A DNA stretch of 64,000 nt from Acutalibacteraceae bacterium (GTDB lineage Bacteria; Bacillota; Clostridia; Oscillospirales; Acutalibacteraceae): contig JBGVKJ010000019.1 of NCBI GenBank assembly GCA_045123695.1, forward strand, positions 204,805 to 268,804, given 5' to 3'. The position numbers and the translations under genes were made by a program. The stretch's first letter is position 1. Each line of letters begins with the position of its first letter. Shown one piece after another: positions 1 to 64,000 of the stretch. The notes below the pieces were generated by a model. That model saw only the letters and a list, made by a program, of their open reading frames with translations, was not told the origin of the DNA and made no database searches.

Positions 1-363
1 CTGAAGCTTAACACCTGTTTCTTTTACTGTATCGATAACAGCCTGTACCTTTTCGGGTGTGAGGTCAACGGGCTTTTCGCAGAATACGTGCTTGCCTGCT
101 TTTGCAGCTGCAATAGCGATGTCTGCGTGTGTGTCTGTTGAAGAGCAGACGAGGACAGCATCGATGTCCTTATCTTCAAGCATTTCTACGTAGCTGTCGT
201 AGATTTTTTCAATGCCGAGTTCTTCACAAAGAGCGGGGAGATGCTCCTTGTAAACGTCTGTGATACCGAGAACTTTTGCTGTGGGAACGTTGTAGCAGAT
301 TGACTGTGCGTGAAGCTTGCCTATACGACCTGCACCGATGATGCCGATGTTGAGCTGTTTCAT
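1..363 (-). CDS. Gfo/Idh/MocA-family NAD(P)-dependent oxidoreductase, N-terminal part (3' end lies outside the window)
   Basis: The reverse-strand ATG at 361-363 opens MKQLNIGIIGAGRIGKLHAQS..., a Rossmann GxGxxG N-terminus typical of the family. The frame stays open to the window edge. A GGAGG RBS lies upstream on the minus strand (about 371-375). Confidence 0.7.
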   Translation of the reverse strand, partial: MKQLNIGIIGAGRIGKLHAQSICYNVPTAKVLGITDVYKEHLPALCEELGIEKIYDSYVEMLEDKDIDAVLVCSSTDTHADIAIAAAKAGKHVFCEKPVDLTPEKVQAVIDTVKETGVKLQ

Positions 364-472
364 TTTTATAACCTCCGTTACGGAAAATTTTTTCTATAGA
401 ATTATATCACTTTTATTTGTAAAAATCTATATTTTTACTCCAAAAAAATATAATAAAATCAGTTATTTTTAC

Positions 473-501
473 TTGTAATATACATCAATTTATAGTATAA
501 T
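473..501 (+). promoter_or_regulatory. Sigma-A-type promoter for miaB
   Basis: TTGTAA at 473-478, a 17-nt spacer, then TATAAT at 496-501, in an AT-rich intergenic region. GGAGG at 535-539 precedes the TTG start at 547. Confidence 0.5.
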
Positions 502-546
502 ATAAAAATTAAAATAGGGTTTTATGTCCCTTTTGGAGGTAATTGT

Positions 547-1965
547 TTGTCACTGCAGGATTTGCGTCGTTTTGACGTGCCTTTTGATGATATAAAAAAA
601 CAGCGCGAGTATGCCGCTATGGCAAAATCCGTGCTCGATGCACGAATGGGCGAGGGTGAAAAATTTGCCTACGTTCATACATTCGGCTGTCAGGGTAATG
701 TGTCCGACAGTGAGCGACTCAAAGGCTGGCTTAGTCTGATCGGCTACAGCTTTACCGAGGATATCGAGCGAGCAGACCTTGTGCTTTATAATACCTGTGC
801 AATCCGTGAGCACGCACACGACAGAGTTTTCGGTAACGTCGGTGCGCTTAAGCCGTTGAAAGCTAAAAATCCCGATATGATAATCGTGCTTTGCGGCTGT
901 ATGATGCAGCAGGAGCATGTATGGCAGAAAATAAAAAAGAGTTATCCTTATGTCAATCTTGTTTTCGGCACTCATTCGCATCACCGTCTGCCCGAGCTTC
1001 TTTATAAGGTTCTCCGCGGCGGCAAGCGCGTGTTTGATGTTTTTGATACAGAGGGCTTTATTGCCGAGGGTATGCCCGTCAGCCGTGACGGTACCTTCAA
1101 GGGTTGGCTTCCTATAATGTACGGTTGTAATAATTTCTGCAGCTACTGTATCGTGCCCTATGTCAGAGGCAGAGAACGCAGCCGTCGCAGTGAAGATGTA
1201 CTTGCTGAAGCGCGTGAGCTTATCGCTTCGGGCTGTAAAGATATCACTCTTCTGGGTCAGAATGTTAATTCGTACAATCGCGGCAGTGATGAAATGAGCT
1301 TTGCTCAGCTTCTGCGTGAAATTAATGCAATAGAGGGCGACTTCAGAATCCGTTTTATGACCTCTCATCCGAAGGATTGTACTTTTGAGCTTCTCGATGC
1401 TATGGCAGAGTGCGAAAAAGTAAGCAAGCACCTTCATCTCCCTTGCCAGAGCGGTAATGACCGTGTGCTGGGGGAAATGAACAGAGGTTATACGAGAGAA
1501 AAGTATCTTTCACTTATTGCTTATGCCCGTAAGGTTATGCCGGATATCAGCCTCACAAGTGACATTATCGTCGGCTTCCCCGGTGAAACTTACGAGGAAT
1601 TCTGCGATACTCTTTCACTTATCGAAGAGGTTGGTTTCACTTCGCTTTATACATTTATCTATTCACCCCGTGAGGGCACGAAGGCGGCTTCAATGCCTGA
1701 CCCGGTAAGCCGTGAAGAAAAGGGTAAATGGTTCCGTGAACTTACACTGGCACAGGAGCAGATTGCTTCAAAGCGATGTCAGAAAATGTTAGGTAAAACT
1801 TACCGTGTGCTTGCGGAAGAATATAACGACGGTATGCTTTCAGGCAGAACGGACGGCAGTGTTATGATAGACTTTCCGGGTGATGAATCACTCGTCGGCA
1901 GCTTCTGTCAGGTCAAGGTAACTGCTGCACGCAACTGGATTTTATCCGGTGAAATTTCAAGGTAA
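547..1965 (+). CDS. miaB: tRNA-2-methylthio-N6-dimethylallyladenosine synthase (radical SAM methylthiotransferase)
   Basis: 472-aa ORF. It has the N-terminal UPF0004 Cys triad (FGCQGN..., NTCAIRE), the radical-SAM motif CNNFCSYCIVPYVRG and a C-terminal TRAM-like region. Confidence 0.93.
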   Translation: MSLQDLRRFDVPFDDIKKQREYAAMAKSVLDARMGEGEKFAYVHTFGCQGNVSDSERLKGWLSLIGYSFTEDIERADLVLYNTCAIREHAHDRVFGNVGALKPLKAKNPDMIIVLCGCMMQQEHVWQKIKKSYPYVNLVFGTHSHHRLPELLYKVLRGGKRVFDVFDTEGFIAEGMPVSRDGTFKGWLPIMYGCNNFCSYCIVPYVRGRERSRRSEDVLAEARELIASGCKDITLLGQNVNSYNRGSDEMSFAQLLREINAIEGDFRIRFMTSHPKDCTFELLDAMAECEKVSKHLHLPCQSGNDRVLGEMNRGYTREKYLSLIAYARKVMPDISLTSDIIVGFPGETYEEFCDTLSLIEEVGFTSLYTFIYSPREGTKAASMPDPVSREEKGKWFRELTLAQEQIASKRCQKMLGKTYRVLAEEYNDGMLSGRTDGSVMIDFPGDESLVGSFCQVKVTAARNWILSGEISR

Positions 1966-2023
1966 AAACCCACAGTCAGGGATTTTATAAATAATCAATT
2001 TTTCAAGTTTAGGAGAAGAAAAA

Positions 2024-2437
2024 ATGGACATTATCAAACTCACAAGAGAACTCGGCAAGGCAATCCAGGCAGACGAAAGATATGCCAAGTTTGTTGCCGC
2101 AAGAGAAGTTAACGAGAAGGATGACGAGCTCAACGAGCTTATCGGCAGAATGCAGCTTACACACATGAGCTACCAGCACGAAGCTTCCAAAGAGGATGCT
2201 AACGAGCAGAAGCTTACAGCATACGAAGAGGAATTTATGGGCCTTCGTGAGAAGATTCTCAACAACCAGAACATGATTAACTACGAGAAGGCAAGAATGG
2301 ATATCGATGAGATGATGAACTACATCGTAGCTATCCTCACAGAGTGCATCAAGGGTGAAGAACCCGAAACATGTGAGCCTCCTCAGGAGCACAGCTGCGG
2401 CGGCAACTGCTCATCCTGCAACAGCGACTGCCATTAA
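2024..2437 (+). CDS. YlbF/YmcA-family regulator-like protein with a Cys-rich C-terminal tail
   Basis: 137-aa helical protein (LTRELGKAIQADERYAKFVAAREV...) typical of UPF0342/YlbF. The RBS AGGAGAAG lies upstream. The tail is CEPPQEHSCGGNCSSCNSDCH. Confidence 0.65.
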   Translation: MDIIKLTRELGKAIQADERYAKFVAAREVNEKDDELNELIGRMQLTHMSYQHEASKEDANEQKLTAYEEEFMGLREKILNNQNMINYEKARMDIDEMMNYIVAILTECIKGEEPETCEPPQEHSCGGNCSSCNSDCH

Positions 2438-2502
2438 TTGTTGATCCCTTTATCGGATTTAAGTGTATGTGCCTTGCCGTTGCTTTCTTTGCATATTTTC
2501 GC

Positions 2503-2543
2503 CGTAATGCTCGGTAATACACAAAGTATTACCTGTGCTTACG
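2503..2543. repeat. Palindromic intergenic element, same family as 40153-40341 and 46501-46560
   Basis: Two-tier hairpin CGTAATGC-TC-GGTAATAC-ACAAA-GTATTACC-TGT-GCTTACG. The flanks (CTCG..AATAC..GTATT..CC..TGT..ACG.CTT.AAT) align with the 40153 repeat unit. Confidence 0.4.
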
Positions 2544-2676
2544 TCTTCAATCTGCTTTGAAATCAATCAGCAAATCACACACACCAATCCGAACAGGAAT
2601 CAAAAAGCTTGGAATAAACTTTATTCCGGAATTGAATTTGTTCTATCAGACTACTACTTTTTGCGGAGGCGTGCAA

Positions 2677-5295
2677 ATGGCTGAATTATCACCGATGATG
2701 AGGCAATATCTCGAAATCAAGAAGAATTATGAGGATACTATCCTTATGTTCCGTCTCGGAGATTTTTACGAGATGTTTTTTGAGGATGCCAAAACTGTTT
2801 CAAGAGAGCTGGAGCTTGTCCTTACTGGGCGTGACTGCGGCCTTGAGGAGCGTGCACCTATGTGCGGTGTACCTTTTCACAGTGTCGATTCATACCTTGC
2901 ACGTCTTATTGCAAAGGGTTACAAGGTCGCTATCTGCGAGCAGATGGAGGATCCGTCAACAGCCAAGGGTATCGTTCGCCGTGATGTTGTGCGTATCGTT
3001 ACCCCGGGTACTGTTATCGAGAGCAATATGCTCGATGAAACACAGAACAATTTCCTTTGCAGCATCTTCTTCCGTGACGGTGCAGCAGGTGTCTGCTTTG
3101 CCGATGTTTCAACCGGCGCAATGCACCTGACCGATATCGACGGCAAAATGTGCGAAAACAAAATCATCAATGAGCTTGCACGCTTTATGCCAAGCGAAAT
3201 TATTTTCAACCGTGAAGCATCATCGCTTAAAGCTGTCAAGGCTTTTATTAACGATAAATGCTCTGCACTTGTTGAAACATTCGAGGAAGATTACTGTCTG
3301 CTCAACGAAGCAAGTGCGGCAATCTGCTCACAGTTCGGCTGCAATATCCCTGATGATGTTGCACACGGTATCAGTGCACAGAGTATTATGAGTGCAGGTA
3401 TCTGCCTCAAGTATCTTCGCGAAGTTCAGCGTACCGAGCTTTCAAATATCCGTTCTCTTGATTATTACAGCGAGAGCGGCTTTATGAAGCTTGACCTTGC
3501 GGCAAGACGCAGCCTTGAGCTTACGCGTACAATGCGTTCAAACGATAAACGCGGTTCACTTCTCTGGACTTTGGACAAGACCTGTACCGCTATGGGTAAG
3601 CGTGAAATCAGAGAATGGCTCGACAGACCGCTTACAAACCCTGCAAAGATTATCGGCAGGCACAATGCTGTCGATGAACTGACTCAGGATGCTATGCTCT
3701 GCGGTAATATTGCCGCATCACTTTCGGGTATCAACGATATTGAGCGTCTTATTACCCGTATTTCTTACGGTACGGCAAATGCAAAGGAGCTTCGTGCTCT
3801 GAGTGCCGCTATCGACAGACTGCCTGACGTAAAGGCAAATATTTCAGGGTGTCGCAGTGCACTGCTCACCGAAATCCGTACAAGCATTGATACGCTTGAC
3901 GATATTTCTTCGCTTATCAATACCGCTATTGTCGATGAGCCTCCCTTTACCGTGCGTGAAGGCGGAATGGTCAGAGACGGCTTCAATGCCGAGCTTGACG
4001 AGCTTCGTGCGATTGTCAACGACGGTAAGGGCTTCCTTGCAAATATTCAGCAGCGTGAGCAGGACAGAACAGGCATCAAAAAACTTAAAATAGGCTATAA
4101 CCGAGTATTCGGCTACTATATAGAGGTTTCAAACTCTTTCAAGGAGCTTGTACCCGAAGATTACATCCGCAAGCAGACTCTTGCCAACTGCGAGCGTTAC
4201 ATAACGCAGGAGCTCAAGGAGCTCGAGGCAAAGGTGCTCGGCGCACAGGGCAGAATAGTCCAGCTCGAGTACGAAATTTTCTCTCAGGTGCGTAATAAAA
4301 CAGCCGCACAGCTCGGCAGAATCCAGCGTACGGCAAATGCTGTTGCAAGGCTTGATGTCCTGCGTTCATTTGCAGCTTCCGCACTTGAAAACGGCTATGT
4401 AAGACCCGAAATAACAGATTCTTCAACTCTCAAAATTACCGATGGCAGACATCCCGTTGTCGAAAAAATGCTTGGCGGTATGCCTTTTGTGCCTAACGAT
4501 ACCGAGCTTGACTGCGAGGGCAACAGATGTGCCATTATCACAGGTCCCAATATGGCAGGTAAATCGACATATATGCGTCAGATTGCCATTATAGTTATTA
4601 TGGCTCAGGCAGGCTCATTCGTGCCTGCACGCAGTGCTGTTATCCCGATTGTTGACAGCGTGTTTACCCGTGTCGGTGCTTCCGACGACCTTTCGGGCGG
4701 TCAGTCAACATTTATGGTTGAAATGAGTGAGGTTGCTTCAATTCTCAAAAACGCAACTTCCAAGAGCCTTATTATCTTTGATGAGATAGGCAGAGGCACT
4801 TCTACTTACGACGGTATGAGTATCGCGCGTGCCGTGCTCGAGTATGCCGCCGATAAGAAAAAGCTCGGTGCAAAAACTCTTTTTGCAACCCATTATCACG
4901 AGCTTACCGAGCTCGAAAATACGGTTGACGGCGTTAAAAATTACAATATCTCCGTCAAGAAACGCGGCGACGATATCACTTTCCTTCGCCGTATTGTCAG
5001 AGGCTGTGCGGACGGCAGCTACGGTATCGATGTTGCCAAGCTCGCAGGTGTGCCTGACAGTGTTGTCAAGCGTGCCCGTCAGGTGCTCAGTCAGCTTGAA
5101 TCCGACGAGCCGAGGTCTGCCTCTGCTCCCAACTATTTCAGCTCTGTTGACGATAACGATATGCAGCTTTCCTTTGCTTCAAATGCAGGCAGTGAGATTG
5201 TCGATGAGCTGAAAACCCTTGATATAAATACACTCACACCGATTGAAGCTATGAGTGTCCTCTACAAATTTGTACAGAAAGCAAAAGAAACTTAA
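2677..5295 (+). CDS. mutS: DNA mismatch repair protein MutS
   Basis: N-terminus MAELSPMMRQYLEIKK, Walker A GPNMAGKST, and STFMVEM/DEIGRGTSTYDG motifs. GGAGG at 2665-2669 lies 7 nt before the ATG at 2677, so the ORF-track start at 2557 is an upstream extension. Confidence 0.97.
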   Translation: MAELSPMMRQYLEIKKNYEDTILMFRLGDFYEMFFEDAKTVSRELELVLTGRDCGLEERAPMCGVPFHSVDSYLARLIAKGYKVAICEQMEDPSTAKGIVRRDVVRIVTPGTVIESNMLDETQNNFLCSIFFRDGAAGVCFADVSTGAMHLTDIDGKMCENKIINELARFMPSEIIFNREASSLKAVKAFINDKCSALVETFEEDYCLLNEASAAICSQFGCNIPDDVAHGISAQSIMSAGICLKYLREVQRTELSNIRSLDYYSESGFMKLDLAARRSLELTRTMRSNDKRGSLLWTLDKTCTAMGKREIREWLDRPLTNPAKIIGRHNAVDELTQDAMLCGNIAASLSGINDIERLITRISYGTANAKELRALSAAIDRLPDVKANISGCRSALLTEIRTSIDTLDDISSLINTAIVDEPPFTVREGGMVRDGFNAELDELRAIVNDGKGFLANIQQREQDRTGIKKLKIGYNRVFGYYIEVSNSFKELVPEDYIRKQTLANCERYITQELKELEAKVLGAQGRIVQLEYEIFSQVRNKTAAQLGRIQRTANAVARLDVLRSFAASALENGYVRPEITDSSTLKITDGRHPVVEKMLGGMPFVPNDTELDCEGNRCAIITGPNMAGKSTYMRQIAIIVIMAQAGSFVPARSAVIPIVDSVFTRVGASDDLSGGQSTFMVEMSEVASILKNATSKSLIIFDEIGRGTSTYDGMSIARAVLEYAADKKKLGAKTLFATHYHELTELENTVDGVKNYNISVKKRGDDITFLRRIVRGCADGSYGIDVAKLAGVPDSVVKRARQVLSQLESDEPRSASAPNYFSSVDDNDMQLSFASNAGSEIVDELKTLDINTLTPIEAMSVLYKFVQKAKET

Positions 5296-5314
5296 ATGAA
5301 AAGCGGTGAAGTCA

Positions 5315-7282
5315 ATGCCTAAAATTAATGTGTTGCCAAGAGAAATATATGAACTTATAGCGGCAGGTGAGGTTGTCGAAAGACCTTCTTCTGCTGTTAA
5401 AGAGTTGCTCGAAAACTCTGTTGACGCAGGGGCTGACTCCATTACGCTCGAAATAAAAGCAGGTGGAATCAAATATATCCGTATTACCGATAACGGTTGC
5501 GGTATCGCCCGTGAAGATGTGCGTAACGCTTTTACGGGTCATGCTACGAGTAAAATTACAGTGTCGGATGACCTCGACTGTGTTGCTACTCTCGGCTTCC
5601 GCGGCGAAGCTCTTGCTTCTATTGCAGCTGTCAGCCGTGTTGAAATGTTTACTCGTACTGCAGATGAGGAAACGGGCACTAACGCAGTAGTTGAGGGCGG
5701 TCAGTTTATCAGTATTGACGATGCAGGCTGTCCCGTCGGCACAACTATTGTAGTGCGTGATATTTTCTACAATGTGCCTGCACGAATGAAATTCCTCAAA
5801 AAAGATGTTACCGAGGCAAACTCTGTTGCCGCTGTAGCTGACAGACTTGCTGTTTCTCATCCCGAAATAGCTGTACGCTTTATCCGCGACGGTAAGCAGA
5901 CCCTCTGCTCATCGGGTGACGGTAAGCTCATAAGTGCTGTCTACGCTGTTTACGGCAAGGATTTTGCTGACAGCCTTATTCCCGTCAGCGGCTCAAACTC
6001 TACCGTCAGGGTGGATGGTTATGTTTCAAAGCCGCTTAATGCCAGAGCTAACCGCAATATGCAGCTCTTCTATGTAAACGGCAGAATGGTACGCACCAAA
6101 ACTGCTTGTGCCGCGCTTGAAGAAGCCTTCAAAGGCTCTGTTATGGTCGGCAAATTTCCGTCCTGCGTGCTTAACCTTACAATGCCTTATAATTTCGTTG
6201 ATGTAAATGTTCACCCTGCAAAGACAGAGGTGCGTTTTGCCAATGAAAAAGAGGTTTTCTCCGCAGTCTATTATGCAGTAAAATCCGCACTTGAGCAGGG
6301 CGACAAAACACCCACTCAGGATGCTTCAAAAATTATAAATCAGCGTGTTCAAAAGCAGCTTTTCGCCGCAGTTGAGCCTGCTAAACAGTTACGCTTTCAG
6401 CAGGGCGTATCCGTTGCTCCTCAACCCGAAAAAACATTTGTAAAAAATGTTTCTTATATACCTGCACAAGAGCAGACTTCATCGAAGCCTGTTGCCGAAG
6501 AGAATGTTTTTCAAAAGTCAGCTCCCGTTATTTACGAAGAGCCTGCTCCGCGCACTGTTGTAGTTGAGTCTGTTTCAGATGATTACAGTGCTGTTGACGA
6601 GTCAGAGCCTGACCTTCTCGGGGGATATACTCCCTCTGTCAAACCTCAACCTGTTGAAGTTAAGGTTGAAGTATCGCAGACGGCTCCCGAAATTGTAATA
6701 ACAGAGGAAGAAAAGCCGCAGGTAAGAGCTGTAGGTGAGCTTTTCTCTACCTATATTCTTGTCGAATACGGTAACGAGCTGTTGCTTATTGATAAGCACG
6801 CCGCACACGAGCGCATCATATATGAACAGCTCAAAGCACAGAATAAAAATATCCCGTCACAGATGCTTCTTAGCCCGATTCCCGTGCACCTCAGCCGTGA
6901 GGAATATGCCGCGGTTATAGCTGATATAGACCTGCTTGCCGATTCGGGCTTTGCTGTTGAGGATTTCGGTGACGGTACGGTAATTGTAAGCGAGTATCCC
7001 GTTATTCTTGAGGGTGCGGATATTGCGGCACAGCTTACGGAAATCGCAGGCTACCTTGCCGAAAATATGCGCGATGTAACTACCGAAAAGCTCGATTGGA
7101 TATTCCACTCAGCTGCTTGCCGTGCCGCCGTCAAAGCGGGCGACCTTACAACCGATTATGAACTTCAGCAGTTTGCTGAGCGTGTGCTTTCGATGCCCGA
7201 TATCCGCTACTGTCCGCATGGCAGACCTGTGCTTGCAGGTTTCACAAGGCGTGATATAGAGCGCCTTTTCGGCAGAGTCTGA
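5315..7282 (+). CDS. mutL: DNA mismatch repair protein MutL
   Basis: GHKL ATPase N-terminus (IAAGEVVERPSSAVKELLENSVDAG, DNGCGI), FLKK motif, and C-terminal dimerisation domain (DKHAAHERI). The start could also be the GTG at 5306. Confidence 0.95.
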   Translation: MPKINVLPREIYELIAAGEVVERPSSAVKELLENSVDAGADSITLEIKAGGIKYIRITDNGCGIAREDVRNAFTGHATSKITVSDDLDCVATLGFRGEALASIAAVSRVEMFTRTADEETGTNAVVEGGQFISIDDAGCPVGTTIVVRDIFYNVPARMKFLKKDVTEANSVAAVADRLAVSHPEIAVRFIRDGKQTLCSSGDGKLISAVYAVYGKDFADSLIPVSGSNSTVRVDGYVSKPLNARANRNMQLFYVNGRMVRTKTACAALEEAFKGSVMVGKFPSCVLNLTMPYNFVDVNVHPAKTEVRFANEKEVFSAVYYAVKSALEQGDKTPTQDASKIINQRVQKQLFAAVEPAKQLRFQQGVSVAPQPEKTFVKNVSYIPAQEQTSSKPVAEENVFQKSAPVIYEEPAPRTVVVESVSDDYSAVDESEPDLLGGYTPSVKPQPVEVKVEVSQTAPEIVITEEEKPQVRAVGELFSTYILVEYGNELLLIDKHAAHERIIYEQLKAQNKNIPSQMLLSPIPVHLSREEYAAVIADIDLLADSGFAVEDFGDGTVIVSEYPVILEGADIAAQLTEIAGYLAENMRDVTTEKLDWIFHSAACRAAVKAGDLTTDYELQQFAERVLSMPDIRYCPHGRPVLAGFTRRDIERLFGRV

Positions 7283-7290
7283 GGTGCGTT

Positions 7291-8250
7291 ATGAGTAATA
7301 AAATTCCGCTTATAGTTGTTGCGGGTCCTACAGCTTCGGGTAAAACTTCACTCGGTGTTGAGCTTGCCAAAAGGCTTGACGGTGAGGTTGTTTCAGCCGA
7401 TTCAATGCAGATTTATCAAGGTATGGATGTTGCTTCGGCAATGCCGACTGAGGATGAAATGCAGGGTATACCGCACCATATGATTAAATTTCTGCCGCAG
7501 GGTGAGCGTTACAGTGTGGCCGCTTACTGTCAGGCGGCAAATGCCTGTATTGCCGATATTGTTTCACGCGGCAAACAGCCGATTCTTGTCGGCGGCACAG
7601 GCCTTTATATAAATTCACTTGTTGATAACATAAGCTTTACCGAGGAAGAAACTGACCTTGAGCTTCGTTCAAAGCTTAATAAAAGGCTTGAAGAAGAGGG
7701 GGCAGAGGTTCTTCTTCAAGAGCTTGCGTCCGTAGACCCCGAGTCTGCCGCAAGGCTTCATATCAACGATTCAAAGCGTATTGTGCGTGCACTCGAGCTT
7801 TATTATCAGACGGGTGTCACTATTACAGAGCAAACAAAACTTTCGCGTCAGGGCGGTTCACCTTATAATCCTCTGATTATAGGTCTCAATGCCCGTGACA
7901 GAGAGTTTCTTTATGAGCGTATCAACCTCCGTGTCGGTATAATGGCGCAAAACGGTCTTGTTGAAGAGGCAAAGCTTTGCATTGGTTCCGAGAAAGGTAC
8001 AGCCGCTCAGGCAATAGGGCATAAAGAGCTTATGCCTTATTTCAGTGGTGAAATGTCGCTTGAAGAAGCACTTGACAATCTGCGTATGCAGACCCGCCGT
8101 TATGCTAAGCGTCAGCTTACGTGGCTTCGACGTGATGAGCGTGTAAACTGGCTTTATATTGATGATTATGCAAGCTTTGACGAGCTTGCAGATGTCGCAT
8201 TTAATTTGTGCGATGATTTTTTAAAGAAAGGGGAGTGTGAATTTGCCTAA
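7291..8250 (+). CDS. miaA: tRNA dimethylallyltransferase
   Basis: P-loop GPTASGKTSLGVELAK, DSMQIYQGMDV and GGTGLY motifs. It sits in the conserved mutS-mutL-miaA order. Confidence 0.95.
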   Translation: MSNKIPLIVVAGPTASGKTSLGVELAKRLDGEVVSADSMQIYQGMDVASAMPTEDEMQGIPHHMIKFLPQGERYSVAAYCQAANACIADIVSRGKQPILVGGTGLYINSLVDNISFTEEETDLELRSKLNKRLEEEGAEVLLQELASVDPESAARLHINDSKRIVRALELYYQTGVTITEQTKLSRQGGSPYNPLIIGLNARDREFLYERINLRVGIMAQNGLVEEAKLCIGSEKGTAAQAIGHKELMPYFSGEMSLEEALDNLRMQTRRYAKRQLTWLRRDERVNWLYIDDYASFDELADVAFNLCDDFLKKGECEFA

Positions 8251-9592
8251 AAAGGTACCTGTATCCCTTAACCCTGACTTTACCGACAGGGTAAAGACGA
8301 ATGCAAGAGGATTTTATAACGATAACAAGTCGTTGATAACACGTGTTGTGTCTACTCTGCTTGCTTTGGTTTTTATTTTCTATATTATCTATCAGGTTTA
8401 CAGCTCAAGTGTCGAAAAAGTTTCGACTTTTACAGCTGTTGAACAAACCGTAAACGAAAGCATTTTCACAAAGGGTTATTTTGTAAGGGACGAAAAGTAT
8501 ATTCAGAATTCCGCCAGCGGTACGGTTGTGCCCGTTGCCGAGGACGGTAAAAAGGTCTCTAACGGTAATACGGTTGCAATTGCATTCGGCAGTGACAGTG
8601 ATGCCGCAAATTATACCCGTATCAATACCCTCAAAGCAGAGATTGAGCGTTACGAGAAGCTTAATGCGGTTTCTCCGTCATCTTCAATTGATATAAAAAC
8701 CGTCGATATGCAGATTAACGATTCTGTTTCAAATGTTGTTGACGGTATAGTATCAGGTGAACTTGATGCACTTCAGGATGGTTATGCACAGTTCAGAGAT
8801 TCGGTTATCAAAAAGCACCTTGTGCTCGGCGAAAAAGTTGATTTCAATAATATCATCAGCGGCCTGCGGGCAGAGCTTGCCGAGCTTGAAGCAAAGCCGA
8901 TTTCTTATAAAGAAATTCTTGCAGACGGCTCAGGGTACTATATAAGTGCGGTTGACGGCTACGAAAGTTTGTGTAACAGCACCGATGTAAAGACAATTAC
9001 TCCTGAAAATGCAGGAAAGCTTTTCGAAGCATCGCCTAAATCAGTGCCGGAAAATGTAATGGGTAAGCTTGTTACTGGATTTGATTGGTATATTGTCTGT
9101 GTTCTCGATGTTAAGCAGATTTCAAATCTCTCCGTAGGCTCGAAATTAACCATAGATTTCCCTTATGCTGCTACAGAAGACCTTAAAGCGGAGGTTGCCG
9201 CCGTCAATGTAAGCGGAGCTAAAAAAGCAGCAGTTGTGCTCAAGTGCAAAACAATGAACGAAGAGCTTGCAAATATGCGCTTTGAGGATGTTGAGCTTGT
9301 TTTCAAAACAATCAAGGGCTATAAGATTCCCGGCAGCGCAGTGCGTGAAGTTAACGGAGTAAAGGGCGTGTACATTCTTCGCGCTTCTCTTGTTAATTTC
9401 AGAGAAATAAATATTGTGCTGACGACGGAAGATTATGTAATCACAGCTGACCCTGTGCCGCCCGATACATCTAATATGACGCCGGAGCAAAAAGAAGAAG
9501 CACTGGCTGCTTTGCCTGAAAATGAGGTTGAGCAGTATGACGAAATAATAGTAAAGGGGAAGGATTTGTATGACGGAAAAACAATCAGTTGA
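8237..9592 (+). CDS. Hypothetical membrane-anchored protein (single N-terminal TM; coiled-coil plus beta-rich region, HlyD-like architecture suspected)
   Basis: 451-aa ORF with a GTG start at 8237 that overlaps the miaA 3' end. TM segment LLALVFIFYIIYQVY, and a central coiled-coil (LKAEIERYEKL..., RAELAELEAK). The family assignment is not verified. Confidence 0.4.
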   Translation: MNLPKKVPVSLNPDFTDRVKTNARGFYNDNKSLITRVVSTLLALVFIFYIIYQVYSSSVEKVSTFTAVEQTVNESIFTKGYFVRDEKYIQNSASGTVVPVAEDGKKVSNGNTVAIAFGSDSDAANYTRINTLKAEIERYEKLNAVSPSSSIDIKTVDMQINDSVSNVVDGIVSGELDALQDGYAQFRDSVIKKHLVLGEKVDFNNIISGLRAELAELEAKPISYKEILADGSGYYISAVDGYESLCNSTDVKTITPENAGKLFEASPKSVPENVMGKLVTGFDWYIVCVLDVKQISNLSVGSKLTIDFPYAATEDLKAEVAAVNVSGAKKAAVVLKCKTMNEELANMRFEDVELVFKTIKGYKIPGSAVREVNGVKGVYILRASLVNFREINIVLTTEDYVITADPVPPDTSNMTPEQKEEALAALPENEVEQYDEIIVKGKDLYDGKTIS

Positions 9593-10292
9593 TGCAATGC
9601 GTTTTGCCGATATTGAATACAATCTCTCTGTTATACGTGAGCGTATTGCCAAAGCGGCAGAACAAAGCGGAAGAAGTGCGGATGATATTACTCTTATGGC
9701 GGTTACAAAAACCGTTGAGCCTGAGTATATAAACCACGCTATCGACTGCGGAATAAATCTTATCGGTGAAAATAAAGTTCAGGAATATCTCGGCAAAAAG
9801 CCGTTTCTGCGTAATTGCGAAGCGCATCTTATCGGACATCTGCAGACCAATAAGGTAAGGCAGATTGTAGGTGAGGTCAGTATGATTCAGTCTGTTGACA
9901 GTATAAGACTTGCAAACGAAATTGCGAAACGTTCGCTTGCGGCAGGTATAACTACCGATATTCTTGCCGAAATCAACGTCGGCGGCGAAGATTCAAAAAG
10001 CGGTATTGAGTGGGATTCTGCAGAGGAAACAATTGCGCAGTTAGCAGAAATAAAGGGAATCAGACTGCAAGGTTTGATGGCAATACCGCCGGTTTGTGAA
10101 AATAGTGATGAAGCACGTATGTTTTTTTCAAAAATGAGGCGTTTGTTTGTTGACATTCGCGATAAAAAATTAGATAATGTAAATATGAGTGTATTGTCGA
10201 TGGGTATGTCTTCAGACTACTGCGAAGCAGTTCTTGAAGGTTCTACGCTTGTCCGTGTAGGTTCATCAATTTTCGGCAAGCGCATATATTAA
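9570..10292 (+). CDS. yggS: YggS/YlmE-family pyridoxal-phosphate homeostasis protein
   Basis: 240 aa with the motifs AVTKT (PLP lysine), HLIGHLQTNK and LSMGMSSDY. It lies directly upstream of sepF, as in the ylm cluster. Confidence 0.9.
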   Translation: MTEKQSVDAMRFADIEYNLSVIRERIAKAAEQSGRSADDITLMAVTKTVEPEYINHAIDCGINLIGENKVQEYLGKKPFLRNCEAHLIGHLQTNKVRQIVGEVSMIQSVDSIRLANEIAKRSLAAGITTDILAEINVGGEDSKSGIEWDSAEETIAQLAEIKGIRLQGLMAIPPVCENSDEARMFFSKMRRLFVDIRDKKLDNVNMSVLSMGMSSDYCEAVLEGSTLVRVGSSIFGKRIY

Positions 10293-10315
10293 TAAAATTA
10301 CGGAGGTTACAGCAA

Positions 10316-10903
10316 ATGAGTAAGATTACAGATTCTTTCAGCAAATATATCAGCTACAGCGAAGGCGATTATTATGATGATGCCGACAGCCTCGATTACA
10401 ATTATTCACAGGATGATGAACCGGAGAATGATGAGCCTGTTCAGCAGAGCAGTTCTTTGACTCCCAAGAAGAGCATTTTCGATGCATTCCGCGGTCGCAC
10501 AACCAAGCGTCAGGCAGAGCCCGATTACGACGATAACGACGACGATAGTTATTATGACGAGCGTCCCCGTCGCAGTGCAGCTTCCGATAATGTAGTCGAT
10601 TTCAATTCAAGATCCAGATCAGGTAATGCAAAGGTTATTCTTGCAAAGCCCTCAATGTTTGATTCGGAAACAGTTAAGGATATTGCAAGGCATGTAAACA
10701 AGCAGCGCCTTGTACTGCTCAATCTTGATCATATGAGCGACTCCGATGTCCGCAGAATGATCGACTTCCTCAGCGGTGTTGTATTTGCCAATGACGGTAA
10801 AATCAGCTGTGTTTCCAATAAAACTTTTATCATTCTTCCGCACAATTACGATTTTTCAGGCGATGTTCTGGAAAACATTAAAAACGGATATTACTCAATC
10901 TAA
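10316..10903 (+). CDS. sepF: Cell division protein SepF
   Basis: A disordered acidic N-terminal half is followed by the conserved SepF core (VILAKPSMFDSETVKDIARHVNKQRLVLLNLDHM..., RMIDFLSGVVFANDGKI). Confidence 0.9.
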   Translation: MSKITDSFSKYISYSEGDYYDDADSLDYNYSQDDEPENDEPVQQSSSLTPKKSIFDAFRGRTTKRQAEPDYDDNDDDSYYDERPRRSAASDNVVDFNSRSRSGNAKVILAKPSMFDSETVKDIARHVNKQRLVLLNLDHMSDSDVRRMIDFLSGVVFANDGKISCVSNKTFIILPHNYDFSGDVLENIKNGYYSI

Positions 10904-10930
10904 GTATCACACTTAAGGAGGATATAAATA

Positions 10931-12232
10931 ATGACACCTGCAGAAATCAGAGCTCACAATTTCCCTTCAGCCGGCAGAGGTACATACCGCTCAATCGATG
11001 TTGACGAGTTTATCGGCGAGATAGCAAGTGCCTTTGAAAGCATCAATCAGGAGAAAAATGAATATATCAGACGAATTGCCGCTCTTACCGAAAAAGTAGA
11101 GGCATATCAGAAGGAAGAAAATAACATCAGCGCAGCACTTCTCACAGCTCAGAAGATGTCTGCCTCCATTACGGCAGAGGCAGAAACAGCTGCAAACGAG
11201 AAGCTCGAGTCAGCAACAGCTGTCGCTGAGCAGACCCTTTCCGAGGCTCAGCTCAGAGCAGATGAGCTTCTTACAGATGCTCAGACAAAATCAGATGCAA
11301 TGATTTCTGAGGCTGAAGCCGTTGCAAAGCAGACTGTTGAATCAGCATCTGTTCAGGCTGAGAAAACTCTCACCGATGCAGAGTCTGTTGCTTCCGAGCA
11401 GATTACAAAGGCTGATGTTGCTTCACGCGATAAGATGCTTAAGGCTGACAACTATTACAACGAAAAGGTTGCCGCAGCAGACAAAAAAGCAGCAGAGACG
11501 GTTGCTGCAGCAGAGCAGCGTGCGGCTGAAATAAACGCTCAGAATGCACTCGAGCAGGCAGAGCAGCAGAAGCTTATTGATTTGCTCAAGCTTGAAGCTA
11601 ACGACTTCCGTTCATCACTTCTTGTCGCTTATGCAGAGCATATTGAGCTTATTAAAAAACTTCCCGAGCTTGCAGCAGAGCAGGTCGCTGCACTCAAGGC
11701 AGAAACTCCGGAAGCTGAAATCGTTGAAGAAGCAACCGAAGAAATTGCAGAAGAGACTTCAGAAGAAGTTGAGTATGACGATGTAGCCCAGGCGGTGTAT
11801 GCTGCGGCAGAAGTCGAAGAAGAGTTCGAAGAAGTAGAAGACGAAGAAGAGCTCGAAGAAGTAGAAGACGAAGAAGAATTCGAAGAAATCGAAGACGAAG
11901 AAGAATTCGAAGAAATCGAAGACGAAGAAGAACTCGAAGAAATCGAAGATGAAGAAGAGCTCGAAGAAGTAGAAGACGAAGAAGAATTCGAAGAAATCGA
12001 GGACGAAGAAGAGGCAGAAGATGAAGAAACAATGGGATTCATCTTTGCAGATGAGCTTGGAGACGAAGAAGAGTTCGATAATTTTACGATAGAGGGATTT
12101 GACTCCGGCGAATCAGCTAACGTATCTAAAACAGGTACGGTTTACGAAGTGGTTGATGATATCGATGACGATGAAGGCGAAGAAGACAGCGATGCTGAGT
12201 CGTTCTTCAGAGGCTTTTTCAAGAAAAAATAA
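10931..12232 (+). CDS. divIVA: DivIVA-domain protein with a long coiled-coil and a highly acidic repetitive C-terminal region
   Basis: N-terminal DivIVA lipid-binding motif (MTPAEIRAHNFPSAGRGTYRSIDVDEFIGEI), an Ala/Glu-rich coiled-coil, then EDEEE[FL]EE[VI] repeats. Confidence 0.85.
   Translation: MTPAEIRAHNFPSAGRGTYRSIDVDEFIGEIASAFESINQEKNEYIRRIAALTEKVEAYQKEENNISAALLTAQKMSASITAEAETAANEKLESATAVAEQTLSEAQLRADELLTDAQTKSDAMISEAEAVAKQTVESASVQAEKTLTDAESVASEQITKADVASRDKMLKADNYYNEKVAAADKKAAETVAAAEQRAAEINAQNALEQAEQQKLIDLLKLEANDFRSSLLVAYAEHIELIKKLPELAAEQVAALKAETPEAEIVEEATEEIAEETSEEVEYDDVAQAVYAAAEVEEEFEEVEDEEELEEVEDEEEFEEIEDEEEFEEIEDEEELEEIEDEEELEEVEDEEEFEEIEDEEEAEDEETMGFIFADELGDEEEFDNFTIEGFDSGESANVSKTGTVYEVVDDIDDDEGEEDSDAESFFRGFFKKK
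11812..12013 (+). repeat. In-frame 30-bp tandem repeat (about 6.5 units) encoding EDEEE[FL]EE[VI]
   Basis: Directly visible periodicity: gaagacgaagaagaRYtcgaagaaRtM repeated. It translates to EEEFEEVEDEEELEEVEDEEEFEEIEDEEEFEEIEDEEELEEIEDEEELEEVEDEEEFEEIEDEEE. Confidence 0.9.
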
Positions 12233-12245
12233 CGGGGGAAAATAA

Positions 12246-12737
12246 ATGTCGTCTGTTATATGCTGTGTTTTGGTCATAGCTATTGCTGTGGCTGATCAGC
12301 TTATAAAGCTTGCTGTACTTGATTCTTCACTTGTCAGCGGTCAGGTCTTTACGGTTATTGATAATTTTCTACAGTTCAGATATGTTGAAAATACAGGTGC
12401 AGCGTTCAGCCTTTTTGAAGGTAAAACGGCGTTGCTTGCAGTGTTCTCGGCACTTGTAATGTCAGTCGGATTTTATATTCTGATTGCACGAAAGCTCAAG
12501 TCAAAGGTGCTTGTTGCAAGTGTTGTTATGATAATGGGCGGCGGTCTCGGTAATCTTATCGACAGAATACGTCTTCAATTTGTTGTAGATTATATTGAGG
12601 CACTGTTTGTTGATTTTCCCGTTTTCAATTTTGCGGATTGCTTTATAACCGTAGGCGAGTTTATTCTCGTAGGATATCTTCTTTGGGATATTTTCCGCGA
12701 TTTCAAAAAAGGCAGGTCAAAAACCGATGGAGAATAA
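12246..12737 (+). CDS. lspA: Lipoprotein signal peptidase (signal peptidase II)
   Basis: 163 aa with four TM segments. Motifs NTGAAFS and FNFADCFITVG carry the catalytic Asp residues. Confidence 0.9.
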   Translation: MSSVICCVLVIAIAVADQLIKLAVLDSSLVSGQVFTVIDNFLQFRYVENTGAAFSLFEGKTALLAVFSALVMSVGFYILIARKLKSKVLVASVVMIMGGGLGNLIDRIRLQFVVDYIEALFVDFPVFNFADCFITVGEFILVGYLLWDIFRDFKKGRSKTDGE

Positions 12738-13653
12738 GCGGGTCTTTTGCTTTACCGTTGAGTCTGCTGACGAAGGTGAGCGTCTCGATAAGCTGATTTG
12801 CACTATGGCTCCAGAGCTTTCACGCAATTTTGTTCAAAAAGTTTTTGATGACGGCGGTGTTACGGTAAACGGTAAGCTCAAAAAAAAGAGTTACTGTGCT
12901 GTTCAGGGTGACGAAGTGCTGGTGCTTGCTCCCGAGCTTCGCGAGCTTGAGGCTCAGCCGCAGGATATACCTCTTGATATCCGATATGAGGACGAGAGCC
13001 TGCTTGTTGTAAACAAGCCGCGCGGTATGGTTGTACACCCTGCACCCGGCAATCCCGACGGTACGTTGGTAAACGCTTTGCTGCATCACTGTAAAGGCAG
13101 TTTGTCGGGTATCAACGGCGTTATACGCCCGGGTATAGTGCATAGAATCGATAAGAATACAAGCGGTTTGCTGATTGTGGCAAAAACCGATGAAGCTCAT
13201 ATGAGCCTTGCTTCGCAGATTCAGGCTCACAGCTTTACCAGAGAATACCGTGCCGTTGTTCATGGCAGCTTCAAAGAGCCGACAGGCACGATTGATGCTC
13301 CTATAGGCCGCAATCCCAACGACCGTAAAAAGATGTGTGTTACATCTGTTCATTCACGTAACGCGGTTACGCACTATGAAGTGCTTGAAACCTATAAAAA
13401 ATTTTCCTTTGTCAGGGTTAAGCTTGAAACAGGAAGAACTCATCAGATAAGAGTGCATATGGCTCATATAGGTCATCCCGTAGCAGGTGACGATGTTTAC
13501 GGCCCTGCAAACGGTGTTTCTCTCGGCGGTCAGTGCCTGCATGCAGGCCTTATCGGCTTTGAGCACCCGCAGGATGGCAGATATATTGAGCTTTCTGCTG
13601 AGCTTCCTGATTACTTTACCGATTTTTTGGCAAAGGTATCAAAAAGTATGTAA
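12727..13653 (+). CDS. rluD: RluA-family 23S rRNA pseudouridine synthase (RluD-like)
   Basis: S4 domain at the N-terminus, catalytic motif HRIDKNTSGLLIVAK, and TGRTHQIRVHMAHIGHPVAGD. It overlaps the lspA 3' end, giving the conserved lspA-rluD pair. Confidence 0.9.
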   Translation: MENKRVFCFTVESADEGERLDKLICTMAPELSRNFVQKVFDDGGVTVNGKLKKKSYCAVQGDEVLVLAPELRELEAQPQDIPLDIRYEDESLLVVNKPRGMVVHPAPGNPDGTLVNALLHHCKGSLSGINGVIRPGIVHRIDKNTSGLLIVAKTDEAHMSLASQIQAHSFTREYRAVVHGSFKEPTGTIDAPIGRNPNDRKKMCVTSVHSRNAVTHYEVLETYKKFSFVRVKLETGRTHQIRVHMAHIGHPVAGDDVYGPANGVSLGGQCLHAGLIGFEHPQDGRYIELSAELPDYFTDFLAKVSKSM

Positions 13654-13702
13654 TTATATTGGTTACAATAAATTAAAAATAAATTTTTCGGAGGTGACTG
13701 TT

Positions 13703-14548
13703 TTGGACGCAGCAGCTAAAAAGCAGTTGAAGATCAAAGCAAACAAAGTCAGACACGGTATTATTGAGGGCGTTTATAACGCAAAGTCGGGTCATCCCGG
13801 TGGCTCTCTTTCTATTGCCGATGTTATGACATATCTCTATTTTTCAGAGATGAACGTTGACCCCAAAAATCCCAAATGGGAGGGCCGCGACAGACTTGTT
13901 CTTTCAAAGGGACATACTGCACCTGCTCTCTATGCCGCTCTTGCACTCAAAGGTTTCTTCCCGTTTGAAGAGCTCAAGATGCTCCGTAAGCCCGGCTCAA
14001 TGCTCCAGGGTCATCCCAGTATGAAGCTTACCCCCGGTGTTGATATGAGCACAGGTTCACTCGGTCAGGGTATTTCCGCAGCTTGCGGTATGGCTCTGGG
14101 CGCAAAGCTCAGCGGTGCCGAGTTCAGAGTTTATGCAGTCCTTGGTGACGGCGAAATCCAGGAAGGTCAGGTCTGGGAGGCAGCAATGTATGCTTCCGCT
14201 AAGGGTCTTGATAACCTTGTAGCTGTTATCGATAACAATAATCTTCAGATTGACGGCACGGTTTCACACGTTAACTCACCTTATCCGATTCCTGAAAAGT
14301 TCAAGTCTTTCGGATGGAATGTAATTGAAATCTGCGGTGATAATTTCGATGAAATTGATGCAGCATTCAACGCTGCAAGAAGCTTTGTCGGCAAGCCCAC
14401 AGCAATTATTGCCAAGACCGTTAAGGGCAAGGGCGTTTCCTTTATGGAAGATAATTGCGACTGGCACGGTACAGCTCCCAATCAGGAGCAGTACGAGAAG
14501 GCACTTGCAGAGCTTGATGAAGAGCTTGCAAAGCTTGAGCAGATGTAA
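13703..14548 (+). CDS. Transketolase, N-terminal (TPP-binding) subunit
   Basis: Motifs SGHPGGSLS, KGHTAPALYA and GDGEIQEGQVWEA. GGAGG at 13690-13694 lies 8 nt before the TTG at 13703. The ORF-track start at 13487 overlaps rluD and is rejected. Confidence 0.9.
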   Translation: MDAAAKKQLKIKANKVRHGIIEGVYNAKSGHPGGSLSIADVMTYLYFSEMNVDPKNPKWEGRDRLVLSKGHTAPALYAALALKGFFPFEELKMLRKPGSMLQGHPSMKLTPGVDMSTGSLGQGISAACGMALGAKLSGAEFRVYAVLGDGEIQEGQVWEAAMYASAKGLDNLVAVIDNNNLQIDGTVSHVNSPYPIPEKFKSFGWNVIEICGDNFDEIDAAFNAARSFVGKPTAIIAKTVKGKGVSFMEDNCDWHGTAPNQEQYEKALAELDEELAKLEQM

Positions 14549-14611
14549 TCGGTACGCTTTTGATTTATAAAGAAAGGTAACGGTGCATTTATTGCACTGT
14601 ATGGTGATATT

Positions 14612-15559
14612 ATGGCAGACGTAATTAAGACAGCAACTCGCGATGCTTACGGTAAAGCACTCGTTGAGCTCGGTCAGAAAAACGACAAAGTAGTTGTTCT
14701 TGATGCAGACCTTGCAAAGGCTACAAAGACAATTGCTTTCAAAAAAGAATTCCCCGACAGATTCTTTGATACAGGTATTGCAGAGTGTAATATGATGGGT
14801 GTTGCAGCAGGTCTTGCTACAACAGGCTATACTGTTTTTGCAAGCTCGTTTGCAATGTTTGCTGCAGGCAGAGCTTTTGAGCAGATCAGAAACTCAATCG
14901 GCTATACTCATCTCAATGTCAAAATCGGTGCAACTCACGCAGGTATCTCCGTAGGTGAGGACGGCGCAAGCCACCAGTGCTGTGAGGATATCGCACTTAT
15001 GCGTACAATCCCCGGTATGATTGTTATCAACCCTGCTGACGATGTCGAAGCAAGACTTGCTGTGCTTGCTGCAGCAGAGATTGACGGTCCTGTTTACCTT
15101 CGTTTTGGCAGACTTGCAACACCCAGACTTTTCGGTGACGACTACAAGTTCGAAATCGGCAAAGGCGTTGAGCTTAAGGCAGGTACAGACGTTACAATCA
15201 TCGCTACAGGTCTTATGGTAAACGAGGCTCTTATTGCGGCAGAGACACTTGCTGCCGACGGTATTAATGCAAGAGTTGTCAATATGGCTACAATCAAGCC
15301 TATCGATAAGGATATCGTTATCAAGGCTGCTAAGGAAACAGGTGTTATCGTCACTGCAGAAGAGCACAGCGTTATCGGCGGTCTCGGCTCAGCTGTTGCA
15401 GATGTTGTATGCGAAGAGTGCCCCGTACCCGTACTCCGTGTCGGTGTTGAGGATGAATACGGTGCTTCAGGTCCTGCAGTAGAAATGCTTAAGATTTACG
15501 GTCTTACAGCGGATAATATCGTTGCCAAGGCTAAGGCTGCAGTTGCTCTCAAAAAATAA
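14612..15559 (+). CDS. Transketolase, C-terminal (pyrimidine-binding) subunit
   Basis: 315 aa with FFDTGIAECNMMGVAAGLA and GASHQCCEDIALMR motifs. It pairs with the upstream N-terminal subunit. Confidence 0.9.
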   Translation: MADVIKTATRDAYGKALVELGQKNDKVVVLDADLAKATKTIAFKKEFPDRFFDTGIAECNMMGVAAGLATTGYTVFASSFAMFAAGRAFEQIRNSIGYTHLNVKIGATHAGISVGEDGASHQCCEDIALMRTIPGMIVINPADDVEARLAVLAAAEIDGPVYLRFGRLATPRLFGDDYKFEIGKGVELKAGTDVTIIATGLMVNEALIAAETLAADGINARVVNMATIKPIDKDIVIKAAKETGVIVTAEEHSVIGGLGSAVADVVCEECPVPVLRVGVEDEYGASGPAVEMLKIYGLTADNIVAKAKAAVALKK

Positions 15560-15573
15560 GAGGAGAACAAACC

Positions 15574-15852
15574 ATGAGTGAAGAAAGGTCTTTCAAAAAG
15601 TCGGCTCTGGGCGGCTTTAACCGCAAGGATGTAATGGCATATATCGAGGAGCTTATGAAACTGATTCAGACTCTTCGTGCTGAAAACAAGCGTAAGGATG
15701 AGCGTATAAATGACCTCGAGCGTAAGCTGGCTGTTTACGAAGAGGCTTGCTCTGCATCCTCGGTTATGGCATCGGAAGAAGAGGACGACTCTGAAAATAT
15801 ATTTAATGAGATTGATGAAATTCTTCTCAGGTACCTCGGTAAGGAGGAGTAA
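15574..15852 (+). CDS. Small coiled-coil protein with a DivIVA-like N-terminal motif (hypothetical)
   Basis: 92 aa. FKKSALGGFNRKDVMAYIEEL resembles the F..x..GY..xEVDxFLDxV motif of DivIVA-type proteins. A heptad-rich segment and an acidic tail follow. RBS GAGGAG lies upstream. Confidence 0.4.
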   Translation: MSEERSFKKSALGGFNRKDVMAYIEELMKLIQTLRAENKRKDERINDLERKLAVYEEACSASSVMASEEEDDSENIFNEIDEILLRYLGKEE

Positions 15853-15854
15853 CC

Positions 15855-16382
15855 GTGGCAGAGTACAGGTTGACTTCTTCTCAGCTTAAAGAATATGCCC
15901 CGCAGCTTAACTGTGGCGACCGAGTGCTTCTGAGCGGTACTGTCTATACGGCACGCGATGCCGCGCATAAGCGTATTGTGGCAATGATGGCTGATAAACA
16001 GCCTTTGCCTTTTGAAATTGACGGTGCATCAATCTATTATGCAGGTCCTACTCCTGCGCCTGAGGGTTTGCCTATAGGCAGCTGTGGCCCGACCACTTCT
16101 TCGCGAATGGACCCTTACGCTCCGCTTCTGCTTGATAACGGGCTTGTTGCCATGATCGGTAAAGGTCCGCGTAACAGAGAGGTTGTCGATGCTTTGGTTC
16201 GCAATAAAGCAGTTTATCTTTGTGCTATAGGCGGTGCAGGTGCTCTTGCGGCTCAGTGTATCACCTCGTGTGAAGTTATTGCTTTTGAAGATCTCGGTTG
16301 TGAGAGTGTAAAGCGCCTCGAGTTTTGCGATTTTCCGCTTATTGTCGGTATTGACTCTCAGGGCGGCAGTCTTTTTTCATAA
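15855..16382 (+). CDS. Fe-S-dependent hydro-lyase beta subunit (class I fumarase / L(+)-tartrate dehydratase C-terminal-domain family)
   Basis: 175 aa. Matches include LLSGTVYTARDAAHKR, IYYAGPTPAPEG, GSCGPTTSSRMD and MIGKGPR. GTG start 3 nt after the preceding stop. Confidence 0.8.
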   Translation: MAEYRLTSSQLKEYAPQLNCGDRVLLSGTVYTARDAAHKRIVAMMADKQPLPFEIDGASIYYAGPTPAPEGLPIGSCGPTTSSRMDPYAPLLLDNGLVAMIGKGPRNREVVDALVRNKAVYLCAIGGAGALAAQCITSCEVIAFEDLGCESVKRLEFCDFPLIVGIDSQGGSLFS

Positions 16383-16399
16383 AAGTATAATATTTAAAC

Positions 16400-16440
16400 A
16401 GAGCAGTTTCGCTTACGGTGAAACTGCTCTTTCTTTTTTG
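16400..16440 (+). terminator. Rho-independent terminator
   Basis: Stem AGAGCAGTTTC (16400-16410) pairs with GAAACTGCTCT (16420-16430), followed by TTCTTTTTT. Confidence 0.8.
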
Positions 16441-16503
16441 TACTAAATCGGACAGGGCTTGAATATAGATTGCATAGAAACTTTTGAAGGCGAGGTAAAA
16501 TAA

Positions 16504-18021
16504 ATGGATTTTAATGTTGATAAACAGCAGCTTTGTGACTGTCGGATTGTGCGTGAAGCAAAAGCGGAGCAGGGAGTGGACGGTGACCTGACTCTGCCCG
16601 ATTACTGTCCCGACATAAAAAGCATACTATGCTGTAATATTGAACCGGGCGTAAATTCCGTCAATATAACAGGCAACCGTATCACCGCCGACGGAAATGC
16701 GGTAATTCGTTTAATTTATGTGAGCGCAGCCGGTAAACTTGCCTGCTTTGAGCAAAACTATCCTTTGAGTAAATATGTCGAAATGAGTTCACTTACGCCC
16801 GAGTGCAATGTTTCGGCAAAAGCAAAGGTCAGCTATGTGAATTGCCGTGCCGTAAGTCCGAGAAGGGTCGATGTGCACGGCTGTGTGTCTGTGCTGTTTT
16901 CGGTTATGTGCTGTGAGAGTAAAAATTTTATTTCGTCAGTAAACGGCGACGGTGTGCATCAGAAATTGATACCTTTTCAAGGTTGCAGTGCGGCAGGCTG
17001 TGCAACCAAGCTTTTTGAAATGAGCGAATTAATCACTTTGGCCGATTCGGATTCACCGATTAAAGGTATAATCCGTTCTTCAGCCGTACCGATTATTAAT
17101 GAAATGAAAGCTGTCAGCAATAAACTTCTTGTTAAAGGTGAACTCCAGCTTTGCGTTACTATGTGTTGTGAAGATTCGGGTGTTAAAAAGCATGAACATT
17201 CTATGCCGATAAGTCAGATAATCGAGCTTGACGGCGTTGACGATTCGTGTATATGTGATGTAAAGGCGGAGATATCGTCTATAGATATAAAAATCAGGAC
17301 AGATGACGGTAATGAGCCGACAAAGCTCGATGCGGCTGTTGCAGTGCAAGCGGAGGTTTGCGGTTATAAGCCACTCAACTGTGCTTGCGTAGAAGATGTC
17401 TATTCGGTGAAAAGAGAACTTGATGTAAGTGCTTCTTCTGTTAAATCAAACCGCTTTGCAGGTGCACTTGACGAGATTTTTCTTGTCACTTTTCAGCCCG
17501 ATTTTTCGGGTAATGAAGTGAGTGAAATAATCGATTCGTGGTGTGAAAGTGCAACTTGTGTCAGCGGCAGTGACAACGGCTCGGTTGAGCTGAGCGGTAC
17601 GGTTACGCTTTGCGTACTGTATATCGATTCAAATGGTAGTCCTGCTTTTGCACGCCGCCAGAATGATTATCGCTTCAATAAAGATTTTCCGAAAGTTAAA
17701 GGCAAGCTTGTCGGTAATACAAGTGTACAGCCCTGCGGTGTTTCTTTAATCGGCAGAGGCTCAAACCTTAATGCTAAGGTACAGCTGAAAGCGAGCGGCT
17801 GTATGTTTGAAACAGAAGATTTAATGGCTGTTATGGGCGTAGAAGAGATAGAAAACACCGAAAAGAGCGGCTCGGATTTTGCTGTTACCGTCTATTTCGC
17901 TGAAAACGGCGAAAAGTTATGGGATATTGCGAAAAAGTACAATACTTCCGAGGAAACAATTCGCCGTCGCAACAATGTAAAAGCCGATGTGCTCGAGCAA
18001 GAAACAATGCTGATTATATAA
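16504..18021 (+). CDS. SipL/SpoVID-like spore-coat morphogenetic protein (DUF3794/SPOCS-type repeats plus C-terminal LysM)
   Basis: 505 aa. The C-terminal LysM-like segment is VTVYFAENGEKLWDIAKKYNTSEETIRRRNNV. The gene ends 15 nt before spoIVA. The family call rests on architecture and synteny with spoIVA. Confidence 0.65.
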   Translation: MDFNVDKQQLCDCRIVREAKAEQGVDGDLTLPDYCPDIKSILCCNIEPGVNSVNITGNRITADGNAVIRLIYVSAAGKLACFEQNYPLSKYVEMSSLTPECNVSAKAKVSYVNCRAVSPRRVDVHGCVSVLFSVMCCESKNFISSVNGDGVHQKLIPFQGCSAAGCATKLFEMSELITLADSDSPIKGIIRSSAVPIINEMKAVSNKLLVKGELQLCVTMCCEDSGVKKHEHSMPISQIIELDGVDDSCICDVKAEISSIDIKIRTDDGNEPTKLDAAVAVQAEVCGYKPLNCACVEDVYSVKRELDVSASSVKSNRFAGALDEIFLVTFQPDFSGNEVSEIIDSWCESATCVSGSDNGSVELSGTVTLCVLYIDSNGSPAFARRQNDYRFNKDFPKVKGKLVGNTSVQPCGVSLIGRGSNLNAKVQLKASGCMFETEDLMAVMGVEEIENTEKSGSDFAVTVYFAENGEKLWDIAKKYNTSEETIRRRNNVKADVLEQETMLII

Positions 18022-18036
18022 GGAGGATCGATTGAA

Positions 18037-19515
18037 ATGGAACATAAAAATATTTACAGCGACATTGCCGCCAGAACACAGGGCGATATATATATCGGCG
18101 TTGTAGGTCCCGTAAGAACGGGTAAATCAACTTTTATCAAGCGTTTTATGGATGAGCTTGTTATACCTAATATCGACGATTCGGCAAAGCGTGAGCGTGC
18201 TACCGATGAACTGCCGCAATCAGCTGCAGGCAGAACAATAATGACTACAGAGCCGAAGTTTATACCGGAAGAAGCTGTTGAAATAACACTCGGCGGCGGA
18301 ATAGGTCTAAAAGTACGTATGATTGACTGCGTCGGATATATTGTGCCGGGTGCTCTCGGCTATATCGAAAATGAGCAGCCGAGAATGGTCAAAACTCCGT
18401 GGTACGACAAGGAAATTCCTTTTAATATGGCTGCAGAGCTCGGCACAAAGAAGGTTATTGATGAACATTCAACAATAGGCTTGGTAGTTACAACAGACGG
18501 TTCAATAGGTGAAATTGACAGAGCAGATTATTTAGAAGCTGAAAAAAGAGTTATTGACGAGCTTAAAGCACTCGGTAAGCCTTTTGTTGTGCTTGTCAAC
18601 AGTGTTTCTCCCGAGAGTGTTGCAACAAAAAAGCTGGTTTCGGATATGATTGCCGATTATTCAGTGCCTGTGCTTGCTGTCAACTGTAAGACTCTGACAG
18701 AGGAGCAGATAAAAGAAATTCTTCGTCAGGTACTCTTTGAGTTTCCGCTCAAAGAAGTCGGAGTTAATCTGCCTTGCTGGATGATGAGTCTTGACGATAA
18801 TCACCCCGTAAGGTCTGCAATTACTTCTGCCGTTACAAATGCCGCATCAGGACTTAAGCGTGTGCGTGACGTGCCGCAGTTTGCCTCCGATATATGCGAG
18901 TGTGAGTATATTACCGCTGCCAAAGTTTCATCAATGGATTTGTCTGACGGGTCAGCGGCTATATCAGCGGTTGCAGAGCCTTCACTGTTTTTTTATATTC
19001 TCAGTGAGGTAACGGGCACAAAAATAAAGAACGAGCAGGCTCTTATGGATGAGCTGCTCGAACTTAATAATATTAAAAAAGCGTATATGAGGCTGAAAAA
19101 TGCACTCGATGAGGTCGAAGCTACGGGCTACGGTATCGTAATGCCTACAACCGAGGAGCTGACACTTGCCGAGCCTGAAATTATGAAGCAGGGCGGTAAA
19201 TACGGCATAAGACTGCGTGCCTCTGCACCGTCGGTTCATATGATGCGCGCAAATATCACAACCGAGGTTGCTCCGATTGTAGGCTCCGAGTCGCAGAGTG
19301 AAGAGCTTGTTGAATATCTTCTCAAAGAGTTTGAGGAAGACCCGCTTAAAATATGGGAATCCAATATATTCGGCAAGTCACTCAACGAGCTTGTCAACGA
19401 AGGACTTCGAAATAAACTCGGCAGAATGCCTGTCGATGCTCGTATGAAGCTGCAGGAAACAATAGAAAAGGTTATAAATGAAGGCTGCAGCGGACTTATC
19501 TGTATTATTCTCTGA
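18037..19515 (+). CDS. spoIVA: Stage IV sporulation protein A (coat-basement ATPase)
   Basis: 492 aa. N-terminus [33 protein letters not shown] (Walker A), with full-length similarity to SpoIVA. Confidence 0.95.
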
Positions 19516-19966
19516 TATTTTTATATCTTTCGGACTGTGCGACTGCGAGTGCATCACAGCGCTCGTTTTCGCTGTGTCCGTTGTGACCCTTTATCCATAT
19601 GAAATTGACTTCGTGCTTTGCAATTTCATTTAAAAGCTCTTCCCAAAGGTCGGCATTAAGTGCCGGCTTTTTGTCTTTTTTTATCCAGCCGTTTTTTCTC
19701 CAGCCTTCAGCCCAGCCTTTTGTAACGGAGTTGTACACATACTGTGAGTCTGTCGTTACCGTAACGCTGCAGGCATATTTGAGTGCTCGCAGACCTTCAA
19801 GCACTGCGGTAATTTCCATTCTGTTGTTTGTCGTGTCTGCCGCGCCGCCGGAAAGCTCCTTTTCTACGCCGTTACAGCGAAGTATTGTACCCCAGCCTCC
19901 GGGTCCCGGGTTACCGGAGCAGGCACCGTCTGCGAATATTTCCACTTTTTTCATTTCGTTGCTCAT
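19505..19966 (-). CDS. rnhA: Ribonuclease HI
   Basis: 153 aa. Motifs [36 protein letters not shown] and [14 protein letters not shown] (DEDD catalytic set). Its 3' end overlaps the spoIVA 3' end by 11 nt (convergent). Confidence 0.9.
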
Positions 19967-20108
19967 ATATAATTACCGTCCGTGAGTTTTTATTGCTGTT
20001 TGGTATTTTATCATCTTTTTTAGTTTCTTACAACCTGTAACGGATAATTTTATATTAACCCGTCAATAATCGGTTTGCATACATATCGAATTTATCGGAG
20101 GATAGATT

Positions 20109-21197
20109 ATGAAATCTTTTTGTGTTTTAAATAAGCCTTTGAATAAAAAGACGGGTGAAGCACTCGGCACAGCGGCTGTAGGTACACTCGGCAATAAAAT
20201 CGGCTTTCTGCACGACGATTCTGAATGCTCTGCAGCAACTGTGTCAAACCTTGCAAAGGGTGTGAAATCTGCAGGTGCATCTGCCGTTGTTTTTGGCTGT
20301 ATGAATGAATCGTCCGTGTCGTTTCTTATTGACCGTTTTTCGCTTTCGGGTGCTTTTTTTGTCGGTGGCGAAAAACTTATCAGCGTCTATAATTCACTCG
20401 GCAAACCTCTTTCCGTTCACGAAGAGGAAGTGATGTCTTCGCTTATCTTTTCGTCGGGAACAGAGAAAAAAAGGGGTGGATCGATAACTATAATCAATCC
20501 GACCGATTCTTATCTTCGTGCACTTGTCGGAGTGCCGCAAAGTCTTGAAGATATCAGTGTTGCTTTTGAAAGCCGAAATAAAAATATAAAAAACACTTTA
20601 AATTCCGTGCTTAATCTTCTGGGTGGCTATACGGGTGCAAAACCTCGTTTTTGTGTCAGTGAATCGGGCTTTTGCGTAAGTGCTTGCGATGAGAGCGGCA
20701 GGGTGATTACCAACGATGATTTGCTTAACATTTGCGCTGCTTGTGCGATAAAGAAAAAGCGTGAAATCTGTGTGCCTTTTTCTGCACCGAGGTTTCTCGA
20801 TGAGCTTGCTGAAAAGTACGATGTAAAACTTGAACGAAGCTTTGATGGCGGTAATGAGCCGTGGCAGAATGACGGCCTTTTTCTTGTTGCGGAGATATTG
20901 AATAATATGGCAGAGCAGGGGATGGGATTGTCTGCACTTTACAGCTTGTTACCTGCTGTTTCTCATAAACGTAAAAGTATTTTTGTTACTGATGGACTGA
21001 CGCAATTTGCCGATTCTATAGTTTGCGATGAACTTATATCCGATGATTCGGGTGGGATATATATGCGTATGAAGCAGGGAGAAATACTTTTTACACCATA
21101 CCGAAATTCGCAAAAGGTGTGTATGGAGGTGCTTGCCGCAAACAGCGAAACCGCCGAAGAAATTGCGGCAGATGTATATAAACTTCTCTCAACTTGA
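20109..21197 (+). CDS. Hypothetical protein with alpha-D-phosphohexomutase-like layout but no recognisable catalytic Ser loop
   Basis: 362 aa. The N-terminal third resembles PGM/PMM domain I in spacing (LG...IGFLHDDSECS...LAKGVKSAGASAVVFG). I cannot find the T/S-A-S-H-N-P loop or the Mg-binding DGDxDR motif. Confidence 0.3.
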   Translation: MKSFCVLNKPLNKKTGEALGTAAVGTLGNKIGFLHDDSECSAATVSNLAKGVKSAGASAVVFGCMNESSVSFLIDRFSLSGAFFVGGEKLISVYNSLGKPLSVHEEEVMSSLIFSSGTEKKRGGSITIINPTDSYLRALVGVPQSLEDISVAFESRNKNIKNTLNSVLNLLGGYTGAKPRFCVSESGFCVSACDESGRVITNDDLLNICAACAIKKKREICVPFSAPRFLDELAEKYDVKLERSFDGGNEPWQNDGLFLVAEILNNMAEQGMGLSALYSLLPAVSHKRKSIFVTDGLTQFADSIVCDELISDDSGGIYMRMKQGEILFTPYRNSQKVCMEVLAANSETAEEIAADVYKLLST

Positions 21198-21398
21198 CTT
21201 TTAAATTATTATAATATATAATTTAAACGGAATAATTTGGATTTTTCTGTCTTGGGCGTTAGACAGAGCATATATAAATAAAAACTAAAGAAAGGAAATT
21301 TTGTGGCTTATTTAAAATCAGAATTCAATCAGTTCGAAGGCTGACGTTTGCCGTTGGCTTGTGTTTTTATTACCTTTGGAGCCACACAATCGTGTTTT

Positions 21399-23246
21399 AT
21401 GTCAGATAAACATTATGGCAGCGATAAAACTGCCAACGAAAAAAAGAAGCAGAATAAGACTTCGAAATTTTCGCGTTATTCGCGAATACCTCCAAAACGC
21501 AGTGCTGCAGCAGAGCCTCAGCACCAGCGTCCCGCAAAGCAGCAGAAGGCTCAGCGCCATAAGCAAAAGCAACAGAAAAAGGCTCCCAAAAAGCCTATTC
21601 GTATCGCTTTTCTCGGCGGCCTTAACGAAGTCGGTAAGAATATGACTCTCTACGAATACGGCGAGAGTATGTTCCTTGTCGATTGCGGTCTTGCTTTCCC
21701 TGATGCTGACCTTCCCGGTGTCGACCTTGTACTGCCCGATTTCTCTTATGTCGAAAAGAATATCGATAAGATTAAGGGTATTGTTGTCACTCACGGTCAC
21801 GAGGACCATATTGGCGGCCTTGCATATCTTCTCAAGTCCGTAAATATTCCGATTTATTCAACTAAACTTACAATCGGTCTTATTCAGGGTAAGCTCAAGG
21901 AGCATAATCTCCTTTCTTCTGCAAAGCTGAATGTAGTAAAGCCGGGTGACCGTATTAAACTCGGTGAGTTTGAGGTTGAGCTTATTCACGTCAATCACTC
22001 GATTCCCGATGCCGTTGCGCTTGCAGTGCGCTGTGACGGCGGCACTGTTGTGCAGATGGGTGACTTCAAGATTGATACCACACCTATCGACGGTGAGCCT
22101 ATCGACCTTGCACGCTTTGCCCAGATCGGTACAGAAGGCGTAATGTGCCTTATGTCCGACTCTACCAATGCTGAACGTCCCGGTTATACCGAGAGTGAAA
22201 GTAAGGTAGGCGAGTCGTTTGACCGTCTTTTCCACAGCGCAGGTAACCGCAGAATTATCGTTGCAACCTTCGCATCTAATATCCATCGTGTGCAGCAGAT
22301 TATCAACAGCGCCGCTGCTCTGGGCAGAAAGGTTGTGCTTTCGGGCAGAAGTCTCGAAAATGTTGTTGCCGTTGCTAAAGAGCTCGGCTATATTGATGTG
22401 CCTGAAGGCACCATTGTCAGTATTGATACAATCAAGCGTTATCCCGATGATAAGCTTGTTATAATTACAACGGGCAGTCAGGGCGAGCCTATGTCGGCAC
22501 TCAGCCGTATGGCTTTTTCCGACCACCGCAAGGTCGAAATCGGTCCTATGGATTATATAATTATTTCTGCAACACCTATTCCCGGCAACGAAAAAACAGT
22601 AGGTAAGGTTGTAAATGAGCTGATGAAGCTCGGTGCAGAGGTTATATACGAGAAGATGTACGATGTGCATGTTTCAGGTCACGCTTGTCAGGAAGAGCTC
22701 AAAATGATAATGAGCCTTGTCAAGCCCAAGTATTTTATTCCCGTGCACGGTGAGCAGAAGCATCTTCAGAAGCACAGAATTCTTGCCGAGTCAATGGGTA
22801 TTGACCGTAAGAATATAATCGTTGCCGATAACGGCTTGCTTGTAGAAATGAGCGATGATTCTGTCCGAGTAGCAGGCAGTGTCCCTGCAGGTAAGGTTTA
22901 TGTTGACGGATCGGGTGTCGGCGATGTCGGCAGTATTGTCCTTCGTGACCGTAAGCATCTTTCGCAGGACGGTATTATTATTATCACAGCCTGCGTCGAA
23001 GCTGATACCGGATATATTGTATCGGGTCCCGAGGTTATAACAAGAGGCTTCGTCTATGTCAAAGAGTCAGAAGAACTTATTGAGCAGGCAAAGCGACTTG
23101 CATACAATACGCTTGATGAGCGTCTGGGCAGAAATCCGTCGGATATTCTTGCTGCCAAAACAAGAGTCAGAGATGATATATCACGTTTTGTTTTTGAAAA
23201 AACAAGAAGGAGTCCGATGATTGTGCCCGTTATTATGGAGGTATAA
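21399..23246 (+). CDS. rnj: Ribonuclease J (metallo-beta-lactamase/beta-CASP) with a Lys/Gln-rich N-terminal extension
   Basis: HGHEDHIGG motif and a beta-CASP region with the H-box (HVSGHACQEEL, PVHGE). The catalytic core begins near IRIAFLGGLNEVGKNM. The ATG at 21399 is preferred over the track start at 21348. Confidence 0.92.
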   Translation: MSDKHYGSDKTANEKKKQNKTSKFSRYSRIPPKRSAAAEPQHQRPAKQQKAQRHKQKQQKKAPKKPIRIAFLGGLNEVGKNMTLYEYGESMFLVDCGLAFPDADLPGVDLVLPDFSYVEKNIDKIKGIVVTHGHEDHIGGLAYLLKSVNIPIYSTKLTIGLIQGKLKEHNLLSSAKLNVVKPGDRIKLGEFEVELIHVNHSIPDAVALAVRCDGGTVVQMGDFKIDTTPIDGEPIDLARFAQIGTEGVMCLMSDSTNAERPGYTESESKVGESFDRLFHSAGNRRIIVATFASNIHRVQQIINSAAALGRKVVLSGRSLENVVAVAKELGYIDVPEGTIVSIDTIKRYPDDKLVIITTGSQGEPMSALSRMAFSDHRKVEIGPMDYIIISATPIPGNEKTVGKVVNELMKLGAEVIYEKMYDVHVSGHACQEELKMIMSLVKPKYFIPVHGEQKHLQKHRILAESMGIDRKNIIVADNGLLVEMSDDSVRVAGSVPAGKVYVDGSGVGDVGSIVLRDRKHLSQDGIIIITACVEADTGYIVSGPEVITRGFVYVKESEELIEQAKRLAYNTLDERLGRNPSDILAAKTRVRDDISRFVFEKTRRSPMIVPVIMEV

Positions 23247-23249
23247 AAA

Positions 23250-25205
23250 TTGTTGCGTTTTCTGAAAAACAATCTGGTTATACTGTGTGTGTTTGCCGTT
23301 TGCTTTATAACCTGCCTGATTACATTTTCTTATAATGAAACCGTTGCTTATATTGAGCTTGCGCTGTTTGTTGTGTTGTTAGCGCTCAGCTTTGTCACAA
23401 GTGCGATTTCGATAAGCCGTTCACATGAGCTTGTGAAAACCGTAAGCACTGCGCTTGACTTTTCAGAGTCAGCAAAGCTGTCTGCTTTTCCTCTGCCCGT
23501 ACTTGTAACTACAACCGAGGGTAAGGTGCTGTGGTTCAATTCTCTGTTTGAGTCACGTGTGCTCGATGGCGTGAAGCTTTCAAGTGACGATGTCGGACAG
23601 TTTCTGGGTAATCATAAAGTGAGGGATATAGCTACTCACGATAAGCTTTATACAGATATAGCAGACCGTTCCTATTCGGTATATCCTTTCCCGATGCAGT
23701 TGCGCGATGAGTCTTGCTATGCTTTGGTTTTTTCCGACGAAACACAGATGAGAAAGGTTTATTACGAGTATAAACTTTCGCGTCCGAGCGTTATGCTTAT
23801 ATGTATAGATAATATAGATGAGCTTATGCAGGGCTATTCCGACAGTGATGCAAATGCTATGCGAAGCGGTGCAGAGCAGTTGATTGACAACTGGCTTGCC
23901 GAATATGGTTGCGTTATCCGCAAACTCGGCGACGGCAGATTCCTTGTTATATGCGAAGAGCGCGATCTTATCGGAATGACCGAGCGTAAATTCAGTATCC
24001 TTGACGAAATCCGTTCCTACAGTTACGACGATAAAGTTGTAGGTATAACTCTCTCAATCGGTATCAGCAGCGGCACTACTTTGCGAGAGGGTGAGAAAAA
24101 TGCCCGTCAGGCACTCGATATGGCTATAGGCAGAGGCGGTGACCAGGCGGCAATACTTAAAAACGATTCCTACGATTTCTTCGGCGGTATGTCAAAGGGT
24201 ATTGAAAAGCGCAGCAAGGCACGTACACGTATAGTTGCCTCTGCAATTCAGAAGTTGATGGAAAACAGCTCTGATATTTTAATAATGGGTCACAGATTTT
24301 CTGACCTTGACAGCGTAGGTTCTGCAATCGGTATGCTTTGTGCCGCAAGGTCTCTGGGTAAGCCGTCACATATCGTTATCAACCGTAAGCAATCTCTTGC
24401 AAAGTCGCTGATTGATATGGCGGAGGTCAAGTATCCTGACGGATTTATAACAGCGGCTGAGGCAGAAAAAATAATATCCAAGGATACTCTGCTTGTGATT
24501 GTTGATACTCACAGGGCAGAGGTGCTTGAAAGCGCTGAACTTTATCGTCTTGCAAAAACCGTTATTGTGATCGATCACCATCGTAAGAATGTTGATTTTA
24601 TAAATAACAGTATAGTTTTCCAACACGACCCGAGTGCTTCTTCAGCAGGTGAAATGGTGTCTGAACTTCTTCAGTATATGCCTGTCAAACCTGTGATTAC
24701 CGACTGCGAAGCAAATGCTTTGCTTGCAGGTATAATGCTTGATACGCGTAATTTTGCGTTAAGAGCAGGCGTGCGTACCTTTGAAGCGGCGGCATTCCTG
24801 CGCAGTAAGGGTGCGGATACGGTTAAAGTTCGCCGTTTGTTTATGAATAAGATGGAAAATTTCAAGCTTCGTAACGATGTTATTGACGGTGCGGAGGTTT
24901 ACCGTGACTGTGCTATAGCTTATTCGGATATCAATTCACCCGACATACGCACTATCTCAGCACAGGCGGCAGATGAAATGCTCAACATAGACTCGATAAA
25001 GGCATCTTTTGTAATGTTCGATACGGACGGTACAATGAATATTTCAGCCCGTTCATTGGGTGAGATAAATGTTCAGGTTATAATGGAAATTCTCGGCGGC
25101 GGCGGTCATCAGACAATGGCGGCGGCACAGCTTGCAGGTTGTGACCGTGAAACTGCCACAACACGGCTTTTTGCTGCGGTTGATGAATATTATTCCAAAT
25201 TATAA
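23250..25205 (+). CDS. gdpP: GdpP-type DHH/DHHA1 phosphodiesterase (cyclic-di-AMP phosphodiesterase architecture)
   Basis: 651 aa: two N-terminal TM helices, a PAS-like region, a degenerate GGDEF region, DHH (VIDHHRK) and DHHA1 (GGGGHQTMAAAQ). TTG start 8 nt after the GGAGG at 23237-23241. Confidence 0.85.
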   Translation: MLRFLKNNLVILCVFAVCFITCLITFSYNETVAYIELALFVVLLALSFVTSAISISRSHELVKTVSTALDFSESAKLSAFPLPVLVTTTEGKVLWFNSLFESRVLDGVKLSSDDVGQFLGNHKVRDIATHDKLYTDIADRSYSVYPFPMQLRDESCYALVFSDETQMRKVYYEYKLSRPSVMLICIDNIDELMQGYSDSDANAMRSGAEQLIDNWLAEYGCVIRKLGDGRFLVICEERDLIGMTERKFSILDEIRSYSYDDKVVGITLSIGISSGTTLREGEKNARQALDMAIGRGGDQAAILKNDSYDFFGGMSKGIEKRSKARTRIVASAIQKLMENSSDILIMGHRFSDLDSVGSAIGMLCAARSLGKPSHIVINRKQSLAKSLIDMAEVKYPDGFITAAEAEKIISKDTLLVIVDTHRAEVLESAELYRLAKTVIVIDHHRKNVDFINNSIVFQHDPSASSAGEMVSELLQYMPVKPVITDCEANALLAGIMLDTRNFALRAGVRTFEAAAFLRSKGADTVKVRRLFMNKMENFKLRNDVIDGAEVYRDCAIAYSDINSPDIRTISAQAADEMLNIDSIKASFVMFDTDGTMNISARSLGEINVQVIMEILGGGGHQTMAAAQLAGCDRETATTRLFAAVDEYYSKL

Positions 25206-25211
25206 GCGTAT

Positions 25212-25256
25212 ACAGCGAAGTGTAATGCTCTTGCAAACACTTCGCTGTTTTTTTGT
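25212..25256 (+). terminator. Rho-independent terminator after gdpP
   Basis: Stem ACAGCGAAGTGT (25212-25223) pairs with ACACTTCGCTGT (25237-25248), followed by TTTTTTTG. Confidence 0.8.
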
Positions 25257-25284
25257 TTTGTAACAATTTGTAACTGATATATAT

Positions 25285-25313
25285 TTGACTAATTATAATA
25301 AAAATGATACAAT
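25285..25313 (+). promoter_or_regulatory. Sigma-A-type promoter upstream of the PASTA pseudokinase gene
   Basis: TTGACT at 25285-25290, a 17-nt spacer, then TACAAT at 25308-25313. Confidence 0.55.
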
Positions 25314-25410
25314 AACTATAACTTTATGTTGAAAAATGTTTTCATTTTTTATCGATTATTCAGGAAAGGAAGATGACCCGGCAGCTTTGCCGTGTGTCGT
25401 GTGGCGATTT

Positions 25411-27237
25411 ATGATTAACAGTGAACATCTGTGTATGGGCTGTATGAAAGAAATCGGCGAGGTGCAGCAGTGTCCTCATTGCGGCTTCCATGTCGAAACA
25501 ATGCAGATGGCGCCTTATCTTGCTGTAAGGACGGTTATTGCCAACCGTTACCTTGTAGGTAAACTGCTTGAGTATAACGGTGATGGCGCTACATACATAG
25601 CATGGGATATAAACGATAAAAAGCCCGTAACTATACGCGAGTTTTTGCCTGATACACTTGCAACAAGAACTATCGGCACAAAAGAAGTTACGGTTATGTC
25701 AGGTTGTGAGCTTTCTTACAGAGAGTGTATGGCAGACTTTGTTGAACTTTGGCGTAAGCTCAGCCGAATGGGCGGCCTTTCCGCACTTGTCAATGTGTAC
25801 GATGTTATTGAAGAGAATTCAACGGCATATGCTATTTGTGAATATGTAAAGAGCATAACTCTGCGTGACTATCTTCTTCGCCTTAAAACAGGCTATATTA
25901 CGTGGGAGAGGGCAAGGGCACTGTTTATGCCTGTGCTTTCTACGCTCGGTATGCTTCACACCGCAGGTATAATTCATCGCGGCATCTCTCCGCTTACTCT
26001 TCAGATTGGTCAGGACGGCAAGATGCGAATCGGCGGGTTCAGTATATGGCAGGCTCGTACGGCAAAAAGTGATCTTGCAGCTCAGCTTTTCCCGGGCTAT
26101 GCCGCAATCGAGCAGTACGGCTTTGAGGGGAAGCAGGGACCTGCTACAGATATCTATGCTTTTGCTGCTACACTCTACCGTGCTCTTATCGGCAGTGATC
26201 CTATCGAAGCAACCGACAGACTTACAAACGACAGGCTTATGGTGCCGGGCAGATTTGCCGAACAGATTCCGGCTTATGTAATAAACGGCCTTATCAATGC
26301 TTTGCAAATAATGCCCGAGGAGCGCACACGTACTGTTGAGCAGCTTCGTGCTGACCTTTCAGCTTCTCCCGTTGCGGCTGCTGCATCAGGTACAGAGTTC
26401 CAGACACCGCAGAATTCTGCACCGCCGATTGCGACTGTGTCTGAATATCAGCCTGTTTCACAAAATGCTGCTGAACCGGCTAAAAAGAACACCGAAACTT
26501 CAAAGAACAGGATGATAATTATCCGTTCAGCACTTATAAGTGCAATAGTGGGTCTTCTTATTTTCCTTATTGTTCTTATTGCTTTTGGCGATGAAATGGG
26601 TCTTAATATCGGTAATGATAAAGAAGAGACCGAAGCTGCAGAAGAGCAGACAAGAGAAGAAAAGGTTGAAGTTCCGAATTTCGTCAATCGTAATTATATT
26701 GAGGTAATCAATAACAACGCATGGAAAAATAACTTCAGATTTGAGAAAAATGAAGCTTACAGTGATAAGATAGAAGCAGGTATTATCATTTCACAAAGCG
26801 TTGAAGCTGGAAGCGAAGTAAACGCAGGTGTAAAAATTGTGCTTACTGTTTCAAAGGGCGATGAGATGTTTGAGCTTTCGCCTTCTATAATAGGTATGGA
26901 TTATGAGGCTGCGGCAGAGGCTCTTATGAAACTCAAGTTCGATGTTTCAAAAGAAGAGCTCGACAATGACGGTACTCATACCGAAGGCACCGTTCAGTCT
27001 GTTGCTAATGTTGCTATCGGCCAGTTGTATCCGAAGGGTACAAAGGTAACTCTGCGTGTATGGGGTCCTGCCGCTACTACTGAGGATATCACAGGTTCAG
27101 AACCTGAATCTCCCACCGATTCCGGCAGCACAGATACACCCGATGAGCCTTCAACCGAGCCTGAGGTTACAGAGCCTGCTTTCACAGAGCCTCCGACATT
27201 ACCTCCGACTATAGTTCCTACCGAACCTACAGTATAA
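25411..27237 (+). CDS. Zinc-ribbon / protein-kinase-like (catalytically degenerate) / TM / 2x PASTA membrane protein
   Basis: CMGC...CPHC zinc ribbon, then a kinase-like fold in which the motifs read VTIREF (VAIK), IIHRGISPLTLQ (HRDxKxxN), RIGGFS (DFG) and GYAAIEQ (APE). TM helix ALISAIVGLLIFLIVLIAF, two PASTA-like modules, and a Pro/Thr/Glu-rich tail. The start codon is uncertain (25336, 25399 or 25411). Confidence 0.75.
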   Translation: MINSEHLCMGCMKEIGEVQQCPHCGFHVETMQMAPYLAVRTVIANRYLVGKLLEYNGDGATYIAWDINDKKPVTIREFLPDTLATRTIGTKEVTVMSGCELSYRECMADFVELWRKLSRMGGLSALVNVYDVIEENSTAYAICEYVKSITLRDYLLRLKTGYITWERARALFMPVLSTLGMLHTAGIIHRGISPLTLQIGQDGKMRIGGFSIWQARTAKSDLAAQLFPGYAAIEQYGFEGKQGPATDIYAFAATLYRALIGSDPIEATDRLTNDRLMVPGRFAEQIPAYVINGLINALQIMPEERTRTVEQLRADLSASPVAAAASGTEFQTPQNSAPPIATVSEYQPVSQNAAEPAKKNTETSKNRMIIIRSALISAIVGLLIFLIVLIAFGDEMGLNIGNDKEETEAAEEQTREEKVEVPNFVNRNYIEVINNNAWKNNFRFEKNEAYSDKIEAGIIISQSVEAGSEVNAGVKIVLTVSKGDEMFELSPSIIGMDYEAAAEALMKLKFDVSKEELDNDGTHTEGTVQSVANVAIGQLYPKGTKVTLRVWGPAATTEDITGSEPESPTDSGSTDTPDEPSTEPEVTEPAFTEPPTLPPTIVPTEPTV

Positions 27238-27242
27238 AAATA

Positions 27243-27284
27243 AATCAGTGATTATCCTTCAGCAGGGTAATCACTGATTTTTTG
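27243..27284. terminator. Bidirectional rho-independent terminator between convergent genes (pseudokinase / proS)
   Basis: Stem AATCAGTGATTA (27243-27254) pairs with TAATCACTGATT (27268-27279). It is flanked by an A-tract and a T-tract. Confidence 0.75.
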
Positions 27285-27297
27285 TATTGTATCGGGT

Positions 27298-29010
27298 TTA
27301 TTTCATCATTTCGCTGATGAGGTTTTTGATTGTTTCAACAACTTCGCCGATTTCTGTTTTCTGGCTGATTGTCTTATCTCTGCTTACAATTTCGCAAACG
27401 TTTTCTTTGAGGTTTCTCGGGCTTGCGATAATTCTCAGCGGTACACCGAGAAGGTCGGCATCGGAGAACATAAAGCCGGCGCTTACCTTACGGTCATCGT
27501 AAATAACCTCAACGCCTGCAGCCTGAAGCTCTTCGTAAAGCTTGTCAGCGCATTCCTTAGTTGCAGCATCATCTGAGCGTACGCAGCAGAGGTGTACCTG
27601 CCAGGGCGCAATTGACATCGGCCAGATGGGGCCGTAATTGTCGTGGTATGCCTCACATACGCTTGCGGCAAGTCTGCCTACACCGATACCGTAGCAACCC
27701 ATAATGGGGTACTGCTCCTGGCCGTTGCTGTCAAGGTAAGTCATACCCATTGACTTTGTGTATTTTGTGCCGAGCTGGAATATGTTACCAACCTCGATAC
27801 CTCTTGAAAGGTTTATGCTGTGCTTGCCGCACTGCGGGCAGATACCGCCGTCTTTAATAGCGGCAACGTCTGCGTATTCAACTTCACCAAGGTCACGCTC
27901 AATGTTGAAGCCTGTGTAGTGGTAGTCGAGCTTGTTTGCACCGCAGACGAGGTTTGTTGCACCCTTGAGTGAACCGTCAATAACAACAGTAACACGCTCG
28001 TCCATATTGTAAGGGCCGATGAAGCCTGCAATAATACCGCAGCCGTCTGTAATCTCTGCAGGGTGAATTTCACAGCCGACAGTGTTACGGAGCTTTGTCT
28101 CGTTGACCTCAAGGTCGCCTCTGACAAATGCAACAATGTATGTGTCGTCAGCGTTTCTCTGGTAAACAACAGCCTTGCAGGATTTTTCAGCAGTTGAGTT
28201 GAGGAAACCGCATACTTCTTCGATTGTGTGCATATCGGGTGTGTGAACAAGTGTAAGCTCTTCAAGTACTGCGTCAGCTTCGTTTTCAACGATGCAGGGT
28301 GCAGCTTCAATGTTTGCTCTGAAATCACACTCACTGCATACTGCAATGCTGTCTTCGCCTGCAGCTGTAAGGAGCATATATTCGTGGGAAACACTGCCGC
28401 CCATCATACCTGAGTCGGACTTAACGGTAACAACCTCGGGGATACCGCAGCGTGCGAAAATGCGGTTGTATGCTTCGTAGCAGCGGTCATAGTACTGCTC
28501 AAGGTCTTCCTGTGATGTATGGAATGAGTATGCATCCTTCATTGTAAATTCACGTACGCGGATAAGACCTGCTCTGGGTCTGCCCTCGTCACGGAACTTA
28601 GTCTGAATCTGGTATATCATAAAGGGGTATTTGTTGTAGCTGTTTGCATAGTCGCGAACAAGGTGAACGGCTGCCTCTTCGTGAGTCATACCGAGTACCA
28701 TTGGGCTCTTGTTTCTGTCGCTGAAGCGGAGAAGCTCACTGCCGATTGACTCGTATCTGCCGCTTTCTTCCCAAAGAGAAGCAGGCATAACAACGGGGAA
28801 CTGAACTTCCTGACCGTCGATTTTGTCCATCTCCTCACGGATGATGTTTTCAATCTTCTTTGTGATTCTGCGCATGGGCATATATGAAGAGTAGATGCCG
28901 TTTGCAACGTTTTTGATGTAGCCGCCTCTGACGGTGAGAGCGTGGCTTTCGATTATACAGTCTGACGGCTTTTCTTTAAATCTTTCGCCGACGAGTTTAT
29001 CGAGTTTCAT
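27298..29010 (-). CDS. proS: Proline--tRNA ligase (bacterial type with INS editing domain)
   Basis: 570 aa. Class II motifs (FRDEGRPRAGLIRVREFTMKDAYSF, GCYGIGVGR), an internal editing domain and a C-terminal anticodon-binding domain. Confidence 0.95.
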   Translation of the reverse strand: MKLDKLVGERFKEKPSDCIIESHALTVRGGYIKNVANGIYSSYMPMRRITKKIENIIREEMDKIDGQEVQFPVVMPASLWEESGRYESIGSELLRFSDRNKSPMVLGMTHEEAAVHLVRDYANSYNKYPFMIYQIQTKFRDEGRPRAGLIRVREFTMKDAYSFHTSQEDLEQYYDRCYEAYNRIFARCGIPEVVTVKSDSGMMGGSVSHEYMLLTAAGEDSIAVCSECDFRANIEAAPCIVENEADAVLEELTLVHTPDMHTIEEVCGFLNSTAEKSCKAVVYQRNADDTYIVAFVRGDLEVNETKLRNTVGCEIHPAEITDGCGIIAGFIGPYNMDERVTVVIDGSLKGATNLVCGANKLDYHYTGFNIERDLGEVEYADVAAIKDGGICPQCGKHSINLSRGIEVGNIFQLGTKYTKSMGMTYLDSNGQEQYPIMGCYGIGVGRLAASVCEAYHDNYGPIWPMSIAPWQVHLCCVRSDDAATKECADKLYEELQAAGVEVIYDDRKVSAGFMFSDADLLGVPLRIIASPRNLKENVCEIVSRDKTISQKTEIGEVVETIKNLISEMMK

Positions 29011-29086
29011 TTCAAAACCTCCAAAAGTAACTTCAAAATTACAACATCCCTTATTTTACCTTTATATTATAAAAAAGTCAACTTTA

Positions 29087-29130
29087 ATAATAAATAAAAC
29101 CCCGATTTGTAGAGTAGTACAAATCGGGGT
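29087..29130 (-). terminator. Rho-independent terminator for the 29154-30527 gene
   Basis: Stem ACCCCGATTTGTA pairs with TACAAATCGGGGT (29100-29130). On the minus strand it is followed by TTTTATTTATTATT. Confidence 0.75.
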
Positions 29131-29153
29131 TGATTTAAAGGGTCGGGTTTGTT

Positions 29154-30527
29154 TTAAAATGCGAAGTATTTCTCTCTCTGTCTCTTCATTCTGCCCTGAA
29201 TTGCCTTGAGCTGAGCTTTAGCATCCTCTTCGCCTGTGGCGTATCTCTTCATCAGCAGACCTTCTTCGTAGCAAAGTTCATCGTGAAGCGGGAAGAAGTT
29301 TTCGTAAAGGAAGCTTGCATAGCGTACAAGTCTGAAATCGCCGACCATACGGTATTCTGCGCTGATTGTATCAACTGCAACACTGTAATAATCCTTGATT
29401 GAGCTGATGATGCTTTCTCTTGTGTTTTCGGGTGCGAATACGATTGTAGAGCAGATAAAAGCGTTACGGTTGTTGAAACTGCTGTGGCTGTCGGTGCTGC
29501 CTACGATAGGTACTTTGTTACCCTTTGCACACTGGTCATAGTAGTAGATAGTCTGGAAGCCGTTTTGTGCAAAGTAGCTTTCACCGCCGAGTACTTCAAA
29601 TGCATCAAATGCTTTTTTCTCAAACAATGCGTCTGTAAGTGAATCCGGTACATGGAAAACATCTGCAATCCAATAAGGGTGAGCGAAAATGCTTAAGCCG
29701 TCTGCTTTTCGTACCTGTTCGGTAATCCATGTACAGCAGGCAAAGGGGAACCTCTCAACACCTTCGGGGATATCTAATGTTTCGGCATACTTATCAATAG
29801 TATCCCAGAATTCTTCTTTTGTCATTGTTTCAGGGCAGTTGCCGTCAATACTGCGTTTGCTCTTGTCATCGCCGACTTCTTCGATGTGTGAGCTTGCGGT
29901 TGTGAGTGCGTTGATGCTGTATTTACCGCCGAAGTTTACCATATGTACATCATTGGTATGGTGTGAATCACCCTGAGGCATATGTACTTCTTCACCGGGG
30001 ATGAGCGTATATTCGATGTCAACATCCTTGTATGCATCAATTGCTTCAAGTGAAGGATAATAACGTCGATGGTCTGTTATTGCAAGGAAATCATAGCCGT
30101 GTCTGCGATAGTTGGCGGCAACAACCGCAGGCGACTGACCGCCGTCTGAACGGAAGGTGTGCATGTGCAGGTCACCTGCAAAAGGATATCTGCCAACAAG
30201 GTCTTCGCTTACCGAGTAAACAGAAAACTGAAAATCCTTTCTAAGGTTGTCTTTGAGAATACGCACATAGTGCTCCTGCTCGCCTTTGAATACGTGCTTT
30301 ATGCGTATGCAACCGTCGGGGTCGGGTTTTACTTTGAATTCCTCTGTCGCAAGTGAAGTGTCGGGGAATGCCCAACGAGGACCCGTTGTAAGCGGAAGAA
30401 TTTCCATATAGTATTCGTCTTTTGTGAATGCTGCGTGTGCACCAAGGGGCTTGATTGTGATTTCAACCTCTTTGTCTTTCGGGAAAACCTTCGGGAATAC
30501 GTCGTAATCATGAAGCTCTTTTTTCAT
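29154..30527 (-). CDS. PHP-domain (CehA/McbA-like) metal-dependent phosphoesterase family protein
   Basis: GDLHMHTFRSDGGQSP...FLAITDHRRY and the later GSTDSHS His clusters typify the PHP fold. AAGGAGAG lies 6 nt before the ATG at 30527 (M12 of the track ORF). Confidence 0.6.
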   Translation of the reverse strand: MKKELHDYDVFPKVFPKDKEVEITIKPLGAHAAFTKDEYYMEILPLTTGPRWAFPDTSLATEEFKVKPDPDGCIRIKHVFKGEQEHYVRILKDNLRKDFQFSVYSVSEDLVGRYPFAGDLHMHTFRSDGGQSPAVVAANYRRHGYDFLAITDHRRYYPSLEAIDAYKDVDIEYTLIPGEEVHMPQGDSHHTNDVHMVNFGGKYSINALTTASSHIEEVGDDKSKRSIDGNCPETMTKEEFWDTIDKYAETLDIPEGVERFPFACCTWITEQVRKADGLSIFAHPYWIADVFHVPDSLTDALFEKKAFDAFEVLGGESYFAQNGFQTIYYYDQCAKGNKVPIVGSTDSHSSFNNRNAFICSTIVFAPENTRESIISSIKDYYSVAVDTISAEYRMVGDFRLVRYASFLYENFFPLHDELCYEEGLLMKRYATGEEDAKAQLKAIQGRMKRQREKYFAF

Positions 30528-30680
30528 TTTCAGCTCTCCTTTGAAATATCTGTTTTTCAATGCGCTATGCCTGGAGTCTGTTTTTATTTTACACTTGTCA
30601 AAACACTTATGTCAACATAAAATTGACATAAGTAAGGTGTTAATGATATAATTAATCATTCTTAATAAGGCGGTGAGATT

Positions 30681-31385
30681 TTGGAAGAAAGATATATGCG
30701 TACAGCTATGCTGATAGGCGAGAGCGGCGTAGATAAACTTAAGAATTCATCGGTACTGCTTTTCGGTGTAGGCGGTGTAGGTTCTTTTGCGGCAGAGGCT
30801 CTTGCTCGTGCGGGTGTAGGTCACATCGGCATTTGTGATAACGATACCGTTTCCGTTTCCAATATCAACCGCCAGCTTGTAGCATTAAACAGCACTGTTG
30901 GTAAACTTAAGGTTGACGTTATGCGTGAGCGTATTGCGGATATAAACCCCGATGCAAAGGTCAGCGTTTATCCTTGTTTTTATTCTGCTGAAACTGCAGG
31001 TGATTTCTGCTTTGAAGATTACGACTATATAATCGATGCAATCGATACCGTTACATCAAAGCTGTTGATTATAAAAACCGCGAAAGAAAAAAATATACCC
31101 GTTATCAGCTGTATGGGTACAGGTAACAAACTCGACCCGACCGCACTTACGGTAACCGATATTAAAAAGACGAGCGGCTGTCCGCTTGCACGTGTTATGA
31201 GGCGTGAACTCAAAAACCTCGGCATAAATTCGCTCAAGGTTGTTTTTTCAACCGAGCAGCCGATAAAGCCTCTTTTTCAGCCGGAGAATGAAGATAAGCG
31301 TTCAGTGCCGGGCAGTGTTTCGTTTGTACCGTCTGCCGCAGGATTGATTGCCGCAGGTGAGGTAATAAAAGAGCTGATTAAATAA
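30681..31385 (+). CDS. tcdA: tRNA threonylcarbamoyladenosine dehydratase (ThiF/MoeB-fold, TcdA/CsdL-like)
   Basis: LLFGVGGVGSFAAEALARAGVGHIGICDNDTVSVSNINRQ (Rossmann plus NRQ motif), 234 aa. The start is TTG 30681 or ATG 30696. Confidence 0.8.
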   Translation: MEERYMRTAMLIGESGVDKLKNSSVLLFGVGGVGSFAAEALARAGVGHIGICDNDTVSVSNINRQLVALNSTVGKLKVDVMRERIADINPDAKVSVYPCFYSAETAGDFCFEDYDYIIDAIDTVTSKLLIIKTAKEKNIPVISCMGTGNKLDPTALTVTDIKKTSGCPLARVMRRELKNLGINSLKVVFSTEQPIKPLFQPENEDKRSVPGSVSFVPSAAGLIAAGEVIKELIK

Positions 31386-31388
31386 ATT

Positions 31389-31427
31389 GAGTCCATTGAA
31401 GCGATTAAACTTCAATGGACTTTTTTA
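31389..31427 (+). terminator. Rho-independent terminator after tcdA, overlapping the 3' end of the convergent HAD gene
   Basis: Stem GAGTCCATTGAAG (31389-31401) pairs with CTTCAATGGAC (31410-31420), followed by TTTTTTA. Confidence 0.7.
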
Positions 31428-31998
31428 TTTCTTCAAAATCATTTCTGAATTGAACGGCTTTCATTCCTGCTTTTAATGCACCGTCAACATTGTCTGCTCT
31501 GTCATCAATAAACAGGCATTCTTCTGCTTTTAAGCTGTATTTTTCAAGCAGATGTTTATAAATTTTTATATCGGGCTTTACAGTGTGCACGTCTGCGGAA
31601 ACAACAACGCCGTCAAAAAAATCAAGGTTAAAATAACGGGGGAAGTAACTGTAAAAACTTTTGTGTGCGTTTGATAAAACGTAGACTCCGAAGCCGTTTG
31701 ATTTAACAAACTCACAGAAATCCTTTGCACCCTCAACAGGCACCATACACACGTCCCATCCGTCAATGCACTTGCGTAAATCTGTATGATATTCTTCGGG
31801 AATTCTTCGCTTTATGCTCTCGTAAGCTTCGTCAATGCTGATGTTGCCAAGGTCGAGTTGTACCCATTCGTTACCGCCGAAAAGCTCTTTCATAATAACG
31901 GGCTTTGCTTTTTCGTTTATACCCAGAATCTGCATTGCCGCATCGGGGTTGTAATCGAGCAATACGTTGCCCATATCAAAAATAATATTTTTTATCAT
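31405..31998 (-). CDS. HAD-superfamily hydrolase (subfamily IA-like)
   Basis: N-terminal IIFDMGNVLLDY (motif I), LSNA (motif II) and FIDDRADNV (motif IV). Its start overlaps the stop of the upstream PHP gene (ATGA). Confidence 0.75.
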   Translation of the reverse strand: MIKNIIFDMGNVLLDYNPDAAMQILGINEKAKPVIMKELFGGNEWVQLDLGNISIDEAYESIKRRIPEEYHTDLRKCIDGWDVCMVPVEGAKDFCEFVKSNGFGVYVLSNAHKSFYSYFPRYFNLDFFDGVVVSADVHTVKPDIKIYKHLLEKYSLKAEECLFIDDRADNVDGALKAGMKAVQFRNDFEEIKKSIEV

Positions 31999-32756
31999 AA
32001 AAGAAAGTTCTTTGTCCTCTCGATAAACTGTTTGGTGTCTATTCTGTCAAGGCTGTGTGCGTCTGTGCCTATATTGAAGTATACACCGACTTCTCTGCCG
32101 ATATTGTACATTCTTCTGCAGAATTCAGGGTAGCCTGCCATTGCGTTGAGGTTGAGCTCAAACGCTGTTTCGTGCTCTCTGCCGAGTGTCAGTAAGTCGC
32201 CGATTTCGTTGTCGCTGAAGCAGGAAGGTACACTGCCTTTTGCGAATCCTACATTAAGCCTTTTTGAATTTGTCAGGTATTCGTCGTGGAAAGGGTGGGC
32301 GATACAGTCTGCTCTGTCAGATTTGATAAGGTTTGTGAGAGTTTCGATAATATGATTTTTGTAGCCGACAGGGCTTGTGTCTTCGGGCTGAATCCATGTT
32401 GAAACGTGGTAGTGATTCTGTGCCCAGAGTCTGTAATCAAGCTCAATGTCATTATTAGGGTAATTGAAGTTATTGACACCGTAAGCTGAAAGCTCTGCAC
32501 CGATAAGCACACGTACAGGCGACTCTATGGTTTTAGCTTGCTCTTTGAGCTTGGAAAGGCTTACTCTGAACTCGTCTTCAGTGGCAGCCTGGACATGGTC
32601 GGTGATTGCTATCATCTCCAGACCGTTAAGCTCAGCAGTGTGTACGATATCGTTCAGTGTCATTTCTGGCTTTGCACAGCCTGAGAAAGAAGAATGTATA
32701 TGCAGATTCTGTCTGCAGAGTATATCTAAATCATAAGTAGGTTCGTGAAAATACAT
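31995..32756 (-). CDS. PHP-family phosphatase (histidinol-phosphatase-like)
   Basis: LHIHSSFSGC, AITDH, AHPFH and GTDAHS His/Asp clusters, 253 aa. Confidence 0.7.
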   Translation of the reverse strand: MYFHEPTYDLDILCRQNLHIHSSFSGCAKPEMTLNDIVHTAELNGLEMIAITDHVQAATEDEFRVSLSKLKEQAKTIESPVRVLIGAELSAYGVNNFNYPNNDIELDYRLWAQNHYHVSTWIQPEDTSPVGYKNHIIETLTNLIKSDRADCIAHPFHDEYLTNSKRLNVGFAKGSVPSCFSDNEIGDLLTLGREHETAFELNLNAMAGYPEFCRRMYNIGREVGVYFNIGTDAHSLDRIDTKQFIERTKNFLL

Positions 32757-32987
32757 AAGTGACTGCTCCTGTAAATAATGTTTTTAGCGGGCAATTCGTG
32801 AATCGCCCCTACAATAATAATCTTTAATTAACATATAATACCGTATTTTTCGGCAAAAATAAAGATAATATATTAAATTTATAAATTTTCTTTTAATTTC
32901 ATAAAAAGAACAATAATTTGACAAAGCTTAACTATAATCGCAATTGGACAGAGATTGTCTTATTTTGGCGAACAGGGAGGTTTCCTT

Positions 32988-34730
32988 ATGAGCTTTATGA
33001 ATATTGCCACGCTTTTCGGTGGCCTTGCGTTCTTCCTTTACGGTATGAATGTAATGGGCAATGCACTCGAGAAAAGTGCGGGTAATCAGCTCAAAACAAT
33101 ACTGGGTAAACTTACTTCAAACAAATTCAAGGGCTTTTTGCTCGGCCTGGCAGTAACGGCTGTTATTCAGTCGTCGTCTGCAACTACCGTTATGGTTGTC
33201 GGCTTTGTCAACTCTGGTGTTATGCAGCTTACTCAGGCTGTCGGCGTTATTATGGGTGCAAACCTCGGTACGTCGGTAACTTCCTGGATTCTCAGTTTAA
33301 CCGGAATCGAAAGTGACAATTTCTGGATTTCATTGTGTAAGCCTGCGACGTTTACACCTATACTTGCACTTATCGGTATTATTCTCAATATGTTTTCCAA
33401 AAAAGCAAAGCGCAAGGATATCGGAATAATCCTGCTTGGTTTTGCCGTGCTTATGTTTGGTATGGAGATAATGTCCGATGCTGTTGAGCCGCTCACAGAG
33501 CTTGAGTGGTTTAAAAATGCACTTGTTATGTTCAGCAATCCTGTGCTCGGTATGCTTATGGGTACTGTTGTTACCGCTGCTATTCAGTCTTCGTCCGCTT
33601 CTGTCGGTATTCTTCAGGCTCTTACACTTACGGGCAGTATCAACTATATGACCGCTGTTCCGATTATCATGGGTCAGAATATCGGTACCTGTGTAAGTGC
33701 TATTATTTCCTGCGCGGGTGCTAACAAAAACGCAAAGCGTGCCGCATTCATACATCTTTATTTCAACGTAATAGCAACGGTTATTTTACTTGCTGCTTTC
33801 TACGGTGTAACATCGTTTGTAAATATACCGATTCTTAACGAGGCAGCAAATCCCCTGGGTATAGCCGTTGTTCATACAGGCTTTAAGATTGTTGCACTTG
33901 CAATTCTCTTCCCGGCATCAAATCTTCTTGTCAAGCTTGCTAACCTTACTGTTAAGGATAAGGGTGAAGAAGAGAAGACCAAGCTTCTTGACGAGCGCCT
34001 TTTCAGCACACCTGCAGTTGCTGTTGAGCAGAGCCGCAAAGCTACTGCTACAATGGCACAGCTCAGCCGTGATACGTTACTTGATGCTATGCAGATGCTG
34101 GCTTCTTATGACGATAAAACAGCTGAAAATATACGCAAGGGTGAGAAAAAAGCAGACCTTTATGAGGATACTATCGGCGATTATCTTGTAAAACTCAGTG
34201 CGCGTGACCTCACAGATGAGGACAGCCGTGAGCTTACAATGCAGCTTCATCTTATAGGTGACCTTGAGCGTCTGAGTGACCACGCACTTAATATTCTTGA
34301 GTCTGCAGAAGAGCTTAAGGATAAGAAAATGTCATTCTCAGGTGCGGCACAGAAAGAAATGCAGAATATCGTTGCCGCCACAACACGTATTCTTGAGCTG
34401 TCTGTTAATGCTTTTGTAAATAATGACCTTGAAAGCGCAAAGCTCGTTGAGCCGCTTGAGCAGGTTATCGATGTGCTTAAAGAGGATATGAAGCACGGTC
34501 ATATTGAACGACTCCGTAAAAACGAGTGCACTATTGAGCAAGGCTTTGTTTTCAATGACCTTGTTACAAACCTTGAGCGTGTTTCCGACCACTGTTCAAA
34601 TATTGCAGCTTGCGTAATTGAGACAGCTCACGCAAGATTTGATATGCACAAGTTTGTAAGAAACCTCAAAAAAGATTCTGAGGAATTCGATGCAATGTAC
34701 AACAAATTCCTCAAAGAATATTCCGTATAA
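32988..34730 (+). CDS. Na/Pi-cotransporter family protein with C-terminal PhoU-like repeats
   Basis: Duplicated QSSSATTVM / QSSSASVGIL motifs in a polytopic N-terminal half, and two PhoU-like helical repeats (LERLSDHALNI, LERVSDHCSNIA). GGAGG lies 8 nt before the ATG at 32988. Confidence 0.85.
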   Translation: MSFMNIATLFGGLAFFLYGMNVMGNALEKSAGNQLKTILGKLTSNKFKGFLLGLAVTAVIQSSSATTVMVVGFVNSGVMQLTQAVGVIMGANLGTSVTSWILSLTGIESDNFWISLCKPATFTPILALIGIILNMFSKKAKRKDIGIILLGFAVLMFGMEIMSDAVEPLTELEWFKNALVMFSNPVLGMLMGTVVTAAIQSSSASVGILQALTLTGSINYMTAVPIIMGQNIGTCVSAIISCAGANKNAKRAAFIHLYFNVIATVILLAAFYGVTSFVNIPILNEAANPLGIAVVHTGFKIVALAILFPASNLLVKLANLTVKDKGEEEKTKLLDERLFSTPAVAVEQSRKATATMAQLSRDTLLDAMQMLASYDDKTAENIRKGEKKADLYEDTIGDYLVKLSARDLTDEDSRELTMQLHLIGDLERLSDHALNILESAEELKDKKMSFSGAAQKEMQNIVAATTRILELSVNAFVNNDLESAKLVEPLEQVIDVLKEDMKHGHIERLRKNECTIEQGFVFNDLVTNLERVSDHCSNIAACVIETAHARFDMHKFVRNLKKDSEEFDAMYNKFLKEYSV

Positions 34731-34734
34731 AGTT

Positions 34735-36021
34735 TTATACAATTATACCTTCACAGTCGTCATCAGTGGCGGCTGTGATTTTTATTTTGTAATAATTACC
34801 GCACTCTGCTCCGCTGAGTATTCTGACGGGCGTATAATTGGCGGTGTAACCCGTGCACACTCCGTTTTCATCTTTTGTTTCAGCAAGCACCTCAACAGTT
34901 TTGCCTATTTGTGCTTTCATAAAGTCAGCTCGTATTTCGTTTGTGAGAGCAATCATTTTATGTGCGCGCTCTTCTTTTGTTTTTCGGTCGAGCTGATTCG
35001 GGAATTCTGCGGCACGTGTACCTTTTCGCTGTGAGTAGGGGAATACGTGAACTTTTTCAAAACCTATCTTCTTGGCAAAGGCAAGTGATTTTTCAAATTC
35101 CTCTTCGGCTTCGCCTGCAAAACCTACCATAATATCGGTTGTAATTGTGCAGTCCGTAAAGCTTTCTCGCAGTTTGCAGCAGATTTTTTCATATTCTTCT
35201 GCGGTGTAATGTCTGTTCATTCTTTTCAGCGTTTCCGTGCAACCGCTCTGCAGTGAAATATGAAATTGCGGACAAAGCTTGGACTGTGCTTTAAGTGCGT
35301 TTATCATTTCATCCGTCATATGGTCGGGCTCGAGTGAGCCAAGTCTTACTCGGCGGATTTCGGGAGTTTCACATACGGCCGCTACAGCATCGGCGAGGGA
35401 AAGTGAACAGTCTGTGCCGTAGGATGAAAGGTTGATACCGACAAGTACTATTTCGGTGTATCCGTTTGCCGCAAGTGAAGCGGCTTCTTTTTTTATTTCA
35501 TCAAGCGGCTTTGAGCGGACTCTGCCTCTTGCATAGGGAATTATGCAGTAGGAGCAGAAACGGTTGCATCCGTCTTCAATTTTGATTGCCGCTCTTGTTC
35601 TTTCATCAAAGCTGCTGATACTGCACGGCACGAATTCATCACCTGTGCTGTGCTGAATTATATCCACACTGCGGTTGTGATTATTTAAATATTCCTTTAT
35701 CATTTTCGGAATATCTATATTGTTTTTGTTGCCTGCAACGATATCTGCTGCGTCAAGCTCGCTTGCAATCTGCGGATACGCCTGAGGCATACAGCCTGTA
35801 AGTACAACAACACTGTCGGGGTGAAGTCTTTTGAATCGCCTTACAGCCTGCCTCGTTTTTTTGTCGCTTTCTGCCGTAACCGTGCAGGAATTTATTATAT
35901 ATACGTCAGCATCTTCGCTTGAGGGTACAATCAGAAAACCCTCACGCATAAGAGCTTCGCTGAGAGCCTGGGTTTCGTATTGATTTACTTTACAGCCGAG
36001 TGTGTAAAAAGCCGCTTTCAT
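34735..36021 (-). CDS. mtaB: tRNA (t6A37) methylthiotransferase MtaB
   Basis: N-terminus FYTLGCKVNQYE, INSCTVT, radical SAM motif CNRFCSYCIIPYARG and a C-terminal TRAM region. It is a paralogue of miaB at 547. Confidence 0.9.
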   Translation of the reverse strand: MKAAFYTLGCKVNQYETQALSEALMREGFLIVPSSEDADVYIINSCTVTAESDKKTRQAVRRFKRLHPDSVVVLTGCMPQAYPQIASELDAADIVAGNKNNIDIPKMIKEYLNNHNRSVDIIQHSTGDEFVPCSISSFDERTRAAIKIEDGCNRFCSYCIIPYARGRVRSKPLDEIKKEAASLAANGYTEIVLVGINLSSYGTDCSLSLADAVAAVCETPEIRRVRLGSLEPDHMTDEMINALKAQSKLCPQFHISLQSGCTETLKRMNRHYTAEEYEKICCKLRESFTDCTITTDIMVGFAGEAEEEFEKSLAFAKKIGFEKVHVFPYSQRKGTRAAEFPNQLDRKTKEERAHKMIALTNEIRADFMKAQIGKTVEVLAETKDENGVCTGYTANYTPVRILSGAECGNYYKIKITAATDDDCEGIIV

Positions 36022-36149
36022 AGCTGTCTCCTTTGTTTTACTGTCACTAAAACTTAATTATACTCTAAATTTCAAGTTTACGCAATATTGTATTACTGTA
36101 ATTTATTTTTACGGATTTTCATAAATTTGAATGAAAGGGGAGATATGAA

Positions 36150-37331
36150 TTGAACAGAAAGCTGATGAAAGTGATTTCATTTTTGCTGTGTGTTGTGTGT
36201 GCTTTTTCTGTTTCGGCTGCAGCGGCAGAAGAAAAAAACACAGATTTTCCTGTTGCGGTGAATGCGAAATCTGCAATTCTTGTTGATGCTTCAAGCGGTC
36301 AGGTGCTTGCGGCTATGAATGAACACGAACGGCTTTATCCTGCATCCGTTACCAAAATTATGACGCTTCTGCTGGCTATGGAGGCGATTGATTCGGGTAA
36401 CCTCAATCTCAACGATACCGTTGTAACAAGCCCTACTGCAGCGGCCAAAGGCGGCTCGCAGATATGGCTTAAAGAGGGCGAGACGATGACTGTTGATGAG
36501 TTGCTGCGTGCTATTGCCATATACAGTGCAAACGATGCCTGCGAAGCTCTCGGTGAGCATATTGCAGGCAGTGAAGAAGCTCTTGTTGCAATGCTCAATA
36601 ACAGGGCTGCAGAGCTTGGTATGGAAAACACGCATTTTGACAACTGTACGGGTCTCGACGATACGAGCGATACGCACCTTACAACTGCCTATGATATAGC
36701 GCTTATGTCAGTTGAGCTTCTTAAACACGACCTGATAAGAAAATATACAACAGTCTGGATGGATTCACTTCGTGACGGGGCAACACAGCTTGTGAATACC
36801 AATAAGCTTATTCGTTTTTATGACGGTGCAACGGGGCTTAAAACAGGCACAACATCAAAAGCAGGCTGCTGTGTTTCAGCTTCGGCAGAGCGTAACGGTA
36901 CGCATCTCGTAGCTGTAATTATGGGCAGCCCTACAAGCGATGACCGATTCGGTGCGGCAAAAGCTCTGCTTAACTGGGGCTTTTTAAATTATGAGACCGT
37001 GACTCCCGTGCCCGATGCTTCGCTGATTACAGATGTAACGGTTATCGGAGGATATAAATCGTCATTCAGACCTGCTGTGAAGCCGCCGCAATCATTACTT
37101 CTCAAAAAGGGCAGTGCGGATAAGATTGAGCAGAGTGTACAGATTGCAACAGACGTGCAAGCTCCGGTTGCCGCAGGCGAAAGGGTGGGCACGTTAATGC
37201 TTAAACTTGACGGTGAAACTGTTGCCGAGTGCCCGATAATTTCAAGTGAAGAAATAAAAAAGCTGGACTTTATGGAAATTTTACGCCGACTTTTGTCTTC
37301 TTTTGCAAGCTTGACAAAAGATAAGGGGTAA
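36150..37331 (+). CDS. D-alanyl-D-alanine carboxypeptidase (serine-type, PBP5 family)
   Basis: Signal peptide, SxxK motif (PASVTKIM), SAND (SxN) and KTGTT (KTG). AAAGGGGAG lies 7 nt before the TTG at 36150. Confidence 0.88.
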   Translation: MNRKLMKVISFLLCVVCAFSVSAAAAEEKNTDFPVAVNAKSAILVDASSGQVLAAMNEHERLYPASVTKIMTLLLAMEAIDSGNLNLNDTVVTSPTAAAKGGSQIWLKEGETMTVDELLRAIAIYSANDACEALGEHIAGSEEALVAMLNNRAAELGMENTHFDNCTGLDDTSDTHLTTAYDIALMSVELLKHDLIRKYTTVWMDSLRDGATQLVNTNKLIRFYDGATGLKTGTTSKAGCCVSASAERNGTHLVAVIMGSPTSDDRFGAAKALLNWGFLNYETVTPVPDASLITDVTVIGGYKSSFRPAVKPPQSLLLKKGSADKIEQSVQIATDVQAPVAAGERVGTLMLKLDGETVAECPIISSEEIKKLDFMEILRRLLSSFASLTKDKG

Positions 37332-37457
37332 ACACAGCAAAAAAATATTAAAAATGTTAAAAAAATTACCGTTTTTGTATTGCAATAAAAAACTTTTTCG
37401 GTTAAAATAAACAGTAATAATATACTAATTCTAAGGAGAGTCGGCATTATACGCAAA

Positions 37458-38816
37458 ATGCCGCAAACAGCAAAACCTATGGCAATTAAGTTAAACAGTT
37501 ATTATGCAGGCGAAAGAGCTTCAGCCTGCGAGCTTAAAAAAATCGAAGCAGAAATCGTAAACGCACACAAGATGCTTCACGACGGTACCGGTAAGGGAAG
37601 TGATTTCCTCGGTTGGGTCGATCTTCCTGTCAATTATGACAAGGCAGAGTTTGAAGCTATCAAAAAGGCAGCCGATAAAATCAAGTCTGATTCTCAGGCT
37701 CTTATCGTTATCGGTATAGGCGGCTCCTATCTCGGTGCCCGTGCAGCTATCGAGTTCTGTAAGTCCTCTAACTACAATCTTCTTGCAAAGGATACTCCGC
37801 AAATATTCTTTACAGGTAACACAATCAGCTCTTCTTCTGTTGCAGATGTTATGAGCCTTGTCGAGGGCAAAGATTTTTCAGTAAACGTTATATCCAAGAG
37901 CGGTACTACTACCGAGCCTGCCGTCGCTTTCCGTGTATTCAAGGAGCTTCTTGAAAAGAAATACGGCAAAGAAGAGGCAGCAAAGCGTATTTATGTAACA
38001 ACCGATAAGGCAAAGGGTACACTCAAGTCCCTTGCAGACAAAGAAGGTTATCAGACTTTCGTTGTTCCCGATGATGTCGGCGGTCGTTACTCCGTTCTTA
38101 CAGCTGTCGGTCTGCTTCCCATCGCAGCCGCAGGTATAGATATCGACGCACTTATGCAGGGTGCGGCAGATGCCAGAGAAAAGTACTCTGTTCCTTCACT
38201 CGAGAACGACTGCTACAAGTATGCTGCAATCCGCAACCTTCTCTACCGTGCAGGTAAAAAGGTTGAAATGTTTGTAGGCTACGAGCCTTCCTTCACACTT
38301 ATGTGCGAGTGGCTCAAGCAGCTCTACGGTGAGAGCGAAGGCAAAGAAAACAAAGGCATCTATCCTTCTTCAGCGATTTATTCCACTGATCTTCATTCAC
38401 TCGGCCAGTACGTACAGGAAGGCGAGAGAATGCTTTTCGAAACAGTGGTTTATTTCGATAAAGTAAAGGCTGACGTCAATATTGAGGTTGACCCCGAAAA
38501 TGTCGACGGCCTTAATTTCCTCGCAGGCAAGACGGTTTCATTCGTAAACCGCAAGGCCTTTGAGGGCACACTTCTTGCACATACCGACGGCGATGTTCCC
38601 AACATCGTGCTTGAGGTTGAGCAGATGGATGAGTATAACCTCGGTGAGCTCATCTACTTCTTCGAAAAGGCCTGTGCAATTTCAGGCTATGTGCTCGGTG
38701 TAAATCCCTTCGACCAGCCCGGTGTAGAAAGCTACAAGAAGAACATGTTTGCGTTACTCGGCAAGCCCGGTTACGAAGATATGAAAGCAGAGCTGGAAGC
38801 AAAACTTAACAGATAA
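37458..38816 (+). CDS. pgi: Glucose-6-phosphate isomerase
   Basis: 452 aa. Motifs [33 protein letters not shown] and QLYGESEGK. The start could be M8 (37479). Confidence 0.93.
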
Positions 38817-38839
38817 AACAATATAAAGGAGCGATTACT

Positions 38840-39256
38840 ATGGTAAAACTTATTCTCGGTCACAAGGGTGCAGGTAAAACAAAGAAGCTTATTGAGCTTG
38901 TCAACGCAGCAGTTGAGAAGTCCACAGGTAACGTTGTCTGCATCGAAAAAGAGGCAGCTCTTACTTACGATATTACACATCGCTGCAGACTTACAGCAGC
39001 TGACGACTATAAAGTAAGCGGTTACGATGCATACTACGGCTTTATCTGCGGTATCTTCGCAGGTGACCACGACATCACAGATGTTTTTGCTGACGCTACT
39101 CTCCGTATCGGCGGCAGAAACTATGACGAGCTTGCAGATTTCCTTGTCAAGGTTGCTGAGCTTTCCGCTAAAGAAGGTAAGGATGTTATCTTCACAGTAT
39201 CCGCTGATAAGGAAGAAATTCCTGCTAAGGTCTTCGAGGTTTGCGAAGTACTGTAA
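38840..39256 (+). CDS. Hypothetical 138-aa protein with a Walker-A-like N-terminus
   Basis: MVKLILGHKGAGKTKKL matches GxxxxGK[ST] directly after a beta-strand. RBS AAGGAG lies upstream. I recognise no other family. Confidence 0.5.
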   Translation: MVKLILGHKGAGKTKKLIELVNAAVEKSTGNVVCIEKEAALTYDITHRCRLTAADDYKVSGYDAYYGFICGIFAGDHDITDVFADATLRIGGRNYDELADFLVKVAELSAKEGKDVIFTVSADKEEIPAKVFEVCEVL

Positions 39257-39272
39257 AAATTAAATTTTTTTC

Positions 39273-39301
39273 TTGACAAAGCGCAACTGAAACGATATAA
39301 T
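39273..39301 (+). promoter_or_regulatory. Sigma-A-type promoter for yceD-rpmF
   Basis: TTGACA at 39273-39278, a 17-nt spacer, then TATAAT at 39296-39301. Confidence 0.6.
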
Positions 39302-39360
39302 AATCTTTGCGTGTTATTCGGCACGGTGCCCGTGTACCCTTTACGGAGGTATCAACAAAG

Positions 39361-39864
39361 GTGTTTATAGAGCTTGAACCCATTTTTAACAACATAGGCG
39401 AAAAGCTGGAGTTCGATTACGACCTCGATTTGTCCGATGTCGACGTCTCAACTCTGTATCCTTTTGCCACACCTATAAAGGTTAAGGGCAGCGTTTTTAA
39501 CAAGGCAGGCATAGTTCAGCTTGTTGCTGATACTGTTTTTACTTATTCTGCGCCTTGTGACCGTTGCGCACAGCATACAGAAAAAAATCTTTCAATCCCC
39601 GTTGACCACGTGCTGGTCACTTCGCTCAACGATGAAGAGAACGATGAGCTGATTCTTGTCGAATCGCTTCGTTTCAATCTTGATGAGCTTGTTACGGAGG
39701 ATATTTTGCTCGGCTTGCCGACAAGGCATCTGTGCAAGGAAGATTGCAAGGGTGTTTGTCAGTATTGCGGCAAAAACCTTAATCACGACTCATGCAGCTG
39801 TTCTGCACCGATAGACCCGCGTCTTGCGGCTTTGCAGCAACTGTTGAATAATAACGATGAGTAG
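39361..39864 (+). CDS. yceD: YceD-family (DUF177) protein
   Basis: Cys-rich C-terminus ([23 protein letters not shown]) and a conserved position directly upstream of rpmF. GGAGG at 39345-39349 precedes the GTG at 39361. Confidence 0.8.
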
Positions 39865-39893
39865 AAGTTACACACCAGCAAGGAGGTTCCAAA

Positions 39894-40076
39894 ATGGCAG
39901 TTCCGAAGAGAAGAGTCTCTAAGGCAAGAAGAGACAAGAGACGCAGCAGCGTATGGAAGCTTAATGCACCTGAGCTCGTCAAGTGCCCCAAGTGCGGCGA
40001 GTACAAGAGACCGCACAGACTGTGTGCTAATTGTGGTTACTACAATGGCAGACAGGTAGTTGAAACAGAGGCATAA
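39894..40076 (+). CDS. rpmF: 50S ribosomal protein L32
   Basis: [17 protein letters not shown]... with a CPKCG...CANCG zinc ribbon, 60 aa. Confidence 0.95.
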
Positions 40077-40090
40077 GCTTTAGGCTTTAA

Positions 40091-40135
40091 GGCAGAGAGG
40101 TGCTCTATCTCTCTGCCTTTTGCTTTTGTTTTTGC
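40091..40135 (+). terminator. Rho-independent terminator after rpmF
   Basis: Stem GGCAGAGAG (40091-40099) pairs with CTCTCTGCC (40109-40117), followed by TTTTGCTTTTGTTTTT. Confidence 0.8.
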
Positions 40136-40152
40136 GGATAAATTTTGTATTT

Positions 40153-40341
40153 TTCTGCGTTGTTTCGGACTCGAAATACCTTTGTATTCCTTTGTCCTCA
40201 CGCCTTGAATAACGCAAAATTTATCACGCAAAAACTGACCTTTTGATTTTGTGCTCTTCTGCGTTGTTTCGGACTCGAAATACCTTTGTATTCCTTTGTC
40301 CTCACGCCTTGAATAACGCAAAATTTATCGCGCAAAAACTG
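40153..40341. repeat. Tandem direct duplication of an 85-bp palindrome-containing unit (period 104 bp)
   Basis: Copy 1 (40153-40237) and copy 2 (40257-40341) are identical at 84 of 85 positions; the only difference is A/G at TTATC[A/G]CGC. Each unit contains GAAATAC-CTTTG-TATTCC and the outer pairing GCGTTGTTT/GAATAACGC. Confidence 0.9.
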
Positions 40342-40376
40342 TACTCTTAAAATCATTGGATTTAAGGTGGTTTTTA

Positions 40377-41054
40377 ATGAGCATATTCTGTTGGGATTTT
40401 GACGGCACGCTTGCCTACTGCAATCATTTATGGAGCGGTAGTGTTTTCCGTGCACTTAATGAAACCGTTTCAGGTCACACCGTTACGTTTCAGGATATCA
40501 GGCGGTGCAACACAAGCGGTTTTACCTGGCATACTCCCGATGAGGATTTTACAGAGTTTGTCGGTGAAAAATGGTGGGAGTTTATGAATTCTCACTTTTT
40601 CAGAAGCTTTGTTTCGCTCGGCATTGATGAAAATCAGGCGAAGGCTGCAAGTGAAAAGGTTAGAGAGATAATAATGCTCCCGTCAAACTATAATTTGTTT
40701 GATGATACGGTGGATGTGCTCATAAAATCGAAAGAAAAAGGGCACACCAATATAATTCTTTCCAATAATTATCCCGAGCTTGAAGTGATAACTGATGCTT
40801 TGGGTATTACAAAGTATTTTGATAGACTTATAATTTCGGGTCTTGTAGGGTACGATAAGCCGAGAAAAGAGATATTTGATATAGCAAAATCTTATTATCC
40901 CGATGAAGATTTTGTTATGATAGGGGATAACCCCGTTGCTGATATTATCGGCGGTAAAGCCGCAGGTATGACAACGGTTTTAGTCCACAAAGGCTATGAT
41001 AAAAATGCAGATTATTGCTTTGATAATCTGAGTGATATATGTTCGATTATGTGA
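40377..41054 (+). CDS. HAD-superfamily hydrolase
   Basis: MSIFCWDFDGTLA (DxDxT motif I), LSNN (motif II) and GDNPVADIIGG (motif IV). AAGGTGG precedes the ATG at 40377. Confidence 0.75.
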   Translation: MSIFCWDFDGTLAYCNHLWSGSVFRALNETVSGHTVTFQDIRRCNTSGFTWHTPDEDFTEFVGEKWWEFMNSHFFRSFVSLGIDENQAKAASEKVREIIMLPSNYNLFDDTVDVLIKSKEKGHTNIILSNNYPELEVITDALGITKYFDRLIISGLVGYDKPRKEIFDIAKSYYPDEDFVMIGDNPVADIIGGKAAGMTTVLVHKGYDKNADYCFDNLSDICSIM

Positions 41055-41076
41055 TTTTTCAGGGAGGTGACGTTAA

Positions 41077-42384
41077 GTGTCAGTTAAAATTAAAGATGTT
41101 GAAAAAGGCTCAATCTGCTACAAAAAAATATCTGGCGGTGAGACACTTATCTCCGTCAACTCTCACGAGATTAACGACGTGCTCGACTACCGCTTTTACA
41201 GCAGTGAATGTAAGCTCAAGCTTGAAATTGAGAACGAAAAGGGTAAGCGACGCACTGTTAAAATCAAGAAAGACGAATATGACGATTTGGGACTGTGCTT
41301 TGAAACTTATCTTATGGACAAGCATCACTCCTGCAAAAACAAGTGCATATTCTGTTTCATAGACCAGATGCCAAAGGGTATGAGAGAGAGCCTTTATTTT
41401 AAGGATGACGATTCGCGTCTTTCTTTCCTTTTCGGCAACTATGTTACACTTACAAATCTTACCGACCGTGATATTGACAGGATTATTGAGATGCATATAA
41501 GTCCCGTCAATGTTTCGGTTCACACAATGAATCCTGAGCTTCGTGTTGAGATGATGAAAAATCCGAATTCCGGTACATCTCTGCGTTATCTCAACCGCCT
41601 TGCGGATGCAGGTATTAAGCTCAACACACAGCTTGTGCTTTGTCCCGGTATAAATGACGGCAAGGAGCTTGAATTCAGCCTTAGTGAGCTTGGCAAGCTC
41701 TATCCTGCAGTGCAGAGTATAGCCTGCGTGCCCGTAGGTCTTACCAAACACCGTGAGGGTTTGCATCCGCTTGAAGCCTATAATAAAGAAACGGCAGCCG
41801 CAGTTATTGATACGGTTGACGATTTTAATGCTCATTTTAAGTTTTTTAAAGGTGAGACGATTGCTTTTGCAGCTGATGAGTTTTATCTTTGCGCAGGTCG
41901 GGAAATTCCCGATGCCGATTATTACGGTGAATATCCTCAGCTTGAAAACGGCGTCGGAATGTGGCGACTTCTGGAGGATGAATTTAAATCTGCTCTTGAG
42001 GACAGCGAATACGAACTTGCGGAAAACAGAAATATAACTGCCGTAACGGGTGCTGCGGCATATCCGCTTATTAATAAACTTGCAAAATCGGCAGAAAAGA
42101 AGTATGATAAGCTTAAAATAAATGTTATCAAGATAAACAACGATTTCTTCGGTGAAAGCGTTACCGTAGCAGGTTTGCTTACAGGTCAGGATATTATCGC
42201 TCAGCTTGATGGTAAAGACCTCGGAGATGAGCTGATAATTCCCGATTCTGCTTTGCGTGACGGTGAGGAAGTTTTCCTCGACGATATTACGGTAACGGAG
42301 CTTTCAGAAAAGCTTGGTATACCCGTAACATCTTGTGTTGCGGACGGATACGAGCTGTTAGATAAATTTTTAGGAGGCGAGTGA
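41077..42384 (+). CDS. DUF512-family radical-SAM-related protein (PDZ-like N-terminus)
   Basis: 435 aa. Cys cluster HHSCKNKCIFCFIDQ and LSFLFGNYVTLTNL. It occupies the position immediately upstream of der that I recall as common in Clostridia (from memory, not checked). GTG start after GGAGG. Confidence 0.7.
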   Translation: MSVKIKDVEKGSICYKKISGGETLISVNSHEINDVLDYRFYSSECKLKLEIENEKGKRRTVKIKKDEYDDLGLCFETYLMDKHHSCKNKCIFCFIDQMPKGMRESLYFKDDDSRLSFLFGNYVTLTNLTDRDIDRIIEMHISPVNVSVHTMNPELRVEMMKNPNSGTSLRYLNRLADAGIKLNTQLVLCPGINDGKELEFSLSELGKLYPAVQSIACVPVGLTKHREGLHPLEAYNKETAAAVIDTVDDFNAHFKFFKGETIAFAADEFYLCAGREIPDADYYGEYPQLENGVGMWRLLEDEFKSALEDSEYELAENRNITAVTGAAAYPLINKLAKSAEKKYDKLKINVIKINNDFFGESVTVAGLLTGQDIIAQLDGKDLGDELIIPDSALRDGEEVFLDDITVTELSEKLGIPVTSCVADGYELLDKFLGGE

Positions 42385-42388
42385 TAAT

Positions 42389-43717
42389 ATGGCAAAACCG
42401 ATAGTTGCCGTTGTCGGCAGACCTAATGTCGGCAAATCGACACTTTTCAATAAGCTTTGCGGTAAAAGGCTGTCTATTGTTGACGATACACCGGGTGTCA
42501 CGCGTGACAGAATTTTCGGCGAATGCGAATGGGTTAACAGAAATATGATTCTTGTCGATACGGGCGGTATTGAGCCGTATTCAGACGATATTATTCTTTC
42601 ACAGATGCGCCGTCAGGCACAGCTTGCGATTGACAGTGCGGATGTTACAATCCTCGTTTGCGATGTGCGCACAGGTGTTGTTGCAGCTGATGAAGAGGTT
42701 GCGGCAATGCTTCAGAAAAGCGGCAAGCCCGTTGTTCTTTGCGTAAACAAGTGCGACTCCATAGGTGAGCCTCCGCTTGAATTTTATGAGTTCTATAATC
42801 TCGGTCTCGGTGACCCGATTGCTGTTTCTTCGGTACACGGTCACGGTACGGGTGACCTGCTTGATGCAGTGCTCTCATATATTCCCGAGGAAGAGGAGCA
42901 GGAAGAGGAAGACGATACAATCAAGGTTGCCATTATCGGTAAGCCCAACGTCGGCAAATCCTCGCTTGTTAACAAGATTTCAGGCGAAGAGCGTGCTATT
43001 GTTTCCAATATCGCAGGTACTACACGTGATGCGACCGATACACATATCGAAAATAAATTCGGTAAATACGTGCTTATTGATACAGCGGGTCTCCGCCGTA
43101 AGAGCAGAGTTGATGATGCTATTGAAAAGTATTCGGTACTGCGTGCTAAAATGGCTGTTGAGCGTGCAACCGTATGCGTAATTATGATTGATGCTCAGGA
43201 AGGCTTTACCGAGCAGGATTCAAAGGTTGCAGGTATTGCACACGAGATGGGCAAGGCTTGCATTATCGCTGTAAATAAGTGGGATGCAGTAGAAAAAGAC
43301 GGCAAGACAATGGATTCTTACCGCAAAAAGCTTATGAACGATTTTTCGTTTATGTCTTATGCTCCTATTATTTTTATCTCTGCTAAAACAGGTCAGCGAC
43401 TCGACAGACTGTTTGAGCTTATCAATTTTGTTGACGGCCAGAATGCTATGCGTATCCAGACAGGTAAGCTCAATCAGGTGCTTGCCGATGCAACTGCAAG
43501 AGTACAGCCGCCGACCGATAAGGGCAAGCGACTCAAGATTTACTATATGACTCAGGCTTCAACACGTCCACCGACGTTTGTGTGCTTTGTCAATAAAAAA
43601 GAGCTTTTCCACTACAGCTATCAGCGTTACCTTGATAACCAGATTCGTGAGGTTTTCGGTCTTGAAGGTACACCGACACGCTTCGTAATTCACGAGCGTG
43701 AGGAAAAGAAAAAATAA
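42389..43717 (+). CDS. der: Ribosome-biogenesis GTPase Der (EngA), tandem GTPase domains plus KH-like domain
   Basis: Two G-domains (GRPNVGKST...DTGG...NKCD and GKPNVGKSS...DTAG...NKWD), 442 aa. Confidence 0.95.
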   Translation: MAKPIVAVVGRPNVGKSTLFNKLCGKRLSIVDDTPGVTRDRIFGECEWVNRNMILVDTGGIEPYSDDIILSQMRRQAQLAIDSADVTILVCDVRTGVVAADEEVAAMLQKSGKPVVLCVNKCDSIGEPPLEFYEFYNLGLGDPIAVSSVHGHGTGDLLDAVLSYIPEEEEQEEEDDTIKVAIIGKPNVGKSSLVNKISGEERAIVSNIAGTTRDATDTHIENKFGKYVLIDTAGLRRKSRVDDAIEKYSVLRAKMAVERATVCVIMIDAQEGFTEQDSKVAGIAHEMGKACIIAVNKWDAVEKDGKTMDSYRKKLMNDFSFMSYAPIIFISAKTGQRLDRLFELINFVDGQNAMRIQTGKLNQVLADATARVQPPTDKGKRLKIYYMTQASTRPPTFVCFVNKKELFHYSYQRYLDNQIREVFGLEGTPTRFVIHEREEKKK

Positions 43718-43718
43718 T

Positions 43719-43913
43719 TTAAAAATCCAATATCTTTTTCAGCTCAGTGCCGATTTCTTCAGCACTGAGCTGAATTGTTTCAGGCTCTTCTCCAAATACT
43801 GCATATCTGCCTTTTTCCTGTGTGAGCAGTATTCCGCAGGCAGAGAAAACAGTAATAGCAAGTATAAAAACAATAATAAAATAGTATCTCAATGTATCTT
43901 TCAATATTCTCAT
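43719..43913 (-). CDS. Small single-TM protein translationally coupled to spoIIP (hypothetical)
   Basis: 64 aa with TM segment YYFIIVFILAITVFSACGIL. Its ATG overlaps the spoIIP stop (ATGA at 43910-43913). Confidence 0.45.
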   Translation of the reverse strand: MRILKDTLRYYFIIVFILAITVFSACGILLTQEKGRYAVFGEEPETIQLSAEEIGTELKKILDF

Positions 43914-45046
43914 CCTTGGTTTGAGTTTAATAGTTTGACAAGTGCACTGCCGAGCAGTCTGCCCGAATATGCCGCTTCTTCAAGTGTGTTTGCACAGCTG
44001 CCCATTTCTACAAGCAGATTGTTGGGCGACAGATCCATATTATATTTGCGTTGACAGAAATATACGGGTCGCATCAGTCCCGGGTACATTTCTTCACATA
44101 CGCTTTGCAGATTCAGTGCAAATGTCAGATTTTTCTTCCAGTTAGGGAATGCGGTAACCTTTCCCTCTTCGCATCCTGTTATTATCATCATCTGTGCCGC
44201 TTTTTTACCGAGAACGGTTGCAACAGGCTTTATTCTTGTGCCGTTATTCTCTTCGATTGCATCGCGGTGAATATCAAGCACAATTTTTATGCTCGGATAT
44301 TGCTTGAGGTATTTTTCTACACTCTTTCTTGAATGGTCGTATGCACCCGTGTACTTTGTATCGTGAATTTCTGTGTCGTGTATTACGGTGTAGCCTGCAG
44401 CTTCAAGTTGTTTTTTTATCTCTGTGCCGACTCTTACCATATTGCGGTCAGCTGAATTACTGCGCGTTACATAATCCTGAGCATACCATCCTCTGTCCAG
44501 CATTTCGTAGCTTTCCGTTGTGTGCGTATGAAAAATCAGTACGGATGGCTGCGATTTGTCACTGATTTTTAAATCAGGCTTTGCTGTAAGAAACTGGCTC
44601 AGGTTTAGTTTTTGCTGTGTGTCGGTGTTGTTTCTGACAAGTATATTGCCTACGGTAGTTGTTACGGTGCTTTTGCCGTACTGTTTTTCAATTATTTTGC
44701 CGTCCTCAACATCATCTGCGGCACCTGACTTTGCCGCTTCAATAAGCCTTTTTATGTCTTCGGGTGTGTTAGTCAGTGCGTCAAGCGGATTTGTTGCATA
44801 AACGGTGCGGTCAACCGATGTCAAGCTGTTACTTTCTTGGCTTCCTGAAGAAAAAAGCAGATTAAAGTATTCTTGTGTTGAAACGGTTTTTTCATTGTTT
44901 GGATTCAAAAGTCCGATTAAGGGTGTAACGGCACTGCTTTTTATTCCGACTGTCAGGGAAACAATGAGGATTATCGCTGTGATAACCGAAAAAATATCAT
45001 AAACTGTATCAAATTTATTTTTCAATTGTAATTCCTCCGCCGACAT
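43910..45046 (-). CDS. spoIIP: Stage II sporulation protein P (engulfment amidase/endopeptidase)
   Basis: 378 aa with an N-terminal TM. The conserved core runs VLIFHTHTTESY...DIHRDA...FALNLQ. The gpr-spoIIP adjacency matches Bacillus. Confidence 0.85.
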   Translation of the reverse strand: MSAEELQLKNKFDTVYDIFSVITAIILIVSLTVGIKSSAVTPLIGLLNPNNEKTVSTQEYFNLLFSSGSQESNSLTSVDRTVYATNPLDALTNTPEDIKRLIEAAKSGAADDVEDGKIIEKQYGKSTVTTTVGNILVRNNTDTQQKLNLSQFLTAKPDLKISDKSQPSVLIFHTHTTESYEMLDRGWYAQDYVTRSNSADRNMVRVGTEIKKQLEAAGYTVIHDTEIHDTKYTGAYDHSRKSVEKYLKQYPSIKIVLDIHRDAIEENNGTRIKPVATVLGKKAAQMMIITGCEEGKVTAFPNWKKNLTFALNLQSVCEEMYPGLMRPVYFCQRKYNMDLSPNNLLVEMGSCANTLEEAAYSGRLLGSALVKLLNSNQG

Positions 45047-45083
45047 ATTATTATATTTATATATATGTCTGCATCGGTGAGGT

Positions 45084-45947
45084 TTATGATACCAGCGTAT
45101 AAAGTTCCTCGGGATTCATATCGGGCTGTAAGGCGGAGTTTATTGCTGTTGCAACAAGCTTGGATGCACGCTCTGTTATAAGGTCAATTTCCCGCGGCGT
45201 TACCATCATTTTTTCGCCGTTTTTTCCGAGCTTCTGCTCCTGTCCTGTTAAATCGTAAGCAAGTGTCGCGGCATCTACGACTGTAGGTACACCTACCGCA
45301 ATTACGGGTACTCCCATTGTGTCTTTGCTTATTTCAGCTCTTGCGTTACCTACACCTGATCCCGGGGTTATGCCGGTGTTGCAAATCTGCACGGTGCATC
45401 CCAGTCGTGACAGACTTCGTGAAGCAAGTGCGTCAACAGTTATAACAGCAGCAGGGGATATCTGTCTGATTATTCCTGCGAGTATTTCTCCTGTTTCAAT
45501 TCCGTTTTGTCCGAGTACACCGGGCGCTATTCTCGCTACGGGTCGCAGGTGCTCGAAACCTAACGATTTTTGCAGTTCTTTGCCTATATGTCTTGTAGAA
45601 AAAATCAGTGAAGCGCATTTTGGCCCAAATGCATCTGGGGTTATCTGTTCGTTACCGAGTCCCGCAACGAGAATAAGCCCTTTAGCAGGAAGTAGCTTTT
45701 TTAGCTCAGTTGCAACTGCCTGCATACCATCGCTGAATATGTCGGCATTATTGCCGAACCCCGGCAACTCAACGGTTATATATGTGCCTCTTTTCCGTTT
45801 TAATGCTTTTTCGCCGTTTTCGTTTGTGATTTTAATTTGAGTTATTCTGGCGTTGCCGTGTGTAGTTTCTGTTTTTTTAGTGCCGTCAGGCTCATTTTTG
45901 CCGTTTATTTCGTGCTGTTCAAGCGCTAAATCCGTTCGTAAGTCCAT
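45084..45947 (-). CDS. gpr: Germination protease (GPR endopeptidase)
   Basis: MDLRTDLALE N-terminus, VAGLGN, and VIAVGVPTVVDA. AAAGGAAG lies 8 nt before the ATG at 45947 (M8 of the track ORF). Confidence 0.9.
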   Translation of the reverse strand: MDLRTDLALEQHEINGKNEPDGTKKTETTHGNARITQIKITNENGEKALKRKRGTYITVELPGFGNNADIFSDGMQAVATELKKLLPAKGLILVAGLGNEQITPDAFGPKCASLIFSTRHIGKELQKSLGFEHLRPVARIAPGVLGQNGIETGEILAGIIRQISPAAVITVDALASRSLSRLGCTVQICNTGITPGSGVGNARAEISKDTMGVPVIAVGVPTVVDAATLAYDLTGQEQKLGKNGEKMMVTPREIDLITERASKLVATAINSALQPDMNPEELYTLVS

Positions 45948-46015
45948 AAGTTCCGCTTCCTTTCGCAAATAGTATGTGATATTTAAATATTTTTAAACTT
46001 TTCTTTAAAAATAAC

Positions 46016-46044
46016 TTGCATTTTACTTTAATAAATGATAATAT
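46016..46044 (+). promoter_or_regulatory. Sigma-A-type promoter (extended -10) for rpsT
   Basis: TTGCAT at 46016-46021, a 17-nt spacer ending in TGA, then TAATAT at 46039-46044. AAGGAGG RBS before the ATG at 46082. Confidence 0.6.
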
Positions 46045-46081
46045 ACATAGATGTGTGATAGTAAAAAGGAGGTGTACTCAA

Positions 46082-46339
46082 ATGCCGAACATCAAATCAG
46101 CAAAGAAGAGAGTTCTTGTCAACAAGACAAAGGCAGCTCGTAACAAGTCTGCTAACTCTGCACTCAAGACTGCAATCAAAAAGGCTAACGCTGCAATCGA
46201 GGCTAATTCTGCAGATAAGGATGTCCTTGTAAAGGCTGCGATCAAGAAGATCGACCAGGCTACAGCAAAGGGCATTATCCACAAGAACAATGCCGCAAGA
46301 AAGAAGTCTGCTCTTACAGTTAAGGCAAACAAGGCTTAA
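46082..46339 (+). CDS. rpsT: 30S ribosomal protein S20
   Basis: [23 protein letters not shown]..., 85 aa, basic and helical. Confidence 0.95.
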
Positions 46340-46611
46340 GGGAGAGCTGATTAATCCGAACTTGCCCAAAGCGAGTCTTTTCATCGCTTTTTGGCGTTTC
46401 GGTTTTGAAAGGCGTCAGCCTTCCTTCAACCTCAACATCCAAAAATCAACTGAAAATATTCGGCTTTTGGGTCGTAGAATTTTCTCAGAGAGGATTTTTG
46501 GTCAACCGAGGCGCAAAACGCAGCAAATACTTTTGTATTTGCGAGTATTTTAACAATGGGTGAGCAGAAATCCTCCTGCGAAAATCACAGTTAGGATTAA
46601 TCAACTCTCCC
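46340..46611. mobile_element. MITE-like non-autonomous element (272 bp, 18-nt terminal inverted repeats, TAA flanks, no ORF)
   Basis: GGGAGAGCTGATTAATCC (46340-46357) against the reverse complement of 46594-46611 (GGGAGAGTTGATTAATCC) matches at 17 of 18 positions, extending to 21 of 23. TAA sits at 46337-46339 and again at 46612-46614. A nested inverted pair lies at 46479-46500 / 46565-46585, and the central hairpin is GCAAATAC-TTTT-GTATTTGC (46523-46542). Confidence 0.5.
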
Positions 46612-46675
46612 TAATGCAGCTTTATTCGAGACCGATGTGTTTGCATCGGTCTCGCAGACTGCCTTTGCAGTCCCT

Positions 46676-46730
46676 GCGGCCGACCTGTGTCTCTCGCTTT
46701 GGGGGAGGTAGAGGTCGGCCGCATTTTTAT
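46676..46730 (+). terminator. Rho-independent terminator (long-loop hairpin) ending the rpsT 3' region
   Basis: Stem GCGGCCGACCT (46676-46686) pairs with AGGTCGGCCGC (46712-46722), followed by ATTTTTATATATTTT. Confidence 0.65.
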
Positions 46731-46748
46731 ATATTTTGCATTTAAGTC

Positions 46749-46777
46749 TTGACTTTAACGCAAAATGTAGGTATAAT
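46749..46777 (+). promoter_or_regulatory. Sigma-A-type promoter for the 52-aa ORF
   Basis: TTGACT at 46749-46754, a 17-nt spacer, then TATAAT at 46772-46777. Confidence 0.65.
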
Positions 46778-46813
46778 TTTATTATTCCAAATATTTCTGA
46801 GGAGGATAAATAA

Positions 46814-46972
46814 ATGGCAAAGAAGATTCTTAAAATAGTCGGTATTATCGCAGCTATTGCAGCTGTTGTTGCAGGTATTTATTTTGCAGTTAAGAAGATT
46901 AAGGAAAAGAAGGCTGCTGAGGCAAACGATGAGGAGAACTACGTTTCCTGCTCATGCTGTGAGGCTCAGTAA
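46814..46972 (+). CDS. 52-aa single-TM peptide with a Cys-rich C-terminus (not in the ORF track, which lists nothing shorter than 60 aa)
   Basis: MAKKILKIVGIIAAIAAVVAGIYFAVKKIKEKKAAEANDEENYVSCSCCEAQ. GAGGAGG at 46799-46805 lies 8 nt before the ATG. The unit has its own promoter and terminator. Confidence 0.6.
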   Translation: MAKKILKIVGIIAAIAAVVAGIYFAVKKIKEKKAAEANDEENYVSCSCCEAQ

Positions 46973-46984
46973 TCATATAATTAT

Positions 46985-47026
46985 AAAAAATGAGAGGTAC
47001 GGTTTGTCCGTACCTCTTTTATTTTT
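46985..47026. terminator. Bidirectional rho-independent terminator
   Basis: AAAAAA, then stem GAGAGGTACGG (46992-47002) pairing with CCGTACCTCT (47008-47017), then TTTTATTTTTA. It serves the 52-aa ORF (+) and the 47040-47654 gene (-). Confidence 0.8.
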
Positions 47027-47039
47027 ATGTTTATATTTT

Positions 47040-47654
47040 TCAGATGAATTCTTTCGGGTTTTTCTTTATAAATTCTCCGCCTGCAGCGAAAAGGTTAATG
47101 TCGTCTGTCAGCTCTTTGAATTTCTCGTCAAGCTCTGCAATTTCTTCGGGAATTACCGATGCGTTTTCGTTGTCGTCGTCGTATCTGTCGTGCATATCTT
47201 TTACGATTGCGTATGCTTGAGCCGAAAGTATCTTTTCAGCGGCGGCAAGTGCATCGCTCGTGAGAGGTTTTGTGCTCTGGGCAAAGAATGTGGACAGCTT
47301 ATCTTTCTTTGCATCGCCTGCAAGGTAGAAATATGCGTAGATAAGTTTCTGATAATCGGAGAGTGAAAGATAAAATGCAGATGTATCCTCCAATTTCTGG
47401 CATTTTGCTTCCATACAGAGAGCTGTGCCTTCAAAAAGTGTGTCGGCAGGTGCAGAAGCGATTACCTCTTCGGTCAGCTCCGAATACGCATCACGGAGCT
47501 CTTTATCACGCTTGAGTTTTGCCAAGTTTGCATTGAATTCTTTGCTGTGTCTTGATGCCGCACCAAAGGCTTTTTTGCATACAAAAGCTGTGAGTATAAT
47601 CAGGATAAACAGAATTAAGTAAAGATACCAGAAATGCTTAATGCTTTCAATCAT
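47040..47654 (-). CDS. Hypothetical membrane-anchored protein (helical cytoplasmic domain)
   Basis: 204 aa with an N-terminal TM (FWYLYLILFILIILTAFV). The remainder is helical and acidic, and I recognise no motif with confidence. It starts 2 nt after the rsmI stop. Confidence 0.45.
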   Translation of the reverse strand: MIESIKHFWYLYLILFILIILTAFVCKKAFGAASRHSKEFNANLAKLKRDKELRDAYSELTEEVIASAPADTLFEGTALCMEAKCQKLEDTSAFYLSLSDYQKLIYAYFYLAGDAKKDKLSTFFAQSTKPLTSDALAAAEKILSAQAYAIVKDMHDRYDDDNENASVIPEEIAELDEKFKELTDDINLFAAGGEFIKKNPKEFI

Positions 47655-47656
47655 TT

Positions 47657-48490
47657 TTATTCTCCTCGGTCAATTAAAATCTTGTAAATATCGCCTTTTT
47701 TAAAGCCTGTTGCTTTGGCGGCTAACTTTGCTGCTTCGCTTGCTGAAACACCTTTTTCAAGCTGTTTTGCGGCGAATTCAACGGCTTCTTCTATTGTTGA
47801 CGGTGTTTCCTCTTCTTCGGGTGCACCTTCGATTATAAGTACAATTTCACCCTTGAGATGACCGTCGGCATATTCCTCTGCGGCTTTGTAAAGAGTAGAG
47901 TGGATTACCTGCTCGTGAATCTTTGTTATCTCGCGTACGATTGCTATTTTGCGGTCGCCCAGTGCCTGTGCCATATCTTTAAGCGTTGCAGGCAGTTTGT
48001 GAGGTGCTTCATAAAAGCACATTGTGCGTTTTTCGTTTTTTATCTGTGCCAGATGCTCTCTGCGGCTTACCTTGTTTACGCTTAAAAAGCCCTCGAAAGT
48101 GAAACGCTTTGCACTCATTCCCGACAGTGCAAGTGCGGTGACGAATGCACAGGGGCCGGGGACAGAGGCGACGGGAATATTCATCTCGTGACAAAGTCTT
48201 ACAAGGTCTTCGCCGGGGTCAGATACTGCGGGCATACCCGCATCCGTTACCAGACAGCAGTTTTCACCTGCCGCAATTCGCTGTACTATATGCTCACCGC
48301 GTTCCATACGGTTGTGCTCGTGGTAGCTTACCATCGGCTTTTTGATTTCAAATCGGTTCAGCAGTTTAAGTGTAACTCTCGTATCCTCTGCCGCTATGAA
48401 ATCGCAATTTTCAAGAGCTTCAATCGCTCGCGGTGAAAAATCGCCGAGGTTGCCTATCGGCGTGCCGACAATGTAAAGTGTTCCGCTCAT
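47657..48490 (-). CDS. rsmI: 16S rRNA (cytidine1402-2'-O)-methyltransferase
   Basis: MSGTLYIVGTPIGNLGDFSPRAIEAL...IAAEDTR (tetrapyrrole-methylase fold), C-terminal HTH-like tail. The ATG at 48490 is preferred over the TTG at 48526. Confidence 0.9.
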   Translation of the reverse strand: MSGTLYIVGTPIGNLGDFSPRAIEALENCDFIAAEDTRVTLKLLNRFEIKKPMVSYHEHNRMERGEHIVQRIAAGENCCLVTDAGMPAVSDPGEDLVRLCHEMNIPVASVPGPCAFVTALALSGMSAKRFTFEGFLSVNKVSRREHLAQIKNEKRTMCFYEAPHKLPATLKDMAQALGDRKIAIVREITKIHEQVIHSTLYKAAEEYADGHLKGEIVLIIEGAPEEEETPSTIEEAVEFAAKQLEKGVSASEAAKLAAKATGFKKGDIYKILIDRGE

Positions 48491-48494
48491 TTTC

Positions 48495-49205
48495 TCACTC
48501 GGCGTAGCCGCCGTATATCCTTTCAAGTTCTTTTTCGTCGTTCATATAAAGTGTCTTTTCTGTGCTGAGCGACGGCTTTGCATCCTTCTTGCCTTCAATA
48601 AGCACAAGCCAGGGTGCACTCTTTTCGTTTTTAGCTACAAATCTCAACCTCTTCGGCTCGATTTTGTTTGCCCTCATAGAGCAGATAATATCCGTCAGCC
48701 TTTCGGGTCGGTGGCACATACAAAGTCTACCGCCGGAGCGAAGCAGCCACGCGGCCTGAGAAACTATATCCTCAAGCGTACAGCATACCTCACTGCGGAT
48801 TATCCTATGCGGCTCGTCCTCACAGTCGTATCCGCTGCCTACGGGGAAGTAGGGTGGATTTACTGTAATCAGGTCAAATGCACCTGCTTCGATATCTTCT
48901 TTAAGGCTTTTAAGGTCTTTGTTGAGTACGCTCAATTTTCCTTGAAGGTTACTCAGCTCAATACCTTTTTGTATCAGCTCGCACGCATCGGGCTGGATTT
49001 CAACTGCGGTTACGGGGTGATTCTTTTCTTCTCTTAACATAAGCAGGGGTATAATTCCGCATCCGCTGCAAAGGTCGCAGATTTTTTCCTTGCGTTTAGC
49101 GGCAGCAAAATCGTACAGAAGAAAAGCATCTGTGCCGAATGTATGTATCTCGCTGAGCACGGCAAATACATTGTTGCCAAGCGACTCTGTCTTGAATTCA
49201 GCCAT
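48495..49205 (-). CDS. SAM-dependent methyltransferase, tRNA1(Val) m6A37 (YfiC/TrmN6)-like
   Basis: DLCSGCGIIPL (motif I) and ITVNPPYF (N6-adenine NPPY motif), 236 aa. Confidence 0.8.
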   Translation of the reverse strand: MAEFKTESLGNNVFAVLSEIHTFGTDAFLLYDFAAAKRKEKICDLCSGCGIIPLLMLREEKNHPVTAVEIQPDACELIQKGIELSNLQGKLSVLNKDLKSLKEDIEAGAFDLITVNPPYFPVGSGYDCEDEPHRIIRSEVCCTLEDIVSQAAWLLRSGGRLCMCHRPERLTDIICSMRANKIEPKRLRFVAKNEKSAPWLVLIEGKKDAKPSLSTEKTLYMNDEKELERIYGGYAE

Positions 49206-49265
49206 AGCTTTTCTCCTTTCAAAGCATATTTATATTATTATAATACAGAATTCAGTTTCTTGCAA

Positions 49266-49299
49266 GTAAAAAACCGCTACTCAGTGTGAGTAGCGGTTT
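49266..49299 (-). terminator. Rho-independent terminator for the 49311-50681 gene
   Basis: Stem AAACCGCTACTCA pairs with TGAGTAGCGGTTT (49271-49299). On the minus strand it is followed by TTTTTTAC. Confidence 0.75.
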
Positions 49300-49310
49300 A
49301 ATGTTATTTA

Positions 49311-50681
49311 TCAGCCTATAGCTCTCTTGATTTCCTGGAAGAGGACATATATTCTTGTGTCCTTAAACCAAGAAAGGAATTTCTCGATGAATGTCATTTC
49401 AGTGACTTCCTCTTCCCATGTGAGAGGAGCACTGCCGTCATCGATTACGAATGCCTGAGTAAGGCACATACCGCCGTCGCCGAGAAGCTCTGCACGGATG
49501 TATGTGAAGTCCTCTGCACCTTCGATTGTGTCGAGGTCGATTGTGTATGAGCCGTTGCCGTTAACAGCCTGCTTTGCGATAACCTTACCGTCTGCAATCC
49601 ACTGAATCTGCTTTGCATCGGAGTAGTCAACGCTTACCTTATGACCGTCAGTGATAACGTTTGAGAACATCGGGTAGGGGAGATCTGTGTTTGCAACATC
49701 AATTTCCTCTGTCGGACCGATTTCAAATTCGTTTGCACGAAGCTTTCTTGTAACTGAGAAGAAAGCACCGCTCTGCATTGTTTCGTATACTTTTTCCTCA
49801 GTGTTTTCTTCCATCATGAAGATCATAAAGGAAGTGTCGATTGTCTCGAGCCAGTGAGCATCTGTGTTGCTGTAGCCGATAACGTTCTTGCCGTAGGGCA
49901 GGCAGTACATAAGGAGGTTATCCCAGAGGATTCTGTCGTAACCTGTTGTGCCGTTTCTCTCGTTGAAAACCTCTGTGCCGAGGCAGGAGTCGTACTTAAG
50001 GATAATATCACCGAAATATTTGACCATTTCGGGGTCATTGACAACATCGGGATTCTGGTTGGACTGGAGCCAGTCACCGGGATGGTTGATGTGTGAAAGG
50101 CCGTCGTTGTCGTCAACAAACTTAACTGCTTCTTCGTAGCTGTTTTCGCCGCCGTCCCAAGCGTTACCGATATCGGAGGATTTGAAGTAGCCGTTTATGT
50201 GGCTCTTTGTAAGTGTTATGTAACCGAGCTCGTTACCACCTGTAACGCAGGTCATACCTTTGCCTCTGGGCTGTCCGTTCTCAAGCGGATATGTACCGCT
50301 TGTAATGCCCTCGTACTCTTCGTCTGTAAGGTGGTTGACCTTGTTGCCGAGAATGTACTGATAGAGATAAAGGATGGGGCGAGCAGGCTCTTTGTTCCAT
50401 TCAACGCCTGTAACGCCGTGGTCAGCGTTTGCAACAAAATCGAAGCCGCGCTCGTAGTAGCCCTTGATCATTATGGGCAGATCAAGCTCAGCGTCGCTGT
50501 AGGTTGTGTGAGTGTGTGTAGTGCCTTTGTAAGCACCCCATGCGTTGTCGCCTTCCCATACAACATCAGCGTAGGGGGAAACGATTGTGTAGCTTTCATC
50601 TGCAGCAAAAGCCATAAAGCCTGCCTGCATAAGAAAAATTGCTGTGAGCAGTATGCTCAGAAGTTTTGTATGCTTTTTCAC
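49311..50681 (-). CDS. Secreted PHP-like metal-dependent hydrolase family protein (hypothetical)
   Basis: Signal peptide MKKHTKLLSILLTAIFLMQAGFMAFA. His clusters GTTHTHTTYSD, ANADHG, INHPGD and NTDAHW resemble a PHP fold. Confidence 0.5.
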   Translation of the reverse strand: MKKHTKLLSILLTAIFLMQAGFMAFAADESYTIVSPYADVVWEGDNAWGAYKGTTHTHTTYSDAELDLPIMIKGYYERGFDFVANADHGVTGVEWNKEPARPILYLYQYILGNKVNHLTDEEYEGITSGTYPLENGQPRGKGMTCVTGGNELGYITLTKSHINGYFKSSDIGNAWDGGENSYEEAVKFVDDNDGLSHINHPGDWLQSNQNPDVVNDPEMVKYFGDIILKYDSCLGTEVFNERNGTTGYDRILWDNLLMYCLPYGKNVIGYSNTDAHWLETIDTSFMIFMMEENTEEKVYETMQSGAFFSVTRKLRANEFEIGPTEEIDVANTDLPYPMFSNVITDGHKVSVDYSDAKQIQWIADGKVIAKQAVNGNGSYTIDLDTIEGAEDFTYIRAELLGDGGMCLTQAFVIDDGSAPLTWEEEVTEMTFIEKFLSWFKDTRIYVLFQEIKRAIG

Positions 50682-50734
50682 AAGGCATAACCTCCAAAAG
50701 TTTTTTTATATTATCTCATATTTTATTAATATTG

Positions 50735-52594
50735 TCAATCTGTTAATATAACTGCACCGTATGCAGGAATATCAACACTTGTGTGGTCAATACCGTTACC
50801 GCCGAGCAACAACTTTGCACCGTGCCAGTCAGTTGGCAGATAATAGGTGATAGGATGTACGTTGCGGTTGGCGATAAGCATAATTCGGTTTCCATAGGTG
50901 CTTCGCACGTATGCTATACAGCCTGCCGCTTCCGATACGGGGTGAAAACTGCCGTCATAAAGTGCAGTGTTTTCTTTGCGGATTTTTCCGAGTGCTTGGT
51001 ACCACTCGATAAGCTCGCTGTTTTCGTTACCCCAGGGGTAACAACCGCGGTTGAATGGGTCTTTATATCCCGTCATACCTGCTTCGTCGCCGTAGTATAT
51101 ACTCGGTACACCGGGTAATGTGAACTGAATTGCGGCGGCTGTTTTGAGCATTTGTACGCCGATTTCAAGCTGACCTTCCGTCAGTGTACGGCTTGCCTGC
51201 CAGCGTCTGTCGCGTCCTTCGCAGCTTTCACCGACCATTGCTGTTATAGCACGCATTGTATCGTGTGTGCCTATGTGATTCATCAGCACAGGTATACACT
51301 GCGTAGGGTAATTTTCAAGTATAGTCAGTATCTTATCTGTAAAGCCGTTTGCAATACCCGTACGCATAAAGTACATTATCGCATCAGCAAACGGATAGTT
51401 CATAACCGAGTCAAGCTGACCGCCGAGAAGATATCTTCTTCGCTTATGGTAGGCAAGTTTATTTGACGCATCTTCCCATACTTCACCGATGATAATTGCA
51501 TCGTTCTTTTCGCTTTTTACACAAGCGTTGAGCTTGTCGAGAAATTCGTCAGGTAATTCGTCCGCAACGTCAAGCCTCCAGCCTGAAGCACCGAGTCTGA
51601 GCCATTTGCGGATAACACCGTCATCACCGAAAATAAAGTTGCAGTAGCTTTCGCTTTTTTCGTTTACATTAGGCAGGGTGTCAAAATCCCACCAGCATTC
51701 ATAATCATTATTCCAGTTGCGGAAATTGTACCAAGAGTAATACGGTGAGCTTTTTGAATTGTAAGCACCCTGAGTCGGGTACCTGCTTTTTCGGTTGAAA
51801 TATATACTGTCATCGCCTGTGTGATTAAAAACACCGTCGAGAATTATATCAATTCCTTTTTCTTTTGCTTTTTTACACAGCGACATAAAATCGCTTTCAC
51901 TGCCGAGTAACGGGTCAATCCTTGTATAATCAGCCGTGTTGTAGCGGTGATTTGAATGAGCTTCAAATATAGGGTTGAGATAAATACAGGTAACACCGAG
52001 AGAAGAAATATAGTCGAGCTTTTCTTCTATGCCCTTAAGGTTACCGCAGAAGTAATCGTTGTTGAGCACCTTGCCGTTTTCGTTTGGTCTCCATTCAGGC
52101 TGTGCACCCCAGTCGTCACGCAGTATGCGGTCATCCGGGATTTCCTGCAGCACGGTTTCGGCTCTGTAAAATCTATCGGGAAAAATCTGATAAATAACAC
52201 CGCCCTTGAGCGAATCAGGCGTTTTGAAATCTTTTTGATAAACCGTAAGCTGCCAGTCTTCACCGTCGTTACAGAATTTACCGACGTTGTTTGCAACTCT
52301 TCTTATTTCACCTTTACCGTAGGGAATGTCATACTCGAAGTGATACCAATAAAGACCTGCACACTCAGGAGTGAATTCCATTTTCCACCATTCTTCACTG
52401 TTGCCTTCCATACAGTCCCACGAAAAATCGTATCTGTTTTCGCTTTCACCGTCGCGATGCCAGACGAGTCTTACTGCACTGCACTGCATATCACGCGGCA
52501 GAATTACACGTAAACAAACGGTGCAGCCTTCACAGATTGCACCGAAAATGTTTTTATGAAAATTAAGACGGGGATTGTAGGGAATATAATGCAT
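50735..52594 (-). CDS. GH13 alpha-amylase-family enzyme (neopullulanase/cyclomaltodextrinase-like, cytoplasmic)
   Basis: The four GH13 regions are present: DGVFNHTG, GWRLDVADE, IIGEVWED and NHIGTHD. N-terminal beta-domain, no signal peptide. Confidence 0.9.
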   Translation of the reverse strand: MHYIPYNPRLNFHKNIFGAICEGCTVCLRVILPRDMQCSAVRLVWHRDGESENRYDFSWDCMEGNSEEWWKMEFTPECAGLYWYHFEYDIPYGKGEIRRVANNVGKFCNDGEDWQLTVYQKDFKTPDSLKGGVIYQIFPDRFYRAETVLQEIPDDRILRDDWGAQPEWRPNENGKVLNNDYFCGNLKGIEEKLDYISSLGVTCIYLNPIFEAHSNHRYNTADYTRIDPLLGSESDFMSLCKKAKEKGIDIILDGVFNHTGDDSIYFNRKSRYPTQGAYNSKSSPYYSWYNFRNWNNDYECWWDFDTLPNVNEKSESYCNFIFGDDGVIRKWLRLGASGWRLDVADELPDEFLDKLNACVKSEKNDAIIIGEVWEDASNKLAYHKRRRYLLGGQLDSVMNYPFADAIMYFMRTGIANGFTDKILTILENYPTQCIPVLMNHIGTHDTMRAITAMVGESCEGRDRRWQASRTLTEGQLEIGVQMLKTAAAIQFTLPGVPSIYYGDEAGMTGYKDPFNRGCYPWGNENSELIEWYQALGKIRKENTALYDGSFHPVSEAAGCIAYVRSTYGNRIMLIANRNVHPITYYLPTDWHGAKLLLGGNGIDHTSVDIPAYGAVILTD

Positions 52595-52609
52595 ATAAAC
52601 TCCTTTTGC

Positions 52610-53959
52610 TTAGAAAAGAAAAGCTTTTGCAAGAGCAAAGTAGATAACAAGTGTAACGATATCAACGAGGGTTGCAATCATAGGTCCTGCCATAAGTGCA
52701 GGGTCAATTCTGACTATTTTTGCAAAAATCGGAAGCGAGCAACCGATGAGCTTTGCAACAACTATTGCAATAAACATCGCCAGCGAAACAACGAGGAAAA
52801 CTTTAATGTCGCCTTCGCTGAAGAAATACATTCGGATAATATTTGCAAGGCCGAGCACCAAACCGCAGATTGCGGCAACACGAAGCTCTTTAAATACGAT
52901 TTTGAAGTAGTCCTTGATTTCGATTTCACCAAGAGCGAGACCGCGAATGATAAGGGTTGATGCCTGACTGCCTGCGTTACCGCCCGTACCCATAATCATA
53001 GGCATGGAAGCTGTAAGTGCAACAAAACCTGCGAGAAGGGTTTCGTATCCTTCTATAATCATACCCGTAAATGTGCCCGAAATCATAAGGATAAGAAGCC
53101 AGAGAATTCTGTTTCGTGCCAGCTTGAAAACACCTGTTTTGAGGTATTCGTCGTCTGACGGGGTCATGGCCGCCATCTTTTCGAAGTCCTCTGTGACCTC
53201 TTCTTCCATAACGTCAACAGCGTCATCGATTGTGACGATACCGACAAGTCTGCCCTCGTTATCGGTTACGGGCACACTCAGAAGGTCGTATTTGCGGATA
53301 ATGTCAGCAACATACTCCTGGTCATCAAGTGTGTTTACGCTGATAAGTGAAGCGTCTTCTTCCATGATTTCGCTCAGGAAGGTGTTGTCTTCATTAAAAA
53401 TAAGCTCGCTCAGGTTGATTGTACCAACGAGGTGACGTGCCTTGTCAATACAGTAACAGGTATAAATTGTTTCTTTGTCAATACCTGTGCGGCGTATGGT
53501 TTCTATAGCTTGCGCAACCGTGAGGCTGTCGTGAAGCTGCACCATTTCTATGGTCATAATGCTGCCTGCACTGTTTTCGGGGTAGCGCAGGAAGCGGTTG
53601 ATAAGTTGTCTTGTTTCTTTGTCCGCAATCTTGAGCACACGTGTTACAACGCTTGCAGGTACTTCCTCAAGGAAGTCGACCGTATCATCGAGGAAAAGCT
53701 CGTCAACAAGTTCACTGAGCTCTCGGTCGGTGATTGAGTTAACAATATTTACCTGGTCTTCGCTTTCAAGATAGGCGAAAACTTCTGCCGAAAGGTCTTT
53801 TGGCAGTATACGGAAAACAAGAAGCTGTTGTTTGGGTTCGAGCATACTGAAGAATTCGGCGATATCAACCTCGTTCATTTCAGAAAGCTCTGATTTGAGT
53901 GTGCCGAACTTTCCTGCATTGAGCAACTCGAAAAGTTCGTCAAAAATCTTTTCATCCAT
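52610..53959 (-). CDS. mgtE: Magnesium transporter MgtE
   Basis: N-domain, two CBS domains and a TM domain with PMIMGTGGNAGSQAS. The ATG at 53959 (MDEKIFDEL...) is preferred because the upstream part of the track ORF runs through the leader terminator. Confidence 0.93.
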   Translation of the reverse strand: MDEKIFDELFELLNAGKFGTLKSELSEMNEVDIAEFFSMLEPKQQLLVFRILPKDLSAEVFAYLESEDQVNIVNSITDRELSELVDELFLDDTVDFLEEVPASVVTRVLKIADKETRQLINRFLRYPENSAGSIMTIEMVQLHDSLTVAQAIETIRRTGIDKETIYTCYCIDKARHLVGTINLSELIFNEDNTFLSEIMEEDASLISVNTLDDQEYVADIIRKYDLLSVPVTDNEGRLVGIVTIDDAVDVMEEEVTEDFEKMAAMTPSDDEYLKTGVFKLARNRILWLLILMISGTFTGMIIEGYETLLAGFVALTASMPMIMGTGGNAGSQASTLIIRGLALGEIEIKDYFKIVFKELRVAAICGLVLGLANIIRMYFFSEGDIKVFLVVSLAMFIAIVVAKLIGCSLPIFAKIVRIDPALMAGPMIATLVDIVTLVIYFALAKAFLF

Positions 53960-54182
53960 AAAAAATACCCTTTCTGCATAACGTTCCATGCAGAAAGGGC
54001 AATGCAAACTAAATCGGCTCTCTGTTACCCGATATGGGTGAGGAGGCCAATGCACGCTGAGCTGAGGGCACAGAACGAACGCTGTTTTGTTTTAAAAGCC
54101 GAGCAACATAAAGGTATGCTGTCCTTACTGTCCAAAACAGTTTGCCTCCTTTGATAGAGAATTTGAAGCGATTAACTTCATT
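53960..54182 (-). promoter_or_regulatory. Structured 5' leader of mgtE ending in an intrinsic terminator (candidate Mg2+-sensing M-box-type riboswitch, identity unverified)
   Basis: Terminator CCCTTTCTGCAT-GGAACGTT-ATGCAGAAAGGG-TATTTTTT (53999 to 53960) abuts the ATG. Long-range pairings include AGGAGGC...GCCTCCT and CTGTTTTG...CAAAACAG. By eye I could not align the canonical M-box core. Confidence 0.45.
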
Positions 54183-54188
54183 TATTCA

Positions 54189-54217
54189 ATTTTAGTCTTA
54201 TAATATCTCTTTGTCAA
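54189..54217 (-). promoter_or_regulatory. Sigma-A-type promoter for the mgtE leader
   Basis: On the minus strand: TTGACA (54217-54212), a 17-nt spacer, then TAAAAT (54194-54189). Confidence 0.55.
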
Positions 54218-54221
54218 GATT

Positions 54222-56735
54222 TTATTTACTTTTTTTAGCGGGAGCTTTTTTAGTTGTCTTCTTTTCAGCTGATTTTGTTGCAGCTTTAGTTGCTGTTTTT
54301 TTAGCCGGCTTCTTTTCGGGCTTAGCTGCGGGCTTTACTGCAGGCTGAGTGTTCCAGATGTTTGCGGCATATTCGTTGATTGCTCTGTCAGCAGCAAATC
54401 TGCCTGCACCGGAGATGTTCATAAGTGACATTCTGTTCCATGTCTCACGGTCTTTCCAGAGCTCTTCAGCCTTTATCTGTGCCTGACGGTAGTCGGCAAA
54501 GTCAGCAAGTACCATATACGGATCGTGGTATATGATTGATGAGCTGACATCGGGGAACATCTTGCCGTTGATACCCTTATTGATGAAGTCAACAACCTTG
54601 TGTATTTCAGCGTTGTTTTCGTAGTAGGTGTGAGGGTTGTAGTGAGCCTTAAGCTCGTTGACCTCGGGTGTTCTCATACCGAAGATGATGATGTTGTCGT
54701 CTCCGACAGCGTCATGAATTTCGATGTTTGCACCGTCCATTGTGCCGAGTGTGATTGCACCGTTGAGCATAAGCTTCATATTACCTGTACCGCTTGCCTC
54801 AGTACCTGCAAGTGAAATCTGCTCACTGATATCTGCGGCAGGCATAAGTGCTTCAGCCATTGTAACATTGTAGTCTTCAACGAACACAACCTTGAGTCTG
54901 CCTCTTACATCGGGGTCAGCATCGATAAGTTTGCCGAGCTCGCAGATGAAGTTGATGATTCGCTTTGCAACTACATAGCCGGGCGCAGCCTTTGCGGCAA
55001 AAATATATGTGTGCGGTGTGAAGTCACCGTCGGGATTTTCTTTAATAGCAAGGTATTTTGATACAATCTGAAGTGCGTTAAGGTGCTGACGCTTATACTC
55101 GTGAAGTCTCTTTACCTGAACATCAAAGATTGAATTCGGGTCAATTTTTACACCCTGTTTCTTGAAGATAAGCTTTGCAAAACGCTCTTTGTTTGCAAGC
55201 TTGATGCTCTCAAGCTTTGCGAGTACGGCCTTATCGTCCTTGTATTCACGCAGGTTGATAAGCTCGTCTGCGTTGTATGTGAAGCCGTCACCGATAAGAG
55301 AGGTGAGGTAGCTTGCAAGCTCGGGGTTGGACTGGTTGAGCCAACGGCGGTGAGCAATACCGTTTGTAACGTTTGTGAACTTTTCGGGGGTGTGACGGTA
55401 GTAGTCGTTGAATACGCTGTCCTTAAGAATCTGGCTGTGAAGTGCGGAAACACCGTTTACACAGTGGCCTGCAACAACGCAGAGGTTTGCCATACGGACA
55501 GTACCGTTTGAAATAACTGCTGTACGCTCAACATAGTCTGCATCGTAAGTCATAGACCATGCGTAGCCTCTGTAGCGGTTATCAATTTCCTTGGTAATCT
55601 GATAAATTCTGGGAAGCAGACGGCGGAAGAGGTCTTCACTCCAGCACTCAAGTGCTTCCTTCATGACAGTGTGGTTTGTGTATGCAACAGTGTTGCTTAC
55701 AATTCTCCACGCATCGTCCCAGCCGTAGCCGCATTCGTCAAGGAATATTCTCATAAGCTCGGGAATTGCGAGTGTGGGATGAGTATCGTTGATATGAATT
55801 GCGTTCTTTTCTGCAAAGTTTTCGATTGAGCCGTATGTGCGAAGGTGGCGTGCAACAATATCCTGAATTGAAGCAGATACAAGGAAGTACTGCTGCTTGA
55901 GACGAAGGCTCTTGCCCTCGGGATGGTTGTCGGAGGGGTAGAGCACCTTGCTGATAACCTCAGCCATAGCATTCTGCTCAACAGCCTTGAGGTAGTTACC
56001 CTGATTGAAGTTTTCCATATCAAGGCCGGGTGCTTTTGCAGACCAAAGACGAAGTACGCTTACAGCCTTACCGTCTTTACCGGGTACAAAAAGGTCGTAG
56101 GGTACAGCTTTGATAGGTGTATAGTCCTTAAGTTCAACATGATGGTAGTGAGTGTCCCAGAAATCTTCTACCCAACCCTCGAAACGGATTTCCTGTGCGC
56201 TCTGAGGACGCTCTACAAGCCATGCTTCGCCGCCGGGAAGCCAGAAATCAGGCATCTCTGTCTGCCAGCCGTCGATAATTTTCTGTTTGAAAATACCGAA
56301 TTCATAAAGTATGGAGTAGCCCATACCGTTATAGCCCTGAGTTGCAAGGCCGTCAAGGTAGCAGGCGGCAAGTCTGCCCAGACCGCCGTTGCCGAGACCT
56401 GCATCGGGTTCGCAGTCGTAAAGCTTGTCAAGCTTGATACCGAATGAAGAAAGTGCTTTTTCCATAGTATCGGTAAGGTTGAGGTTGAAGAGGTTGTTTT
56501 TAAGAGAACGACCCATAAGGAATTCCATTGAAAGGTAGTAAACACTCTTGGAATCTGTTTTCTTTGCCTCGTGTGCAAATTCCGCTCTGCCCTTTGTGAG
56601 CATATCGCGTATAACCATTGCAACAGCCTTGTAATAATGCTCGTAAGTTGCTTCCTCGGGAGTTACACCGAAAAAGTGTGAAAGTTTACCGGCAATAAGC
56701 TCCTTTGCTTGTGCCGTAGTTAATGAATAATTCAT
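54222..56735 (-). CDS. glgP: Glycogen/maltodextrin phosphorylase (GT35) with a Lys/Ala/Thr-rich C-terminal tail
   Basis: GLGNGGLGRLAAC, the PLP-site region EASGTGNMKLMLNGA, and ~800 aa of family similarity. The start is taken at M20 of the track ORF (MNYSLTTAQAKEL), preceded by a GGAGG-like RBS. The coordinate may be off by 1 nt because of a counting ambiguity on my side. Confidence 0.92.
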   Translation of the reverse strand: MNYSLTTAQAKELIAGKLSHFFGVTPEEATYEHYYKAVAMVIRDMLTKGRAEFAHEAKKTDSKSVYYLSMEFLMGRSLKNNLFNLNLTDTMEKALSSFGIKLDKLYDCEPDAGLGNGGLGRLAACYLDGLATQGYNGMGYSILYEFGIFKQKIIDGWQTEMPDFWLPGGEAWLVERPQSAQEIRFEGWVEDFWDTHYHHVELKDYTPIKAVPYDLFVPGKDGKAVSVLRLWSAKAPGLDMENFNQGNYLKAVEQNAMAEVISKVLYPSDNHPEGKSLRLKQQYFLVSASIQDIVARHLRTYGSIENFAEKNAIHINDTHPTLAIPELMRIFLDECGYGWDDAWRIVSNTVAYTNHTVMKEALECWSEDLFRRLLPRIYQITKEIDNRYRGYAWSMTYDADYVERTAVISNGTVRMANLCVVAGHCVNGVSALHSQILKDSVFNDYYRHTPEKFTNVTNGIAHRRWLNQSNPELASYLTSLIGDGFTYNADELINLREYKDDKAVLAKLESIKLANKERFAKLIFKKQGVKIDPNSIFDVQVKRLHEYKRQHLNALQIVSKYLAIKENPDGDFTPHTYIFAAKAAPGYVVAKRIINFICELGKLIDADPDVRGRLKVVFVEDYNVTMAEALMPAADISEQISLAGTEASGTGNMKLMLNGAITLGTMDGANIEIHDAVGDDNIIIFGMRTPEVNELKAHYNPHTYYENNAEIHKVVDFINKGINGKMFPDVSSSIIYHDPYMVLADFADYRQAQIKAEELWKDRETWNRMSLMNISGAGRFAADRAINEYAANIWNTQPAVKPAAKPEKKPAKKTATKAATKSAEKKTTKKAPAKKSK

Positions 56736-56843
56736 ACAAAACCTCCAAAAAAATTGCTGAAAAGGGGTGTCTTTTATGACATCTGTATACATATTATACT
56801 AAAATTACACTAATTTCAATACCTAACAGAAAAAATATTAAAA

Positions 56844-56872
56844 AAGATTGATTTTTTTGCAAAATCAATCTT
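56844..56872. terminator. Hairpin terminator downstream of mazF (minus strand)
   Basis: Stem AAGATTGATTTT pairs with AAAATCAATCTT, with A/T tracts on both sides. Confidence 0.6.
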
Positions 56873-56884
56873 TTTAATGAGTGT

Positions 56885-57247
56885 TTATATACTTGCTACA
56901 CTGCTGTCAAGACCGAAACTGACGCTGAGAGCCTTGTTTATTCTGCTCATATCTACTGCATCAAGGTTACCCATTTTTTCTTTAAGACGCCTTTTGTCTA
57001 TAGTTCTTACCTGCTCGAGCAGTACAATGGAATCTTTTGCAAGGCCGCAACCGTCTGCGTTTACTTTGATGTGTGTCGGAAGCCCCGTTTTATACTTCTG
57101 GCTTGTTATTGCTGCGGCAATAACTGTCGGGCTGTATTTGTTGCCTATGTCATTCTGCACGATAAGTACGGGACGAATGCCTCCTTGCTCCGAGCCTACA
57201 ACGGGACTCAGGTCAGCGTAGTATATTTCTCCGCGTTTTACATTCAT
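56885..57247 (-). CDS. mazF: MazF/PemK-family mRNA interferase toxin (EndoA/NdoA-like)
   Basis: 120 aa. KRGEIYYADLSPVVGSEQGGIRPVLIVQNDIGNKYSPTVIAAAITSQ... closely resembles the Firmicute MazF/EndoA core. RBS GGAGAG lies upstream. Confidence 0.9.
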   Translation of the reverse strand: MNVKRGEIYYADLSPVVGSEQGGIRPVLIVQNDIGNKYSPTVIAAAITSQKYKTGLPTHIKVNADGCGLAKDSIVLLEQVRTIDKRRLKEKMGNLDAVDMSRINKALSVSFGLDSSVASI

Positions 57248-57356
57248 AAAAGCTCACTCTCCGATTTGTGTCTGTGGCGATACCGCCTGTGTAACTATTT
57301 TTGCCGTCAAGCGGTGTACTTAATCATCGGGGAGCTGATTTTTTTACTAAAACATA

Positions 57357-57842
57357 CTATGTAATATCCTTGAATTTGACAGTGATATCTTTATCCTCAT
57401 ATTCAATAAATGTCGGCGTGCAGCTCTCTTTATTTAAATACATTATATAATTACCGTATTTTGATACACCTTCCAGTATGTAAGTCTGCTCGTTTTCGGT
57501 TGCACTTACGGGTAGTGTTACAATAGCAGAATGTATTGCGCCCAGAAGCTGGGTCTGGTGAGTTGTTTCGCCTGATGTGAATTCAAGTCCGTCCAGTGAG
57601 CTGGTAAAATTATCTCCGTCGGTTGAAACTGTCATACCGCAGATTTCTTCAGGAGAAGAAAAAACAGCGCTGCAGCCGTTTTCCTCACAAGTGAAATCGG
57701 CTGTATACGCTGTTTCGTTAAATTGTATGTCTGCTTTTGCTGTGAAAACGCGGTTTACGCATATCTCGGCAGATTTGTTTGCACTGCAGGAGCAAAGTGA
57801 AACGCAGATAATTGCCGATAATAATGCAATAAACTTTTTCAT
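57357..57842 (-). CDS. Putative lipoprotein (hypothetical)
   Basis: MKKFIALLSAIICVSLCSCSANK gives a signal peptide with the lipobox-like LCSC. I recognise no family. GGAAAGGA lies 11 nt before the ATG at 57842. Confidence 0.5.
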   Translation of the reverse strand: MKKFIALLSAIICVSLCSCSANKSAEICVNRVFTAKADIQFNETAYTADFTCEENGCSAVFSSPEEICGMTVSTDGDNFTSSLDGLEFTSGETTHQTQLLGAIHSAIVTLPVSATENEQTYILEGVSKYGNYIMYLNKESCTPTFIEYEDKDITVKFKDIT

Positions 57843-57863
57843 TCGGGCTGTCATCCTTTCCAA

Positions 57864-59372
57864 TCAGTATTCGGAAAGCAGCCTCGGTAAAATTTCAATC
57901 ATATCAGTAGGGGTCATACCCGCTTCGGAAATTGTTTTTGCCGCAACATCACCACAGGTACCGTGAATGAAAGTGCCGAGCATTGCCGCCTGCATAAGCT
58001 GATATCCTTGCGCGACAAGACCTGCAATTATACCTGCAAGCAGGTCACCGCTGCCGCCTCGTGCCATACCTGCGTTACCCGTGCGGTTTATATAAACTTT
58101 TTCGCCATCGGATACAACGGTGTTTGCACCTTTGAGCACAACTACTATGCCAAACTGTTTGGCAACAGCTTTTGCAAGCAGAATACGGTTCGTTTGTACT
58201 TGCTCTACGGTAAGTCTCAACAGCCTTGCCATCTCACCGGGATGAGGTGTGATAATCGCTCTTCCTCTGACTGCTTCCAGCATATTTATATTCGCGGATA
58301 TGATATTTATGCCGTCTGCATCAATAACTGTAGGGCAGGAGGTTTCTTTGAGCAATTCTTCGACAACGCTTGATGTGCCGAGCGTGTCACCAAGACCGCA
58401 GCCTATAAGCATACAGTCGGATTTTTCTGCGGCAGGAATCAGCGATTCGAGAGAACCTCTTGCAAGGAAACCTTCCTCACAGCAGGGGAGAGACATCATA
58501 ATCGGTTCGTTGAGCTTTGGTGCTATTGCAGGGTAAGCGGCATCGGGAAAAGCACAGGTTACAAGACCTGCACCGATTCTTACCGCACCGGAGGCTGCAA
58601 AAAATGCTGCACCCGGATATTTTTTACTGCCGCAAACGCTGAGCACCTTGCCGTAGTCACCTTTGTTTGAAAGGGGATTGCGTTTTTCAAATTCAGGCCT
58701 GAAATTTTTAGGCAGTACAAAAAATTCTTCCTCAACCGATGATTCGTCAAGACCGATATCAACAGTTTTGACTTTTCCGCAAAAGAAACAAGCAGGTTTC
58801 AGTACATGCGCAGGCTTGCGGCAGCTGATTGCAAGTGTCAGGTCAGCTTTTATGCATTCTCCGTTTATTGCACCTGTGTCGCATTCTGCACCGCTTGGCA
58901 GGTCTATTGCAATTACTTTCGCTTTGGATTTGTTTACAGCTGCAAAAATTTCGGCTGTGCTGTCATCTGCTTTTCCTTTAAAGCCAAAGCCAAATACACT
59001 GTCGATTATAACGTCAGCATTTTTGATGATTTCACAGGCTTTTTCCTTATCTGTCAGCCAATCGGTGACAGGTGTACCGTTCATTCTGCCAAACATTATA
59101 AAAGCATCATCTGCAACAGGCTGACCGCAGGCGAGAATTACGCTGATATCATATCCTTTTGAGCGCAGATACTCTGCAACTACAAATCCGTCGCCGCCGT
59201 TTTTACCTTTACCGCACACAACTGCAACCTTCTCGTTAAGTGTAAGATATGCTTTTTCGGTAAGGTTTGCACATGCGACACCTGCGTTATACATCATATC
59301 AATGTAGGCATAGCCTTTTTCGTTGGCGTTAGCCTCAATCTGTTTCATCTGAGCGGAAGTGTAAATTTTCAT
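57864..59372 (-). CDS. nnr: Bifunctional NAD(P)H-hydrate repair enzyme Nnr (epimerase + ADP-dependent dehydratase)
   Basis: N-terminal YjeF_N domain (GKGKNGGDGFVVA) and C-terminal carbohydrate-kinase-like domain (GSGDLLAGIIAGL), 502 aa. Confidence 0.9.
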   Translation of the reverse strand: MKIYTSAQMKQIEANANEKGYAYIDMMYNAGVACANLTEKAYLTLNEKVAVVCGKGKNGGDGFVVAEYLRSKGYDISVILACGQPVADDAFIMFGRMNGTPVTDWLTDKEKACEIIKNADVIIDSVFGFGFKGKADDSTAEIFAAVNKSKAKVIAIDLPSGAECDTGAINGECIKADLTLAISCRKPAHVLKPACFFCGKVKTVDIGLDESSVEEEFFVLPKNFRPEFEKRNPLSNKGDYGKVLSVCGSKKYPGAAFFAASGAVRIGAGLVTCAFPDAAYPAIAPKLNEPIMMSLPCCEEGFLARGSLESLIPAAEKSDCMLIGCGLGDTLGTSSVVEELLKETSCPTVIDADGINIISANINMLEAVRGRAIITPHPGEMARLLRLTVEQVQTNRILLAKAVAKQFGIVVVLKGANTVVSDGEKVYINRTGNAGMARGGSGDLLAGIIAGLVAQGYQLMQAAMLGTFIHGTCGDVAAKTISEAGMTPTDMIEILPRLLSEY

Positions 59373-59435
59373 ACTCTTGCCTCTTTTAGTAACAGTTGAC
59401 CAACCCGTATAACAGATTGGTCAACTGACAGTGGT

Positions 59436-61910
59436 TTATTTTACAATACCTTCAAGGAAGTTGACTTCGTCAACCTTACCCTCGGCATCAATACGGAATG
59501 TCTTTATCTCGTGCGGCAGGAAGTCAACCTTGAATGCAGCATCAAGCATATCACACATAATGTATGTGCGTGTCTTCTTGCCCTGAGTTTCAAAGCAACG
59601 GATGACAGCATCGCCTGAGCCGTCTTCGCAGAATTTGAATGCTGTTGCAATAATATTGTCTGCAGTGATTTCGAGGAAGCTGTCCTTATGCGGTCTGCCG
59701 CTTCCCTTGTGGTAGCTTTCTGCTACAGTAACGGGTCTGCAGTTGAATTTAGCAGCAAGCTTCATAATCTCTGTGTTTTCAACCTCACCCTCGTGCGGAA
59801 AGATTGCATACTCAAATCTCTGCATACCTTCGTCTGTGAAGTTGAAATCAGCAGCAGGTCTGTGTGAGTAATGGTCAGCAAAAATAACGTTTCTGATTGC
59901 TGTCATACGCAGTGTCGTATCGGGACAGTCGTAGCTGTACTTACCGTCGTTGATAACTGCAATACCTGCACGCTTGCCGTTAATGGTTGATGTGATATCA
60001 GCCCACTGCTGAGTCGGTTCTTCTTCACCGTTGCAGGGACGCTTGATATAGCCACAGGGGATTTCGTAAGTAGAAATCGCATCTGTGCCGCCGATGTTGA
60101 AGGGAATCTTGAGCATTGTAAACTGCTCGCTCCAGTTAGCCTTGCACTTTACTCTGATTACCTTCTTACCCTCTGTCAGGCAGAATTCCTGAGTGAGTGT
60201 TGAGGTACCGAATGTGTATTTGATTCTGACGCTTGCACGAAGCGGACCCTGCTCAACAAGCTCGATTGATTTTACATCCATAAGACCCTTAATCTTGTGG
60301 AACTTGAATACATTGTGAGCCCAGGTGTCTGTTTCGTGGTCGTCAATAACAAACGGCATAGCAAGGAAAGAGTTTTCAGCGTAGTTGATACCGCTTGTCT
60401 TGTCAACAAGCTTTGAAATACCGCCTGCTTCATTTGTGAATTCAACTCTGATGAGGTCGTTTTCCATAAAGATAACGTCACCGTCACCGCAGGTGAGAGC
60501 ACTCTTCTGCTCGGGTGTCTCTGCCTCAAAGCTGAGCCAGTATGTAGCGTAGCCCATAGCAGGAACCTTAGCCATAAACAGTGTGTCAAGATGGCTGTCG
60601 TTAGAGCGTGATGAGCGTACGTTCTGGAAGAGAACGTCGTTGCCGTCGCTGTCCGTTACTTTTTCGCTCAGGTGATAAACACGTACGGGCATCTCAATAT
60701 CAAATGAAAGGGGATTGAACACAACAATAGGTCTGGGGAAATCCGCACGTGCACCGAGGTTGCGTACCTCTGTACATACGGGGTCGGATACACCGTCAAT
60801 CCATGTGTCAATCTGTCTTGCAATCTTGATAAGTGCTGTGTTGTAAATCTTTGATGCAACATCGAGTGCGTAGCCGCTGCTCTCTTTAACGTCCTCATAA
60901 GCTTCCATAATTGAACAGCCGCAGAGAATATCGTGGAACTGATTGAAGCATACATTTCTCCATGCTTCTGCAAACTGCTTTGTTGCGGGTGTTGCACCTG
61001 CAACCTTTGAAGCTATGGTGTTGAATTTTTCAGCTGCTGCAAGCTGATTTTCGCATTTTCTGTTGAGCTGCTTTACAAGTGAAGTTGCTGAGTAGCAGCC
61101 GCTTGCGTGGTGCTGAAGGTCATCGGTCCATACGGGAATATCGAGAGGAGTGATAAGCATCTCACGGAAGTAATCGTCGGGACTTGAGAATTCAAGCTCG
61201 CAGAATTCTTCCTTCTTCATTTCTTCCATAAGGTATTCGATATCACCTCTGGAAGGTCCGCCGCCGTGGTTGCCGATGCCGTAGAAGAGCATCATACCGT
61301 GACCTGAATTTTCGGAACGCTCTGCGTATTCCTTGATTTTCTCTTTGAGGTGTTCGGGGCCGCTGTGGCCGTAGCCCTCAGGAATGTGGTAGGTGAGTAC
61401 TCTTGAGCCGTCGGGACTTTCCCACCAGAATGCATTCTGCGGAATTTCAGCGTTTTCGTGCTGACCGGGGCGCATCATAACGTATGCACACATACCGCCC
61501 TGACGAAGAAGCTGAGGCATCATTGCGTTATGACCGAATGAGTCAACGTTATAGCCTGTTTTGCAGATTTTGCCGAATTTTTCATAGTAATAGAGCTGGC
61601 TGTAAAGAGCCTGACGTGCAAAGCTCTCACCGCTGGGCATATTGCAGTCGGGCTGCACCCACCAGCCATTGACTATACACCAGCGACCTTCTTCAACTCT
61701 CTGCTGAATTTCTTTGAACATATCAGGGTCGATTTCTTCAACCCAGCGGTAGTATGCGGCAGAGGAGCAGGTGAAAACAAAATCGTCATATTCGTTAAGT
61801 CTGTCAAGTGCTGAGCGGAATGTCTGCATTACTTCGTTGGAGCCCTCCTGCCAGCGCCACAGCCAGATTGGGTCAAGATGTGCGTTGCCGATAAGATGTA
61901 CTTTTGCCAT
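59436..61910 (-). CDS. GH38 alpha-mannosidase (cytoplasmic)
   Basis: N-terminus VHLIGNAHLDPIWLWRWQEG (GH38 metal site), DSFGH and NQFHDIL motifs, 824 aa, no signal peptide. Confidence 0.9.
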   Translation of the reverse strand: MAKVHLIGNAHLDPIWLWRWQEGSNEVMQTFRSALDRLNEYDDFVFTCSSAAYYRWVEEIDPDMFKEIQQRVEEGRWCIVNGWWVQPDCNMPSGESFARQALYSQLYYYEKFGKICKTGYNVDSFGHNAMMPQLLRQGGMCAYVMMRPGQHENAEIPQNAFWWESPDGSRVLTYHIPEGYGHSGPEHLKEKIKEYAERSENSGHGMMLFYGIGNHGGGPSRGDIEYLMEEMKKEEFCELEFSSPDDYFREMLITPLDIPVWTDDLQHHASGCYSATSLVKQLNRKCENQLAAAEKFNTIASKVAGATPATKQFAEAWRNVCFNQFHDILCGCSIMEAYEDVKESSGYALDVASKIYNTALIKIARQIDTWIDGVSDPVCTEVRNLGARADFPRPIVVFNPLSFDIEMPVRVYHLSEKVTDSDGNDVLFQNVRSSRSNDSHLDTLFMAKVPAMGYATYWLSFEAETPEQKSALTCGDGDVIFMENDLIRVEFTNEAGGISKLVDKTSGINYAENSFLAMPFVIDDHETDTWAHNVFKFHKIKGLMDVKSIELVEQGPLRASVRIKYTFGTSTLTQEFCLTEGKKVIRVKCKANWSEQFTMLKIPFNIGGTDAISTYEIPCGYIKRPCNGEEEPTQQWADITSTINGKRAGIAVINDGKYSYDCPDTTLRMTAIRNVIFADHYSHRPAADFNFTDEGMQRFEYAIFPHEGEVENTEIMKLAAKFNCRPVTVAESYHKGSGRPHKDSFLEITADNIIATAFKFCEDGSGDAVIRCFETQGKKTRTYIMCDMLDAAFKVDFLPHEIKTFRIDAEGKVDEVNFLEGIVK

Positions 61911-61925
61911 TTTGTTTCTCCTCCC

Positions 61926-63707
61926 TTATTCCTCAATAAATCCGTAATACATACCGATCCAGTAGCCGAATGTGTATACGTAACAGCTTTCGACAACGTA
62001 AATTCCGCCTGAGTCCTCGTCTTTGAATTCCCACGGATTACGGTCGAATTTTGCAATAAAGTGCTCATCGGGCTGAAGCTTTGCCGATGTTTCGATATAG
62101 TCGTAGCACCAATGGTGCTTCTTTGCAATGTCAAAACGTGTGTCCATGCTGACACCTGCAGCAAGACGGCTGACATTGAAACGCTCAAACCATTTTGCGT
62201 TCTTCTCAAGGTCAATACCCTCTGTGCCTACGCTGAGTGCAAAGGGATACTCGTAGCCGGGTGTGTTTTCGCGGCAGACAGTACCTCTCCATGTGTTGAA
62301 TGCACGTGTGTAGATATCAAGAAGTTTTTCATCTTTTTCAAGAATTGAAAGCATCCAGAAAGAGGATACTGCGAGCATATTATCACCGTACATAAGCTCT
62401 GCGGCAATATCGTTGCCCTCGAAGAGTGAGGTCTGGAATGCTCTGTCATAGTGCTTGAGTGTGAGGTCAGCATAGCCCATATCGATGAGCTTGTTGTATT
62501 CCTCAGTCCACTTGCTGTCACCTGTGATATACTCGGTAACCTTAAGGTATGCAAGCAGCTCTGCGGAGTTAAGGCAGGCATCTGTCCAACCCATATAGGT
62601 GTTGAAGTAATCAAGATTCCATTTTGCCCATGTTGTCGGCTTGCCGTCACACTCTGTGAGCTGATAACCGCCTTCGACGATGTGTGTCATAAGTGCAGTA
62701 GCAGTCTGCTTGATAAGCTCGTCAAGCTCGGGGTCAACATCTGCAAGGAACATGTGTGCAAATAGCATCTGCAGGAAGTGTGCAGTTACTTCGTCACTGC
62801 TTGTGTCGCCTTTGTAAATCATACCCTCTTCGGTGTAACCGTGCTCTGTAAAACAGCGGCGGAGTCTTTCGGGAATGGGGTAACTTGCGTCTATTTCAAG
62901 ACCTGCAATGCCTTTTTGTTTTGAGAATGATGTTTCAACACATACTGCTTTGTCACCGTTAATGCGGTAGAAAAGACCGTCATCGGGGATAGGTTCGTCG
63001 TGCATCATATAACTTCTTGAGGGGAAGCCGTTACCTCTCTTTGAAAGGTACATAAAGAGAAGACAGGTTTCACAGGTGCGTATTGCAAACTCTTTAGCGG
63101 CAATTGTTTCGGGTGCATCTGCACCGAGTTCACGCTTGAGAGTAGCATAGCGGAAAAGCATACCGACAGAGAACCATGATGTGAAGCCGCCGTCGTTATC
63201 GCAGTGACCGTAGGGCACTTTTGAGCTGAAGTCTCTTGCAACATCAAGGTGCTTCTGAGCCATCATACCTCTTCTGCTGACTATATCAATTGATTCCTGA
63301 AGCAGCATTTCTGCTTTTTCTCTTGTTGAAACGGGCTTCATTTCTATATGCACAACGCCTGTTTCTGTCTGTACCCAGCAGCCCTTGTCGCCGTCGCTGA
63401 TAATTGAAAGAACAACGTTGTCGTAAAGATAACGGTTAGCGGTGAAGTGCATAACCTTATCTTCGTCATCTTCTTCTGTGGGACACCAGCGTGTTACACC
63501 GCCGTTTGAACCGAGCCACATTGTGCCGTCAGCATTGACAGCGTGGCAGGTATAGTCCTTCTTGCGTGAGGGCAGGGGGATTCTGACGGATGAAAGGTCA
63601 GGTTTTACCGATTCTGCCGAAAAGAGCTCGGCAGGTACTGCAGCATCGTCTTTTGAGTAGAATGTGCAAAATCTGTTGAGTGTGGTGTGAAGCTTGATAG
63701 TTTTCAT
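61926..63707 (-). CDS. Hypothetical 593-aa protein co-oriented with and 15 nt upstream of the GH38 gene (possible glycoside-hydrolase-like helical barrel; unverified)
   Basis: Long uninterrupted ORF with an RBS (AAGGAGGA) upstream and no signal peptide. I can name no motif. The functional guess comes from operon context only. Confidence 0.35.
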   Translation of the reverse strand: MKTIKLHTTLNRFCTFYSKDDAAVPAELFSAESVKPDLSSVRIPLPSRKKDYTCHAVNADGTMWLGSNGGVTRWCPTEEDDEDKVMHFTANRYLYDNVVLSIISDGDKGCWVQTETGVVHIEMKPVSTREKAEMLLQESIDIVSRRGMMAQKHLDVARDFSSKVPYGHCDNDGGFTSWFSVGMLFRYATLKRELGADAPETIAAKEFAIRTCETCLLFMYLSKRGNGFPSRSYMMHDEPIPDDGLFYRINGDKAVCVETSFSKQKGIAGLEIDASYPIPERLRRCFTEHGYTEEGMIYKGDTSSDEVTAHFLQMLFAHMFLADVDPELDELIKQTATALMTHIVEGGYQLTECDGKPTTWAKWNLDYFNTYMGWTDACLNSAELLAYLKVTEYITGDSKWTEEYNKLIDMGYADLTLKHYDRAFQTSLFEGNDIAAELMYGDNMLAVSSFWMLSILEKDEKLLDIYTRAFNTWRGTVCRENTPGYEYPFALSVGTEGIDLEKNAKWFERFNVSRLAAGVSMDTRFDIAKKHHWCYDYIETSAKLQPDEHFIAKFDRNPWEFKDEDSGGIYVVESCYVYTFGYWIGMYYGFIEE

Positions 63708-63796
63708 CTTGTCCTCCTTGAAAGGATTTTGTGTATTGACTTTTATTTTAAACGTATTTAAAATCTACTTAAAATAATTGATTGGAGTTTAATCTT

Positions 63797-64000
63797 ATGG
63801 ATATCAAAAATAAATCGCTCAGAGAAGCGTATGCCTTGCTGGAAAATACAACACCTCTCGGCAGAAACGACTGCGGAAGCGTTTGCGATGCGTACTGTTG
63901 CAGTGATGCACTCGGCGACAGTATGGAGCTTTTTCCTTATGAAAAAGAGATTATTGAAACGCTCGAGGGTTTTGAAGTGCTTAACGGTGAAATACCCACA
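63797..64000 (+). CDS. Cys-rich protein, YkgJ/UPF0153-like zinc/iron-chelating domain suspected (5' part; continues beyond the window)
   Basis: ATG at 63797 after GGAG. MDIKNKSLREAYALLENTTPLGRNDCGSVCDAYCCSD... carries a CxxxCxxxCC cluster. Confidence 0.4.
   Translation, partial: MDIKNKSLREAYALLENTTPLGRNDCGSVCDAYCCSDALGDSMELFPYEKEIIETLEGFEVLNGEIPT

Follow-up and report, generated by a model that had tools for sequence, protein, structure and literature searches.

A polymorphic, gene-free insertion of putative MITE kind at rpsT and in the V-ATPase operon of uncultured Acutalibacteraceae

The small non-autonomous repeats of bacteria, including the Correia/NEMIS, RUP and ERIC elements, have been reviewed by Delihas (PMC2229807). 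Correia/NEMIS elements are MITEs of Neisseria, about 100-155 bp long, present in hundreds of copies and flanked by a clean TA duplication. RUP is a non-autonomous element of Streptococcus pneumoniae, mobilised by IS630-Spn1; it is 107 bp long, is present in about 108 copies, has termini that match a resident IS630-family element and generates a TA duplication (PMC2229807). The ERIC/IRU elements are 127 bp long, enterobacterial and present in many copies. Orientation-dependent effects of ERIC on mRNA stability have been reported (PMC2229807). Among autonomous elements, those of the IS630/Tc1 type generate 2-bp TA duplications, while the IS5/ISL2/Harbinger (PHIS) group generates duplications of 0-4 bp (PMC10045372).

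Here we describe a segment that directly follows the ribosomal protein S20 gene, rpsT, in a window of 64,000 nt (the whole stretch of DNA that was analysed) from an Acutalibacteraceae bacterium. We propose that it is a non-autonomous insertion of the bacterial MITE kind, about 273 nt long, gene-free, with terminal repeats of 18-23 nt and of transposase-mediated origin, a reading to which we assign a probability of roughly 0.6. The features of the locus are listed in Table 1. The 18-nt inverted ends that a preliminary description of this DNA had pointed out are indeed present: GGGAGAGCTGATTAATCC at the left end is matched at 17 of 18 positions by its complement at 46594-46611, and the arms extend to 21 of 23 matched positions, or to 25 of 29 with the flanks counted. 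When up to three mismatches are allowed, the 18-mer occurs at just these two sites in the 64 kb, against a shuffle expectation of 0.04 matches, and two matches were obtained in none of 100 shuffles. The TAA triplets noted on both sides of the segment are also there, the right-hand one at 46612-46614. The element begins with GG and ends with CC, and its left terminal repeat holds an 8-bp palindrome, GATTAATC, as well as in-frame TAA/TGA stops. Its GC content is 42.6% vs 44.7% for the window. Other copies measure 273 nt; the copy in the window has lost one A near element position 31.

The segment had been called ORF-less. Short ORFs do overlap it, but none is conserved, and a 1-nt indel between copies that are 99% identical shifts all frames. 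A concatenated six-frame pseudo-protein of the element, meant to reveal other copies wrongly annotated as genes or as parts of chimeric genes, had no match among 5.8 billion proteins. There is no second copy of the element elsewhere within the window, nor, as already stated in the preliminary description, a transposase: none of the 50 ORFs of at least 100 aa matches a transposase family. Housekeeping or other non-transposase families account for 45 of the 50, including miaB, mutS, mutL, miaA, spoIVA, RNase HI, RNase J, proS, pgi, der, spoIIP, gpr, rsmI, mgtE, glgP and a MazF toxin; the five ORFs without a family lie at 20109-21197, 38840-39256, 49311-50681, 57357-57863 and 61926-63707.

Table 1. 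Coordinates of the rpsT locus and of the inserted element in the window.
Feature	Position	Strand	Remarks
rpsT (ribosomal protein S20) CDS	46082..46339	+	TIGR00029, E 3.4e-23; same protein on many related contigs
rpsT stop codon TAA, left flank of the element	46337-46339	+	
Inserted element, 272 nt	46340..46611	.	Missing from 27 related rpsT loci
Left terminal inverted repeat	46340..46362	+	18-nt core at 46340-46357 (GGGAGAGCTGATTAATCC)
Arm A, first long imperfect hairpin	46364..46472	.	In minimum-energy and centroid structures
Arm B, second long imperfect hairpin	46474..46587	.	Apex is a perfect 8-bp stem with a 4-nt loop, 46523-46542
Right terminal inverted repeat	46589..46611	-	Reverse complement is GGGAGAGTTGATTAATCCTAACT
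TAAT, four bases missing from all empty alleles	46612..46615	+	Repeated TAA plus one T; kept beside the L016 remnant
First native rpsT 3' UTR hairpin	46627..46654	+	Present in filled and empty alleles; outside the element
Native rpsT terminator, long G+C-rich hairpin then T-run	46675..46729	+	Conserved with covariation

Related rpsT loci were found by a search of public assemblies for S20 proteins identical to that of the window. Ten related contigs encode the identical protein within the same spoIIP-gpr-rpsT-small gene neighbourhood, and nine of them are without the element; all 17 further loci with S20 variants 93% identical in protein are empty too. Empty rpsT sites, which the preliminary description had proposed as a check on mobility, were found at 27 related loci. 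One empty contig (L026) is 97.7% (upstream) and 96.9% (downstream) identical to the window, which lies within species-level distance. Filled alleles are found in L022, whose flanks are 99% identical to those of the window, in L051 and in L013; the elements of L013 and L022 are 99.3-99.6% identical to the window element. In the nine empty contigs with the identical protein GGCTTAA, which ends with the stop codon, is followed by GCAGCTTTATT, AGCAGC or ATCAGC. The empty sequence that had been predicted (...GCTTAATGCAGC...) was never seen, the empties reading GCTTAAGCAGC, GCTTAAAGCAGC, GCTTAAATCAGC or GCTTAAGG... instead. The position directly after the rpsT stop is indel-prone. Where it is present, the element lies between the rpsT stop and the native terminator, upstream of the latter, and an alignment fold of 15 loci makes 16 of the 31 predicted pairs in the two native hairpins compensatory.

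A full 273-nt copy, 92% identical to that of the window, is carried by an Acutalibacteraceae MAG (L008) between the V-ATPase genes ntpB and ntpD; the rpsT site of this assembly (L027 is the same assembly) is empty. Contigs covering ntpB/ntpD were gathered by searching for NtpD homologues and looking up their contigs. Among those encoding an identical NtpD some are filled and some are empty, so this site is polymorphic as well. The empty allele reads GGCCTAAGTAAGGAGGA and encodes an NtpB of 430 aa. The filled allele reads GGCCTAAA, then the element (GGGAGAGG...CTCTCCC), then TGGGAAAGGAGGA; its NtpB has 434 aa and the C-terminus KGRGE, the stop being a TAA within the left terminal repeat. The ribosome-binding site of ntpD is kept in the filled contigs. 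The element thus sits inside the ATPase operon, upstream of ntpD, ntpI and ntpK, and no promoter-like site was found inside it at this operon-internal position. The preliminary description had held that confinement to a single locus, presence in all relatives and the lack of any empty site would speak against a mobile insertion; none of these was found.

At both sites the left junction reads GGCYTAA followed by the element, and both empty targets contain GGCYTAAG. The rpsT target is GGCTTAAG, within the palindrome GCTTAAGC, where the TAA is the rpsT stop; the ntpB target is GGCCTAAG, at the end of ntpB. Relative to the target, and also to transcription, the two copies are oriented alike. The 8-mer GGCYTAAG occurs three times in the window, about once per 20 kb, which is the chance expectation, and, given the TAA, the calculated probability that at least four of the five remaining target positions match is about 0.016. 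Since the motif is only as frequent as chance has it and both independent insertions nevertheless fell on it, a target preference is favoured, and it seems unlikely that the two would have hit GGCYTAAG without one.

The junctions themselves are irregular. On the left side the insertion boundary deduced from the empty sites coincides with the end of the terminal repeat. At rpsT the gain consists of the element plus TAAT, a net 4 nt beyond the element with no exact target duplication; at ntpB an 'A', the element and 'TGGGA' stand in place of 'GT', a net gain of 4-5 nt with no flanking repeat. The TA/TAA duplication first proposed for the rpsT copy therefore stands as far as the TAA on both sides is concerned, and fails as an exact duplication, the extra T being found in no empty allele; the allele that a perfect TAA duplication requires, ...TTAATGCAGC..., was seen in 0 of the 27 empties. 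Likewise, the IS630/Tc1-type 2-bp TA duplication suggested in the preliminary description is a misfit with the net gains of 4 nt (rpsT) and 4-5 nt (ntpB/ntpD): it would need two substitutions at the first site and a shift at the second. Duplications of TA, TAA, TTAA/CTAA (YTAR), TAAG and GGGA were all considered; none fits both sites without extra changes, and TA fits worst. A further model, in which an inner element with an 8-bp GATTAATC duplication had entered a pre-existing 26-nt hairpin, was rejected as well, the hairpin being in the empty alleles of neither locus.

The distribution of the copies was investigated by scanning the exact terminus GGGAGAGYTGATTAATCC in 185,579 species-representative genomes, one per species. 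Of 17 hits, three are real (L013, L016 and L008), and the remaining 14 arose by chance in coding or unrelated sequence, namely L001, L005 and L015 (18-26-nt matches) and 11 non-Clostridia. The several copies per genome that mobility had been expected to leave were not seen: each of the three carrying species representatives has one exact-terminus hit, a copy count that is a lower bound because the carrier MAGs are incomplete. An nhmmer profile of both copy types, run against 367 kb of related loci, returned no diverged copies. The fact that the element lies within long short-read contigs also argues against many copies, since a multi-copy repeat of 270 nt would usually break such contigs. Judged from these scans and assemblies, the family is low-copy.

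An insertion sequence with matching termini, which the preliminary description had proposed to look for in the IS630 family, was present in none of the collections searched, and no longer element with these ends was found among the 185,579 representatives; as the scans of the representatives, JGI and IMG/VR demanded exact terminal matches and the plasmid BLAST limited mismatch, a partner with diverged ends could have escaped them. Phage and plasmid collections, searched by BLAST with the element, held no match, and BLAST of its 41-43-nt ends against plasmids gave chance hits only, inside coding genes. Scans of IMG/VR with the terminus and with an internal 23-mer yielded chance hits or none, and a JGI metagenome scan with a 22-nt terminus pattern yielded just two chance hits. 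The size of the element, well below the limit of about 600 bp, its lack of coding capacity, its terminal repeats and the filled and empty sites at more than one locus are those of a MITE, a non-autonomous derivative of a DDE transposon; several copies per genome and a cognate autonomous IS with matching ends did not appear in the collections searched. The low copy number and the missing partner transposase are the main weaknesses of the MITE reading.

Comparison of the filled alleles with their relatives points to a second mode of spread. L008 and another ntpB/ntpD contig, L037, are about 8% divergent across ntpA, ntpB and ntpD, yet share a 333-nt block without mismatch that consists of the element, 45 nt upstream and 15 nt downstream. 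Five substitutions and an indel set L008 apart from its closest empty relative (L034), all clustered in the 20 nt that separate the element from ntpD; element and spacer therefore came in jointly on a short patch. At rpsT, the window and L013 are about 12% divergent (about one base in seven) up to about position 45889 and then about 1.3% divergent to at least position 47008. The element, with two differences, is within this low-divergence tract, which looks like an import of at least 1.1 kb. Short patches of homologous recombination thus seem to have carried filled alleles across lineages that are 8-12% diverged. As homologous recombination explains the pattern, neither repeated transposition nor selection on the element needs to be invoked, and just two independent insertion events are documented.

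At the rpsT locus of L016 only 26 nt (GGGAGAGTTGATTAATCCGCTCTTAC) are found between the stop codon and TAATGCAGC, with the flanks TAA and TAAT; these 26 nt form a small hairpin, and the non-coding flanks of the locus are 70-86% identical to the window. Because GATTAATC is palindromic and is present once in each terminal repeat, its two copies are also direct repeats, and a deletion between the two cores predicts a product of 26 nt, exactly the length in L016, with 5 of the 26 positions differing from the predicted product. In the nearly precise excision of Tn10, short repeats that lie within the inverted ends serve as the endpoints of a deletion, after which a small palindrome remains. L016 is like the Tn10 remnants in keeping a 26-nt hairpin made of both ends between the original flanks TAA and TAAT, and unlike them in the five positions by which it departs from the predicted product of the presumed mechanism. 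We infer that the 26 nt are what a 'nearly precise excision' left behind.

The nested inverted pairs of the preliminary description were recovered at 46479-46488/46576-46585 and 46490-46507/46558-46575, together with its central perfect hairpin (46523-46542), an 8-bp stem. The single long imperfect hairpin into which the element had been said to fold was not: the minimum-energy structure is instead Y-shaped, with a terminal stem formed by both ends and two arms. The fold of the plus strand has an energy of -109.2 kcal/mol (z -8.6) and that of the minus strand -114.3 kcal/mol (z -10.4), and on neither strand was any of 200 shuffles as good. Both strands fold equally well under RNA and DNA parameters, with strong hairpins on each, and about 76% of the bases are paired in the predicted fold. 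Between the copies of the two sites there are 21 differences over 273 positions, 18 of them within the first 175 nt, while element positions 176-227 (about 46514-46565, in arm B) are invariant between the sites. In arm A one compensatory pair, T-A to C-G, separates the two copies. Rfam 15, searched with the whole window, gave no match at the gathering score; a permissive search (E up to 1) gave asX2 as its sole match, at 19.5 bits vs a gathering score of 70, and nothing relevant.

These observations can be put together as follows. The element would have integrated at the TAA of a GGCYTAAG target, in this case the rpsT stop within GCTTAAGC, through a transposase presumably supplied in trans and not encoded in the window, and this event would have added the element and about 4 nt. 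In a related lineage, a second integration of the same element family would have taken place at GGCCTAAG, where ntpB ends. The filled alleles may then have been exchanged by homologous recombination among lineages that had diverged within a single ruminant-gut Acutalibacteraceae clade; one lineage would have deleted most of the element, retaining the 26-nt hairpin. Because the element precedes the conserved rpsT terminator at one site and ATPase genes that must stay expressed at the other, the mRNA most likely includes it; in the transcript it would fold into a large Y-shaped structure and could thereby affect the message.

Other explanations deserve consideration. The segment might be a native, vertically inherited structured 3' UTR or sRNA of rpsT, as its high degree of structure and its place within the rpsT transcription unit could suggest; we give this next to no weight, since the empty rpsT sites (27 related loci lack the element, one of them 97-98% identical to the window) and the copy at an unrelated locus exclude it, and no Rfam family corresponds to it. 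On the evidence of these alleles the segment is an acquired, mobile-type insertion and not a conserved 3' UTR or sRNA. It could, as an insertion, still be a functional structured-RNA module, stabilising, processing or decoupling mRNAs and spread by its usefulness, the palindromic DNA being a by-product of the RNA structure. Both insertions are co-oriented with transcription, directly after a stop codon and inside transcription units, about three quarters of the bases are paired, and identical copies occur in backgrounds about 8% diverged. Between the two sites, the sense strand has 2 compensatory pairs, 4 one-sided changes kept as G-U, 4 gained pairs and 3 broken ones, against 2 compensatory, 2 kept, 3 gained and 6 broken on the antisense strand. 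However, the folding energies are equal on both strands, and the G-U vs A/C counts (4 vs 3 in the window copy, 7 vs 2 in L008) give no clear strand bias, so that selection on a sense-strand RNA structure has a weak hint at best, drawn from two independent sequences. The identity across backgrounds is explained by the recombination patches without selection, an asymmetric target motif, if there is one, alone gives the co-orientation, Rfam has no match and most relatives do well without the element. We therefore regard an RNA module as unlikely.

The irregular junctions, with an exact duplication at neither site, the single copy per genome and the want of a partner IS in the searches would also agree with one-off illegitimate or microhomology events, in which a palindromic fragment (e.g. 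debris of an IS, phage or plasmid), itself immobile, was captured and later shuffled by homologous recombination; the 7-nt GGCYTAA identity at both left junctions could be the microhomology, and there are only two events to judge by. Yet the right junctions are without microhomology, and the same complete unit, with both inverted ends exact, is found at both loci, which random capture would not preserve; inverted repeats that extend precisely to the ends of the inserted unit are what marks a transposase substrate. This makes one-off capture rather unlikely. Mobilisation of the IS200/IS605 type (HUH/Y1), by which a palindrome-associated ssDNA element inserts 3' of YTAA without duplication, would account for the lack of an exact target duplication, for the position of both copies directly 3' of YTAA and for the strong hairpins on both strands, DNA parameters included. 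IS200/IS605 elements are without terminal inverted repeats, whereas the present element has true ones up to its ends; the right flanks (TAAT vs TGGGA) are against a fixed right-end cleavage site, and no TnpA or TnpB gene was seen. We hold this origin to be very improbable. A different matter is whether the element itself is a unit of selection or drive and not a passive, decaying transposon relic, which we consider improbable. In an RNA-module version it would possibly spread horizontally, target GGCYTAAG stop codons, bring its own stops and alter the fate of the host mRNA; in a homing-type version a nuclease acting in trans would possibly cut empty GGCYTAAG sites, into which the element would then be copied, and such copying would account for the fact that identical copies in lineages about 8% diverged are surrounded by very short co-converted flanks.

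Two aspects of the system have a wider use. It offers a natural contrast of filled and empty alleles at two highly expressed loci, in the 3' UTR of a ribosomal protein gene and in the interior of the V-ATPase operon, with which the effect of a structured insert of 270 nt on bacterial mRNAs could be measured. Moreover, short recombination patches that carry an insertion allele across 8-12% divergence would provide a marker for gene flow in gut populations.

Among the known systems, the element is like the Correia/NEMIS repeats in being short and non-coding, with terminal inverted repeats and an A+T-rich, TA-containing target, and also in that the 5' and 3' ends pair in the fold and that Correia elements are often co-transcribed with their neighbours (PMC2229807), as the present element is presumed to be. 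It differs from them in its length (272-273 nt), its Y shape, its number of about one per genome and the lack of an exact duplication, and there is no sequence similarity. With RUP it shares the non-autonomous state, a Firmicute host, the inverted termini and a TA in the target; unlike RUP, it brings a net gain of 4-5 nt, and no matching IS was found in the collections searched. Members of the IS5/ISL2/Harbinger group prefer TAA/TTA or YTAR targets, and their termini are GG/GA. In the present case TTAA and CTAA are likewise YTAR targets, about 4 nt are gained and the ends are GG...CC, which is alike; the right-hand copy, TAAT or TGGG, is no exact repeat, and no match to an IS5-family transposase or terminal repeat supports the kinship, which is unlike. 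A duplication of 3-4 bp at TAA/YTAR in the style of this group is our closest guess, offered as a lead and not as a classification. The position of the two copies and their imperfectly palindromic make-up recall the ERIC/IRU elements of enterobacteria, which are imperfect palindromes in intergenic DNA that is transcribed, either shortly after an ORF or separating genes of an operon (PMC2229807). In the uncultured Clostridia (Acutalibacteraceae) of the ruminant gut, the element would thus stand for a previously undescribed family of small mobile elements, of a kind of system that is already known.

The native 3' untranslated region of rpsT, the gene of ribosomal protein S20, carries two hairpins, of which the second is a terminator; the same pair is present at the related loci L016 (where a 26-nt remnant of the element lies), L018-L027 and L052-L068. 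The pair is kept in 15 relatives with abundant covariation, compensatory changes being found in 16 of the 31 base pairs, and neither hairpin matched a family in Rfam. The small gene that adjoins rpsT on its downstream side is kept in all relatives (52-55 aa), is preceded by its own near-consensus promoter-like site (TTGACT-17-TATAAT) and encodes a single hydrophobic helix with a Cys-rich tail (SCSCCEAQ), for which no Pfam family is on record.

In the filled alleles, where the element lies between the V-ATPase genes ntpB and ntpD (contigs L008 and L037), the NtpB reading frame enters the element and is stopped by a TAA within the left terminal repeat, resulting in a protein of 434 aa (ending in EFWPKGRGE) as compared to 430 aa (ending in EFWPK). 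This left repeat has two substitutions and an extra A just before it, which may reflect an adjustment after the insertion. On the metagenome contig L045, the V-ATPase subunit I gene downstream of ntpD is called at only 287 aa rather than 639 aa. No gene is called over a stretch of 810 nt, and this operon falls short of the one in L037 by about 240 nt; the cause may be a deletion, a frameshift or a fault in the assembly. In L005, from a Bacteriovoracaceae MAG, 26 nt within coding sequence match the element's right end exactly; this was judged a chance match because the rest of the element is absent there, though it is long for chance.

Coordinates of the features (window positions unless a contig is named)
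Feature	Position	Remark
rpsT 3' UTR hairpin pair	46616-46729	
Hairpin 1		~15 nt 3' of stop codon
Hairpin 2		long, with T-run
Small gene 3' of rpsT	46814-46972	
Its promoter-like site	46749-46777	
rpmF (L32)	39895-40077	
Tandem repeat	40137-40348	
Tandem repeat, L013	6780-6997	
MazF/PemK-type toxin gene	56885-57247	PF02452, E 5e-35
NtpB end, L008	1321-1340	
NtpB end, L037	2207-2221	
Subunit I region, L045	2097-2907	
Right-end match, L005	3390-3415	

Elsewhere, a MazF/PemK-type toxin gene stands among housekeeping genes, and no tRNA genes were found across the whole 64-kb window. Downstream of rpmF, directly past the terminator of this ribosomal protein gene, a 104-nt unit is duplicated in tandem, the two copies being 93% identical to each other; the repeat was also found in L013, a relative with the element at rpsT. 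The unit contains a 19-nt inverted repeat (GATAAATTTTGTATTTTTC / GAATAACGCAAAATTTATC) and could be another small palindromic repeat.
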